Source: Penicillus capitatus
Taxonomy: Eukaryota; Plantae; Chlorophyta
Assembly: GCA_965649825.1 (NCBI GenBank)
Contig: OZ287704.1
Location: forward strand, 852,301 to 916,300
Length of the DNA stretch: 64,000 nucleotides
Direction of reading: 5' to 3'
Each line of letters begins with the position of its first letter. Position 1 is the first letter of the stretch. Below the pieces are notes generated by a model that made no database searches, had not been told where the DNA came from, and was given only the letters and a program-made list of their open reading frames with translations. Of the stretch, positions 1-64,000 are shown piece after piece. A program made the position numbers and the translations under genes.

Positions 1-1871
1 GGCGGACGACTTCCTCGACAGGTGCACGGGGACGGTCCAGAGAACGGCGGGCGGAGACGCCGGATTACTGGAAGTGCAGGACCTGCTGGTTCGCGCGCTC
101 GGGACGTCGGCTTCCATCCAGGGCTTCACGGCGTCCGTCCGTGGAGAGGAACTCGAGTGCCGGAACGCGCACGCGGTCGTCCGCACCGCCCGGGGGGACG
201 GCAAGGAAGGCATCGTGTTCGTCACTCCGCTGAGGAGGCCGCGAGGTGAGGCAGACGCGTGACCTCTGCCCGTCTGACGGCTATGTATGGTCATGGAGGA
301 CCCGGCGACGGCCCCGAGGCTCTGTGCGTGGCGCTGAGCGCCGGGGTGGCCTTGACGCGCCACCTGTCGCAGGCGAAGTGGCTGTCCAAGGACTTCGTCT
401 GGCTGGTCACCGACTCGCGCTGCGGCGAGGAAGAGTCGATGCGTCGCTGGCTGACGCGATACCACTCCCAGGCAAGCGGTCGGCTCCTCCCGGCCTGTCG
501 CGGATGTGGTTGTCCGAAGGACGCCGAGGGGCGCGGTGCGTTCCGCCGAGCGGGTCTCCTCGTCCAGGCCGTGGTCATGGAGACCGAGGACGCCGAGTCC
601 GACGAACTGGAGTACTCGCTCGTGAACTCGGGGGGACGGCTGTCCAAGATGGAGCTGTACTGGCTCGTCAAGTCTGCCGCGGAGGACCTCCTCGGCGCAA
701 AGAGCCGCCTCGACGCCGGCGCCTTCTCATCCCTCTGCCGCGGAACGGCGTCGAGCCACGAGGTGCGGCGCCGTCGCGTCATTGGCGGAGATCCCTTACA
801 GCTTTCGCCAGGGGACGGGGGCGTGGCGGACGATGCTCTGCTCCGTGCTGCTGCAGGCGACGGGCGTCCGCGCGGGTCCGCACGCTCCCTTTCGCGAGTG
901 GTCGATCGACGCCGTCGCCGTCAGGGCTCCGTCGCGCCTCGCGCGAGCGCGGGGAGACCCGCAGCTGACGGCCGTCGCGCTCTCTCGGGTGGCGGAGTCG
1001 GCGGTGCGCTCGTGCAGCAATCTGGTCGAGCGGCTCAACCGCTCCTACTACTACTACCTGATGGTCAGCACGGATCGTTTCGTCCCGGTCGAAGTCTACA
1101 TTCTCCCCTCCGTCCTGCTGCTCCTCTCCGTCCTCGTCAAGGTGACAGCAGATGCCACTCCTCTGACGCCGTGTACCCAGCGTCCGCGACAGGCGGTGGA
1201 TTTCGGAAGGCGAGCCTCGCTCGACCTGAACGGACGGGCTGGCATGTCGGCGTGCGCTGTCGGCTTCCTCCTCCTGGTGGCCTGGATCAGCGCGGCGTCC
1301 ATGGCGCGGACCGTCGCGAAGTGCCTCGCCGGACGCGGCGCGTCGAGTCACGAAGGCTGTCGTCCGAGCCCCGTCGTCGTCGTCTCGCGGTTCCTCAGTT
1401 TCTGTCTGTCGGCTTCCGCGGCCTTCGACCTGTATCGCGGGCTGCGTCGAGCGGGACCGGCTGCTTCCTCTCTCGTGCCGTGGCTCTGGACGGCCTCGAT
1501 GTGCTCTGCCGTCGTCGCCGTCGTCGCCGTCACCTGCACCAACTGGTGGGCGCCTCTCGGGACGGGTTTCGCAGACGGCGTTTGGACGCAGGTGTGTGGC
1601 CTTCATCGGCGCCGAGGCGGTCGGACTGCTTTCTCTGTCTGTCTCTCTCTTCCTCTCGAGGCCGTCGGGTTCGAAGTTCCTCGTCGTCTGCTGTCTGCTT
1701 GTGGTCCTCTCTCCCCCCAGTCTGGCCTTCTTCCCGCTGGTGCTGGCAGATAACCGGATCGATTTGTGGGATCTCGCAGGCGGATCGACGACGAGCGGCG
1801 TCGTCTTCTGGGCCGTCGCTTACCTCCCTTTCTGGCTGACGGCACTCTTCGTCGCCTTCAAGAGACATTGA
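1..1871 (+). CDS. GAA1: GPI transamidase component GAA1/GPAA1 (5' end outside window; introns 246-298, ~763-810, 1546-1591)
   Basis: Spliced translation gives RGDGKEGIVFV, HLSQAKWLSKDFVWLVTD, LLQATGVRAGPHAPFREWSIDAV, NLVERLNRSYYYYLM and a multi-TM C-terminus ending LPFWLTALFVAFKRH*, all typical of Gaa1. Three short GT-AG introns explain the ORF frame changes. Confidence 0.82.
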
Positions 1872-2527
1872 CGAACGTTAAGGCGCGGGCGAACGCACTG
1901 GTGTCCGTTCTCTCCGTTCGCTGTCGCCGTTTGGGTTGAGCAGCGGAGCAAGCCCACACCTTGTGCGCGTGACGTCGCGTCACCCGAAGGCCCTGAAATC
2001 TTTCTCTGCGGCAGTCGACCACGGAACGCGCGGCTTTAGACTGTGTCGCCGACGTTGGGTCTTCCGGACATGTCAGCGACGCGTGGACGCGGCGCGATCG
2101 CAGAGAGAAACGACTGCCAGCTGCCCAGTCTTCGCCGAAAGTCCGACGGCAGGGCCGACCGCAGTTCGGATTCGTAGACGGTCTCTCTTCGGAGCTGTGG
2201 CACACGCTCCGACGGCCACTCCTAGAGACGGACTTACCGGAGAGATAGATGCCCGCAGCTCGACTGCGGACCTCGACAGATTGTCCATAGACATTTGTCT
2301 GCATAGGCGTAAAAGATCAGCAGGGCTGCTTCGTGTCACGGCGCTTCTGCACACAGCTCCCCTGGCCTGTTGGCCTGGGCATCCGCCATGCAACGGCCGA
2401 AACCCCACGCCACCACCGCCTGACCGTTTGCCTGCAACCGACGCGGCTTCTAGCCGATCTGCGGTTGAGTTTGTTCGCATTTTCGTTTCCAGGCGCTCGT
2501 TTCCTTCAGACGACGAACTTCACGACG

Positions 2528-4246
2528 ATGGCTCAACACGCAAGCATCTCCGGCGATGGCAATGACAACGGCAACGGCAACAACAATCTTTGGCAGAAGT
2601 AAGCCAAACTCCTTGTTGCTGTCGCCGACGCAACGGGCTGCGGCGTTCTCATCCGCGCGTCGCGTTTTCGCGTTGCTGCGAGCTCTGTGCCAGTCGTCGG
2701 CCGCCTTGACGGCGGCATGCACATGAAACCGAACTGGGGTTCCATGTCGTTCGAGGCGCGGCTTCTCTTTTCCTGTCTTTTCTGCGTCGCTGCTCAAGGC
2801 TGCGGCCACATCTGTGAAGACTGCTAACCTTTCTGTGCTGTTTTTTTTTTGAACGACAGGATGCAGGAAGCCATAGACACGTTCTGCGGCTCTAGAAACA
2901 TGTCTCCTTCGCAGAGGGAGGCGCTGCAGAGGGCCCTCAGGGCCAAGACATCCGCCCAAATGGCGGTGAGGGAGGAAGAATCCCGCTCCCGGCTTGGCGA
3001 CCCTGCCAGCCAAACCGGGCAGCAATCCGGCAGTCGCCCCCATCGCTTCTCCGGGCAGAGGAGAGATGCCGGACTGGCATCACGCCAGTCCCAATGCCAC
3101 AACGGGGGCGCTGAGGTGAGATTTCGGTCTATTGGCGAGCTCTGACAGTGACGAGTATTCTTTCCTAGGCCACTTCCACACCGCCATTTGCACAGCCGCC
3201 GCCATGCCCATGCCCACCACCGCAGACATCCGCGCATCAGGCGCCGCAGACATGTCCGCCGCCGCAGCAGCCATGCCCAGGGCAGCCATCTGGACCTCCG
3301 CCGCAGTCATCCGCGTAACAGGCGCCGCCGATATTTCCACCGCGGCCGTCAGTGTTTTCTTCGCCGTCGCCATACCCAGAGTGGCCGTCCCAGCCCTCTC
3401 CGGTGGCGAAGTCATCCGCGCAACAGGCACCGCCGATATTTCCACCGCGGCCGTCAGTGTTTTCTTCGCCGTCGCCATACCCAGAGTGGCCGTCCCAGCC
3501 CTCTCCGGCAGCGCAGTCATTTGCGTTTGGGTCCCATGGACCTGAATGCGATGACGGCATGGACTGGGCATCGGTCTCTAACCAGACCGATGCCCTGATG
3601 TATTGCCAGACGCTGCGATGCGTAAGCTTTTTGGCATTTCTATTCTCTCTTCACTTACTCTGTGTGTTTGCAGTTTGTAGGATGGGATTGGCCTCCCCAG
3701 GGTCTGTCACTTCCCCAATGTTTTATTAGGTTTTTTCTTCTTCGTCGTGGGGATGAAAAAAAAAACAAAAAAAGAAGAAAAAGTTTTCTTTTGCAGAGTC
3801 AAGATTTTTGGCTGCTGTTTTGCTGTTTTCTGTTTTTTGACTTTTGGAGCGCCCCTCAACATTCGTTTTTGCCAACGTGCATGGGACTGCATTGCTCATT
3901 CTTCATGTGTGCACGTTTACCCTTATCTGGATTGTTCGAGGGGCCGGACTCAGATGCATATGTTCTGTTTTGGTTTTGCTGTTTTAAGCTGCTGCATGGC
4001 TGTTCTCTTGTGCTGGCGGCACTCATGGCTGAGAGATCGACTTTGATTTTTGTACATGTTAGTGATAATGGCGGTCGGACATGTTTTTTGGGCGTGGCAG
4101 TTTATTTGGCAGCGGTATATGCCTTTACTGTGTGCGGCGGTGTACATTTGAGTGGCCATTTCTGTTTTTCTGCGGTGAAGGATTGTTCTGTATTCGGTTC
4201 TGGCGAGAAGGCGGCTTGTCGGATGGACTGGTTTCTGGAGAAGTAA
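2528..4246 (+). pseudogene. Four-exon proline-rich gene of unknown family, copy 1 (one in-frame TAA at 3316-3318)
   Basis: ATG 2528. Exons 2528-2598, 2860-3115, 3169-3621 and 3674-4246 are joined by GT-AG introns of phases 2,0,0 (branch-like TGCTAAC at 2822). The frame stays open except for one TAA, which aligns to CAA in the internal 105-bp repeat. Same architecture as 15311-16393. Confidence 0.55.
3306..3520 (+). repeat. 105-bp (35-codon) direct tandem repeat inside the proline-rich exon
   Basis: GTCAT recurs at 3306, 3411 and 3516. The two units are near-identical and encode QAPPIFPPRPSVFSSPSPYPEWPSQPSP twice. Confidence 0.9.
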
Positions 4247-4499
4247 ACGGAGGGGTGTGCTCATGTCCACTGGGAAGTGGATTGGATGATTTGGAGACGG
4301 TTTTCTGGAGCAGTGGAGTTCAAGATGTTTGGTGCTGGTGGGGCGGGTGTCGCGCTGGACTGTGTTCTTTCCGTTGTCTGGGAAGAGGAGACAGATTGTC
4401 TGTTGTTGTTGCCTGCGCTGGACTGGTTTCTGGCAGTGGATCTCGAGGTGTCTGGAACTGTGTTATGTCGTGGATCATGTCCTGGACTGTCTCTCTGAT

Positions 4500-7072
4500 G
4501 CAAAGTATGAGGTAGTGCTCAGTTTGCTGGAAGGACCTGGGACGAGTGATGGATCTGTTTTTACAACAGTGACTGGGGAGCATTGCAGTATTCAGCTGTA
4601 TGGCACGGTAAATGACATGCTGGAATCCATATCTAAATCAGAAGCTAACAGGGTGCCTTTGCAGGGTTGTGGATGCATCAATGAACTAGTTTTTCTGGAA
4701 TGCCGACATGACAAACCTAATTCGCTTACCAAGGCATTCCGAAAACGAGGGAGAGTTTGCAGCGTCAGATGAACATGTTGAGAATCGGCCAGACAGCCGT
4801 CATGTTGAACATCAAGGTACAGTGTCCCCGTTATGATCATCTTATGCTCAAATTTGAAATCAGATATGAGCGGATTTTGAACCATGTTCATACATACCGA
4901 AGAGATGATTGCCAGAGAGAAGTCATCGGCAATCCATTGTCGTCATCTGACATCGTGAAGAGGATTCATGAGGCATAGCATGGGACATAAGGACAATGAC
5001 CATTCGAGAAAGGAGACAAGACTGAAGCGATCTCCATTGAAGAACACAGTTTGGTTTCGCCACGATAGATCCGTTTTCATATTCCATTCTGCAAAGCTTG
5101 TGGACATCTATCTTACACGATGTTCCCCGTTCATCATGGAATCTAAGGTTCCCAAAGAGGTCCTCTCATTTTAACATTTCATGCTGAGTGGTGATCTGTT
5201 CTGTAGAAAAGTTCATTGTCCGAGAAATGATGACATGTCGAGAACAGCATGCAGAACACACCACAGTTTCCATCCTGTGCGAGCTCAGTTGAATCTACTG
5301 CGAAGTCTACATGAGCTCAGTTGAATCAGTTTCTGCAGATCGAGTTCGTCTGACCAAGGAGCCCTTCGATGCGTATGTTAGCCCATAGCATCCTGCACTC
5401 ACCAACACATTTATCAAGGTAATCTGCAGTGCCCATGCTCCTTCCTGTACAGTTGATTTGACAGGCATTCAAAGAGGCAGTGTCGAAGGAAGTGACAGCA
5501 GTGGCCTGGATGCACGACGGAGACTACTTGATCGAGAGAAGCTACTTTGGATCGAGTCTTTTCTACAAGGCTTTAATTTAGCATCCCATACGAAGCCATG
5601 CCTTCTGCGATCACTGTAGCTCAAGAGCTTTCTAACCCGTCAAATGGTTGTTGTCTTGCGATCGCGTTGTCCAGTGCCACCTCCAGACACTTTCAGTTTC
5701 GAATCCACTCGGCAAAGAGAACATTTGAATCCCTTCCGTCCGACAGTGGCTGCCTGTAGAACGGCATGTGGATAGCGATTTTTGTAAGGAGTGTTCAGTC
5801 ATTATGCAAGCAAACAGAGAAAGCGTTTCTGCTTCGTCGCACCGAAGTCTCTTGCGTTTTCCTCTCCGCGACTAAGTGGTTTAGTCGAAACGTTGCAGAA
5901 CATCCTGTCCAAATGCTAAGAACAGCCAACTCGTTTCTGAATCCATGCGGCGTGGCTTTCAGAGCCAGACGAATCCTCAACTGCTTTGCTTTCGATCTTC
6001 ATTTAAGAAGCGTGTTGCGAGGACGGAGTCGATCTCCGTTCTTCGACGCCAATCCGATTTCGCCGGTGGCCGTGCGAGCATTGACGTTTGAAGCGATCTT
6101 TGTGAGGGACTTGTGTCGACAGAGATCTTCAGTCGGATGGGTATGCCTCAGTGCCCGTACAGACAAACCGCAGCAGAAGGCAGTCCACTTCCACTCTGCG
6201 CGATGCCTCCGCTGGACTTCGTTTGGCAGTGCGCGTCATGCTGCTCAGAATCTAAGGCTCTCACTGTCGCAGCGTCCATTTTACCGATGCTGCTCGCGTT
6301 ATAAGCCAGCCGAAGACGCGATTGCATACGACGCAGTCGACATCTCCTGACGAATCGGCCATTGGTCTCGGACGTCTGCCAAGGAACGTTCAGAGTGACA
6401 TACGCATTTCTCTCTCATAGATTGTTTCCCTTGTAAGCGGCCAGCCTGCTCACGTAAGGGTTTGAGACGTGAGTGGTCGCCTCTTCATCTTGTTTTAAGG
6501 TTCAATGACCCTGTGGCCCTGGAGTTCGAAGCAGAGAGTCGTTCTGCCGCAGGGAGTTGTAGAACAGATGCGCAGTGAGCCAAGTCTCGCACTCGGTCCT
6601 ATCCTAAGGCTATGGAATCAGTCGTCCTTCACTCGTTCCTCCGAAGTTCCGCAGATCTTTACGGGATCTTCTCTCGAAGCGGATATGCCGCTGAACTCCA
6701 CGAATGACCGAAGACAAGCCTCTCCACGTCTATGGAACGAGCATCTAGTTTGTATGCGCTGTACTGCAAAGAGCATCCCTAGATGGACGGCTGAGCCGCT
6801 CGTTGTTGATGATGTGTTCGGCGGAATCTGCATGCTGAGTTCAACGAAGAAGAAGAGAGCGAGACGAGACATCCGTTCTTCATCTCCGACGAGAGTTTCA
6901 GCGCCTGCCGCGAGTATACTCCATTCACAGCCTCTTCGTTCATTGTGCCTGTCTCTAACAGAGAGCACATGTCAAAGAGTACAAAGACAACAATCACGTC
7001 ATCGTTGTTAGCGCCGTCCGAGTTCTCGGCGCTTTCAGCCCATTCACTCCATCCCCTGGCAAGCTGTGGCAC
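4500..7072 (-). other. Possible uncharacterised or decayed multi-exon gene
   Basis: Protein-like segments on the minus strand are separated by short GT..AG stretches (e.g. DRTECETWLTAHLFYNSLRQND, EDLFGNLRFHDERGTSCKIDVHKLCRMEY). I could not build a continuous model or recognise a family. Confidence 0.22.
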
Positions 7073-7303
7073 CAGTCGGGCTCCGTAGATACTCCCTCGC
7101 CTTGGCGCCGAAAGTGATTTCGAAATCGAATCGTATCAAAAGACACGCGTGTTTCGAGCGATCGCGGGGCTCGCGAAACATCTGTAGGCGATTCCCGGTT
7201 CCCTGAGTGTCACTTCTGTGACTTGTGGCTGGAGGCGTACTAATAATAGCAAATGACGAAGACGTTCTATTTTCATTAGCAGTCCATCCTTCACCCGGTA
7301 CTC

Positions 7304-9452
7304 ATGTCCTTAGTTCTCCGGTCAAGAGCGCTCTTTTCGGCGTGGCAGTCGCAATCTACCTCTGCGGACGGTTCGTCAGGTTTTCAGAGGCGGAACAAAT
7401 GCGACAGGAGCACATCCTTTTCGAGAACTGCCTCCATTCGTCAGCAAGGCGTTGCCGAATCCTCGTAAGAAACGGACAGCCGCCGAGCAGCAGCCAAATG
7501 CTTCGCCGCATTTCTTAGGAACCAGACGTACGCAGCCGGCGCTTTGACAGAGACATCTGAAGCGATCCCGGACAAACTCGATAAGGATGTAAGGTAGAGT
7601 GAAGTCAGACTCGCCGAAGCAGTCTGTTTCACTTCGTCGTTTGTGTCGCGGCCAGCATTACTGCCGAGTCTTCGAAGAAGTACCAGGGAAAGAGGGCGCT
7701 CGTGGTTGGAGCTGGTCCAGCTGGTGCCGCGGCGGCAGCATTTCTCGCCAGACAAGGATTTACTGTCAAGGTTACCGCTTTCTGTATTAAAACCGGTCGT
7801 TGATGTCGCAGCTAGGTGTACGAGAGACGCGAAGATCCTTTGAAAGAGCAATACTCACTGAAGCGCGTGAATGGCATCCGTTTGATGAAAAACACCGTCA
7901 GTGTGATGAAAGAGATCGGTGTAGAACTTCCCAGCGACGGCCACAGAAACGAAGTTTGGAAGCTAAAAGGTCGTTACACAGAAGGAAAGTTTGCGATGCG
8001 AGCTTAGTGTTGTAGGATATGTGTCGTTGTACGATACACGATCTCCAGCTACGAACCAATCGAATCCTGCACATGACGGAGCGTACTATGGACAGAGAAA
8101 CAAGATCTCCGAGATTCTGACGGAGGATGTGCGAAGGATATACGCAGAGAGAGTCACGTTCCACTACAACCACAGATGCACAGTCTAGCTGTTCCAGTCA
8201 GTGCGATATTGATCGTACCGTCATTTGTCGTCTAGGATATCGCCTTTGATAACAGACGCGTGACATTCGAAGACAGCAACGGAGATGTCGTCACAGAGGA
8301 CTATGATCTGCTGATCGGAGCAGACGGGGTTTTCTCAATCGTCAGAGAAAAACTGCAAGAACACGATCCAGCGTTCAGAGTTAAGAAGTTCACTAACTTG
8401 TGGTCGACGAAGACAGTTCCGGATGCCCCGCTCGTCGATGAACGAGGTATCGTTACTACTGATGCGGTCTTGTCTAAGATGTAATGCGATAAATAGACGA
8501 GCTGATGAAATACCTCAGTTCTGGGTGGGTCGTTGGATTACAGCGTGCAGAAGAGAAGATTCGAGGTGTTACCAGACGTCGGCACGCGATACTCTTTCAT
8601 CCGATTGAAAAGAACAAGCCTCTAAGGATAGTTGCAGTGGCGATGGCGAAAACCTTTGAACAGAATATAAATGGCAAAGAGTACGAATGGACAAAGGAAT
8701 GGGCTTCCGACCACTTTTCGGAGGTTTTTTTATTCGTCAAAATGCCTCTGTGAGAGTATAGGGCGGTTGTTTGCAGCAATGGATGAAGGAATTCGGTTCG
8801 AAATTGGCGAGTGCGCCCATAACGCGGGGTTCCGACATTTGTCAAGTCCCCAGGTTGATTGGTCCAGCGACAATACTGGTTGGCGACGCTGGTCACAGTG
8901 CAACCGGTCGTGGAGGGTTGGGGTCCGTTTCGCTTGGCATTCCCTTCCTTCTACGGCGTATGCGTGCAGGGCAAATTTGGCAATCGTGGATTCGAAGGTT
9001 CTCTATGAAGCATTAGACGACGCTGAAGGAGACATAGATGCTGCGGCTAAGATTTTCAATGACCGTCGTTTTAATCGAGTGCGTTCATTTCAAGACTGGC
9101 AACTCGTACGCTTCCCCTTCATCGATCTCGAGTAAGAGGGTTTGATATGCAGATTACTGGGTACAAAGAGATCAATATACCTTTTCCGAAGAACTGGAGA
9201 TGTTTTGTCGGTTGGGCGAATATCACTGTGATGGGAGTTCTCAGGCGATGCTTTCCTAAATGGGTCTCGCTGCCTATTGGTCAAGTGAGTGAAGACGGAG
9301 AATTCACTCCTGAGAAGGTCATATGGCAAATGAAGCGAGACGCGGCAATCATTCTGGGTAAGCTATCAGGTCTCTTTGATTTCTCTGCAATCTTGTTTAC
9401 AGTACTCATGGCTTCCGCGGTTTCGTTACCGCTGGTTTACCTGTTGTTCTGA
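7304..9452 (+). CDS. FAD-dependent monooxygenase (class A, kynurenine 3-monooxygenase/UbiH-like), paralog 1
   Basis: Spliced model has a transit-peptide-like N-terminus, GAGPAG Rossmann motif, DLLIGADG, LVGDAGH motif and a C-terminal TM helix. All introns are GT-AG and the frame is intact. Confidence 0.85.
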
Positions 9453-10118
9453 GCACCCTCTTCTTTCTTCTCGCATCGGTATCGATGTGAAAAATTCTTC
9501 GTGTCCAAGACAATGAACAAGTCGAGGGGCAAGAAGGGAGAGAAACAAAATGTCTACATTCTTTGAATTACTTTCAGATGGACCGCCTTGAATATCTTGG
9601 TTCGTTAATGGATCGATTATTGAAGGACCTACCGTGTGTACTCGGACAGTTTTAAAGAACACAGCAGACCTTTTATTATTCAGACAAAGCAATTGTTGTG
9701 AGAGTCAACAAACACTATCGGTGTGAATGGCGTGGACGAATGCCACCAGCGACTTGAAGTTCTCCGTCCATTTGGAGTAGCAAATCGAGCGCGATCATCG
9801 TTTGTGTCTCAATCAGGTTATAGAACTATTGGATACCAGATTCTCACGCGTTTTGTGTTTAGCAAGTTCTCTGGATCTCAATCATCGTGTTCGTTCGCCG
9901 ATACGACACCTGGAGAAGAAACTCACTGAGTGCGCAGACGCGAAGATTCGATCAAAATGGCTTCTGTTTGGTTTACAGTTAGATGATCGGCGACAAAGGT
10001 GATCAGTAATAGTGCTAATTGACTTCTCTTTGTATTGTTCGACAATGATGTGCAATTGAAGACTAGAGCTGTCACAGAAGACGACGATAATCGTTAGGAA
10101 AGATAAGACTAGCACCAT
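9426..10118 (-). other. Possible small secreted-protein gene, divergent from monooxygenase 2
   Basis: ATG at 10118 begins a signal-peptide-like MVLVLSFLTIIVVFCDSS. Downstream exons were not resolved and no homology was recognised. Confidence 0.18.
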
Positions 10119-10166
10119 TACAATTAACTTGACGTTTTCTTGAGAACAGTCGCAGTTCGCAGCACC

Positions 10167-12353
10167 ATGTGCACGTCTCTTTCAAGTTCTGTTCTCCGCA
10201 CTAAACCATCACTTTCCTTCGCAAGTAGACGATCGTTCCGGAGCTTCAGTGAATATGAACGCTCTGAGTGTCGCTTCCGACCTCGCGGCCGCGTATCCAG
10301 ACAGCACGCTTCTACGAGGCAAGATCGAAGCCTTTTCTTTGAGCCTGTTACACGTGTCCGTGCAAATCAGGCGCCTAGTAGACGAACTGAGCGCCGTCGG
10401 AGAAGACACCTCAGTGGCAGATCAGCGACTCAGTCCAGACTTCGGGCAAGGACAATGGATCTAATGAACTTTCTTTTGCTATGTGTGATGGAAAACAGAG
10501 ATCGAGACAACTCATCCTACAAGTACTCTGGAAAGAAGGCCGTTGTCATAGGCGCATCAATGGCAGGTGTGATTGCAGCTGCGTACCTCGCAAAACAGGG
10601 ATTCATCGTCAAGGTCGGCCTGCCACATCTCCAGTGCACCTGTCCATCTTGGTGTGATCTAGGTCTACGATGGAAGCAAGGATCCTCGCGAGAAGGATTA
10701 CTCCCCTGGAAAAGCCATCTTAGTTGGCCTTAAAACAGCGGCTGTTGATGTAGTGAAGGCTGCTGGAGTTCAATTACCGTACGATGGTTACAGAAATGGA
10801 TTGCATCGAACAAAAGGTTTCTCACAGCTCTTCCTGGAAGACTTCTTACTCGTATCCATCAGGGCTAGCGGTTTCGGCACCGAAAGAGTTGGAATTCTTC
10901 CAATCTCCCTCTACTCCTATGTCTTTCGGTTGTCTGGCTGAAGCGAATCAATACACAGAGATCTTTCTCCAGGACGTGAGTGAGAAATGGTCTGACAGCG
11001 TCGAATTCCTCTACAATCATAGATGCACAGTATGCCGTCTGCTCTGATCAGACTCAAATGACGATTGCATGTGGTCAACAGAGCATCGATTTCAAGACGA
11101 AACAGTTGGTCTTTGAAGGAAACGAAGGAAGCAACGTGGAAGAGCAGTACGATCTGTTGATCGCTGCAGATGGCGCCCGATCGTTCGTCAGGCAGAAGCT
11201 GCAGCAGTACGACAGCACCTTTGAAGTCAAGAGCTTCCAACACTATGGAAGCTTCAAAGTCATGCGCGATCTACCATTCCTCGGCGAAGATGGTACGTAA
11301 GCTCATTTTCCTCTTCACTGCGAATGGTTATCGATTTGTATCATTATGTCTTCAGAGGAGGTGATGAAGGGTGTTCGACCAGGATTCGGCACCTTCGTTG
11401 GTAATAGACGGGGGCTGGTCTTCGAGGAGAACGGTCTAGGGCAGAAGGCCTTTGTATCGTTCTTCCGCACGTCCGAGAAAGAGACTGTTCACGCTAGCAT
11501 TGTCTCCAAAACTGAAACCTTTGAAGAGATCAAGGGCAGGGAACGAGATTGGTTGAAGGAAGTTTTGCCATCGTACTTTCCTGAGGTGTCAATTCTTTAG
11601 TAGTCAATCGTATTGCACCGTCACTTCTCCTGTCTTGTCATGCAGGAATGGGTGGATGACCTTAGCCAAAAGATGGCAAAGGTTACGGCAATTCCGGTTC
11701 CCATCGTTAACCAACTCTCTCGTTTCTATGGACCTGCCACTATACTCATCGGCGACGCCGGACACAGCTCCACTCCTGCGATGGCACTGGGGTAACATCG
11801 ACTCTCCAGTTCCGAATGCACAGTCATCCATGTTCCGCAGAGCAAATGCAGCACTGATGGATGCAAAAGTCCTCTATGAAGCCCTGGAGAATGCAGGAGG
11901 AAACGTGGACGCAGTCGGAGAGATCTTCAACGACCTTCGTTGGTCAGACGTGCGCGATCTTCAAGATCTGCAGATCGTACATCAGGCTATCCCAAGAAAG
12001 GATTCTCTCATGCGGTTCTCTGGTTGTAGGCTCTCGAGTTTGAAGCCTTCTCGCTGCCGTTTCCGGAAAACTGGCGAAGCTTCGTCGGATGGGTGCATGT
12101 GAATGTGATTGGAACTTTCCGTCGCTTCTTCCCAACTGGCGGCGTTCAGTCACTCTATGGTCGCGTCGACGCGGGATTTGTGACGCCCACAGAAGGGATA
12201 CAGATTGTAAAACGCGACGCTGTCATCTTTTCAAGTAACTACTCATCTCTCTGCTTCTTGATTCATTGCTTTACCACAGTTGCAAGCATTATTTTGTTGG
12301 CTTTGTTGACTGGGTTCGTTGTGGCCCCTGTGGCGAAGCCCTTTGTTTCCTAA
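10167..12353 (+). CDS. FAD-dependent monooxygenase, paralog 2 (introns 1-2 are GC-AG)
   Basis: GASMAG, DLLIAADG and LIGDAGH motifs. Intron positions and phases match paralog 1. GC-AG introns at 10319-10370 and 10446-10498. TGTAA at 12489-12493. Confidence 0.85.
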
Positions 12354-14094
12354 ACTGAGGTACTTTCTCATTCTTGTTCCTGGAATTCAGTAACAGACTT
12401 TGACGGACTGTGGATCGTTCAAATCTTGTGAATAACTAAAAGAGGAAGCGATCCCTGTTTTGAATAAGAAATCTCTTATGGATTGGGATGTAAACCATCA
12501 CGTCGCACACGAATCCACGAAGTTTCATACTTGAATACGTGGATTTGCACATGGCTTGGCTAAACGACACAATGAGCTCTTTAACGTCAGAAGCGCGTCA
12601 TTAACAGACCTATTCTTGTCCCGCGTTTTCGTCTGTCCATCTCAGTATCATCGAAAGAGATGATAGTTGTTATTTCCGGTTTATTCCTTCGACGAGGTTT
12701 CCCGAGCAGAAGGCGTTGCGTCGAGCTTGCACACGCTCTCTAAATTCCCAAACCTGGAACTTTTTCAACTCAACGATCGTCTGTAGAATATTAGACATGA
12801 ATTACATTTTGAATGACTCCACAGTCGTCCGAAAGACAGTTTTTTCGTCACACACCCTTTGTTCTAGTGGGATGTGAACAGGGGTCAACAACAAACGAGT
12901 TTAACAGAGATCACACATCTGGAAAAGACCATTGATCGCTGTTTCTTTCACCTGAGATGTTGTGGGTCCTTCACACCTCCACTCTGTCTGCATGATCCAC
13001 AACGATGCGAAAACGACGAATGCTCTGCTACACGAAAACAGTCGCGATCGATGCGTATACGTTTGCGAAGACGGACAGCAGCATCTTTAGCGCGGTCCTT
13101 ACATGTGATGTCACCACACTGTGCCACAAGACAAGGACACTATTCACTTATCTCCTACTTTGGCTGAGGGCTATGAAATGGGATCGGACGCAGAACAACG
13201 ACATAGCTCCGAAGAGAAGAGCGAACACTCCAGCGGGGAAACACCTATCCGTTTCCTTGGTTGCGCGAAGCCATGAACACGGTCAGCGCAACAGAGACCT
13301 CTAGGGAGAGCAATGTTCCTGTCTTCCACAGCTTTCCGGCACATAGTAGAGCAGACTGATGTGCGCAGGAAGATAGTGCGCGTCGCCAGAACACACACCG
13401 CCTCCGAGCGAGCCATTCCTGCCTTCGGTTGCAAAGCTGATTTCTCCGCCCGACGCCAGCAGCACCGCAGAGATACGTGAAACAAAACTCATGCATCCTT
13501 TGCTTGCCACTTGGACACCGAATGAACAATGCCTCCGTTTAGGGACGCACGTCACAAGATGCCGTAAACCGACCGTCGAAGTTGTCGTCGGGCAACGATG
13601 TCGCTACCCCTGGATCTCTTCATCAGTGGACGTCGATCTGCTGCGAGATTCGCACCGAGGAGCTCGGTAGAGGCATTTCAGACAGATCTCTCGAGCAGGG
13701 ACAGACCACACGGTTTGCAGAGGTCTCTCTTCGAGGAGTCATCGCGGTGTTGCCTTCGGAAGTCCTGAACGCTCAACACTTCCGTCGCCGTAAGCTCGGG
13801 CGCCGTCTTGACGTTCTTTCCCTTCATTCGCCGATCTCACCGCAATCATTTCGCCGTACTGCGCTGAGGGGGGAAACGTCCGTGTTCCCGAAGGATTTTG
13901 GCAGTTCCCGAGAAGCAGGATGCAAACATATTCAGCTCAGGAGGTGAGATTCCCCCAGGCTCACGAGGATGGTCCACTCTGCATCGTCTTCGGGGATGTT
14001 GTTTGATTCTCACTTCTGGTCTCTAACGTACGGACAAAGGGCGAAGGTCGCCTTGTAGACGCGGCACTGCCGAGATCTTCTTCCCATGGCGCAC

Positions 14095-15150
14095 GCCACC
14101 TCGCATTCACGGCGAGGCAGCAGATAAGGCGACCGCCGTCTCGCATCCACGGCGAGGCAGCAAGCAGGTCCACCGCGGCCTCCAGTTGTCTTCAAGATAA
14201 GGCGGCAGGTATGGCGGTCGCCGCCTCGCATCCACGGCGAGGCAGCAAGCAGGGCGATTAAGATTCCAGTCATCGAGGCCACATGTAAGGTTGATCGGTT
14301 GGCATGGCAACAGGTACAACGATTGCCGCCTCCAGACGGCAATGTGGCAGGTAGGACGATTGCCACCTTTAATGATCTCTGAGGCGGCAAGTAGGACGAC
14401 TGTGGCCTCCAGGCAGCAGGGCAGTGGGTACAAAGACTGCGGCCCTCATCCATATCATGGCAGCAGGAATGACTAAAAAAGCCTCTAATCATGAAATGGT
14501 AAGTAGGACATGTCATCCCCTAGACAGGAAGAAAACAGGTAGGATAGCAACAGCCTCTCGGCAGCAAGACAACAAGTAATAGATGGCAGCCTTCATCCAC
14601 AGCAAAACAAAGAGTACGACACTCCAGACGCCAGGCAAGCAAAACTGCAAATGCGATACGACAGCTTGAAAACAAACGGTAGCTAGGACATAATAGCCTC
14701 CAGGCAGCAACACAGTGAGTCGGAAACGGGAGCCTGCAGGTAGTGAAACATCAGGTTAGGACATGGCATCTTCAAGCAGCGAGACAGCATGTGGGATCCT
14801 CCGATAAGCTAAACAGGTGATAGGACACTGCGGCTTCTGAACAGCAATTCAGTTAGTCGGACACTCCAGCTTCCGGGCATCAAAACGCCAAATCAGACGT
14901 AGTAGCCCCCAGGCGGCAAAATGGCAGATCGGACATGGCACCTCTCGGCAGCAAGGCAGCAGATAGACAGATTCGGCAGCCTCCGGGCAGTAAACGGCAA
15001 GTTAGAACCTTCTTGCCTCCGGATATCAGAAATGGCAAGTAGATCGAGGCCAGTAGCCATCATTGGTAAAACAGTAAATAGGACATTCAGCCTCCGGAAT
15101 AGCAAAACACCAGATCAGGAAACGATACCCTCCATGTGCCAAACAGTGTA
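14095..15150. repeat. Degenerate ~30-33 bp tandem repeat array
   Basis: Many units resemble GGCAGGTAGGACAnnGCnGCCTCCnGGCAGCAA, e.g. GCTAGGACATAATAGCCTCCAGGCAGCAA and ATAGGACATTCAGCCTCCGGAATAGCAA. A near-exact 29-mer CTCGCATCCACGGCGAGGCAGCAAGCAGG lies at ~14141 and ~14225. Confidence 0.75.
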
Positions 15151-15310
15151 TGAGGTTCTTACATCTACCATGTGAAAACAGCTAACACACAGCCATCCAC
15201 AACAAAGCGAAGGTAGAATGGCACAAACAGCAGAAAAGAAAACAGCCCCTAGGTCTTTTTGTTTTTTTAATTCTTCTGCCCACAAAGAAAACAGCTCCCA
15301 AAAAAGGCCT

Positions 15311-16393
15311 TCAGACAGACCAATCTTCAACAAAGACCTACACAAAGGCATATTAAAAGAGAGAAAGGAACAAAGAGTGACTTACACATTCGCCCGATAG
15401 GAAGAAAAGGCGCTCTGGGATAGCAGGGCCCACGGGCACACAATTGCCAGACAGGAAATATGGTCGCGGTGGAATGCCAGGATACCTAACGGAAAAGATG
15501 AAGGGACGCGGGGGGATTGGAGGTGAACAGGGTAGGGAAAATAGGGAGGTGCGAGTAGGAAAGGGTGGTGGGCAAAACGGAAGCAAAAACTTAAATGGGC
15601 GTGAGGGGATGACGAGGGGCGGGGAAGCTGGGATGCAGAATACTTGTGGGCGAGGGGGAAAGAGCGGATGCTGAATGGGCTGCATGGAGGGAGGGGACAT
15701 TGTAACTGCCGGCTGCGGAGACGGACAGGAAGACCACTACATAGAGGCCGGAAATAGGCACCGCTGAGTGGCTGGAGGTGGGTACGCCGTCTGGGTGGCC
15801 GGAGGCTGACATGAAGACCACTCCATGGTGGCAGGGCACGGCGGCTGGAAGGCTGCACGAGGTGGCGATGCAGGCCGCGCAGGTGGCGGAGGAGCAGCAA
15901 GCTAGCCCTGTTAGGCCAGCCGCGCTCTCCTGTCCTCAGAAGAGAGGACCCTCGCGCGCCGCACGGGCCGAGCCTGTGCGGTTTGGTCCCTATTGGGACC
16001 AAACCGGACAGGAGCGGTCTGCTCTTCGAGCACATGCTGACCCGTGAGAGCAGTTGTTTGGGCCTTCAAGGTCCAAAACAACTCCTCCCTCTCGGCCCTC
16101 TGCATTCCCTCGAAGGCCCTAGGGGGTCGACGGCCCAGAACCTCCGCGAGAGTCACCTGGGCAAACCTAGAAGACACACAAAGGTAAGAGATCTGTCGAA
16201 GAACAGTGCTGTCGCGCGTTTTTGTAAGCACGTGACCGCATGCCTTCGGATTGCGGCGCTAGACGCATGCATGTGCACAGCAAGCGTCCAGCGCCGCAGT
16301 CGAGGTGCTCCGATGCGCGCGAAGCGTCGACAGGGCTTACGGCTTTCCAGGGTAGCCGTAATCGTCCTCGGTTGTCATTCGCTCGTCCGCCAT
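15311..16393 (-). pseudogene. Four-exon proline-rich gene of unknown family, copy 2 (one in-frame TAG at 15737-15739)
   Basis: ATG 16393. Introns 16340-16167 (donor GTAAGCC, phase 2), 15949-15902 (CTAAC branch, phase 0) and 15385-15338 (phase 0). Shares MxxxxRExLxxxLxA, FPPRPxVF and a Cys-GTAAG exon-3 end with copy 1. The TAG aligns to GAG in an internal repeat (ATMEWSSC vs ASM*WSSC). Confidence 0.55.
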
Positions 16394-18041
16394 CGTCGTC
16401 GAAGTAGATCGCCGAAAACAAAGCGCAAGAACTTAGAAAACAACAGCAGAAACCCGAAACTCGAGTGCGGAAGGCTCTGCGACAGGACCTTTTTTAGGCC
16501 GCCTCGGTTGCTGAGCGCGGCCTGCGGGTGGCGGCTGCGAACTGTAGCCGTTTGGCGCCGCCTGCATGCGCCGACGGACAAAGAAACGGCCGCCAGACGT
16601 CCAGAACGCAGAATGCTGTCGTCGAGATGCGCAACGCGAACGGGAGAGCGCTTCTGGATACTTTGCAAGGTGTTTTACAGGGAAAATTGTTTACAGTTTG
16701 TCGGCATGCTCCTCTGTAAGTGTAACTCGCATGCGTTTTCCGCAGCTTTTTTGATGCCATCTCAGAACGGCGAACCGTCAGAAGTCAGCTCCGCGTTACC
16801 TGAGCAGAGGAACGAAGCGGGCGTTTTCTTTCACGGAAGCGGCACGCGCTCTTCGTCGAGGCGGCCGTCTCTTGCGGACGTTTCCGTCGCAAACGCCGTC
16901 GAGAAATCTTCCTGTGCGGTGTAACGCCAGTCGGTTCAAGAAGTTGTCGTTGGTCCTAACTCCTTTGAACATGGAGGGTGTAACAGAACGACCGGTCTTC
17001 TGCGACAACCAAACAGTCACGAGAGCAAGGTAGGTTTCAGTTCGCGTTCACGCAAGACGTCGAGTGTTTTGGAAGTCGCCAGGTCGCTCCGGCAAACGAA
17101 GTTCTATCGCGTTTTACATCAGACTTGCAGACTTGTCTGTCTGTGTAGCCAATGACGACTTCTTCTGATCAAAAGCACTAGAAATCGGCGGAGTCTTGAA
17201 AAGAGTGTTTCTAGATACGTGGATCTCTCTGTGGTGCTGCAGCAAGCGAGTGGTATCGAATGCAAGCCGGATGCCAGACAGTTTGGACGATTACGATCGA
17301 CTGACGACTGTATGCAGGTGAAGCAGTCAGAGGTCTTTCTCTGGCCGAAAGGAGGTGTGCGGTGACGCTAAAATAGGCAGATAAAGTCTGTTCTCGACTG
17401 CAGTCGGTGTTGCAGTTCTCGTACCGGCAGCCGTTTTCAGGAAGATTCTATGGCATCTTGCATGTGCTGTCCTCTTCTGGACGCGATCGCCTCAAGCGCG
17501 GATGCGTTAGTTCAACGAGACAGTGAGGCACTAGATATAAGGAGTATTGCCATTAAATCGCGTTTGCTTCACGGGGTCAGTGTTCGAAAACTCAAAAACA
17601 CGTGTTAGAACAACGACGGAGTTTCAGTGTTCGTGTAGCCAGATAGAAGGTTCATCCTTAGGACGAATGGCCAACGTTCACATGCATGATACAGGTACCG
17701 CAATAATCTATGTGGGGGACAATTCGTTGGGGACGCTTTGGGTTTACCTGCCTATTGACTCGTTTAAGGTATCATGCTAGCAAACTTGTTAGAATCTTTC
17801 AGTGCTGAAACGCTCAACACATCTCTTTCACTCTGGTGTCGTGGGTACACAACAGCTGTTTTCTCGTATTCCTTAACCCTCTGTTCGGTTTTTGTGGGCA
17901 GTCTCTCCGTTGTATTTTCGTAAGCCCGTTTGCCTGCAATAGTCAGATCTTCTAACTGTCACGCGTACTCTCGTCGCGACGTGTACCAACCATTACAATT
18001 AACTTGACGTTTTCTTGAGAACAGTCGCAGTTCGCGGCACC

Positions 18042-20215
18042 ATGTGCACGTCTCTTTCAAGTTCTGTTCTCCGCACTAAACCATCACTTTCCTTCGCAAA
18101 GAGACGATCGTTCCGGAGCTTCAGTGAAGATGAACGCTCTGGATGGCGCTTCCGACCTCGCGGCCGCGTATCCAGACAGCACGCTTCTACGAGGCAAGAT
18201 CGAAGCCTTTTCTTTGAGCCTGTTACACGTGTCCGTGCAAATCAGGCGCCTAGTAGACGAACTGAGCGCCGTCGGAGAAGACACCTCAGCGGCAGATCAG
18301 CGACTCAGTCCAGACTTCGGGCAAGGACAATGGATCTAATGAACTTTCTTTTGCTATGTGTGATGGAGAACAGAGATCGAGACAACTCATCCTACAAGTA
18401 CTCTGGAAAGAAGGCCGTTGTCATAGGCGCATCAATGGCAGGTGTGATTGCAGCTGCGTACCTCGCAAAACAGGGATTCACCGTCAAGGTCGGCCAGCCA
18501 CATCTCCAGTGCACCTGTCCATTTTTGAGTGATCTAGGTCTACGAGGGACGCGGAGAACCCAAAGAAAAGGATTATTTTCGCAAAAATGCCCCCACAGTC
18601 CGTATATTACCGGATGCTGTCGCTACGGTGAAAGATGTCGGAGTTCATCTGCCATACGATGGTTACAGAAATGGAGTGCACAGTTTGAACGGTCAATGAA
18701 CCGCGTACTAGATCGGGGTCAAAACCAGCTGGTTGTTAGGTGGTGCTTCTTTTGTGGCAGGGAAGCTGGAGTATCGAAAACCTCTCAAAAACCCTTCTTC
18801 CTTTTCGTGTGTCGGCGAAGCGAATCAATACGCAAAGATCTTTGAGGAAGACGTGAAAAAGAAATGGTCTGACAGTGTCGAATTCCTCTACAATCATAGA
18901 TGCACAGTATGCCGTCTGCTCTGATCAGACTTAATGACGATTGCATGTGGTCGACAGAGCATCGATTTCGAGACGAAACAGTTAGTCTTTGAAGGAAACG
19001 AAGGAAGCAACGTGGAAGAGCAGTACGATCTGTTGATCGCTGCAGATGGCGCCCGATCGTTCGTCAGGCAGAAGCTGCAGCAGTACGACAGCACCTTTGA
19101 AGTCAAGAGCTTCCAACACTATGGAAGCTTCAAAGTCATGCGCGATCTACCATTCCTCGGCGAAGATGGTAAGCTCATTTTTCTCTTCACTGCGAATGGT
19201 TATCGATTTGTATCATTATGTCTTCAGAGGAGGTGATGAAGGGTGTTCGACCAGGGTTCGTCATGTTCTTTACCGCCAGAAAGGGACTGGTCTTTGATGA
19301 CAGCGGGCCTGGACAGGCCGTTTTAACATTCTTTCGCACGTCCGAGAAAGAGACTGTTCACGTCAACATTCTGGCCAAAACTAAAACCTTTGAAGAGATC
19401 AAGGGCAGGGAACGAGATTGGCTGAATGATGTCTTGCCCTCATACTTTCCTGAGGTGTCAACACATAAGAAGCCATGTAATGCCGTCTTTCTTATCTTGT
19501 CTTGTCTTGCAGCAATGGGCTGAAGACATTAGCCAGAAGATAGGAGAGGTTGCGGCAATTCCTATTCCTGCCATCAACGAACTCTCTCGGCTCTATGGAC
19601 CGGCCACCATACTCATCGGAGACGCTGGACACAGCGTGACCCCAGCTCTGGGAATGGGGTAACATCGACTTTTCTTTCAACCGTCGAGCCGCTTATCATA
19701 GAGCGAACATGGCTCTGATGGATGCAAAATTCCTCTATAAAGCCCTGAATAAAGCAGGAGGGAACGTGGACGCAGTCGGAGAGATTTTCAATGATCTTCG
19801 TTGGACAGACGTGCGCAGTCTTCAAGATCTGCAGATCGTGAATCAGGCTATCCCGAGAACGGATTCTTGCAAACGGTTCTCTGGTTGTAGGCTCTCGAGT
19901 TTGAAGCCTTCTCGCTGCCGTTTCCCGAAAACTGGAGAAGCTTCGTTGGATGGGTGCATGTGAATGTGATTGGAAGTTTGCGCCGCATCTTCCCCGCTCT
20001 AATCACCCCAGAACTGTATAGTCGCGTCGACGCGGGATCGATAACGTCGAGAAAGGCGCTTCAGATTGTAAAACGCGACGCTGTCATCTTTTCAGGTAAC
20101 CACTCTTATCTCTGCTGCTTTAATTCAATGCTTTACCATAGTTGCAACCATTATACTGGTAGCTTTGCTAACTGGGTACGTTTTTGTTCCTACACTGAAG
20201 CCTTTCATCTCTTGA
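18042..20215 (+). CDS. FAD-dependent monooxygenase, paralog 3 (recent duplicate of paralog 2)
   Basis: Homology to paralog 2 starts at ACCATTACAATTAACTTG (~17990 vs ~10115, offset 7875). Same motifs and intron set, with GC-AG introns 18194-18245 and 18321-18373. Frame intact. Confidence 0.85.
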
Positions 20216-20556
20216 GCTCGATTGTTTTTCCTTCTCTCCCCCGCACTTTAGTTACACAGTTTACTCATTTGGCGTCTTTCGCAAACAAGTGACGTACTTT
20301 TCAAGAGACCTTATAGCCGAGAGACTTGTTTTGAACAACGGAAGCCTTCTCCAAGTCTGCAAATAACCATCTAGCAGTTTGCAATGGATTTTTAATCTGT
20401 ATTCTTCGAGATAGGTGTGGGTGTCGCTGCTTCTCTCGCAGTATACAAAGGTCGCTTGACGTGACAGATAGCACATTGACAGCAGTTGACAGCATTCTCG
20501 ACTTGCCACGTCAATGGTCGCCGTTCTGTTTTCTATTGCGATTTTCGGATAGGACG

Positions 20557-21337
20557 ATGTCGATCTGCAGAGATTTCTCCATAGCGTATGCACAGTGGTG
20601 TCGGCACCTCGGTATCGAACACGAGGTAATAAATTACGGATCGATCTTCGCGAGGCTTCTGCACTTCCAGGATGCTCTGCCCTTCTTCAATGGTCGACAA
20701 TTACAGTTAGAAGAGCTGTGGACGGCTGTCCAACATTTTGGCGGATCACGCCGCGTGTCCGAAGGACGTTTATGGGCCACTGTCGGTCGGCGTTTCGATC
20801 CACCGCCGACAATGACGAACTTCTCGTACAGAATCAAGCAACTCTATGCAGAATACCTACTCGAATTCGAACGGGTATGTTCATTTCAAAAAGGACGCAA
20901 GCTAAGAATGCCAAGAATCTCGGCGCAGAGCCTCGATCCTTTGTGCGCGATGCTGTCGCCGTCGGATATGACGCAATGCCGACGATTCCACTTGCGGGCA
21001 GGCGATGAACAAGACAGGCTGCCGGACTGTCTCTTGTCGAGCCGACCAGCAGGATCATGGTATGGCTCTCTCGTATCTTCACTACCTTTCTAACCTCGAT
21101 TTCCAAAGGAATCTTCCGGTGACGCGTATTATCAGCGGAACTTTCATTCCTGTGGACGACGCTCGCTCAGGCGTAGACTCGCCAGTGACAAGTAGCGCCA
21201 GAGATAGTGCCTTAAATGATTGCGATGCACTACTCTTATCGCTCGAAGTGACAGCTCAGCGAGCAAAGGACATGCTCGAAGCTTATGACACTTCATTTCA
21301 AGAAATACTATCGGAGATGTCCGATGCGGAACTATAA
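20557..21337 (+). CDS. Small ARID/BRIGHT-domain protein
   Basis: PFFNGRQLQLEELWTAVQHFGGSRRVSEGRLWATVGRRFDPPPTMTNFSYRIKQLYAEYLLEFE is a textbook ARID domain. Exon limits outside the domain are uncertain. Confidence 0.75.
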
Positions 21338-21959
21338 GCTCCCGAGCGTCTTGCTGGCTGTCTGACAATTGCTGTTGACAGAACTCGCCTGTGCCTTTTT
21401 AATGGAAACGCAGACCTCGTCCGTCAAGATTCAACTCTGTGTGCCACTTCTCTAATCATCAAATGATGACCTCCTCCTGCTGTCTTGTTTTCGATCCATT
21501 GTTTGACGAGTGTAAGCACGAACGGAGAATTTTCCCGCACATAACACTCAATTGTTTAACCAAAGGTGAACAGACTTGACGGGCGCCTGGCTCCACAACA
21601 TCAGTTCGTCGATGCTTGTGTCGCCGGAGAAACTGTTTAGTTCATTACGTACGTCTGAAATGTCACGTCAGCCTTCTTCTTGGACCTCGTGCTTGGTCGC
21701 GTCGATAGTGACAGCACAACACGACTGGAAATCGTCCGCACGCGCTCAGCAGATTTCCACTTTTTTAAATTGGAAACTTAACAAACGTTTCATGACACTC
21801 TCGTCTGACATCCATCTGGCCACCGCAGCATCATTGTGTGCATCAACAAGACATCATTGTTGATTCTTGCCTCAGATGAATCGTCCAAACAACAAAGTAG
21901 AGAACTAGTGCCAAATGGAGTAGTAGAAAGCATCAAAAAACAATATCAAATACAGGATT

Positions 21960-23790
21960 AAACCATCAGCGTCCAGTTTGCGGCCAGAATAATTTGCAAA
22001 GCTCCCGATAGATTGCAGAAGCTAAGCTCCAATGAAGACCACTGGACAAATGTAACACTCCTCTACTGTAACCCAGATAATTTATTACTTGATACAGGAG
22101 AATACATACTCTCCGTTGCGTTTCAAAAAGGAAACCGTTTTGCTGATTCATATGGCATTGCAAACTCATCATCCACCTGTGTGCCTTTAAGGCTTCATTG
22201 AGTTTCTTGAACCATCAAGCATACAAACATATAAAGTCACAATTGCGATTACTCGATCAGATATTTATTCACAACACTTTGAAGCAGGTACCTCTCCATC
22301 AAAGCAGTGTGCAGAGACTCGTCTCTCTTCTCCCTTCTGCGACTAGGTGCAGCACTCAAGAAGTCCACTTCCTTCGGTTTGTCTGACTTCTTTTTCTTCT
22401 TTTTGTCGATCGATTTCAAGCGCAGCAACGGAACTCCGGATGAAGGCATCTGCTTTGCCTTCGGAATCTCAGTGTCCAATTCGAAAGCAGGATTGACAAA
22501 TCCTTCATCCTTCGTTACCTCCAGAATCTCTGGCTGCGTCACGCTAACTTTAAAGCGAGAATGTGTGGTATCTTGGCGAGCGAACACGCTCGGTGAACTG
22601 AGGCTGCTTTCCGATTTGTTATCGTTGTCGTTGATAATCACGCTTTTCGTTTCATCGATGTGGTATTCCAATTCGCTTCCGTCTTCGTCTTCTTCGACGA
22701 TATTGTCCAAAAAAGTAATGGGGAAAGACTCCACTCGCGATGCTTCCATTTCAGTTAACAGCTGCTGCATAGGAACAGGGTTCTTCGCAATCATATCCGG
22801 CAATGAACTCTCTGCCTTCGTCTCTTTGTCCGATGTCGATCGGAACAATCGTGGAGTCGGCTAAAAACAAAAACCACTTCGCGAAACAGCCACCGAGAAA
22901 CGCCAAGTTACCTGAAGCTGAAGTGCGTGCAAGGCATCTGGATTCAGAAGACCAAATTCCAGAACAGAGCTGTCAGCTTTCTCAACTCCACCGACGAGAG
23001 AATCCAGTCGGATCATTTTGTTACGTTCTTTAAAACTCGCGACGCGTTCGGACATGTCTGAGTGTCGACGAGCATGTCTCGGTCCAGTATAGGCACTGGC
23101 GTCCTCGTCACAGTAAAGACTTCCTTCAGGGGTCCCCGACATCTCCAGTCGGTAACTCAGGGCGGATCCCATGTGTCTCAATCGAACCGGTTTTTCCAAA
23201 GTGCACGAACCGACCTCGGAGTCATCGTGTGCGTAAGGACACAAGTAAGCCGCATTTGCATAAGGCGAATTCTTTCCCGAAGGAAGCCTATCGTTGCGGG
23301 ACAGACATGTGAGCATGGTGCGTGTTGCGATTTCAGAATCGTCCCTGGAGCAGAAGGAGTTTCCTCGGGCAATGTTCGGCACATTCTGAAACGCAAAGGC
23401 ACTCGGTGCCAAGGCCACATCTACATCGATTTCTGACGCATCCACAGAGGGAATGCGTTTATGCTCTCGCAATCTCGACGACATGCGCCGTGTGAATTGT
23501 CGTTTGGTCAGGCGCAGACTCGGTTGGGGACTTGCAGAGGGTGCTCGGAAACTTGAGCCGTCAAATCCTGGGTTGGCGAAATAAACCTCATTCAGCACAT
23601 CTTCATAGTAATCCACATGCTCCTCCAGATCTCCCACTTCGGATAACGCCTCCTCCTCCTCTATCTCGGTTTTTTGTTCAGGTCTGCCTTCGTCGACATC
23701 GCGTCTTCTGCCGAAGAGGAAGCCGAACGGCATCATGTTTCTACAAAATCCGGGTCGCGAACAAAGCTCCAGGGGGTTTATGGGAAACAT
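21960..23790 (-). CDS. Uncharacterised protein (acidic/Ser-rich, multi-exon; 3' end unresolved)
   Basis: Long ORFs 22861-23796 and 22249-22848 are joined by a short GT-AG intron, and further exons (KLNEALKAHRWMMSLQCH...) follow. No family recognised. Confidence 0.6.
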
Positions 23791-24026
23791 CAACAAAACG
23801 TATGTCGTGCTGAGAAAAACGATAAAAACGATGAAATAAGGTACAGCAAAACAAAACAGCTTGAGTCAGTCACTACCTGACTCGACGGTTCCGCGGTGTT
23901 TTCTTGCTTTCAACGTTGACGCGAGCTTTCTTGCAAATAAATACAGTGGACAGCAGATTCGGGGGAGGACTGAATGGGAAACTGTAGGCGGTTAAATTCG
24001 CAGAATGCACGCGGGTTTTTACCAAA

Positions 24027-26221
24027 TTAAGCAGTTTGTGTCTCCTTCTGTTCGCGAAATGACTGCCTAAGTTCCTTGAACTTTCTAAAGCATTCTGCCT
24101 TTGTCTTCCCCGGGACTTGCTCTGCAATTTGACCCCATCTATCCGACGCCTCTTTCCCAATTGCTTTCAGTGCTTTCACCAATGCCAGTTCCTGGTCCTT
24201 CGTCCAGCATAAACTATCAGCTGCTGAGTTGGTCATCTTCCCATCACCTAGTCACATCAAATGTAACCGTCAATTTCTTCCGCGTGTTAAGACAGCACGC
24301 CTTGTGTGTTGCATTTTCTGTCGAGCTGGACGTCTGTAAAGGACTCTTCAGCTTTCGTGGGTGCTGAGGCGATTCCGCGGTCCTTTAGGGGGGCTCGCCA
24401 ATTCTGCTGTGCTTCGAAGCGCTTTGAACTGGCTCCTTGTCTCTCTTTGACCATCTGAAGAACTTCTTCCAATGTACGAGTCCTGACGTAGTCTGTCACT
24501 TGATCCCATCGCTTTCGGGTCCCCTGCCCAGCAAGACCTTAAAAACTCGATATCGGCATTCCACGCGCACTTGGGGAAACTTGTTCAATGCCTTGTCCAA
24601 CATCTTGAGCTCCTCTTCTGACCACTCGCCTCCGAAGCCTTGTGCCTTTTTCTTGCCTTCTTTCTGCGCTTCCTCGAATGCTTTGCGAGCGGCTGCCCTT
24701 TCCGCTGCCTTCTTCTTCTTTTCTTCCTCTTCTCGATGTTGCAGCGTCTCAAGGGTATGCTGTCAGACGTACCGTATCTGTCTCAGAAGATTCCTCGTGC
24801 ATTTGTCGCGCACCTTTAACACAGATTGGCATTTGGTGAGATTTCTGGTCTTTTCATTCTCAAGAAAAGTCGACAGTTTCTCAAGTTTTTGCCGATCGAG
24901 CCCTCCACAGATGAAATCCAGATCTGCGTTGTCTAGTAATGGCGCGCCATCGTTCATGCAGAGATCCCGAAGTCGGCGGCGCTGCTCTTTCAAGGCACGT
25001 TTTTCAGCCTCCCTCTCTTTCTTCTCCTGCTCTTGCTGTTGTAGCCTTGCCTCTTCTTGTTCTTTGAGCGCAGCAGCCTTTTCATCTGCCAGCTTCCTTT
25101 CTGCTTCTTCGGCCTCTGCACGCGCTCTGGATTTCTCTTTTTTCTTCTGCAGTCTACAGCTCATGGCAAACTGTCGTTTTGAAATGTGGACAGACACATG
25201 GACGACAGCGACCTGGCCTCCTTTTGCTCCTCTCTATGTTGTGCCACACGAGGATCAAGACGAAAAGCACTCTCCACGAATTCACGAATGCGTTTGCCTT
25301 CGTCCTTCTTCGCCTTCTCTCTCAGTTTCTGATTCTGTCGTTCGATCCATCTCTTATGCTCTCGCGATTCCGCTTGTGCCGGATCTTCTTCATCGGGGTG
25401 CGGAAACTCTCTCCACGACTTAAAAGCGTGCCAGAAATCATAGAAGCGCGAAACTGTATCCCAAGGGACCGATGCATCTCCCAACTCAGGAACTTTCCTG
25501 TCAACGGACCATCGAGCATAACGCCGGAAAGCTGGCGCATACACCTACATATAATTTAATCACACATGTGCTCAGAAAAACAGCAACATCGAATTCTCTC
25601 ACCTTGAAAAAATCAGCAGGATCACAGTCCATAGGAAGTGTATCATCGAATGCGTCTGTCGAATCGTACAATCGTCGCTGCGTTTCATTCGATAGCACTT
25701 CATATGCTTGTTGGATTTCTTTGAATTTCTCTTCCGCTTTATTCCTTTCTTCTTCGGAGTGACTGGCAAACTTGTCTGGATGCATTTTAAGACACATCTT
25801 TCGATAAGCTGAGCAAAGTGTGATATCAATCGCGTGAAAATGTGTGAGATGCTGTCCTACCTTTGACTATTTGATCATCCGTTGCCATCCATCGTTCCTG
25901 TTCCAATCCCAGAAGCTTGTAATAATCGACATCTGCTGAGCTCTTGACAGTATTTTTCGGTTTCCTTGCTTTCTTCCATCGCGTTCTGTATTTGGCAGGT
26001 CACACAGTTCGATTGAGACAGCACGTGACTTGCCCAGAAGGAGGTGTATCACCAAACATGCCTGTCGCTTCATCCTGCTCCACTATCTCTTCAGTCTCTA
26101 ATTCGCATTCAGATTCGTCACTCGTCGTGGAGTCATTCTCCTCTAAACAAACGAGGATGCGTCCGGCAAACCTGAGATGCGATGTGTCATGTACCGATGA
26201 GACCGGCTTGAAGCAAAGCAT
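24027..26221 (-). CDS. DNAJC2: DnaJ/zuotin-related factor (DNAJC2/MIDA1/GlsA-like) with two SANT/Myb domains
   Basis: J-domain [28 protein letters not shown]-like zuotin region ([10 protein letters not shown]), SANT motifs [13 protein letters not shown] and [14 protein letters not shown]...[19 protein letters not shown]. Confidence 0.92.
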
Positions 26222-26388
26222 AGTGATGAAAGACACTGCCCGCCGCTTCTTTGCCGTAATTTTTCGTCAGAGCCGTGAGAGAACGCAGATATTGGCTTTC
26301 TCCATTAGGCAGCAACGAAACATCGTGCTTCAGCAAAAGTCGACGTGTGGACATCAAAAGAATCGATCATTTTGTTCATCCCTTCGTC

Positions 26389-28132
26389 ATGCATTCCGTG
26401 GCTCGGTCGTTAGCATCCTTTGATCTCTTTGAAGTACAGCGATCGCCGAAGCTACGAACGTATTCTCCGCGACGACATCTCTACATCGAAACGCAGAACA
26501 ACACGGTCTCGCTCCTTTCACGCCGAAAGTCCATTCTCTTTCTCTCTTGACGTGTAAGGCATAGTGGCGGACAGGTATGAACAAAGACTGCCGCCCTTTC
26601 GCCGATGTGCAGCCACACAAGAGCCAGGAGATGGTGAGACGATAGAAGAAAGGTTTCAGCGTTTCAAAGAAGAGATACAGCACAAAAGAGAGCAACTCAA
26701 GAAGCAATCTATTCGCACTGCTGCTGATGTTGTTACAACAATGAAGTGAGATACCTCTTTCTCACACTTTTTGAGTGAGAAGTGTGGAGGAACGCACTGA
26801 AGATCGATGATCTGCCACCATTGCCAGATGTAATCAATCAGTCAAACTGGATGCGTTCAGTAAAAGAATTTATCCATGATTTCTCTCGTCGCTTCGAAGA
26901 TATACTGAAGAGAATAACGATATTTCCAGAAAATGACGCCGAAGATGCAAACGATGAAGTAAGCGTTCTCTTCATCGGGGGAAGACACATCTAACCGTTG
27001 GTTGCAGTTGGATACCGAACTCATTGAACGGCTTACGACAATAATGCCTCAGTATCGATCGATGTTTGCTACAGCGGTTGTTGCAGGCAATCTATTGATT
27101 TCGGCTATCATGGTGCTTTCTGCCGTATGGCTTGTCAAGATCGGCGATGTCGATGCATTCGAGAACTTTGGATTTCCAGCAGCAGGTCTCTCTCTTCTAC
27201 TGAACGACGAGAGACGAGGGATGGTGCGTTAGGGTGGGGATTGAACTGGCTGCTGTGGACGGCACCTTATGGCATCGTCATGCAAGTGCTGTGGAATACA
27301 TCGCTGTCTGAACGATGGAAACCGTTAAGGGTAAGGAGCCATCTCATGTGCTATTCTATGTGTCCTTGATGTAAGGCCTTCAAATTCGCAACGTACTTCT
27401 GGAAGTTTAAAGATGAGTTCTATTGGAATCCGAGAGAGTACAGCGATAGAACCCTGCTGATTAAGTCCCTTGGAGAGGCCTGGTTAGAGACGGTCTTGTT
27501 TCAGGGCGTCATGCTTGGTCTTATCCAAGGGGTCTTTTCAGGTGACAACACCCATACATTCATACACCGCACACGGATGTGTCTTCCTAGCGGATTTCAG
27601 CGCAGACATTGAAATGCCGGGAGGATTCGCAGCATCGACTTCTTTACTGTCTCTGTTCCACCTTCCGATTGAAATCCTCACGCTGTGCACCATTTGCGGC
27701 GCTGCAAATCTCTTATCAGGTTCTGTCCTGCTATTGCTTGTCTACGTAATGCATTGCCTGTCGTATGTCCTGTTCAGATCTGTCTCTCGTTTACTCCGTC
27801 GAAGATGTGGTTACTCGTGATGAGCCAATGCCTTTGTACGATGAAGATCCGCGAAGCAGAGCCGAAACTGTCGAAGATTTCATTCTCCTGAGCGATGATC
27901 AAGTCACACTCCTCCTCTCCTTAATTCACACACTTCTGTCTTGCTCTCTTAGATCACCAGACAACGAGCAACGCTGACATTCGGTTACCATTTCCTCACT
28001 CTCGGTTACCTCACCATCGAGGCGCTGTCGATGAGAAGCCTCTACACGTCGATGCTGACCCTGGCGATGGGTCACTACATCATGCTGAAGGGCATTCAGC
28101 GAAGTACAGGACAGATTACAGAGAACGACTAA
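26389..28132 (+). pseudogene. CPBP/Abi (CAAX protease-like) membrane protein, copy A, premature TGA at 26548-26550
   Basis: Same eight-exon model as copy B. CGA in copy B is TGA here in exon 1. Degenerate EExxFRG-like motif (ETVLFQG) and several TM segments. Confidence 0.55.
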
Positions 28133-28241
28133 GAACGCTTTGTACGTGTCATTCCGTTTGCCAGATAGACAACCAAAGAAAACGAGAATGGATCACCGTC
28201 AAACAAACAGCTGCGTCCACCAACTGCGTCGCCATCAGACC

Positions 28242-28407
28242 TCAATCCCTCAATCTGTGGCCGACGGATGTGAGGGTCGGATGCGGATCCAGTGCCGCCT
28301 CGGCGTCTCCGTTGTCCCAGTAACGGTGACTGCCGTTGTGCAGATACCACTCGACTGTCTTCTTCAGTCCTTCTTCCCACGAAGTCCTTTCTGCCCATCC
28401 TAATGCA
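28242..28407 (-). pseudogene. Duplicated 3' fragment of the RmlB-type dehydratase gene
   Basis: Near-identical to ~30280-30445 (LGWAERTSWEEGLKKTVEWY...RLRD*). Truncated at the duplication junction CCTAATGCA|AATCTTATTCATCCC. Confidence 0.9.
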
Positions 28408-28428
28408 AATCTTATTCATCCCTTCGTC

Positions 28429-30170
28429 ATGCATTCCGTGGCTCGGTCGTTAGCGTCCTTTGATCTCTTTGAAGTACAGCGATCGCCGAAGCTACGAACG
28501 TATTCTCCGCGACGACATCTCTACATCGAACCGCAGAACAACACAGTCTCGCCCCTTTCACACCAAAAGTCCATTCTCTTTCTCTCCCGACGTGCAAGGA
28601 ATAATGGCGGACAGGTATGGACAAAGATTGTCGTCTTTGCGTCGATGTTCGGCCACGCAAGAGCCAAGAGATGTAGAAGCCATGGAAGAACGATTTCAGC
28701 GTTTCAAAGAAGAAATGCGACACAGAAGACAGCCAATCGATAAGGATTCGCTCCACTTTGCTTTTGACCTTGTCGCGAAAATAAAGTGCGATGCCTCTTT
28801 GTTACACTTTTTGAGTGAGAAGTGTTGAGGAACGAACTGCGGATGGATGATTTGCCACAACTGTCGGATTACATCGATCTGCCAAACTGGTTACGTGCAT
28901 TCGAAGAATTTCTGAACGATTTCTCGTCGTGGATGGACAATGCATCGAAGAGAATAAAAAAGTGTCTGGAAAAGGACGCCGAAATTGGGGAAGATGAGGT
29001 CAGCGTTCTCTTCATTAAGGAAAGTCACAACGATCTTGTCCCTTACAGCTGGAACTCGAACTGTTCGAACCGATGACACCCCAACTGAGATCGCTGTTTG
29101 CGGCGACTAGTGTTGTGGCCAATCTATTGGTCTCGGCTACCATCCTGCTTTCTGTCGCATGGCTTGTCAAATTCGCCAATGTCGATGCGTTTGAGAAATT
29201 CGAATCGCCGAACTCAGGTGCAGTATTCTTCTATTGAGGACTTTAAGGGAAGAGGGATGTGCATTAGTCTATGGAATACGTTGGCTGTTGTGGACGGCAC
29301 CTTATGCTGGGATCATGCAAGTGCTGTGGAATACATCGCTGTCGGAACGATGGAAACCGCTAAAGGTAAGATGCTATTTCATGTTCTATTCTGCTGTACG
29401 CGTGTCCCTGCTATCAGGCCTTCAAAAACGCATCATCCTTTATGGAGTTTAGAAAAGAGTTTTTTCGCGATCCAAGAGTGTTCGGTGATGTTGCTCTTCT
29501 GATTAAGTCCATCAGCGCAGCATGGACGCGGACGGTCCTGTTTCAGGGCGTCATTTTTGGGTCTATCCAAGAAGTCTTCTCAAGTGACAATCTCCATAGC
29601 ATAGAGGAACTGCATGCAGATCTGTCTTATCTCAGAGGAGGGTACCGTCGGTGAAATGATGGGCGGGTTGACAGTATCAGCTACTTTGCCGTCTCTGTTT
29701 CGCCTTCCGATTGAAGTCCTCGCGCTGTGTGCTTTCTGTGGATTTGTGAATCTCTTTTCAGGTTCTGTCCTGTTAATGCACGTCTAAGCGAAATATTTTT
29801 GCATGTTTGGTGCAGATCTGTCATTGGTTTTCTCGGCCGAAGATGCCATGACTCTCGACGCGCCAATATCACCACACTATAAAGATCCTCGAAGCAGAGC
29901 CGAAACTGTCGAAGATTTCATTCTCCTGAGCGATGATCAAGTCACACTCCTCCTCTCCTTCATCCACACACTTCTGTCTTGCTCTCTTAGATCACCAGAC
30001 AACGAGCAACGCTGACATTCGGTTACCATTTCCTCGCTCTCGGCTACCTCACCATCGAGGCACTGTCGATGAGAAGCCTCTACACGTCGATGCTGACCCT
30101 GGCGATGGGTCACTACATCATGCTAAAGGGCATTCAGCGAAGTACAGGACAGATTACAGAGAACGACTAA
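28429..30170 (+). CDS. CPBP/Abi-like multi-pass membrane protein, copy B (likely plastid-targeted, catalytic motif degenerate)
   Basis: Transit-peptide-like MHSVARSLASF... Eight exons splice in frame. RTVLFQG at the EExxFRG position; C-terminal SLYTSMLTLAMGHY resembles the CPBP terminal motif. Confidence 0.55.
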
Positions 30171-30279
30171 GAACGCTTTGTACGTGTCATTCCGTTTGCC
30201 AGATAGACAACCAAAGAAAACGAGAATGGATCACCGTCAAACAAACAGCTGCGTCCACCAACTGCGTCGCCATCAGACC

Positions 30280-31580
<1,301 letters not shown>

Positions 31581-31701
31581 TTTCTTACCACCTCTTGCTG
31601 CAGATGCGTCGCTGTCGTCGTTAGCGCCGACACTTGGCAAAGAATGACGCAAGAATGTACTTAATGGAAATGGGGCAGTGGACAGCAATTGTGTATATTG
31701 A

Positions 31702-33604
31702 TTAGACAGCCATAGCCTCTGAGATCTTATTCTCTTCACTTTTGGCCTGTTCTTCCGCTTCGGCCAAGGCAAGAAGCAATTCTGGAGCGTGACGGTTAGC
31801 GTGTTCCACTAAGTACTCCATGCTATCCATTTCGGTCAAACGACTGATGGTTCGCTCTTTGGCAAAACTCAATGCATCATCGACGACCCAGTCTCCCTTT
31901 TCTCTCTTATGCGATTCGGCATAGGAGAGGACGCGACCAAACAATTCGTGAATCTGTCCTTTGGCAGAACAGAACATACGTATACTAAGACAGAGACAGA
32001 CATCGCCCACACAGCACACATGACAGACCAAATTGCTTACCGATTATCATAGAGGATGTCAATAAGGGTCACTAGACGATAGGCAGCAGACGTGTTCGTG
32101 GCGTCGATCATGGGAATGTCTTGAATAAAGAGTGTATGAAAATGTTGGCATAGTCCGATATAATCTGCCGATCCTACGGGTCGTCCACAAAGTTCATCAA
32201 ACGTGAAATAACACTGCTTTCCAGATGAAAGAGGAATGTGCATTTTTCTGCCCATTTGAAGTCCAATCTGATGGTTTCTACGGTTGGAATGTCCCATAGA
32301 CTTCTGGTCAAAGGCATTTAGGAGACAGCGATGACGGGATTCTCCGGTGAAGTAGATCCCTTTATTATGTCTGGCCAATTTGCGATAGTCAACTTCAGAT
32401 TCCATATCATGGACATCACACATTTCCTAAACACACCGCATCGATATCCTCGCGTCGATCCATACATAAGACTCGAGGCAAACTTTGAGATTGTCAATGA
32501 AAGGAAGAAAGAGATCGCGTTGAAGGCCTCCGAGATACAGATCGTCTGGTTTTCTATTCGATGTGGCGAGCAGCACCAGCTGACGATCCCACAAAGTCTT
32601 GAAGAGTCTGAGTCATTGAGAACCGATCAGCTGCGTGCGATGGCGAATCGGATCGACCTGTTGATGATCATGGCATCAGCAACATCTGTCACGAAGAACT
32701 CATCGAGTGCCAATACTCGAACACCCTTCGAAATCGAATCGGCTACATACGCCAGAGGATCCGGTTTGTGTGAGTGTTCTTTGAGTTTGGCATGGATGTC
32801 AAGCATGAAATCGTGAAAGTGTGTCCTTTTCAGCTGCACAGACATCGATCGATAGGGGCTTGATGTGACAGGGAGATCGTGCCTTGACTTGAGCAGGCTT
32901 TGTTGCCACGAACATATCCATGAGCATCGTCTTACCCACACCTACCCCACCATACAGATATAACCCACGTGTCGTGCCTTCGACGCGGACGTGCATCGGA
33001 CGTCCCGTCACAGCGCCGTTGACAGATGAAGATTTCTTCATCATCTGCACAATGCCCGAAAACCTGTCACATCATCACTCCGCTCCACTCCATTGACGAA
33101 GGGCAAAGAGCAGATCACGCACCAGTTTGTCTTTTCATTCGTTTTGCCCGAAAACTGTACATTGTCAACGACTGTCAGTCCACTATCGATGACAGGCTGT
33201 TTATATTTTGCATTTAGACGATCATGGAGTTCCTGTCAACGTCATGCGTCCCGTCGAGTTAAGGCCCTTCGACTGCAGGCACCTGGAGTTTCAAAATGAC
33301 GCCTTCTTGGCGCGGGTCACGTCGGTACAGTCCATTCAGTCGGCCCGCCTTAAATGCCGCGAAAGGTCCTTCACTGAAGGCGTGACGAAAAATAAAGTCC
33401 GTGTCGGTAACAAATGAATTTGCATCCACTGCCGACCACACCGTCACAGAAGCATCTTTCCGGGCAGAGATTCCGACCTGGATGACGGAACTGAGGATAG
33501 AGGACTCCGTTTGTTGCGGACAGAGAAAAACAGCGCAGGAGTTGCTGCGCGGTACTAGAGATTTGTGGAATGGCGAGTGACTTGGTCAGAAGGATGCTGC
33601 CCAT
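31702..33604 (-). CDS. AFG1: AFG1-like (LACE1/ZapE) mitochondrial ATPase
   Basis: GLYLYGGVGVGKTMLMDMF (Walker A), THFHDFM, LALDEFFVTDVADAM (Walker B), FDELCGRPVGSADY, RLVTLIDILYDN; targeting-peptide-like N-terminus. Confidence 0.93.
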
Positions 33605-33711
33605 TCAAAAAACGCGACACAGCACGATGTGAATACAGAGGACAACGCAAGAATGACGAGAATGCTGACGTTGACGTGACGGACGACTATCTAAACAGAC
33701 GAACGTCTGCG

Positions 33712-34692
33712 TCAGTCATGGGAAGATCCATGTTTGATGCGTTCGATCGCTTCTCGGTAGGCCGGTTGTGTGGGAGGCTGTGTCGGCTCCAGGATCTTTG
33801 TCCCTTCTTCGAGGTCGTAGTTACGATCGGCATCCCATCCACGTAGATCTCCGCATGCCAAGAAAGGCACGAGGCGTCGATTGGTTAGCGAGAAGTGTTC
33901 CAGATCGTACTGCTCCGTCGCGCCTGTGAGCAACGCCCTCAGTAGCTTCGGCTCGAATCCGTCGGGAGGGGCAAAGTAACGACAGATGACGAATGCTTCG
34001 ATGCTTGAATTGCGGCTGCTTTTGGGCTTCGTACAGAGAACTTCGCCGAAGAGCAAATTCAGTTGGGCGTAAAGTAGACTGATGTCTTTTCCGCGAAAGA
34101 TCTTCGCCACGAAGGTGCCTTGCGGTTTCAAAACGAAAGAGACGATGGTGAGCGCCGCCAGAATGAGCTGTCCTTGAACATATTCATCGAGATCATGCAA
34201 TCCTGTCACATCAGGAGCGCCATCTGATACCACAAGATCCGCCTTTTCGCCTGAATGCAGGACAGGAGAAAGAGTGAGATGATGTGACGTGTACCTTCAA
34301 AGTGTGCGATAACCTCCTTCGCCGTCGATTCGCTCGTAATGTCGCCTTGAATTTGAGTGACCCCTTCAATGGCCGCCATTGGCTGCAAATCGACCGCGAC
34401 GATCTTGGGAATCCGTTCCGCGCCAGATTTGAGAGCAGGGAGGTAGAGACGCCGGCTCAGGACCTGACTCCAGCTTCCCGGCGCTGCACACAAATCCACG
34501 ACACGCTGGACACCTAAGGCACGATGCCATTGCCTCCCAGAGTCACCTCTTTATACACTTTGGAGTCTCACCATCAAGAATATGCAATTCGTCGTCAATT
34601 TGCAGCAGCTTATAGGCGCTGCGTGCACGCCATCCCTCTTCCTTCGCTTTACGGTAGTAAATGTCCCGTTTGTCTTTGGATCCCTTCGTCAT
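33712..34692 (-). CDS. TRM7: tRNA (cytidine32/guanosine34-2'-O)-methyltransferase, FtsJ family
   Basis: [72 protein letters not shown]. Confidence 0.95.
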
Positions 34693-34756
34693 CGAACGCT
34701 GTCAGACGTCACATCATTGTCTTTGTCCTTTGTCCTTCCTTCGAGTTTTCTCTGAG
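34693..34756. promoter_or_regulatory. 64-bp interval between the divergent TRM7 and DDX46 start codons (bidirectional promoter)
   Basis: ATG on minus at 34692 and ATG on plus at 34757. Confidence 0.55.
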
Positions 34757-37700
34757 ATGGTGAGTAGCGACGAAGACCGAAGTCGTCGACGTGAGCGAAG
34801 AAAGCATCGTTCGCGTGAGAAACACCGCAAACGTGACGACCGTCATATTGAAAGGCGGCGCGACAAGGGTGACGACAAACGTCGTCGACTCGAAGACAAG
34901 GTTGACGCCCGGTCTCCACGCAGAGTCAGTCATCCGTTTTGCATTCGCACGCCCCTTCCGACTCTCTTTGCTCTTGTCAGGAAAGCACACGTCGTTCGGA
35001 GGATTCGACACGTAGTCGCGACAAGTGCGGTGTTGAAAAAAAGGGAAAGCGCGCGAAATAGGGTGGCTGTAGGGAACGACGTCGAAGTCGAGATGAGCGA
35101 CGACGACATTCATCCGAGAGACGTCATCGTCGACACCGTTCACGTTCGCGGGAGGGACGAGCGCATACGAAGCCAAAAGAAACATCGCCAGCTGTGCTGA
35201 CGCCTGTCGAAGCGAAACGCGACGTGCCGCAGAAGATCGTCATCGATGAAGAGACGCGTTTGGCACTGGAGCAGCAACGAAAACGCGAGGAGCAAGAGAA
35301 ATTGGATCTCGAAATGGAGAAGCGACGCGAGCGTGTGCGCAAATGGCAAGAAAAGCGTCGCCAGGTTTGCATTGCTGTTCTCAAGGTGCATAGCCTCAAT
35401 AGTATCGCTGTTGATAGGACATCGAAAAGAGTGAGAAAGAGATGGATGCTCGAGAAAGAGAGATTGCAAATAAGAAGAAATGGTCACTGGAGGATGACGA
35501 GGATGACGAAGATATGGAAGAAGGGGGTAAGACGGTGCGAGAAACGGAGCAGACAGACGCGACCATGGAAGAAGGGAGAGAGATTGTGGAGATGGGAGGC
35601 GCCGAGGCGGATCCTCTCGAGGAGTTTATGGCCCAAGAGATTCTTCCCAGAATGGAGGAGGATGTCAAGCAGGCGTTGTTCTTGGAGGAGAAAGAAGAGC
35701 AGAACGCGATCAAAGATGGCCGCATTGAAGACGCAAGAAGCGTTCACGTTCCCGATGCCAAGGCAGACAAGAAAAAAGAAATCGATCCCTACGATTCAGA
35801 CGCCAGTGATTTTTGGCACATCGAAGACGACGATGACGATGAAGACGATGAGGTGACGGCCGAATGGGAAAGGGGATTCGGTGATGCGAATGTCATATGT
35901 GTTGCAGGAGTGGTTTCGGAAATTGCAGGCCGGACGGTTGAGCAAAGGCGATAAACTTGCGCCAGTGGATCACTCGACCATCAACTACGCAGCATTCCAG
36001 AAAAATCTTTACAGGGAAGTGAGAGAAGTGACAAAGATGACAGAAGAAGAGGTGAAGGCGTATCGCAAAGAGATCGATAACATCAAAGTCCGCGGAAAAC
36101 GAATTCCGAAGCCGATCAAGACCTGGAGTCAATCTGGGTTATCCGAACGCGTGATTGAGATCATGAAGAAAGCTGGATTCCATAAGCCTCTGCCAATTCA
36201 GGCCCAGGCACTTCCGATCGTCATGTCTGGCCGCGATTGTATCGGCATTGCCAAGACTGGATCCGGAAAGACCTTGGCTTTTGTTCTGCCAATGCTCCGT
36301 CACATCAAGGCACAAGAGGCTCTGGAATCTGGAGATGGGCCTATTGGTCTCGTTATGGCACCGACCCGTGAACTGGTGCAGCAAATTGGCAAAGAGATTA
36401 AGCATTTTACCAAGTTTCTGGATCTGATCGCTGTCTGTGTTTACGGTGGCTCTGGCGTGGCAAATCAGATCAATGAACTGAAACGGGGCTGCGAGATCGT
36501 TGTGTGTACACCTGGGCGTATGATCGATCTATTGGTGACCAGCAATGGCAAGATCACAAATCTTCGCCGAGTCACTTTTCTTGTGCTGGACGAGGCAGAT
36601 CGGATGTTTGATATGGGATTTGAGCCTCAGATTACGCGAATTGTCAGTAATATCCGTCCGGATCGTCAAACAGTGATGTTTTCTGCCACTTTCCCGCGGC
36701 AAGTCGAAGTACTCGCTCGTAAGCTCCTCCAAGAGCCGATCGAAATCTTGGTTGGTGGTAGAAGTGTTGTCAATGCAGACATCACACAATTCGTTGAAAT
36801 TCGCTCGTCAGATGAGCGACTCTTACGTACCCTCGAAATCCTGGGTCAGTGGAATGACAAGGGCAAAGTGGGTCACTCTTCTCACACCTTTCTTCCACAC
36901 GAAGTGGTTTGGCATCCAGGTCTTGGTCTTCGTCAACTCTCAGGAGTCCTGCGATGTCCTCTTTCGTGATCTATTGCGTCACGGCTATCCATGCCTGTCT
37001 TTGCATGGTGGCAAAGATCAGAATGATCGTGAAAGCACGATCTCAGATTTCAAAGGAAATGTTTGCAATCTAATGGTTGCGACATCTGTGGCCGCAAGAG
37101 GTCTGGATGTCAGAGATCTCGTACTAGTGCTAAATTATGAAGTGCCGAATCATCACGAAGATTATGTGCACAGGGTTGGGCGCACGGGAAGAGCTGGTAA
37201 CAAAGGCACTGCCATTACCTTTATTTCAAACGATGAAGAGAAGTACGCCCCCGATTTAGTCAAGGCTCTGAAGGAATCCAAAGCGCCCATACCTCAAGTC
37301 AGATTTCTTACCCCGGAAGGGGTTTGTCGAATCGGTGGATGTCTGGTGTGTTACAGGACTTGCAGCAATTGGCCGATCAGTTTACTCAGAAGAAGAGTAA
37401 GGGATTGGCTCTGGCTCATGGCAGTGGCTACGGTGGGTCTGGATTTAAATTTGATGAACATGAAGAGGATGAACGCAAGGCACTCCGAAAAGTACATCAC
37501 TTGTTTGGCTGCCTTTCTATCCCCAGCTCCTTCGCTGTGTAGGCTCAGCAAAAAGAATTCAGAATGGAAGACGACAGCGAGTCCGATGACGAAGCTGCTG
37601 TCGCTGTCAAGCACACTCTGAGCCTTGGAACAGCTGCAACGACGAGCGGTCCGGGTGGCAATGTGGTAAACATGTTGTTGCCTATCGGTTGTCCTCATCG

Positions 37701-38381
37701 ATTCCGTTTCAGGATATCCGAAGTCTGCCACAAGTGCAGGCCGCCCATCAACTCGCGGCAAAGATGGCGGCTCAGGCGGCCAGTGGTGGACCGGGAATTG
37801 TGCAGGGGGTTGGACAACCGGGATCTTCTGTCATGCAAGGTATCGTGGCCAAACACGAGGCGGCTTACGGAGGCGACAATCCCATTCTGGCAGCAGCAAA
37901 AGCAGCTGCTGGACAGATCGCTGCCAAGGCTGGCATGGGTGGTGCTGTGCTCCCTCCTGCTCCCTCGCCGTTTGCTCCTGGCGCTGGAATGGTCCCGCTC
38001 GGAGAACGGCACTTTGAAGCTGAACTCGAGATCAATGATTTCCCACAACATGCAAGATGGAAGGTGATTTGCATCTATACACAGACAGTCTCCTTTTCTT
38101 TAAAAGACTCACACATGCTGTGCCTCTTCTAGATTACACATCGTGACACTCTTGCGGCTGTGAATGAATTAACAGGAGCAGCTGTGACAACTCGTGGACT
38201 GTATCAGAAGCCAGGAACACAATTGAGCTTTGGTGAAAGAAAGCTGTATCTCTTGATCGAGGGTTTTACGGAATCTGCCGTGCGAAAGGCCAAAGCAGAG
38301 TTGAAAAAGATTCTTGCAGAGACCACAGAAAAAGTGATGCGGAGAGACGCCCCAACGACCGGTAAATACAGTGTCCTCTAG
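34757..38381 (+). CDS. DDX46: DEAD-box RNA helicase DDX46/Prp5
   Basis: RS/RD-rich N-terminus, [32 protein letters not shown], and C-terminal [14 protein letters not shown] / [16 protein letters not shown] at 38461. Confidence 0.97.
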
Positions 38382-40142
38382 TGCGGCACAAACAGCCAGA
38401 ACTTTCCGAGTTCTAGCAGATGCGCCTCATTCGTGTCCGTCTTTATTTTCTGTTTCTTCGTGTAATGACGCACATCAACCAAAATCGCATCCTTTGGACA
38501 GACTTCGAGTTTCGCCTGTTCATCTTCCAATGCTGTTAACTGCCTTGCCTCTTCCTGTTTTAACGCCAAAAGAACCGCATCCTTCTCCTTCAGCCGCTCG
38601 ATCGCCGTCTAACACCATCCAATGTCACATCAGATGGGCAGAGTGGGAATGGGGTACTTGTGATGCTTTGATGGCGGCGAGAGCCTTCTCTTTCTGTTTA
38701 AGGGCATGGCTCTTTTCTTTGCCGAGATCGGTTAGCTGATTCAGTTTGGCTCTGTAACTGGTGTTCCAGCTTCGAGATGCCTCCTTGAGTGCCTCTTTCG
38801 CTTTGTCTAGTTTCATCTTCGCCGTTTCGACATCTGCTTTGGCCTTCTCTAGACTCGCGATGGCTTCTTCGGCCTCTTTCACCTCTTTCTCCATCTCCTG
38901 TCGCTTCAGTTTCTCCATACGTGCTTTGGTCACTCTTAAATTCGAATCTGGCAGGCGGCCGGATTCTTGAAAACGATCGTCATTCATGCCCTTCAACGCC
39001 TCAACGTCATTTACAAACCCTGCATCGATCCAAAGCTTTTCGAGGGATTTGAGGAGGCCATAACAGGCGGAAACAATTTTCCTTCGGTGTTCATTCTTTA
39101 CAGCTTGACTTCTCAAATAGAGACCTGCTTCTTGCAGGACATCTTTGCTACTGGTGTAGGGCGACCGCACCCAGTTTCTGTTCTTGGCTTCGATCAGCGA
39201 CGTGCCAATCTCTGTTAACGATGGAACAAACGACGCAGGAAGCGACCCCTGTTCCAAAGCGGATGCGTGTGAAGTGTGACTCAGCTTCTGCAAAACAGAA
39301 ATGCAGGATTCCAGTTGACGAATAGCCTCCGGATCCAACAGCTTCTCCTTTGTCTTTCCGTACACAGATGTCGTCTTGCTGCGTGAGGCATGGTTGCGTT
39401 TGGTGCCTTTTCCAAGTTTTATTTTCAATTTGGATGCAGCTGTCGTGGACTTCTGTTGCGTCGTGGAAGAAGCGAGAAGCTGCGGAGAAGCTTCATCATC
39501 AAACGTCTTTTTGACGATCAATCGACGACTACGTTTCCCTTCTTCAGATGCCGATGCCATAGACTCCGTCGCATCGTGTCCAGGTTTTCGGTAGGCGAAT
39601 TCGTAACGGGCCTCTTCCATGTTCAGCTGTTTTCTGCATCGATGCCACCAGGACTCGAACAACGCGCTCAGCTTCTCCGATGCTAAGTAGACCGGACTGC
39701 CAGCCTGGTTAAACGTCTGGCAGTTTCTCCAGACCTATGATGTGACAGGAGTGACCACTATACGTTCGTTGAAAGTATGAGTGAGACACACAAGATGGAG
39801 ATCTGCAAAGAAGCTGGTCAAGTCCTTGTATGTCTGATCCTTCAGCTTCCAGAAAACGAGCCCTAAGTCCATAGGCTCCTGCAAACCGTCCATCCGACGG
39901 GTGGTCACGAAAACGACGTTGACTTTAATAATGTTGCGATACTCAGGAATTCCGAGAGCCTCGGCGTCCACCGCTTCGTTGAAGTAACGTTTGGCGTCGA
40001 TGTCTTGCATGAGACGCCGCAGAAGCTACACATCACCCAACAGCCTCTCTTCTCTGCTCCCTGTCCCCCATGCTGTCGCACTCACCCTCAGCAGCTCCTG
40101 TTGCACCTCGGTTTGCATCGCAAAGGATCGCGATCGTCTCAT
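38378..40142 (-). CDS. Bromodomain protein with coiled-coil C-terminus
   Basis: YFNEAVDAEALGIPEYRNIIK / EPMDLGLVFWKL / FFADLHLV / WRNCQTFN..GSPVY is a bromodomain, followed by a Lys/Glu-rich coiled coil. Confidence 0.85.
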
Positions 40143-40641
40143 GTGGTGGTCGAGCTTCGCGTGCGACCGGCGACTCTGGGCGAGCGAACGGGATGTGACG
40201 TTCCTTTAATGTACGGCACGAGTCGTACTGTTCCAGTTATTGGGGAAGTTCTTTATCTCAAAGTCAATATAGTCTATCTGCACTAGTAACTCCTTGAAGA
40301 ACTCAACCGGAGACGTGAAGAGTCTCGCATTTTATTCGATTGTCCTCTCGACCATCCGCTCCTTTGAGACGCAAGGCTTCACGCTGTCGTAAGGTCAGGA
40401 GAGCACGGACGCGATGACGGCGAAAAGACGACTTTGACTCGACGCGCGCAGCTTGACTCGACGACTCGGTACTGTCCGATGGCGCCCGTGTGATGTGTGC
40501 GATAACGATGTCGGTCTCAGACGTGTGTGATCGCGTAGTGTGTATGGTCGTCGTTGACCGTCTGACGCAACGATGGCATTGATAAAGAGAGAGATATACG
40601 AAGAGCGTTTTACCGAACAGAATAGCGACGAGACGTTCGAC

Positions 40642-41429
40642 ATGGGGTACTACGCGAATTGGATGCCGTTCATCGGCGAAAGATGTCGCAATGATGTCGA
40701 CGGTAAGTGACGATGACCATCGACAGTTTCGTTACGATGCGATGTGCAGATTCGGTGCTTGCGTTTGGGATGACGGACGATGTGTATCCAATCGTATCGC
40801 CGATGGACGATCGTTCGTCTTCGGAAAGAATCGATGAATGGTTCGCGTCGATTCCGGGTCCATTTCCGATCGGCGAACCGATCGATGGGCTCAAAGTCGA
40901 TCCGTCTCTGATCGTCGCTTCCGATGGCCAATCGTCGATACCGATGCAGAGCGTCTTCGAACCGCCGATCCAGGTTCCGAATGCTGCGATTCGACTGCCG
41001 TCATCACGAACGGTTGAAAAGAGTGAGACCTCGTGGCCATCGAAAATGACAAAGTCTCACCAGAAACGCGAGAAATGGTATCCGCCGTTGCTACCGGCCA
41101 TCATCAAACGTGGTGATGTCGTTGTGCATCGAGCCAGTCAGAATTCGCGAGACGGATCGGAACGGATCACCGTTCACATGAAATCATTAGAAGATGGATA
41201 CAAATGGCGGAAATATGGACAGAAATCCGTCAAGGGCAATATATTCCCACGAAGCTACTACAAATGCACCTATCCGGGATGTCAGTGTCGCAAGCAGGTG
41301 GAGAAATCCCCAACCGAAGCAGGAATTTTGCTATCGACGTATGAAGGTCTACACTGTCATCCACCATGTCCCAAGAAACCGCATGTCAAATCATCCACCT
41401 CCAATAGAAAACTGCACGACGAAGCGTAA
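40642..41429 (+). CDS. WRKY: Single-domain WRKY transcription factor
   Basis: DGYKWRKYGQKSVKGNIFPRSYYKCTYPGCQCRKQVEK...TYEGLHCH (C-X4-C-X23-H-X-H). One 5' intron; TGTAA at 41639. Confidence 0.93.
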
Positions 41430-42047
41430 GCGATGAGGAATGCCCAATGAAGGCGTTTCGATTTTTTTGGTTCCATTGGAGAGGCATTGCCGTTGATGCT
41501 CTCCTTTTGTGTTCCTATATTTTCTAGACAACAGCTGGCCAGCTTTGCAGCTCTTTTGAAAATTTCTCCATTCTTGATGGCATCGATGTTGACGAACGAC
41601 GATCGTTGATGCTGTCTCTATCCAAAGACTTACTTGTCTGTAAATCTGTCTGCCTGTCTGCCTGCCTACATGTCTGTAGCCAACCAGACATTGTTCTCAT
41701 TTTGATATTCTGTATCTAGCTTATTGTTATTAATTCAAAGGGGGATGACTCATGTATCAAGCATACATGACTCAATGTCCATGTGCGCTCTCGAACGCGA
41801 ACGTGGCGTTCTGGCTATCAGATAGCAAAACAGGATCGATGAGGTGCTACTCGCGACTAGAAACAGATGCCAGTTGTAAAATCGTAAGAAAACACATGCT
41901 CTATAAAGAACACCATCTTGTCCGACATTTTCAGCTTGATAAAAAAGTTCACAAATGTGTTGGACGCACCATCTGTCGTCGTAAAATACTCTTTTGTTGG
42001 CCTTGACTGGCCCTGCCCTGCCATTCCTCATACAGCCTCGTGTCTTT

Positions 42048-44263
42048 TCACCAACGGTGGTGACGTCCGATTCTGTGACATCTATAAAGCTTTGGTTTTG
42101 TCAGCCAGCGAGCCAAGCCTCCTTCTCGTGTCAATCGACTGACGATCTTTGAGTGGCGCTGTTGATCGGCATAGTACAGTGCCGTGAAGCCTTTTGGATC
42201 GGTCCGATTCACATCAACCCCCAGTTCAATCAACTTCTCCACCACACTGCTCCATCCATTCGAGGCAGCATAGTGCAGCAATGTATTGCCGGTACTGTCT
42301 CTCTCATTCAGTTCCTCACCACGAAGTTCCAGAGATTCCAGCAGAGATTCAACGAGAGAGGCATGGCCATAACGGGCCGCCAGCATTAAAGGCATAGTCC
42401 CATCGACATCTTTGGCGCAGGGATCGGCGCCGCTCTCCAAAAGAAATCGAATGATCTTCCATTTTCCGTTGCGCACTGCCACGTGCAAAGGCGTTGAGAA
42501 TTCATAACAGGCGCCTTCATTGACATCCATGCCGCTCTCGACCATAAATCTCAGCAGATCGAGATCTGCCATCCGAGCAGCATAACATATGGGTGCCAGA
42601 AGATCGAGATCGACCAGATGCGGATCGGCACCCTGTTGCAGCAGCTCTGTGATAATGTCGCGAGCTCTCCATGTCACCGCCACGTGCAGTGGCGTCCGAT
42701 TCGATCCATCGAAGGCATTGACATCTGCATTGGCCGAAAGCAGCATCCTGGTCACGACCAAGTTGCCGGAAGCGGCAGCCAAATGCAGTGGTGTGCGACC
42801 ATCTTCCGTGCAATGTGCATCGACACGTGCACCCAGATCCAATAGAGAACGAACGCCTAGATACAGCATCGATGTGTCATGGATATGATGTGACATCTGA
42901 CGATGGATGGGCACCTGGAATATCTCCTCTGTGAACAGCAAAGTGTAAAGCAGTGCTGCAGTCATAGTTATCGTCTGTCTCCAGCGTGTACGCAGGATTG
43001 CCGTAGTCAATGTCCGCTCCGTAATCCACCAGTAGTTTCATCAAATCGTAGCGTCCTTTTGCAGCTAACTCGGACAGAATGGATGGTGTAAAATACTCTC
43101 CACTCACCAGCATACCATGTCGACTGGCAGATTTCAAAAAAGATTCAATGAGATGATAATCAAGGGTCTTTGTCACTCTCTGTAGCGCTAATTCTGGAAT
43201 ACGTATAGTTGATACATGAACAGAAGGATGCATTGCAGATCTCAACGATGCCACATCCATGCCATAAGAATTGACTAATTTCAGTTCTCTAAGACGTGGC
43301 ATCTGTGGTAGGATACTAAAGTCTCGAGCAACCCATGCTTCAGATGGACAGGCGATCGCAAGGGAGGTCAAACGGGGGAACTTTGATGCCAAACATTGGA
43401 GACACTGTGGTGTGAGCTCCATGCACCCATCGAGTGAGAGATCCTCCAGAAATGGCATCGCTGGCAAAGACTGAAGGGACTCGAGATGGATGCCCGACTC
43501 GAACAGAACGAGACGGCGGAGTGAAGGAATGCCTGCGAGACAGCCGAACGAGAGAGATTCCTGTTCAGCTGTATACTGCATCACAGCCAGTTCTGTCAGA
43601 TCCTGCATTCCTTCCAAAAATCCGCACGCTTCTCTGCAACACACACGTGTCAGACGGTCTCATGTCGTCATCTCACACATCTCACTTCCAATCGGGTGTC
43701 ACATGGGTGAGCAAGAGACTCTTAATGGAAGAAAAATGTCGCAGATGGTGGTAATCATCGAGGACAAAGTTGGAACAGTTATGTACGGCGAGTTTTTCCA
43801 ACTGTTTCCAGGCCAAGTTTTGGCAACGCAGTGTCTGAAAAATGTCACCATCCACAGACAGTTCTTTAAGATGTTTACATGGATGGAGCGCTTCGAAACC
43901 TTTCATCACTTTCCCTTTGCAGTTCTTCAAAACGAGTCGCTCCAGATGTTGACAGTTGCCAAGATCGTGCATGAACTGATGGTTTTGGGATGAAATATCG
44001 AAGGCAGCATGCGCTGCAATGTCACGGAGATTTTGAAACTTTTTCGAGATTTGGTTGGTCGCAAAATCTCCAGAAATTCTGATAGAGAGGCACTCCAAAC
44101 GTGAGTCCACATGCTGCTTCCAAGCCCTGCAAACGCTGCGCAGATTTTTCAGCACCTCCTTATCTTCCGACGTGTCCAGGCGAGAAAGCAGAACCGTAAA
44201 GATATCACCGGGGAGTGCATCCCAATCGGTGCATGTACCCGTAGACGAGGACGTCTCTTCCAC
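42048..44263 (-). CDS. F-box-like / LRR / ankyrin-repeat protein
   Basis: N-terminal WDALPGDIFTVLLSRL...LRSVCRAWKQ (F-box-like), AMN1-type LRRs, then about 6 ANK repeats (GRTPLHLAA, NRTPLHVAV, STPLHVAV, GTMPLMLAA, GNTLLHYAA). Two GT-AG introns join ORFs 43682-44263, 42877-43644 and 42048-43010 in frame. Confidence 0.85.
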
Positions 44264-44461
44264 TGCCTAGCAACAATCGTAGAGATGTGTCATGGCGTTG
44301 TCTTTTGAAAGGTCGCGTCGGAAAAGAGCACCGACGCGGAGACGCTGTTTACCGTTCGTGTGACGACCCAGTCGACGGCACGTGCAAACAAATCCATTCG
44401 CGAGGCAAGACGTTAACGATGGAGCAGATGGTCTATCGACCAATGGCCATGCAACAACGCG

Positions 44462-46025
44462 TCAAATCTTCTTAACGATTTGTACAATGTCCTCATCTTC
44501 TAAAACATGTTCTTTACCAACTCTCTGCGGACGATGGCGCACACTTGTACCCCAGACCTAGATAAAAAAGAGTGAGAAATGAGTGAGAAATGATAGGGCA
44601 GACAAGTGCATGTTTAAATTGCTTCAGAATGGTTTTATGGATCTTGTTGCAGAAATCTTCGACCATGCATCTTGCACGAGGCAGCACGACAGGATCTTCA
44701 TAGTCTGGCAATTTGCCCTTCGGTTTTGTATAGACGCGTACCAGATCGAGATATTCCCAGATCATTTCGACAAGTCCATCCAGATTCCATTCGTGATAGG
44801 CGCAGATGGGACAGTAGTGTGGCATCTGATCTAACACATTCAGCTCTTCCAGAGTGATCTGATCGATCTTATTGATCACATAGATCACGGGAACATAGAC
44901 GCGACTGCCTTCGATGACATCGACAACGTCATCGATCTCGCAGTCATCTTTGCAATGCACATCGGCATTGTGTATCCTGTATTCTGCACAGACAGCCTTG
45001 ACAGCCTCGATATCCAGTTTCGGATTCTTCACCCCGGACGTAAAACTGATCCCTAAACGCACATTGAATGTTGCAGGCTTCGAGGGGAAGGCAGATAACG
45101 TGACCTCCTTTGTCTTTTTTGCGAAACGCAATGTTTGGAGGTGTCTTATTGATCCGGATGCCAAATCCTTCCAGTTCATGCTCGATGAGTTTTTTGTGCG
45201 TAATGGGCTTCAGACAATCCAGCACGATGAGAATCATGTCACAGGACTTGGCAGAACTGATCACCTAATGCGCCATTCTCACACATGTCATCCTCGAATG
45301 TAGCAAGAGCAACCTGTCGACCTCGACCTTTTCCATCCTTCGCTCCTTCGATGATCCCCGGAAGATCGACCACTTGAATCTTCGCACCTGCCGAAATCGC
45401 GCATCGAACAAAGCAGAAGCAGCCAAGGTCCTACTCGCCTCTATAACGAATGATGCCAGGAACGGCCGTCAATGTCGTAAATTCGTAAGCGGCTGCCTAT
45501 GTCATTGAAGTCCATAGCAATACAGGGCACAGATGTGGCGAACTTCGGAGAATGTCCCTGTCAGTTTTGTCAGCAAGGTCGATTTTCCAACCGAAGGAAA
45601 TCCTGACATCCTCGCAGGCAATGCTCTAAGGCGTCGGCGTATGTCGTGGTCTTACCGACGAGGCCAATCCTTGCATCTCCGACCTTCTGCACATCGAATC
45701 CTGTCGTCTCAAGCTGTCAGTCCTGTCCATCGGGTCAGTTGCTTCAATGCATTTACCTTCACCTTTCCCACCTCCACCTCCACCAGACGCAGGCTCGATC
45801 AATTCACGGCGCAATTTCGCAAGCTTTGCCTAAGAACGAGCACACGTGAGGTCACACTGTCACACACGAGAAGTCCCTCCACCTTTAGTAGTCCCAAATG
45901 CCCTGCCGTCGCCTTGTTCTTCTGTGTTCGAGCCATCTACATAGAGAGATCGGTCACTGCACTCTAAGGAATGCACAAAGCACTTCGTCCTCGATTTCTT
46001 TAATCTTCTGCATGACAGAGGCCAT
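44462..46025 (-). CDS. DRG1: Developmentally regulated GTP-binding protein, DRG1/Rbg1 type
   Basis: [62 protein letters not shown] domain ending [13 protein letters not shown]. One GC-AG intron at 45438-45388. Confidence 0.96.
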
Positions 46026-46121
46026 GGTGAAGTCGAGGTCTCTCAAACGAAACAATGTCTGCCACGAGAGGTCACGTCAAACGTCATTCGTGCTGCATCG
46101 ATATCGGGTTTTGTGTCCGCG

Positions 46122-47171
46122 ATGAGTTTTCTCGATGCACGCGAGCATGGAGCGAAGCCTGGGTCAGGCGGCGTCGCCAGTGCTCAGCAGGAAGGCATCG
46201 ACCGTCGTGAACGACTGCGTCGACTGGCCCTCGAAACCATCGACCTATCAAAGGACCCCTACTATATGCGCAATCATCTGGGACAGATCGAATGCCGTCT
46301 CTGTCTAACACTACACAGCAATGAAGGAAACTACTTGGCGCACACTCAAGTGCGATATCCTGCCGCGATGACTGGAGAGAGATATTGTTGATGGGTGGTC
46401 TGTTGCAGGGTAAACGCCATCAACAGAATCTGGCCAAGCGTGCGGCGCGGGAAGCTGCCGAGAAGCCAATGATGCCCATGGCTGTCAAACGTGTCCAGCC
46501 AAAGAAAACAGGCAACATCTCGCCATCCTCCATCATCCCAGATGACCCTTTTCTCTGTATGTAGTGAAGATCGGTCGACCAGGGTACCGTGTTACCAAAC
46601 AATTCAATCCGGAGACCTGTCAACGATCCTTGCTCTTTCAAGTGTGCCCGCCTTGCGAAAAAGGATTGGATCTGTCAGCTCACTCGTTTTGCATATGCAC
46701 AGATCGAATACCCCGAAATCGAAGAAGACTTTGTTCCGCGCCATCGATTCATGTCATCTTTTGAACAACGCGTCGAAGCGGCTGACAAGAGCTATCAGTA
46801 CTTGCTGTTTGCTGCGGAACCCTATGAGGTCATCGCCTTCAAGATTCCCAATTCGGATATTGATCGAGCTGAAGACAAATTCTTCACTTATTGGTTCGTA
46901 CACCCTGCCTGTGCCCGATGCCAAATTCGGAGTCTTTGTTGTCCACTAGGGACCCCGACAGCAAAATCTTCTCACTCCAACTCCACTTCAAACACGGTAT
47001 GACACGATCTTGATCCTGCGATTAATGGCGATCGCGTTTTTAGAGAGCGCAGTGCATCGTGGAATGGGTGTGCCGCCGCCGCCTCCGGGTCAAATGATGC
47101 CGCCGCCTCCATTGCCTCCGATGCCAGGCATGTTCCGGCCACAGGCGCCCATGACACAGCATCACATATAG
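46122..47171 (+). CDS. SF3A2: Splicing factor 3A subunit 2 (SF3a66/Prp11)
   Basis: RRERLRRLALETIDLSKDPYYMRNHLGQIECRLCLTLHSNEGNYLAHTQGKRHQ, KIGRPGYRVTKQ, PRHRFMSSFEQRVE. One GC-AG intron at 46512-46564. Confidence 0.96.
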
Positions 47172-48799
47172 AAAGACGCTATTAGATGCAAAACGCGGCA
47201 CAATTCTGCACGTCTTGTTGCGCGGATCGTCGTCAAATGCGTCGCCGGCCGAAGCGTGGCGTTGTAGAGGCAAGCAGACGCTTGCCACGTCACATCAAGG
47301 GAATGCCATTTTGACACGCCACCGTCAACGTCACACTCAACGCGATGCGACATCCGTTGGTCTACCGTGCAAAATCTCCGAAACGTCACATCATGTTGCT
47401 TCAAGAACGGTGGCGCTATTGTCCTCGTTGTCTATTTTTTATCTCCTCTTCTCTTTTGCCGTTCATCTTGTTCCGAGTAAAGGCAATTGCGCCTGTTGTT
47501 GCTTTTTGCATTCCTCTTTCGCCGTCCTCGTCCATCTCTCCGCAAACCGCTCCCTTAGCGCAATGCATTCCGCATGGCCGAGTGGTGTCGACATGCCGCT
47601 CGTCATCCCCCAAGAGAAACACGTTTCAAATATTGCAGGTAGAGCACATATTGGCAACGATCTGTTTGCGAGTATCTATTCTCGCAGTCGACTGTGATGG
47701 CGATGTTTCTCGAACGGCTGTGGCAACACGTAGCTTTTCGGATGAAGGTAAGAAGCACCGTCCACGATCCATGCTGATCCTTGGCATAGGCACATTGGGT
47801 ATCGACTCATTTCGATCTTCGAGCTCTTCCGACGTCTATGCGGCTATCACTCGCGCATCCTCATTTAAAAGACGAGTGCGCGATCGGCGTCATCCATACT
47901 ACAAAGTAAAAGAGCGATGCTCTATATACAACATCCGTCTAAGGCAAAGCGGAGAGTAGACGGAATTGTGTCGCTCGTGGGACGAGACCGGTTATTGTCG
48001 CTATGGCGCCCATTGCCAGGTAGGAACTGTCTATCCATGGAATGTGATGTGACTCTGTGGTGTGCGATAGTTTGCGCACGGCAAAGATGAGATTGTGCAT
48101 GTCCCCCGCCATCCCAAGTACAAAACTGTGGTAGGTACTATAAGAGGCTGTTGACAGGCATCCTGCATATTCTGTGTTGTGTCAGGCATGTCGATCCTTT
48201 TCGGCGAAAGGGCATTGTTACTACGGAACCCGTTGTCGGTTTCTGCACACGAGTGGAACATTTGTGCCTACAGAAACGACCAATTTTGTAAGGCTGCTTT
48301 CTCTCTAGAACCCTCCATCATTGCCCCTTGTCTCTGTGCTATGAAGATGAAGTTGAGTGAAAACGGAGGCTATTGCATTCATCGACTCCCGACATTCATT
48401 AAACTCTCGATGGGCTGCTCTGTAGAGAATAGTCCGGCTGAAGAATGAATATAACGAACGTGTGAATAGAGCTCGTTTTCTCAGAGGCATTTGGAGAATC
48501 TCTCCTGCAAGATTGAGTTTCTTTAATATTACGAATCCTGCTGGCAGTAGAAGACATTTGTTGTTTTTTCTGTTGTGATTGTGTTTTATCGACGGTGAGA
48601 TGGGAAGGTGTTTTGGTACCTTCTGGAGAAATTATTCATGTGGTCGAATCTCTGTTGGGTCGGGTGACCACAGAGTGCCACCTTTGGAAGAGGATTTCTT
48701 TCAAGGTTGCTGCACACCGTTGCTCTTTTTTCCGTTTTTTCACATTGTACGACATACTATGGCCGGCATGGTGTTAGACACCTGAGCTTGTAATCTTTG

Positions 48800-49680
48800 A
48801 TGCCATTGATCGTGATGTAACCCGTTACTGTTTCTGTTAGCGATTGTTCTGCCATACACCCTTCGCACTTGAAATTCCAACGGAGGATGATGATCACGGC
48901 TGTATGTATTCGCAATCATCTGCTGGTGATCCACGGAGGACACCTGCCGTGACGTCAGATGCTCGCCAAGCCGCATACTAACGCGGAAAGAAAGCAGAAA
49001 CGAGAAACGGGCATCAAGTAGAAGGTGTTAGGTTAAAACGTAGACAGTGGTCGAAAACCTGTCGAAGTTGTTTCTTCGTAAAAATCATATACATAAACTA
49101 CGACAGCATGGTGCCATTGCGTTTGATGCTGATGCAAGAGTCATACGTCGCATCAAGACTAGAACAAAAGGAAGACGGCCGTGACCAGCGAGGAGTCAAG
49201 TAGACATCTCTGCTTCCTTGTGCTCTTTCTCAAATAGTCTCAGCATCCGATCAAAGCCACTGGGCACAAATTCACGTCCTGATGTGCGAAAAGTCCACAT
49301 CCATCACTGAAGACACGAATCCCTGATGACCAACAACCACACAAATGTCCCATTGACATTTACGCCCTGCAACGAGCACCGTATCTTGTGGACTGTCCTA
49401 GCAGCATCCAAGCGGTGCATGTTGTACGTATGGACACTACAGTCTTCGGTTAGTCACAACGAAGCTCATGGCTTCCATTGGATACCAACTCGGCGTATTG
49501 CATCATGTCTACATAATAATTTGCGAATGGGAGAGTTGATCCCATGTCGGACTGCACAATGCTGCGATCCACACAGGTACTGCCTATCAAATCCGCCTCC
49601 GCTGGATTGAACTTGATGCATGTCATCAAATCTGGTTCTCCCACAATCTCTGTGTTGGCTGTGATCGGTGATGAACCTAG
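48800..49680 (-). pseudogene. DCAF13: 5'-truncated DCAF13/Sof1 pseudogene
   Basis: EPDLMTCIKFNPAE, WYPMEAMSFV, EDCSVHTYNMHRL, SSVMDVDF and the Sof1-like RLGEHLTSRQ match DCAF13. Frameshifts and stops are present, and an intron donor is mutated to AT (AAG|ATACGG...CATCAG). Confidence 0.8.
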
Positions 49681-49843
49681 ATGTACACACTAAAGAGACA
49701 CCTATGGCAAAACAGCACTTCTGTCAATGGTGTCTAGAGCGCGATGGGACTCTCTCTTCCAGAAATGTCCAATGACACAAGTAATGTCGATAGCTACAAG
49801 AGAAGAAAGAAAGCAATCGTTAGAACAGATTTTTGTCCCGGAG

Positions 49844-49912
49844 TATCTCCCAGATGGACGCCCCCTGGTTAAACAGGATCTGTGTAACCAGGGGACGTTC
49901 ATCTGGCGGATA
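49844..49912. repeat. Long inverted repeat / hairpin (26-bp stem, 5-nt loop)
   Basis: CCAGATGGACGCCCCCTGGTTAAACA (49850-49875) pairs with TGTGTAACCAGGGGACGTTCATCTGG (49881-49906): 23/26 Watson-Crick plus one G-T. Extended by TATC/GATA. Confidence 0.9.
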
Positions 49913-50029
49913 GACCGCAGACAAAAATTGTGATACATCTCGAAACCGATAACGGTTGTCGAGAGACCCGAGTTGGTGAGTAAGAAAGATGGAAGATTTG
50001 AGAGGCGAATCACCTCCCCCAGAGAGTGC

Positions 50030-50232
50030 GGCCGATGGGCCCGAGCCCGCTCGACGCGGTGGCGAACGGATCGCCACCGCGGAGAGCCGCTTCGTCGCGG
50101 CCAGAGAGCCCGAGCCCGCTCGACGCAGACGGACTGGCCGTTGTGCGGAGCACCGCTTCGTCGCGGCAATGGGCTCGAGCCCGCTCGACGCGGCGGCGAA
50201 CGGATCGCCACCGCGGAGCGCCGCGTGGTCGC
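50030..50232. repeat. Three GC-rich 65-69 bp tandem units with internal palindromes
   Basis: GAGCCCGCTCGACGC at 50043, 50112 and 50177. Unit 1 contains the perfect stem CGCGGTGGCGA-acgga-TCGCCACCGCG. Confidence 0.85.
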
Positions 50233-50385
50233 ATCCGAACCTGCATGCACACGAACAAACAGAGGGAATGCTTTTGGGTACCTGGAGAGGTTGTCGAAGA
50301 AATCCAAGAAACTTGGCGAGTATCGTCGGACGAAGTGAATTGTTTTTTGCTGTCAAACTCGAGTTAAATAGTCTTCTGTTGTAGT

Positions 50386-50607
50386 AGATCCGACAGTTGA
50401 TCCGACGGCTGACTGGAGATCCGACGGCTGACCGGAGATCCGACGGCTGGCCCTACGGCTGGCCAGTGATCCGACAATTGATCCGACGGCTGGCCCTACG
50501 GCTGGCCAGTGATCCGACAATTGATCCGACGGCTGGCCCTACGGCTGGCCAGTGATCCGACAATTGATCCGACGGCTGGCCAGAGATCCGATCATTTTCA
50601 ACTGTCG
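50386..50607. repeat. GATCCGAC-rich minisatellite (43-bp unit x3 plus partial units) bounded by a 10-bp inverted repeat
   Basis: Unit GATCCGACGGCTGGCCCTACGGCTGGCCAGTGATCCGACAATT. CGACAGTTGA at 50391-50400 and its inverse TCAACTGTCG at 50598-50607. Confidence 0.88.
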
Positions 50608-50884
50608 TTTCATCGATGCTGCATTAGAAAGATCATAGACATTTCGCTCGCAAGCTCTTTCTTCTGCTGAGCACCACAACTCCTCAGTATCATTGGCAGG
50701 TGACCCCGGAGCCGATTCGTTTGCCATCGGCGCCAGGCCCAAGCGATCGATTGTGACTGCTGCGGATAGCGGATACATTCGAATCGGAGTCCCGATCGAG
50801 CGTCCGAAAGCGAGGAAAACAATGCTCGATTCGCCACGTCGAAGAAATCGCGCCGATCCAGTTCGATCAGATATTTAGGATCTT

Positions 50885-50908
50885 TTACAGACGAACAAAC
50901 ACATTACA
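50885..50908 (-). promoter_or_regulatory. Two TGTAA poly(A)-type signals downstream of AspRS
   Basis: TTACA on plus at 50885-50889 and 50904-50908, 50-70 nt after the AspRS stop. UGUAA is the established chlorophyte near-upstream element. Confidence 0.55.
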
Positions 50909-50957
50909 TCAAGTCAGCCACTGGCTATCACATTGATCTATACGGCCACTATCTACT

Positions 50958-52986
50958 CTACACTGTTCGCTGTTGCTCATGATCCGACAACAATCCTGTG
51001 AGCTGATCAGCATTTGGTAGAGAAGGGGCATGTGTCAGGAGACACTCAGCCTGAGTCGTCTTGGGGAAGGCAATCACATCACGAATCGATGCACTTCCTG
51101 AGAGAAGCATTGCCAGACGATCGATGCCGAAGGCGATGCCTCCATGAGGAGGGGCGCCAGAATCCAAAGCATCCAGGAGAAACCCAAACTGATCCTGCAC
51201 TTCAGACAGCGACAAGCCGATCGTCGAAAACACCTTCTCCTGCATCTCTCTCCTGTAGTTTCTAAGACTCCCGCCTCCGATCTCATTGCCATTGAACACC
51301 AGATCATAAGCCATGGCCGTGACATGATTCCATGGACCCCGTTGAGGGATGGATGAGGGCTTGGGCGCCGTGAAAGGATGGTGAAGGCATTCGAATCTTT
51401 CCTCCTCTTCGTTCCACTCTACCAACGGAAAATCGACGATCCAAACAAGGCAGTACTGGCTCTCATCTGTGTCTCCCAGTTTTTTGCCAAGGTATGTCCT
51501 TAGTCGATCCAAGCTCTTGTTCACTGTCTTTTCATTATCGGCCACAATCAACAGCAGATCTCCTGGATGTGCTTCGCATGAAGAGATGAGATCTTTGGTC
51601 TGGAAGGCGGTGAAGCCATCCAGAACTGCCTTGCTTGCGTCGATCTCTCCTTCATCTTTGATTCGAATGTAGGTCAGACCTTTTGCCCCTGCTGACTGAA
51701 TCTCTTGTCCCACATCTCCCTTTGCCTTCAGTCTTGTATTCGACAGCCGTTGACCGTCTGGAATTCTGAGAGCTTTGACACGACCTCCGGATGCAATGCT
51801 GTCCGAAAAGACTTTAAAAGAAGACGCTTCTGCTATTGGTGAGATGTCGTAGAGGCGAAAGGGACATCGCAGATCTGGCCGATCGGTACCATACGAACGC
51901 ATAGCTTCTTCGTAGGTGAGTCTAGGAAACGGTCTCCGTACGTCCACACCCTTCATCTCTGCAAAGAGTTTGCTAACCATGTCTTCGATCAACGTCAAAA
52001 TGGATTCCATGTCCATGAAGGCCATTTCCATATCCAACTGTGTGAATTCCGGCTGCCGATCGGCACGAAGGTCTTCGTCACGGAAACACCGAGCGATCTG
52101 GTAATACCTAGATTCCACACACGTATAACCTGAGTGGCTATGATGGACAGATAGATGACCTATCAAATCCCGAAACCATGAGCATCTGTTTGAAGAGTTG
52201 CGGGCTCTGCGGAAGCGCATAATATTTTCCGGGCCGATTGCGTGAGGGGACGAGATAGTCACGTGCACCTTCGGGTGTCGCTTTTGTCAGAATGGGTGTC
52301 TCGATTTCGACGAATTCAGCCTCGTCCTCCAGATACCGTCGCAAACATTTCACCATTCTGTGACGCAAACGGAGATTTGCTGCCATGACGGGACGCCTCA
52401 GATCCAAAATCTTCTCCCTCAGCCGTATCTCTTCTCCCGGCATCTCTGTCTCTTCCGACCCGCTAATGGAAAAGGGCAAGATTTTCTTCATCGTGTTGAG
52501 CAGGGTGATGTGACAGGCCACAATTTCGAAGGAGCCGGTTGGAAGTAGAGGATTGGGTTGCATCCGCTGACGAACCTTTCCCGAAATACAGACAACGGAT
52601 TCCAACTTGAGCTCACGGCCTGCGGTCCAGACATCTGGCTGCGATGCACGATCTGTAGTGACTTGAACAATGCCACTCTGATCTCGAATATCCAAAAAGA
52701 GTATCTGACCGTGATCTCGACGTCGATCCACCCAGCCACAGATCTGAACCTCACGATCCACCATTTCATGCCCTACCTCTCCACAGTACAACGATCGACG
52801 TGGCCACGTTATCTCTGCCTCTCGTCCAGTCTTTTCCGAAACGCTAGTGGCGACACTCGATGCGTCTCGCTCGGCATGGCATCGAAATGTGAATGTCTTC
52901 GACGATCTGTGCAAGGCCAGCATCCGTGGTCGGAGCGTTTGTGTGACAATTGGCGGCAATCGCATGAGTGATCGGCACAGCATCAT
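50958..52986 (-). CDS. aspS: Organellar (bacterial-type) aspartyl-tRNA synthetase
   Basis: Transit peptide, OB-fold (GWVDRRRDHG), [57 protein letters not shown], GAD insert, GAPPHGGIAFGIDR. One intron. Confidence 0.97.
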
Positions 52987-52989
52987 CGC

Positions 52990-53483
52990 TTAATTGATGT
53001 AGACGATGAAGAAAACCAAAAGCAACGTCAGGAATGAATACTTGAAGGCAGTCGCTGCAATGGAGAAGCAAACGACGATCAAACGCAGTCCAATATTCAC
53101 CGTCGCTGCAAAGATCAACACGCCGATGCCCAAAGCAACGATCTCCTGCAAATTGTTGACGGGCCCGGAATCGTACTGACACATCTCACGGGGTCAGTAA
53201 CGAAACGCCTGTCTTTCAGACGCACTTCGAAAAGGTCGAGCTCTTCGCGCAGCTCTTCTTCAGTAAGAAGATCAATAGGTTCCCAGTTATCCTCCGATGC
53301 TTCTTCAAACACTTCGACGTCGTCCCAGTCTGTCGGCGTCGACGTCAGAGGACGGCAGCAGGTGCGACGAATAGGGGTTAGGTATAGTCGCTTCAGCAGT
53401 CGTCGACAAGGGATACGTGATCGGGGGACGGGCGCGACACGACGAGGCACAGAAGTGGTCGGCGAAACACGAATGCTTAACAT
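52990..53483 (-). CDS. 150-aa uncharacterised membrane protein, likely plastid-targeted
   Basis: ATG 53483. Arg/Ser-rich transit peptide, acidic patch, 41-nt intron 53225-53185, then two TM helices and TAA at 52990-52992. Confidence 0.7.
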
Positions 53484-53813
53484 ATGAAGGCGTTCTACGT
53501 TACGCCATCAAGTGTTAGATGAAGGATGTGAATGAAGGGCAACTAAGCTAGACAGAGTGGGAGATGAAATCCTTGGCAGGGAGGGCATCTCTGTTGGACC
53601 TCGGGAATAGAAAACAGCAAAAGATCATCGCCAAGTAATACCAGTGTTCTGTTGATCTTGCAGGTTTCGTTCTACGTCAGCAATAGAAATTGAATTGGGT
53701 GACAACGATGGCAGAAGGGTTAGAAAGGATGCACGTCCGAGTGTTGTTTCGTAGGTTCAAATGAGGTGAGATGAAATGAAATACTTCTACGCAATGATCG
53801 CTTGGTCAGCGGC

Positions 53814-54917
53814 CTACGGCTTGACTCTACAGACAGCCAAGCCATCCGCTGCAGGAATTAGCCAGTAATGCACTCTTTCATCAGAAAATAGTTTTCTATT
53901 TAATCCTCTCATGAAGCACGTCACTTCGTCGTGAGCCTGTTCGCATGATAGATGAATGCTTCACAGGTATTGTGGAGTGAAAGAGAGTAGATACCTTTGA
54001 GTTGGCGACTTGTGAAAAATTGAGGACGTTGTCCATCACAATCAAGCCTCCAGGCTTCACGAGCAGCAAAAGTTTCTCGTAGTAGACATCGTAGTTGAGT
54101 TTGTCGGCATCTGTATTGCCAGAGAAGAAATGACGATTGCCGAGATCCGGGGAGAGAGATGAGAGTTACCGATAAATGCCAGATCGACTTTCTGTGAGTA
54201 TCCTTCTTGATGCAGGCAGTCCAGTACCATTGCAGCATCGCCAAGGCGAGCATCGATCTATACACAGGCTTGCAGGATGCTGCCGGGCACAGGTGTTCGA
54301 TGGTCACACTTTCTGTAGGACGTGCGCCTTTCTCCAGTATCTCTTCGCCATTTCCAAATACTTATCTCGTTGGTCAATTGTGATCACAAGCCCGTCGTTA
54401 GGTATTGACTGCCAGCACAACAAAACAGCACTTGTTCAGTACAGTGTTGTGTGGCAAAGATCGACAACCAAGGCGAATTGCAAGGCCGAAAGGCCAGTGT
54501 AAGTACCAATATCCACAATGCACTTTGCTTGTGTGAGTTGAGCGAGCATTGCCATCACAGGTAACTGATCAATTGTTGTGGCCATGACGGAGTCCGGCAG
54601 CAATAACGTCTCATTCCTTAAATCGCGTATTACCTAAAGCCCCTCCCTCTGTGCGTCACGCCTCGCTACATCGCCGAAGCTGACTTGATCCACAGAGGAA
54701 TGATCCACGATGTAGTCATGAAGACTGCTCTGTAAATCCGGTTGACTCCACACTTTCTTGTGTAGCATTTTGTCATCCACTGCCATCTGAAGACAGAGTC
54801 TGCGCAACAGATCTCGATGCGACGTGTTTCGGACTGGGAATGGCTGTTGACAGACTTGGCGTTCAGAGGCATGTCGCTGTTGTCTTCAAGTGACGCCTGC
54901 GATACATAGATGCCCAT
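53814..54917 (-). CDS. Class I SAM O-methyltransferase (caffeoyl-CoA OMT / Methyltransf_3), paralog 1
   Basis: IVDIGTYTGLSALQF, DADKLNYDVYYEKLLLLVKPGGLIVMDNVL, IPAADGLAVC. Start codon uncertain. Confidence 0.88.
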
Positions 54918-55230
54918 CCGTTCACTTACGAAAGGAGGTCCAGACGACCGTGTTCTTTGATGGAAAACATGCTCCAGTCGTCATAGCTGTCGAAGTCGAT
55001 GTCTCGGTCGGAGGTTTGTACAGTGAAGCGTGGCTCTGAACGGACAGGAGACAAAAGGTTTCGCAAAATAGAAGCAGACGACGGCCAACCGTAATCCTCT
55101 CTGCCTCGAAATCGATTGTCATTCGTTCTATTTTTCTTGATCGCAGTCATCGTCCGGCATATATCGAAGGACGTTCGAGGTATCCTGCCTACAGTCTGTT
55201 CAAGAACGAGCCTGTTGGGCCACACGTACG

Positions 55231-56003
55231 ATGACTGAGGTCAGATGTGCGTCCTGCTGAACGAGAAGATGGATAGAAGTTGCTTTGCAGTACTGGAAGT
55301 CTACGCCCAAACATTGGTGTGATGTGTGTCGAGTGTGGATAGCGGACACACCAAGGATCATCAAAGAGCATGAACGCAGTGTACTGCATCAGGAGAAGCT
55401 CAGCAAACGTCGCTGTCAAGCATGAATGCACATATGTGTGATTCTGTGTGATAACAGGCCTTGAATCGCTGCGGAGAGAAGCAGATAAAGAAGCAAACGA
55501 GGCGGCACGTGTAAAAAGGACGGTGCATGACATCGAAAGCAAGGCCTTCGCTGCTTATGCTGCCGATCTGAAGGAACAGGGAGACTACAGACCACTGGCT
55601 CCCAAACCTGCAAAGAAGATTGCCCCAGCGGCACCACCTTTGCACAAAGTGGAGTCGCACTCCTGGGCAAACGGCTGTTGGCACTGTGATGAATCTAGGA
55701 GAAACGAAAGATAACATTAGATGTACCCAAGCATCCACTCGCAGATATCGGTGGCTATTCTATGCCAAAGTCAGGGAAAATTGGAGGGCAGCAGAGCAAG
55801 GTGGTCCGGGATAAAGTTCCTACCCACAAAGTAACTGGATTTCTCTTTCCTGCCTGATGGAGTGCGGAACGGAGTGGTGTGGCTGAGTGCAGAGCAAAAA
55901 GATTCGAATCCACGAGAACGAAGAGGAGAAAGCCAAGAGACTGCGACGTGAAGCTCAGGAGCGAGTAAAGCAAAGAAACATGTTGAATTTTGGCCTTGGC
56001 TGA
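55231..56003 (+). CDS. U1/matrin-type zinc-finger protein (WBP4/ZOP1-like)
   Basis: MTEYWKSTPKHWCDVCRVWIADTPRIIKEHERSVLHQ after removal of a phase-0 intron. TGTAA at 56148. Confidence 0.8.
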
Positions 56004-56231
56004 CAATACCACTCAAATGTCAGCGATCCATCAAGCAAGAGGTGTCGATCCACCCGGTCTCACATTCTCAGGCTCGAATTTTGAAGATCAAGAGCGTAGC
56101 GCTATATATGAGAGGGTGTATGAAAACGGAGCCGGAGGACGGAATCGTGTAACAGTGAACGTCTGCGTTTCTCGTGCTAACGACGCAAGCAAGGGGCATT
56201 CCATTTGCCAACCCTCTAAGTGCAGAATCTC

Positions 56232-57221
56232 TCAGTCTTCTTCCATCTCCATCAGCGTTGCAATTCTCTTTTCCAATGCCTCCTTCTTTTCTGCATGGGT
56301 CATCTTTAACGTTCGATAGGCTGGCCATCCACCAGCAGGCGCTGCTTTCTTTGATGCTTTCTTGGATGATGGATCAGCACGAATCTTCTGATGTGCTGTC
56401 TGGTAGATGGTCTCCAGATCATCTGCCTCGACGCCTGCCGCAATGTACTTCGAAAACTGACTCTGATACTTGTCTGGATCATCCTCTTTCAATTGGTTCA
56501 TGTACTCGGCCACGTGACTACCGTAGATGTGTGCCTTCAACACTTCGGCATCCAACTGTTTTGCCTCCGTATCGTACCCAACGAAACGTTTTTCACTGTG
56601 CGGAATGTCCAGTCCACCATCCAATGCACCCTAGATGTGACCTCGAATTCAGATCACACTGTATCCGATCTTCGCCACATACCTTGAGACAGGCGAAGAC
56701 TTTGGCGCCTGTCGAGGTCTTGACGAGTCCCGTATCCAGAATACAATAGAAAGGCTTGCGTTCTCCTTCTTCTTCGACATTGTAATCTTCACCAGTGGCC
56801 TCTTCCAGGCCAACATAAGTTGAAGCTAATCCCAACTGACTCAACAGACGTCGTGCCAAAAGTAGACCGACACAGTATCCAGCTGCATAGTTCGTCAAAC
56901 CCACTTTGACGCCGTAACGTGGGAGTTCATGAGCGTAGGCCGCTGTCACAACGACATCGCCTTGGAGTGTGGCATATGTGATCTGGCAGATGATATCTTT
57001 GTTTGTGAAGCGCACGACCATTCTGTGTCAGGAGCTACGCTTTACAGGGAGTGCGAACGATTCGAAACACACCGGTAGCGCGGGCAGTTGTATTTGTTCT
57101 TGTCTTGACGGCACATGGCCCGACGAGCGCGGTAATCGGTCTTGCCCTGGCGACGTCGTTTAGGCTTGACCTGAAAGCGACTGAAATATGCAGCATTCTT
57201 GACGACCTTGACGTAGCCCAT
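56232..57221 (-). CDS. RPL5: 60S ribosomal protein L5 (uL18)
   Basis: [67 protein letters not shown]. Confidence 0.98.
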
Positions 57222-57534
57222 AGCTCCAGAGACGATAAAGCCGCCGCCGATAAGGCAAAGACCCACAGATGATGTGACCCGTCGATCGCCTTTGTACACA
57301 CACCACTACCATCTATCATATTATCCGAGTTCAGCAGTCTGCGACCTTTGCGCCGAATAGAGCAGATCAAAGTACTTCCAATGCAAATGCAAATTGGAAA
57401 AGACGACGAGCACGTGAAGTCCAGATGTGCTGGATGTCGAAATGGCGTTGCACGTCTCTTGTCGAGTACAGAAAGAGATCAAACCACCTTCTGTATGAGT
57501 GACATGCTTTAGAAGAGCGACGCAACAGAGAACA

Positions 57535-58473
57535 ATGTGTGGGAAGTCGTGGAATCAGCCGCATTTACAGACAAAGCTCTATAACTACATCACAGCGCAC
57601 TCTCGTGTGCCAGATGTGAACGAGAAACCAAGGAATGAGGATATCCCACTGGAATGTGTGATGTTCAGGTAGTTCGGCAACTCAAAGAAGAGACAACAAC
57701 TGTCAAACAGTCGAGAATGGCAGCTTTGGTAGATCAGCTACCCGTTATGTCCATGCTTGCCAGGACAATCCAAGCAAAAAACATCGTTGATCTCGGAACG
57801 TTTACTGGCGTCTCGGCACTGCATTTTGCATTGGTAACTAAGAAACATGACTATCTGCTGCAATGGAGTATTGAGGCCGATGTTTCACGGATAGACGATT
57901 CCGGATGACGGCCAGGTAATCACTGTTGATGTAAGTGAGAAACATTTATCACTGGCGACAAAGTACTGGGAGAAAGCAGGTGTCCAACACAAGGTCCAAA
58001 CACCCCTCAGTCGACTTGGCTTTAAGCGCACCCGAGTCTTGTGGCAGATAAAATTCAGAAAGGGAGATGCATGTGACATTCTCGATGCGTTATCCGAAGA
58101 AGGCCACGGGCAAAAAATCGATCTAGCCTTCGTCGGTCATCACTCAGTTCCACAGGAATCCATCTGCAAACGCATCTCTGTTCCTAGATGCCAATAAAGT
58201 TGGCTATGATGCTATGTACGAGCGTCTACTGAAGCTTGTTCGTCCCAAAGGGATCGTTATCTTCGACAATGTGCTCTGGTATGCTCGTGTCGCAGATGAA
58301 GAGGTATGTCTCATTCATTCATCCGTGAAAATCTGGACAGCAATGTGGTTTAGGCCAGTGATAAGATCACCAATTCTTTTCGTGCTTTGAACAAGAAGCT
58401 CTTGCTTGACGAGCGCATCGACTTTACATTGATTCCCTCGGCGGATGGACTAGCTGTCTGCGAAATTCGATGA
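57535..58473 (+). CDS. Class I SAM O-methyltransferase, paralog 2
   Basis: IVDLGTFTGVSALHF, FVDANKVGY, FDNVLWY, IPSADGLAVC. Intron layout appears to match paralog 1. Confidence 0.88.
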
Positions 58474-58555
58474 AAAAGCTCTTTGGTAAGGAGTGAAATC
58501 GTTCGTTGACCCTAGGGTGACATGTCGCAGTATTATTCTTGGAATCATCTGCGGT

Positions 58556-60026
58556 ATGCAATTCGCATCGTGCGTTGACAATCGGATCGGCGTCTGCCGT
58601 TCCTTTCTTCTGTCTCAAAGAACGGCACCGCGTACGTATGATAAGACGCATCGATCGCCGTTCGGCGCAGAAACCGCAAGCGATGTCTCTCTGAGTGAGT
58701 GCGATCAAAAGAGATAACGATAGTCGCACTGCTGCCGTATGTGAAGGGAGTTCCACATGGCGAATCTATGCTCAGGAAAAGACAGAGCAGACGGAAGAGA
58801 GCACAGCAAAAGCGACGAACAACGCCAAGGCGGCTCAGCTGTTGGGGATTCGTGGAGCGAGTCAGGAGGACAACATTTGGAAGATCCGCCTTCAACTGAC
58901 AAAACCCGTAACATGGGTGCCACTCATTTGGGGTGCAGCAGTCCTGGCTCCGGCGACTCTTTTATATAGAGAATCATCTAGGCGTGGTCTGTGGCGCGGC
59001 AGCATCGGGTCAATTTGAATGGAATGTTGAAGATGTTGCAAAATCGTTGACGACGATGATATTATCTGCTCCTTTGATGACAGGTAATGCAGAATGTGTG
59101 ATCATTCGTTAAGGGCTCTCCCTCTGCAATAGGGTACACCCAGACAATGAATGACTGGTTCGATCGCGAAATCGATGCCATTAACGAACCGTACCGTCCC
59201 ATTCCTTCAGGCACAGCCAACCGCCTACCTCACTCTTACATGTGAACGGCGACGTCTTCGAATTGCAGGTGCGATATCAGAGACGGATGTCATCGTGCAG
59301 ATTTGGACATTGCTCTTGGGCGGATTGGCCCTCGCCTATGGATTGGATGTTTGGGCACAACATGATTTTCCGAGTGTCCTGTCCATCGCTGTCTTCGGTT
59401 CACTGATCTCCTATATCTACTCTGCGCCTCCTTTGAAACTCAAGCAATCGGGTTGGTTGGGGAACTATGCCCTTGGTTCTTCCTACATCGCTCTTCCCTG
59501 GTGGGCTGGCCAGGTACACCGCCTCATCTCGAAAAACACATATCGACGCATACATCATGAAATGGACAGGCTGTTTTTGGAAAGTTGACACCCGATGTCA
59601 TGCTTTTCACCATTCTTTATTCTGTTGCTGGACTGGGCATCGCCATCGTCAACGATTTTAAGAGCATCGAAGGCGACAGGTCCTCGTCCACTAGCAAAAC
59701 ACAATCTCACCTCCATTTTTTACAGGGCCATGGGATTGCAGTCCCTCCCAGTCGCATTTGGCGTGGACACAGCAAAGTGGATTTGCGTTGCAAGTGTCGA
59801 TGTGACGCAGCTCTGTGTGGCTGCTTACCTCTATTTTGGTCTAGACATAAAGACGAACACTTATATCTTGCTGGGTCTGATTCTGCCACAGATCTTTTTC
59901 CAGTTCAAGTACTTTCTGCCCGATCCAGTGGCTAACGATGTGCGCTATCAAGCAAGTTCGCAACCCTTCTTCATATTCGGTCTCCTTACTACAGCTTTGG
60001 CATTCGGTCAAAGAACGGCGATGTAA
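58556..60026 (+). CDS. chlG: Chlorophyll synthase
   Basis: WKIRLQLTKPVTWVPLIWGVVCGAAASG, NDWFDREIDAINEPYRPIPSGAIS, YSAPPLKLKQSGW, NDFKSIEGDR, NDVRYQASSQPF. GC-AG intron 59211-59268. TGTAA overlaps the stop. Confidence 0.97.
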
Positions 60027-60483
60027 ACTCTTGCTTTCAACTTACGCGTGTTGTATTGGCAAGTTACTGCATTTGACCGAATGAAACGACGCGGATTCGG
60101 TTGGTTGAACTAAGCACGATGAAAATCTCCAACGGAAAATTGGCAAAGGAATCACCGAACAACCAAATATGCAAGGAGAATGAAAAGTTCATCTTCCACC
60201 ATAGGTCACGAGTTCTTAACGAAAAACCGGAATACTGTGTCATAGCAAAAGAACAAGAGGTGGTAAACCTCTTAGAAAGACGTCTGTCAGTGCCTGTCAC
60301 TATGATATCCTCTTCAGATCAGAAGAAACGACGAGTGCAATGCGACAGATGACGTCATCTGTGCAAAGAATAGGCCGCGATCGGAGATGTGCTGAGGTGA
60401 CAGGTGCCGACGTGACAGAGAGGCGTGTGAACCTTGACCTGGAGGTCAGCCTCTTCAGATGCCGGTCTCACGGGGTGTTGCGT

Positions 60484-60678
60484 GGCATACAACAGAATCG
60501 TCTGGCTGAAATACTCAGAATTCCGATGACGTCATGCCTTTTATCATCCTCATGTTGTCACTTCATTCCTCAAAACGCGGCATACAACAGAATCGTCTGG
60601 CTGAAATACTCAGAATTCCGATGACGTCATGCCTTTTATCATCCTCATGTTGTCACTTCATTCCTCAAAACGCGGCAT
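60484..60678. repeat. Exact 95-bp tandem duplication
   Basis: GGCAT...AAAACGC unit starts at 60484 and 60579, with a third start at 60674. Confidence 0.92.
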
Positions 60679-60747
60679 GCATTGTGAAGAGTGCCTCGTG
60701 TAGTCGAAGCAAAGCGTTGTATTGTATGCCTCGAACAAGGCATGACA

Positions 60748-63170
60748 TCATGCATGAGGAGAAGATGACAAAAGGCACCATGGAGACTTCTGAGTATTGA
60801 AAGCGGACGATTTCGTTGTTTGCATCTTTACACAAAGACTATTGCCATGCGGTTCCCTACAAGACTCACATCCGACGTTGGCAAACCTCCGGGTCAGGTC
60901 ACGATCAGAACACTCCCTCCCTCCAACGAACTGACGGGTACTGACGAAGTCCATTGAAATTGCATAAGGAAGATAAGAAGACTCAAGAGCTGACAAATGA
61001 AGAAACATACAGGTCAACATGAAATTAAAAACACTCTCAACGGAATGTAACAAAAAAAAACAAATCTACTGAATCTTTTTTGTCCGAACATCACTAGAAA
61101 CTAAGAGACATGCATCTATCAACTTCCTTCGAACTGCGATGGAATTTCATCACTGTGAAGACTTGTCCGCCGTTTCTGCACTATGGAAGATCTCGTGAAT
61201 CTCATCTGCACACAGAAGAGAATGTCATGAAAAGACATGATTGGTCATAGAGCCGCCTTTGCATGTCAAGAGAAAGATTTTGTTGTAGAACTGCCAGATC
61301 GTGCCGTACTGCGATGTCATTGTGGCGTCTGTTGGATTTCTCATCAGGACCTGCAACACGAATGATGCTACCGACATGGCCGTTGGCCAAAAGAAACGAT
61401 GGACAAGTCCAAAACTGCTGAGTTGGAGTGTCGGAAATCGAGCAGCGCATTCCTGTGTCAGCAGCTTGAATGAAATTTGTGTCTTCTCCATCTTGCCGAC
61501 ACAATAGACACTGTCGCACACAGATCCCTTTCTCTCTTTCATCATAAGCTGCGGAACAGACCAACAGAGAATGGGAACAAAAATAGAACGCTCAAAGAAA
61601 AGGTAGAGATGATGAAACAGAACCAGATCTACCAGATCCATACACCGATTGATGAACACAGGCGACGAAACCTGGTAGACGTAGCAGATATCATATCGGA
61701 GATGTAATGGACGGAAGATACTTCATCAAGATCCACCTCCGCTGCAACTGGCTCAGCGAGATCCTTCGTGTGATCGAGGACGAAACCCGCAAATTCTTTA
61801 AGGAATTCCTCGATCATGTATGTCTCCCCAGGAAGCTGCAGACAGCCGCCACCTTCCAGGAGATATATGTACACACTTGAGTGCCGCATGAAACAGTCAT
61901 CCCGCATCACATGTCGCTGGATATCTTGGAGAAAAGAGATCGCCGTGACTGGAAGGTCAATAACGTGTTGAGCATCCAAAATGTGCACCGTCACCATCCA
62001 GAGATCCACTGAAAAGCACAACCGATTGGCACGCTGTGTTGCCCAAGGATATGTCTTTTCCTGAAGATATCATCAAATCGACACGTCCTGGTCCAGAGAC
62101 AGAGTCATACATGATAAGCATGCGCCACCAGTTCGGTTGCACAGCAGAGCAAGGCACTGTGAAAATGCGAATTGCGCAGTCGCTGCATCACTGTCTTACG
62201 CATAACGGAAACAATGGGCGACTCCGTATCCTTTATGTCGCCTTCGATCAGTCTCTGTAAAATCCCATGAAGCAATCTGTCATTGTATCCCAACCATCCA
62301 CTTGGGTCACACTCCCATATGTTATCCATTCATCACCTGTAGTAAAGGTATAGGGCTATTTTGGCTTCTTTTCCTTCAAAAAGTCGTTGCACGAATCCCT
62401 TGGCGTGATTCACAACCGGCACCTCCACCACCGATGTGTCACATCATCTCCACCGCCCGTCCACGAATCTCACCGTCAGGTCTTCGTTTCGATTGGATCC
62501 TCTCAGAATGGCAAAGAGTGCGTGTGGCGATTCCTTGTCCTGATGCGTATCTCTTCAGATTCTCCGTTTCTCGCCGCCTTGTCTTACCATGGAAGAATGC
62601 AAAGCGTGGAGCCAGGTTTGCAATGGGCGCATTTCCAAAGGTCTCGTCGTCGATGTCGTCCATCAGTCGCGCTTTATCGAGTGTGACGAAATGACAAGGA
62701 AGCGATGTTGGTTCAAAAACGGACGAAGTTCGACATATGGGTTGAGATTGTACGACGTGCTGCGACGGTACGTAGCCTTCGAAGGAATCTGGTTGGATTT
62801 CTATCGCTTCGTCTATTTTGGTCGTCGCTGTTTCCGCAGTGCGAGTCGCCGAGCGTAGAACGCGTCCTCGTCTGTTTCGCTTTTTGAGCGACGTCGGCCA
62901 TCCGTTCTTTGTACATAGACATTCACATCGTCGGCAAGTGTTCGCGACGTCGTACATAGGTCGTTCTCATGTCTTCCTCGTTCTTTACTATCTTCGAAAG
63001 CGACTTGTCCCTTTCTCTGACCGGAGTCCAGAAAAACTTACGAACATCCTGGAAGCCAGAAGCGCAGCAGAGTGCTTTGGCGGCATCCACACAACAGCCG
63101 TCATCGAACAGCGGCAACAAATCGCAAATGTACGAACGCGATTCGATGATGGAGACTCAATATGAAAGAA
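60748..63170 (-). CDS. RBR: Divergent retinoblastoma-related protein (both termini uncertain)
   Basis: Pocket A FHSALLCCATELVAHAY; pocket B STRFRRLCSS, LMMKE...SVYCVGK, YGTIWQFYNKIF, in the expected order. Confidence 0.65.
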
Positions 63171-63309
63171 GGTGTGTTTCTAGCTCCGGTCAGTTGCAAC
63201 AGATTGAGGATGTTGATTGGAAAAGCGGGACGTCTTTACATGATGTGCCACGAACAACGAAAAGAGGACGCGTCGCTGTAGGGTTTCTTTCTCCAGGCAT
63301 CTTTGTTGA

Positions 63310-64000
63310 ATGAGGGTTTCATTAGTGGCTGTTGTTTTTTATACTTCTGCTTTCTAGTGCGTCGCTTGGGCGGGCGCAGCGTGAGAAGTCAAAACGCAAA
63401 ACCCTACAGACGGATATCGACGCACTCCTGGCGCTTAAAGATGCCCTACAGCTGCAAGAGGTATTGCTGGAATGGAATGATACCTCAGATCCATGCGATG
63501 ATGGATGGAAATATGTCATATGCGATTGCGATGGGTTTCCGGACGGCCTTCAAAATGAGCGATCGCATTGCGAGAACTATACGGCAACCGATCAGGATAG
63601 AATTGTATATTTGGAACTCAGAGAAGGCAGTGCACGAGAGAATTATACAAGCTTGCCTGACGCCCTTGGAAATCTCACAGAACTCAGATGGCTTGCCATA
63701 GACTCATTCCTGCTCAATGGTAGCCTTCCGGAAACCTTTGCAAATTTGACGCAGCTGAGATACCTATCGCTGGCTGAGAACACACTAACAGGTGAACTTC
63801 CGGACTTCCTTGCAGACCTGGAATACCTCAAGACACTGAAGCTCCATGCCAACAACTTCACCGGCGAAATACCTAAACGCTGGTGCAAGACAGACTGGGG
63901 ACTCTTCAATCCAGATACCAATGAGACCACCTTTACGATTCACGAAAACCCATTTCTATGTGGTAAACGACCAATGCCATTCTCGTCGTTGCACACACCA
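63310..64000 (+). CDS. Secreted/receptor-like LRR protein (LRRNT_2 plus plant-type LRRs), runs off the window; probable 1-nt homopolymer indel near 63335-63340
   Basis: TDIDALLALKDAL...WNDTSDPCDDGWKYVIC, then LGNLTELRWL..LNGSLPETFANLTQLRYLSLAENTLTGELPDFLADLEYLKTLKLHANNFTGEIP. The signal peptide is in frame with ATG 63310 only if one T of the T6 run is removed. Confidence 0.8.

Follow-up and report, generated by a model that had tools for sequence, protein, structure and literature searches.

The locus that raised our question lies on the minus strand of the window (the whole 64,000-nt stretch of DNA that we analyzed), where the ATGATG start of an aspartyl-tRNA synthetase gene (AspRS, 52986-52981) follows the TAA stop of a smaller open reading frame (here ORF1, 52992-52990) after the single codon GCG (52989-52987), with all three elements in one frame. 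How would ribosomes reach a synthetase start that is placed in this way? The original prediction, made from the letters of the DNA, was that one mRNA probably encodes both proteins, with AspRS made by leaky scanning, by termination-reinitiation, or by stop readthrough to a membrane-anchored fusion, or else that AspRS transcription starts inside ORF1. The coordinates and frame of the predicted junction held in our analysis, and the features of the locus are given below in 5' to 3' order.

53500..53508, minus strand: two-codon mini-uORF ATGGCGTAA, 25 nt 5' of the ORF1 ATG
53226..53483, minus strand: ORF1 exon 1, 86 codons from the ATG at 53483, with an acidic region at its end (...EELDLFE)
53176..53225, minus strand: ORF1 intron, 50 nt, GTGCGT...TTACTGAC...GTCAG, supported by orthologues
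52990..53175, minus strand: ORF1 exon 2, 61 codons plus TAA, with a YDSGPVNNLQE linker and then a hydrophobic C-terminus of ~55 residues
52987..52989, minus strand: inter-ORF spacer, GCG (the sister genomes L001 and L003 read GAA and GCA)
52160..52986, minus strand: AspRS exon 1, with the ATGATG start, a transit-like N-terminal extension, the OB anticodon-binding domain and the first part of the catalytic core
52108..52159, minus strand: AspRS intron, 52 nt, GTCATC...TCTAG, which splits a 15-residue motif
50958..52107, minus strand: AspRS exon 2, catalytic core with GAD insertion, stop TAG at 50960-50958
50908-50904 and 50889-50885, minus strand: two TGTAA motifs, candidate shared poly(A) signals, conserved in neither L001 nor L003

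Gene models and predicted proteins

Although the stop, spacer and frame of the ORF1 originally predicted were unaffected, its intron had been misplaced and its length given as 150 codons, whereas the spliced ORF1 is 444 nt long and encodes 147 residues. We rejected the intron that the 150-codon model appears to require (53189-53146), as this stretch encodes the conserved YDSGPVNNLQE and the model had a frame problem in L001. The segment 53225-53176 differs from its L001 counterpart by a 1-nt indel (50 nt versus 49 nt), and we assigned it as the intron because such a change is tolerable in an intron and not in a coding stretch. Its donor comes right after TTCGAA, at the identical place in L001, L003 and L005 (an alga from a marine metagenome), and the intron position is conserved among orthologues and preserves the frame. 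The AspRS intron of L001 (49 nt) likewise lies where it does in the window.

The ORF1 product begins with a presequence-like segment, is acidic in its middle and ends in a hydrophobic region of ~55 residues. Its first 50 residues include 12 arginines or lysines and no aspartate or glutamate, as in a transit peptide; downstream of the intron the linker Y[DEA]SGPV..QE is conserved, and in the C-terminal region R117 and the AFKYS motif (R..AFKYS) are invariant among orthologues, which share 32-78% identity. Between the window and L001 the ORF1 dN/dS was 0.35 for the whole reading frame and 0.17 for exon 2, and by these comparisons ORF1 is a genuine conserved gene under purifying selection. Its relatives are few, only ~7 among 1.84 billion representative proteins. 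A Pfam search with seven ORF1 family members found no family above the cut-off (the best, LEM, had an E-value of 0.016, below the cut-off), all seven lacked a match to the CAAD model (PF14159) at E ≤ 10, and a PDB search for ORF1 found no relative (best E-value 0.46). An AlphaFold model of ORF1 was poor (pLDDT 62, pTM 0.27), being essentially a single long helix. We describe ORF1 as a putative lineage-restricted protein with a predicted hydrophobic C-terminal membrane domain. In gene calls of metagenome assemblies ORF1 appeared unspliced, and it was annotated only in Bryopsis and Ostreobium.

The downstream gene (52986-52160 joined to 52107-50958) encodes 658 residues with Pfam matches to tRNA_anti-codon (PF01336), tRNA-synt_2 (PF00152, E-value 2.5e-117) and GAD (PF02938), and by this domain set is a bacterial-type (organellar) class II aspartyl-tRNA synthetase. 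Among named relatives the best matches are green-algal, and cyanobacterial AspRS come next with 53-60% identity. The protein is ~63 residues longer than the cyanobacterial enzymes (595 residues), and its first 40 residues are basic and hydroxylated (eight arginines or lysines, one aspartate or glutamate), making them a candidate presequence; the N-terminal pattern M.xCR[ST]L[MI][RK] is kept in L001, L005 and P0005. In a neighbor-joining tree of AspRS the clade of the window was not grouped with Bryopsidales (11/100 bootstraps), so that its tentative assignment to Bryopsidales-like algae is based on the narrow distribution of ORF1.

Conservation of the gene pair

In at least five further lineages, too, AspRS comes directly after ORF1 on the same strand, although these lineages are only partly independent, and we counted the window, L001 and L003 together as a single one. 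Because the pair, its order and its strand recur in this way, the arrangement is more than chance. The distances between the two genes were as follows.

L001 and L003 (sister contigs): ORF1-AspRS spacer of 3 nt
L005 (marine metagenome alga): spacer of 12 nt
L006 (Ostreobium quekettii): spacer of 44 nt
L011 (Logan contig): spacer of 62 nt
L008 (Bryopsis sp. KO-2023): spacer of 83 nt
L012: a single contig runs from the tail of ORF1 through the spacer into AspRS

A shared frame of ORF1 and AspRS was found only with the 3-nt and 12-nt spacers, i.e., in the window, L001, L003 and L005, while the spacers of Ostreobium, Bryopsis and L011 (44, 83 and 62 nt) all leave a remainder of 2 on division by 3. 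The original prediction had looked to related algae for linkage, spacer length and frame; linkage and order proved to be kept, while the spacer ranged from 3 to 83 nt and the frame was not kept. Since the relatives have spacers of 83, 62 or 44 nt, the shared frame and 3-nt spacer of the window are incidental by-products of genome compaction. Reciprocal decay of paralogues has uncoupled the two genes in Ostreobium, where the AspRS of one copy has an apparent in-frame TGA and the ORF1 of the other has apparent frameshifts. In Chlorella sorokiniana the region upstream of AspRS lacked ORF1, and the neighboring gene there, on the opposite strand, ends 220 nt off; L009 offered just 83 nt of sequence upstream of AspRS, too little to be informative.

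Depletion of ATG upstream of the AspRS start

From the ORF1 start to the AspRS start the window has a sole ATG, which sits in the ORF1 intron (53176..53225), so that no frame of the spliced ORF1 plus spacer contains an internal ATG. The same was found in L001, L003, L005, Bryopsis and L011, and at the loci with both genes intact this ATG-free stretch is 447-536 nt long. Base shuffling of ORF1 plus spacer gave an expectation of 6-10 ATGs (P ≤ 0.0014 for each), and synonymous resampling with the protein held fixed gave P values of 0.029 for the window, 0.011 for L001, 0.0024 for L005 and 0.008 for L011. For contrast, ATG density is 20-27 per kb in AspRS coding sequence, 0-55 per kb in the ORF1 introns and on average 19 per kb per strand in the window, where just one longer genomic ATG-free run occurs. 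The zero count for Bryopsis presumes that the second in-frame ATG (4254) is the start and not the annotated one (4200); from the annotated start there are two internal ATGs versus ~10.6 expected. Internal ATGs are present in the ORF1 of Ostreobium L006 (two), where AspRS is broken, and of L007 (four), where AspRS is absent.

We compared start contexts by the bases at -3 and +4. The ORF1 start has a pyrimidine at -3 in four of six lineages and G at +4 in none of the six, and at the AspRS start either the -3 base is a purine or the +4 base is G in five of six. Among the observations that count against leaky scanning are a purine at -3 of the ORF1 start in L005 and Ostreobium and ATGs found 14-28 nt 5' of this start in the window, L001 and L005. 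These ATGs imply a 5' leader that either is very short or includes small uORFs; in the window, likewise, the mini-uORF at 53500..53508 is either part of the 5' leader or lies upstream of the transcription start.

A single mRNA with leaky scanning as the likely explanation

The absence of internal ATGs from ORF1 across several related algae points to a shared mRNA with leaky scanning, and we consider it likely that ORF1 and AspRS form a conserved nuclear locus of the bicistronic kind known from green algae, in which AspRS would be reached by that route. A single capped mRNA would begin a short distance upstream of 53483 and hold ORF1 and then, 3 nt past the ORF1 stop, the organellar AspRS. Some of the scanning 40S subunits would initiate at the ORF1 AUG, whose context appears poor (C at -3, U at +4), and the remainder would continue to the AspRS AUGAUG (G at -3) and initiate there, because the spliced mRNA has no other AUG in any frame. 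ORF1 and AspRS would in this way be produced as separate proteins. Termination at the ORF1 stop, 5' of the AspRS intron, might expose the mRNA to nonsense-mediated decay.

Gene structures, conservation, adjacency and the depletion of ATG were observed directly, and from them we infer the single transcript and the scanning mechanism. The original proposal of one mRNA for both proteins, in its leaky-scanning form, fits the comparative data on the conserved pair and its ATG-free ORF1. The argument that 3 nt leave no room for a terminator or promoter was upheld, the gap between ORF1 and the O-methyltransferase gene upstream of it being 330 nt by contrast; as the spacer is too small to hold both a poly(A) site and a promoter, we counted it in favor of one mRNA. 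The companion argument from TGTAA fared less well. On the minus strand between 50500 and 54100 the motif does occur only at 50908 and 50889, ~50 and 69 nt past the AspRS stop, with none in ORF1 or AspRS, but L001 and L003 lack it beyond the AspRS stop, which makes it weak as a poly(A) argument, and we dropped it as a marker for that reason. Metagenome scans for spliced copies gave 76 pattern matches with the ORF1 profile and 41 with a degenerate junction pattern, with no relatives among them.

Alternative explanations

Two overlapping monocistronic transcripts, with AspRS transcription starting in ORF1 or shortly 5' of it and polyadenylation of the ORF1 mRNA inside AspRS, would be an unlikely arrangement here, even though overlapping UTRs do occur in compact algal genomes and the uncoupling of the genes by paralogue decay in Ostreobium means that physical coupling is not obligatory. 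An internal transcription start needs no ORF1 that is free of ATG from its first codon onward in four to five lineages. The lack of TGTAA within ORF1 and AspRS of the window also speaks against this arrangement, although the signal is unreliable in this lineage.

We give a somewhat lower probability to termination-reinitiation as the main route to AspRS, in which a 40S subunit would restart at the AUG 3 nt past the UAA. Post-termination 40S subunits are able to reach AUGs a few nucleotides away, and only 3 nt (window, L001 and L003) or 12 nt (L005) separate the stop from the start; however, once an ORF as long as 147 codons has been translated, reinitiation is normally inefficient unless a dedicated element assists it. 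Viral termination-reinitiation, known from caliciviruses and from influenza B M2/BM2, uses TURBS elements. The locus resembles these systems in having a stop and the next start a few nucleotides apart, but it has no TURBS-like motif or structure: in five of six lineages the 18S-complementary UGGGA motif was lacking from the final 150 nt of ORF1, and the junction showed no stable structure (z = +1.18). Moreover, orthologue spacers of 44-83 nt do not suit this route, and the purge of out-of-frame ATGs, which it leaves unexplained, points to scanning. Reinitiation may nevertheless contribute beside leaky scanning.

More speculative is the idea that ORF1 is a membrane partner dedicated to AspRS in the organelle, a split counterpart of the cyanobacterial CAAD anchor, with the 3-nt in-frame spacer permitting restart or occasional readthrough so that AspRS would be made at the membrane, beside nascent ORF1 and in a fixed ratio to it; we hold this to be improbable. 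The CAAD domain is found in membrane-anchored synthetases of cyanobacteria and in CURT1 proteins, and in the synthetases the module lies inside the synthetase polypeptide. As in these enzymes, a hydrophobic module, probably of two helices, is tied to a synthetase gene of cyanobacterial ancestry; unlike them, ORF1 is separate, with its own start, stop and putative presequence, and has no Pfam CAAD match.

Programmed readthrough of the ORF1 stop, giving a membrane-anchored ORF1-AspRS fusion, was part of the original prediction and we regard it as very improbable. The common frame and stop-free spacer in the window, L001, L003 and L005 would permit it, and the thylakoid anchoring of some cyanobacterial aminoacyl-tRNA synthetases through a two-helix CAAD domain is a precedent. 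However, the frame differs in Ostreobium, Bryopsis and L011, with an in-frame TAA in the Bryopsis spacer, and the in-frame lineages amount to one event with a one-in-three chance because they are two sisters in the AspRS tree. The stop and its next base vary (TAA-G, TGA-G, TGA-T, TGA-A, TGA-T and TAG-A) and include no known readthrough context, the candidate presequence of AspRS would be buried in a fusion, and no ORF1 family member matches the CAAD model. With ORF1 and AspRS out of frame in three lineages and TAA, TGA and TAG all in use as the stop, the readthrough fusion was not supported.

That ORF1 is not a protein-coding gene and serves AspRS as a long untranslated leader or as a regulatory uORF is scarcely credible: the want of a Pfam or PDB match and the ~7 relatives among 1.84 billion proteins would suit it, but against it stand the amino-acid conservation with invariant motifs in distant lineages, the dN/dS of 0.17-0.35, the conserved, frame-preserving intron position, and an ORF1 that stays intact in the Ostreobium copy with a broken AspRS.

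Relation to known bicistronic loci

Nuclear bicistronic and polycistronic loci of green algae have been published, e.g., TOM22/SDHAF3 (Gallaher et al. 2021, PMC7896298; PMC11291117), and leaky scanning in such genes, marked by depletion of ATG before ORF2 and a weak ORF1 Kozak context, has been shown experimentally (Duenas et al. 2024, PMC11291117). The mechanism preferred here, leaky scanning on one mRNA, is already known in green algae and the locus reveals no new mechanism of translation. Nor is the 3-nt spacer the extreme case that had been claimed, which was an overstatement given the Auxenochlorella loci in which the ORF1 stop and ORF2 start overlap (Duenas et al., PMC11291117). Like the published loci, the ORF1-AspRS locus has two ORFs that lie on one strand without overlapping, that have start and stop codons of their own and that are separated by a very short spacer (3 nt; 3-83 nt in orthologues); it also shares with them a small ORF1 (444 nt; published medians 291-357 nt) before a larger ORF2, depletion of ATG before ORF2, conservation of both ORFs and their order between species, and predicted organelle-related products. 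Its ORF1 start context may be weak, too. The locus differs in that the depletion of ATG is total, compared with a median observed/expected ratio of 0.43-0.49, and in that it is described here from gene sequences. The pair does not appear in the text of either paper, nor is AspRS mentioned in the Duenas supplements, and Bryopsidales-like algae lie outside the two surveys; this is probably the first such bicistronic locus reported from siphonous (Bryopsidales-like) algae. A further parallel is CDC26/TTM3 of land plants and green algae (PMC11291117), also a deeply conserved two-ORF mRNA with a small protein before an enzyme and an expected interplay with nonsense-mediated decay; the proteins are unrelated, and the 147-residue ORF1 with its predicted membrane domain compares with 65 residues for CDC26.

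If the leaky-scanning reading holds, an essential enzyme of organellar translation would join the green-algal genes carried as second cistrons of nuclear mRNAs, and the phenomenon would probably extend to siphonous, Bryopsidales-like algae. Prokaryote-style and standard eukaryotic gene callers overlook or split such loci. The more speculative proposal of ORF1 as a membrane partner of AspRS, if true, would couple the charging of organellar tRNA-Asp to a membrane site. The series of spacers (83, 62, 44, 12 and 3 nt), together with a purge of ATG that reaches down to synonymous sites and is relaxed where AspRS is broken or absent, makes these algae a natural comparative test of leaky scanning.

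The ORF1–AspRS junction

On the minus strand of the window, a small membrane-protein gene (ORF1) is followed, after three nucleotides and in the same frame, by the gene for an organellar aspartyl-tRNA synthetase (AspRS):

53483 (ATG) to 52992-52990 (TAA), minus strand: ORF1
53225-53176, minus strand: ORF1 intron, 50 nt, placed by related contigs
52989-52987, minus strand: inter-ORF spacer, GCG
52986-52981, minus strand: AspRS start, ATG ATG, same frame as ORF1
52986-52160 and 52107-50958, minus strand: AspRS coding exons, protein of 658 aa
52108-52159, minus strand: AspRS intron, 52 nt, splitting a 15-letter protein motif

The original prediction had this in-frame junction right, together with its coordinates and the positions of TGTAA, a candidate green-algal poly(A) signal found on this strand around the locus only ~50 and 69 nt past the AspRS stop. 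The AspRS is bacterial-type, with OB anticodon-binding, class II core and GAD domains (Pfam, E 2.5e-117) and a basic N-terminal extension of ~63 aa beyond the 595-aa cyanobacterial enzymes. Its closest named relatives are green-algal (53-60% identity: Bryopsis, Chlorella sorokiniana, Ostreobium, Micractinium and Volvox), followed by cyanobacterial enzymes. Its intron has an unusual donor, GTCATC, versus GTAATA in the sister genome. Several spliceosomal introns here are tiny, at 43-52 nt (window 53176-53225 and 52108-52159; sister-genome L001:6259-6307 and 7324-7372; metagenome contig L005:476-518). Just past the AspRS 3' end lies a perfect 43-nt tandem repeat of 3.4 copies (50437-50581), and further repeat-like Arg/Gly/Ala/Pro-rich ORFs occur on both strands at 49700-50400.

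ORF1 gene model and protein

In ENA metagenome assembly ERZ25074695, where the window sits on a 290-kb contig, ORF1 is listed only as an unspliced 122-aa ORF (P0001), because genes were called there in prokaryotic style. The L005 intron follows immediately on ...LELFE, and exon 2 of that contig opens YESGPVSNIQELVALG. The window has a donor at the matching position (TTCGAA/GTGCGT), a branch-like element (TTACTGAC) and an acceptor (GTCAG/TACGAT), which together with the L005 match place the intron at 53225-53176 and give an ORF1 of 147 aa. Exon 2 then opens YDSGPVNNLQEIVALG, and a 1-nt indel separates the corrected intron from its sister-genome counterpart; the segment apparently taken as intron in the original prediction is conserved coding sequence.

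The first 50 residues of ORF1 are presequence-like (12 R/K, 0 D/E, 19 S/T/P), residues 51-90 are acidic (18 D/E), and the C-terminus has ~55 hydrophobic residues, space for two membrane spans. R117 and an AFKYS motif are unchanged across seven orthologues, and comparison with the sister genome gives a dN/dS of 0.35 for ORF1 as a whole and 0.17 for exon 2 (AspRS, 0.12). Among 1.84 billion representative proteins searched exhaustively with HMMER only 7 relatives turned up, and a profile search returned only 5; we found no meaningful match in Pfam, CAAD included, and no relative in PDB. Outside the window clade, ORF1 was seen only in Bryopsidales genomes and unassigned contigs. ORF1 is a real, lineage-restricted gene.

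Conservation of the pair

Taking a pair as ORF1 directly before AspRS on the same strand, we found the linkage itself conserved among relatives; the shared frame of the original prediction is not, and spacers range from 3 to 83 nt.

ORF1–AspRS spacers
Window (ENA ERZ25074695): 3 nt (GCG), in frame
L001 and L003 (two contigs, ENA ERZ26696514): 3 nt (GAA, GCA), in frame
L005 (JGI Botany Bay metagenome) / L004 (Logan contig, AspRS 62% identical): 12 nt, in frame
L006 (Ostreobium quekettii): 44 nt, not in frame
L011 (Logan contig): 62 nt, not in frame
L008 (Bryopsis sp. KO-2023, annotated as two genes): 83 nt, not in frame

A Bryopsis-like Logan contig (L012) also runs from an ORF1 tail through a spacer into a complete AspRS, and ORF1 is absent from the Chlorella sorokiniana AspRS locus. 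In a rough AspRS tree the window groups with L005 and EukProt g2928, apart from Bryopsis and Ostreobium; since the window clade and L005 are sisters there, the frame they share counts only once, as an event expected by chance one time in three. The EukProt AspRS (P0005, g2928.t1) begins MAPLLASCRS, which can be aligned to the L005 spacer and AspRS start taken together (L005:705-731, (L)IPL-M-ASCR); this suggests that the start codon slid four codons within frame between the two; in the P0005 species the AspRS start may adjoin the ORF1 stop.

Upstream on the same strand is a Methyltransf_3-like O-methyltransferase (53814-54100, minus strand; C-terminus ...ADGLAVCRVKP, stop 53816-53814), 330 nt from ORF1 versus the 3 nt between ORF1 and AspRS, and the same neighbor is present in L001 and L003.

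Ostreobium quekettii (GCA_905146915.1) has two paralogous loci (L006:5001-7883 and L013:4700-7076, ~80% DNA identity). In L006 ORF1 is intact, but a TGA in frame takes the place of a conserved Arg codon in AspRS (GWVDGY*NFGG); in L013 AspRS is intact (P0011), but indels of 3, 5 and 6 nt disrupt ORF1 exon 2. The pattern resembles duplication followed by reciprocal decay, by which a bicistronic locus would have become two single-gene loci. A transcript-like contig (L007:1-900, Logan SRR31837514) carries a spliced ORF1 (P0128) that is nearest to the Ostreobium one, with 423 nt of 3' sequence lacking AspRS; ORF1 may be expressed alone in that species.

ATG depletion and start contexts

From the ORF1 start to the AspRS start, the spliced sequence is free of further ATGs in all three frames in the window, L001, L003, L005, L011 and Bryopsis (counted from its second ATG), over a stretch of 447-536 nt. 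Base shuffling predicts 6-10 ATGs (P <= 0.0014 each), and synonymous resampling with the protein fixed predicts 2.4-3.9 out-of-frame ATGs (P = 0.029 for the window, 0.011 for L001, 0.0024 for L005 and 0.008 for L011); internal Met is likewise missing from these proteins, versus 3-5 expected. For comparison, the number of ATGs per kb is 20-27 in the adjoining AspRS coding sequence and 0-55 in ORF1 introns (1, 0, 1, 7 and 19 ATGs), and averages 19 on each strand over the whole window. Only one longer genomic ATG-free run occurs in the window (568 nt, 1499-2072, plus strand), in a 67% GC region; positions 1-2000 form a GC-rich block (67% versus ~49% elsewhere). As informal controls, internal ATGs number 2 in ORF1 of the Ostreobium copy with the AspRS TGA, and 4 in ORF1 of L007, which has no downstream AspRS.

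At its start, ORF1 has a pyrimidine at -3 in 4/6 lineages and G at +4 in none; in 5/6 lineages the AspRS start carries a purine at -3 or a G at +4. A two-codon mini-uORF (ATGGCGTAA; 53500-53508, minus strand) lies 25 nt 5' of the ORF1 ATG in the window, and upstream ATGs occur at -23 and -28 in L001 and L003 and at -14 and -22 in L005. The 5' leader would be either under about 25 nt or uORF-bearing; a very short leader would itself favor leaky scanning.

Translation of AspRS

Duenas et al. identified ATG depletion and start-context features for leaky scanning and tested the Kozak and start-codon component by mutation (PMC11291117); the ORF1–AspRS locus shows the same ATG depletion, and its start contexts may fit the same pattern. 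We consider it probable that both ORFs share one mRNA and that ribosomes get to AspRS by leaky scanning, the first of the routes in the original prediction. Termination-reinitiation may add a little AspRS in the 3-nt lineages; we found no TURBS-like motif in five of six lineages and no stable structure at the junction. The third route, readthrough to an ORF1–AspRS fusion, is unlikely, as only the window clade and L005 share the frame, the ORF1 stop varies by lineage (TAA, TGA, TAG) and the Bryopsis spacer holds an in-frame TAA.

Comparison with published polycistronic loci

Nuclear polycistronic mRNAs are established in Chlamydomonas, Chromochloris and Auxenochlorella, with median inter-ORF distances of 183-260, 212 and 40 nt, respectively (PMC7896298, PMC11291117), and stop and start codons overlap at some Auxenochlorella loci (PMC11291117). 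The 3-nt spacer, originally thought an extreme case, thus has precedent, although it is among the shorter ones. Neither these papers nor the text supplements searched mention the pair; the papers' cross-species surveys were without Ulvophyceae or Bryopsidales (PMC7896298, PMC11291117), and our literature search found no report of nuclear bicistronic genes for either group. Bicistronic nuclear loci are already known in green algae, and the ORF1/AspRS pair is a probable new addition to them.
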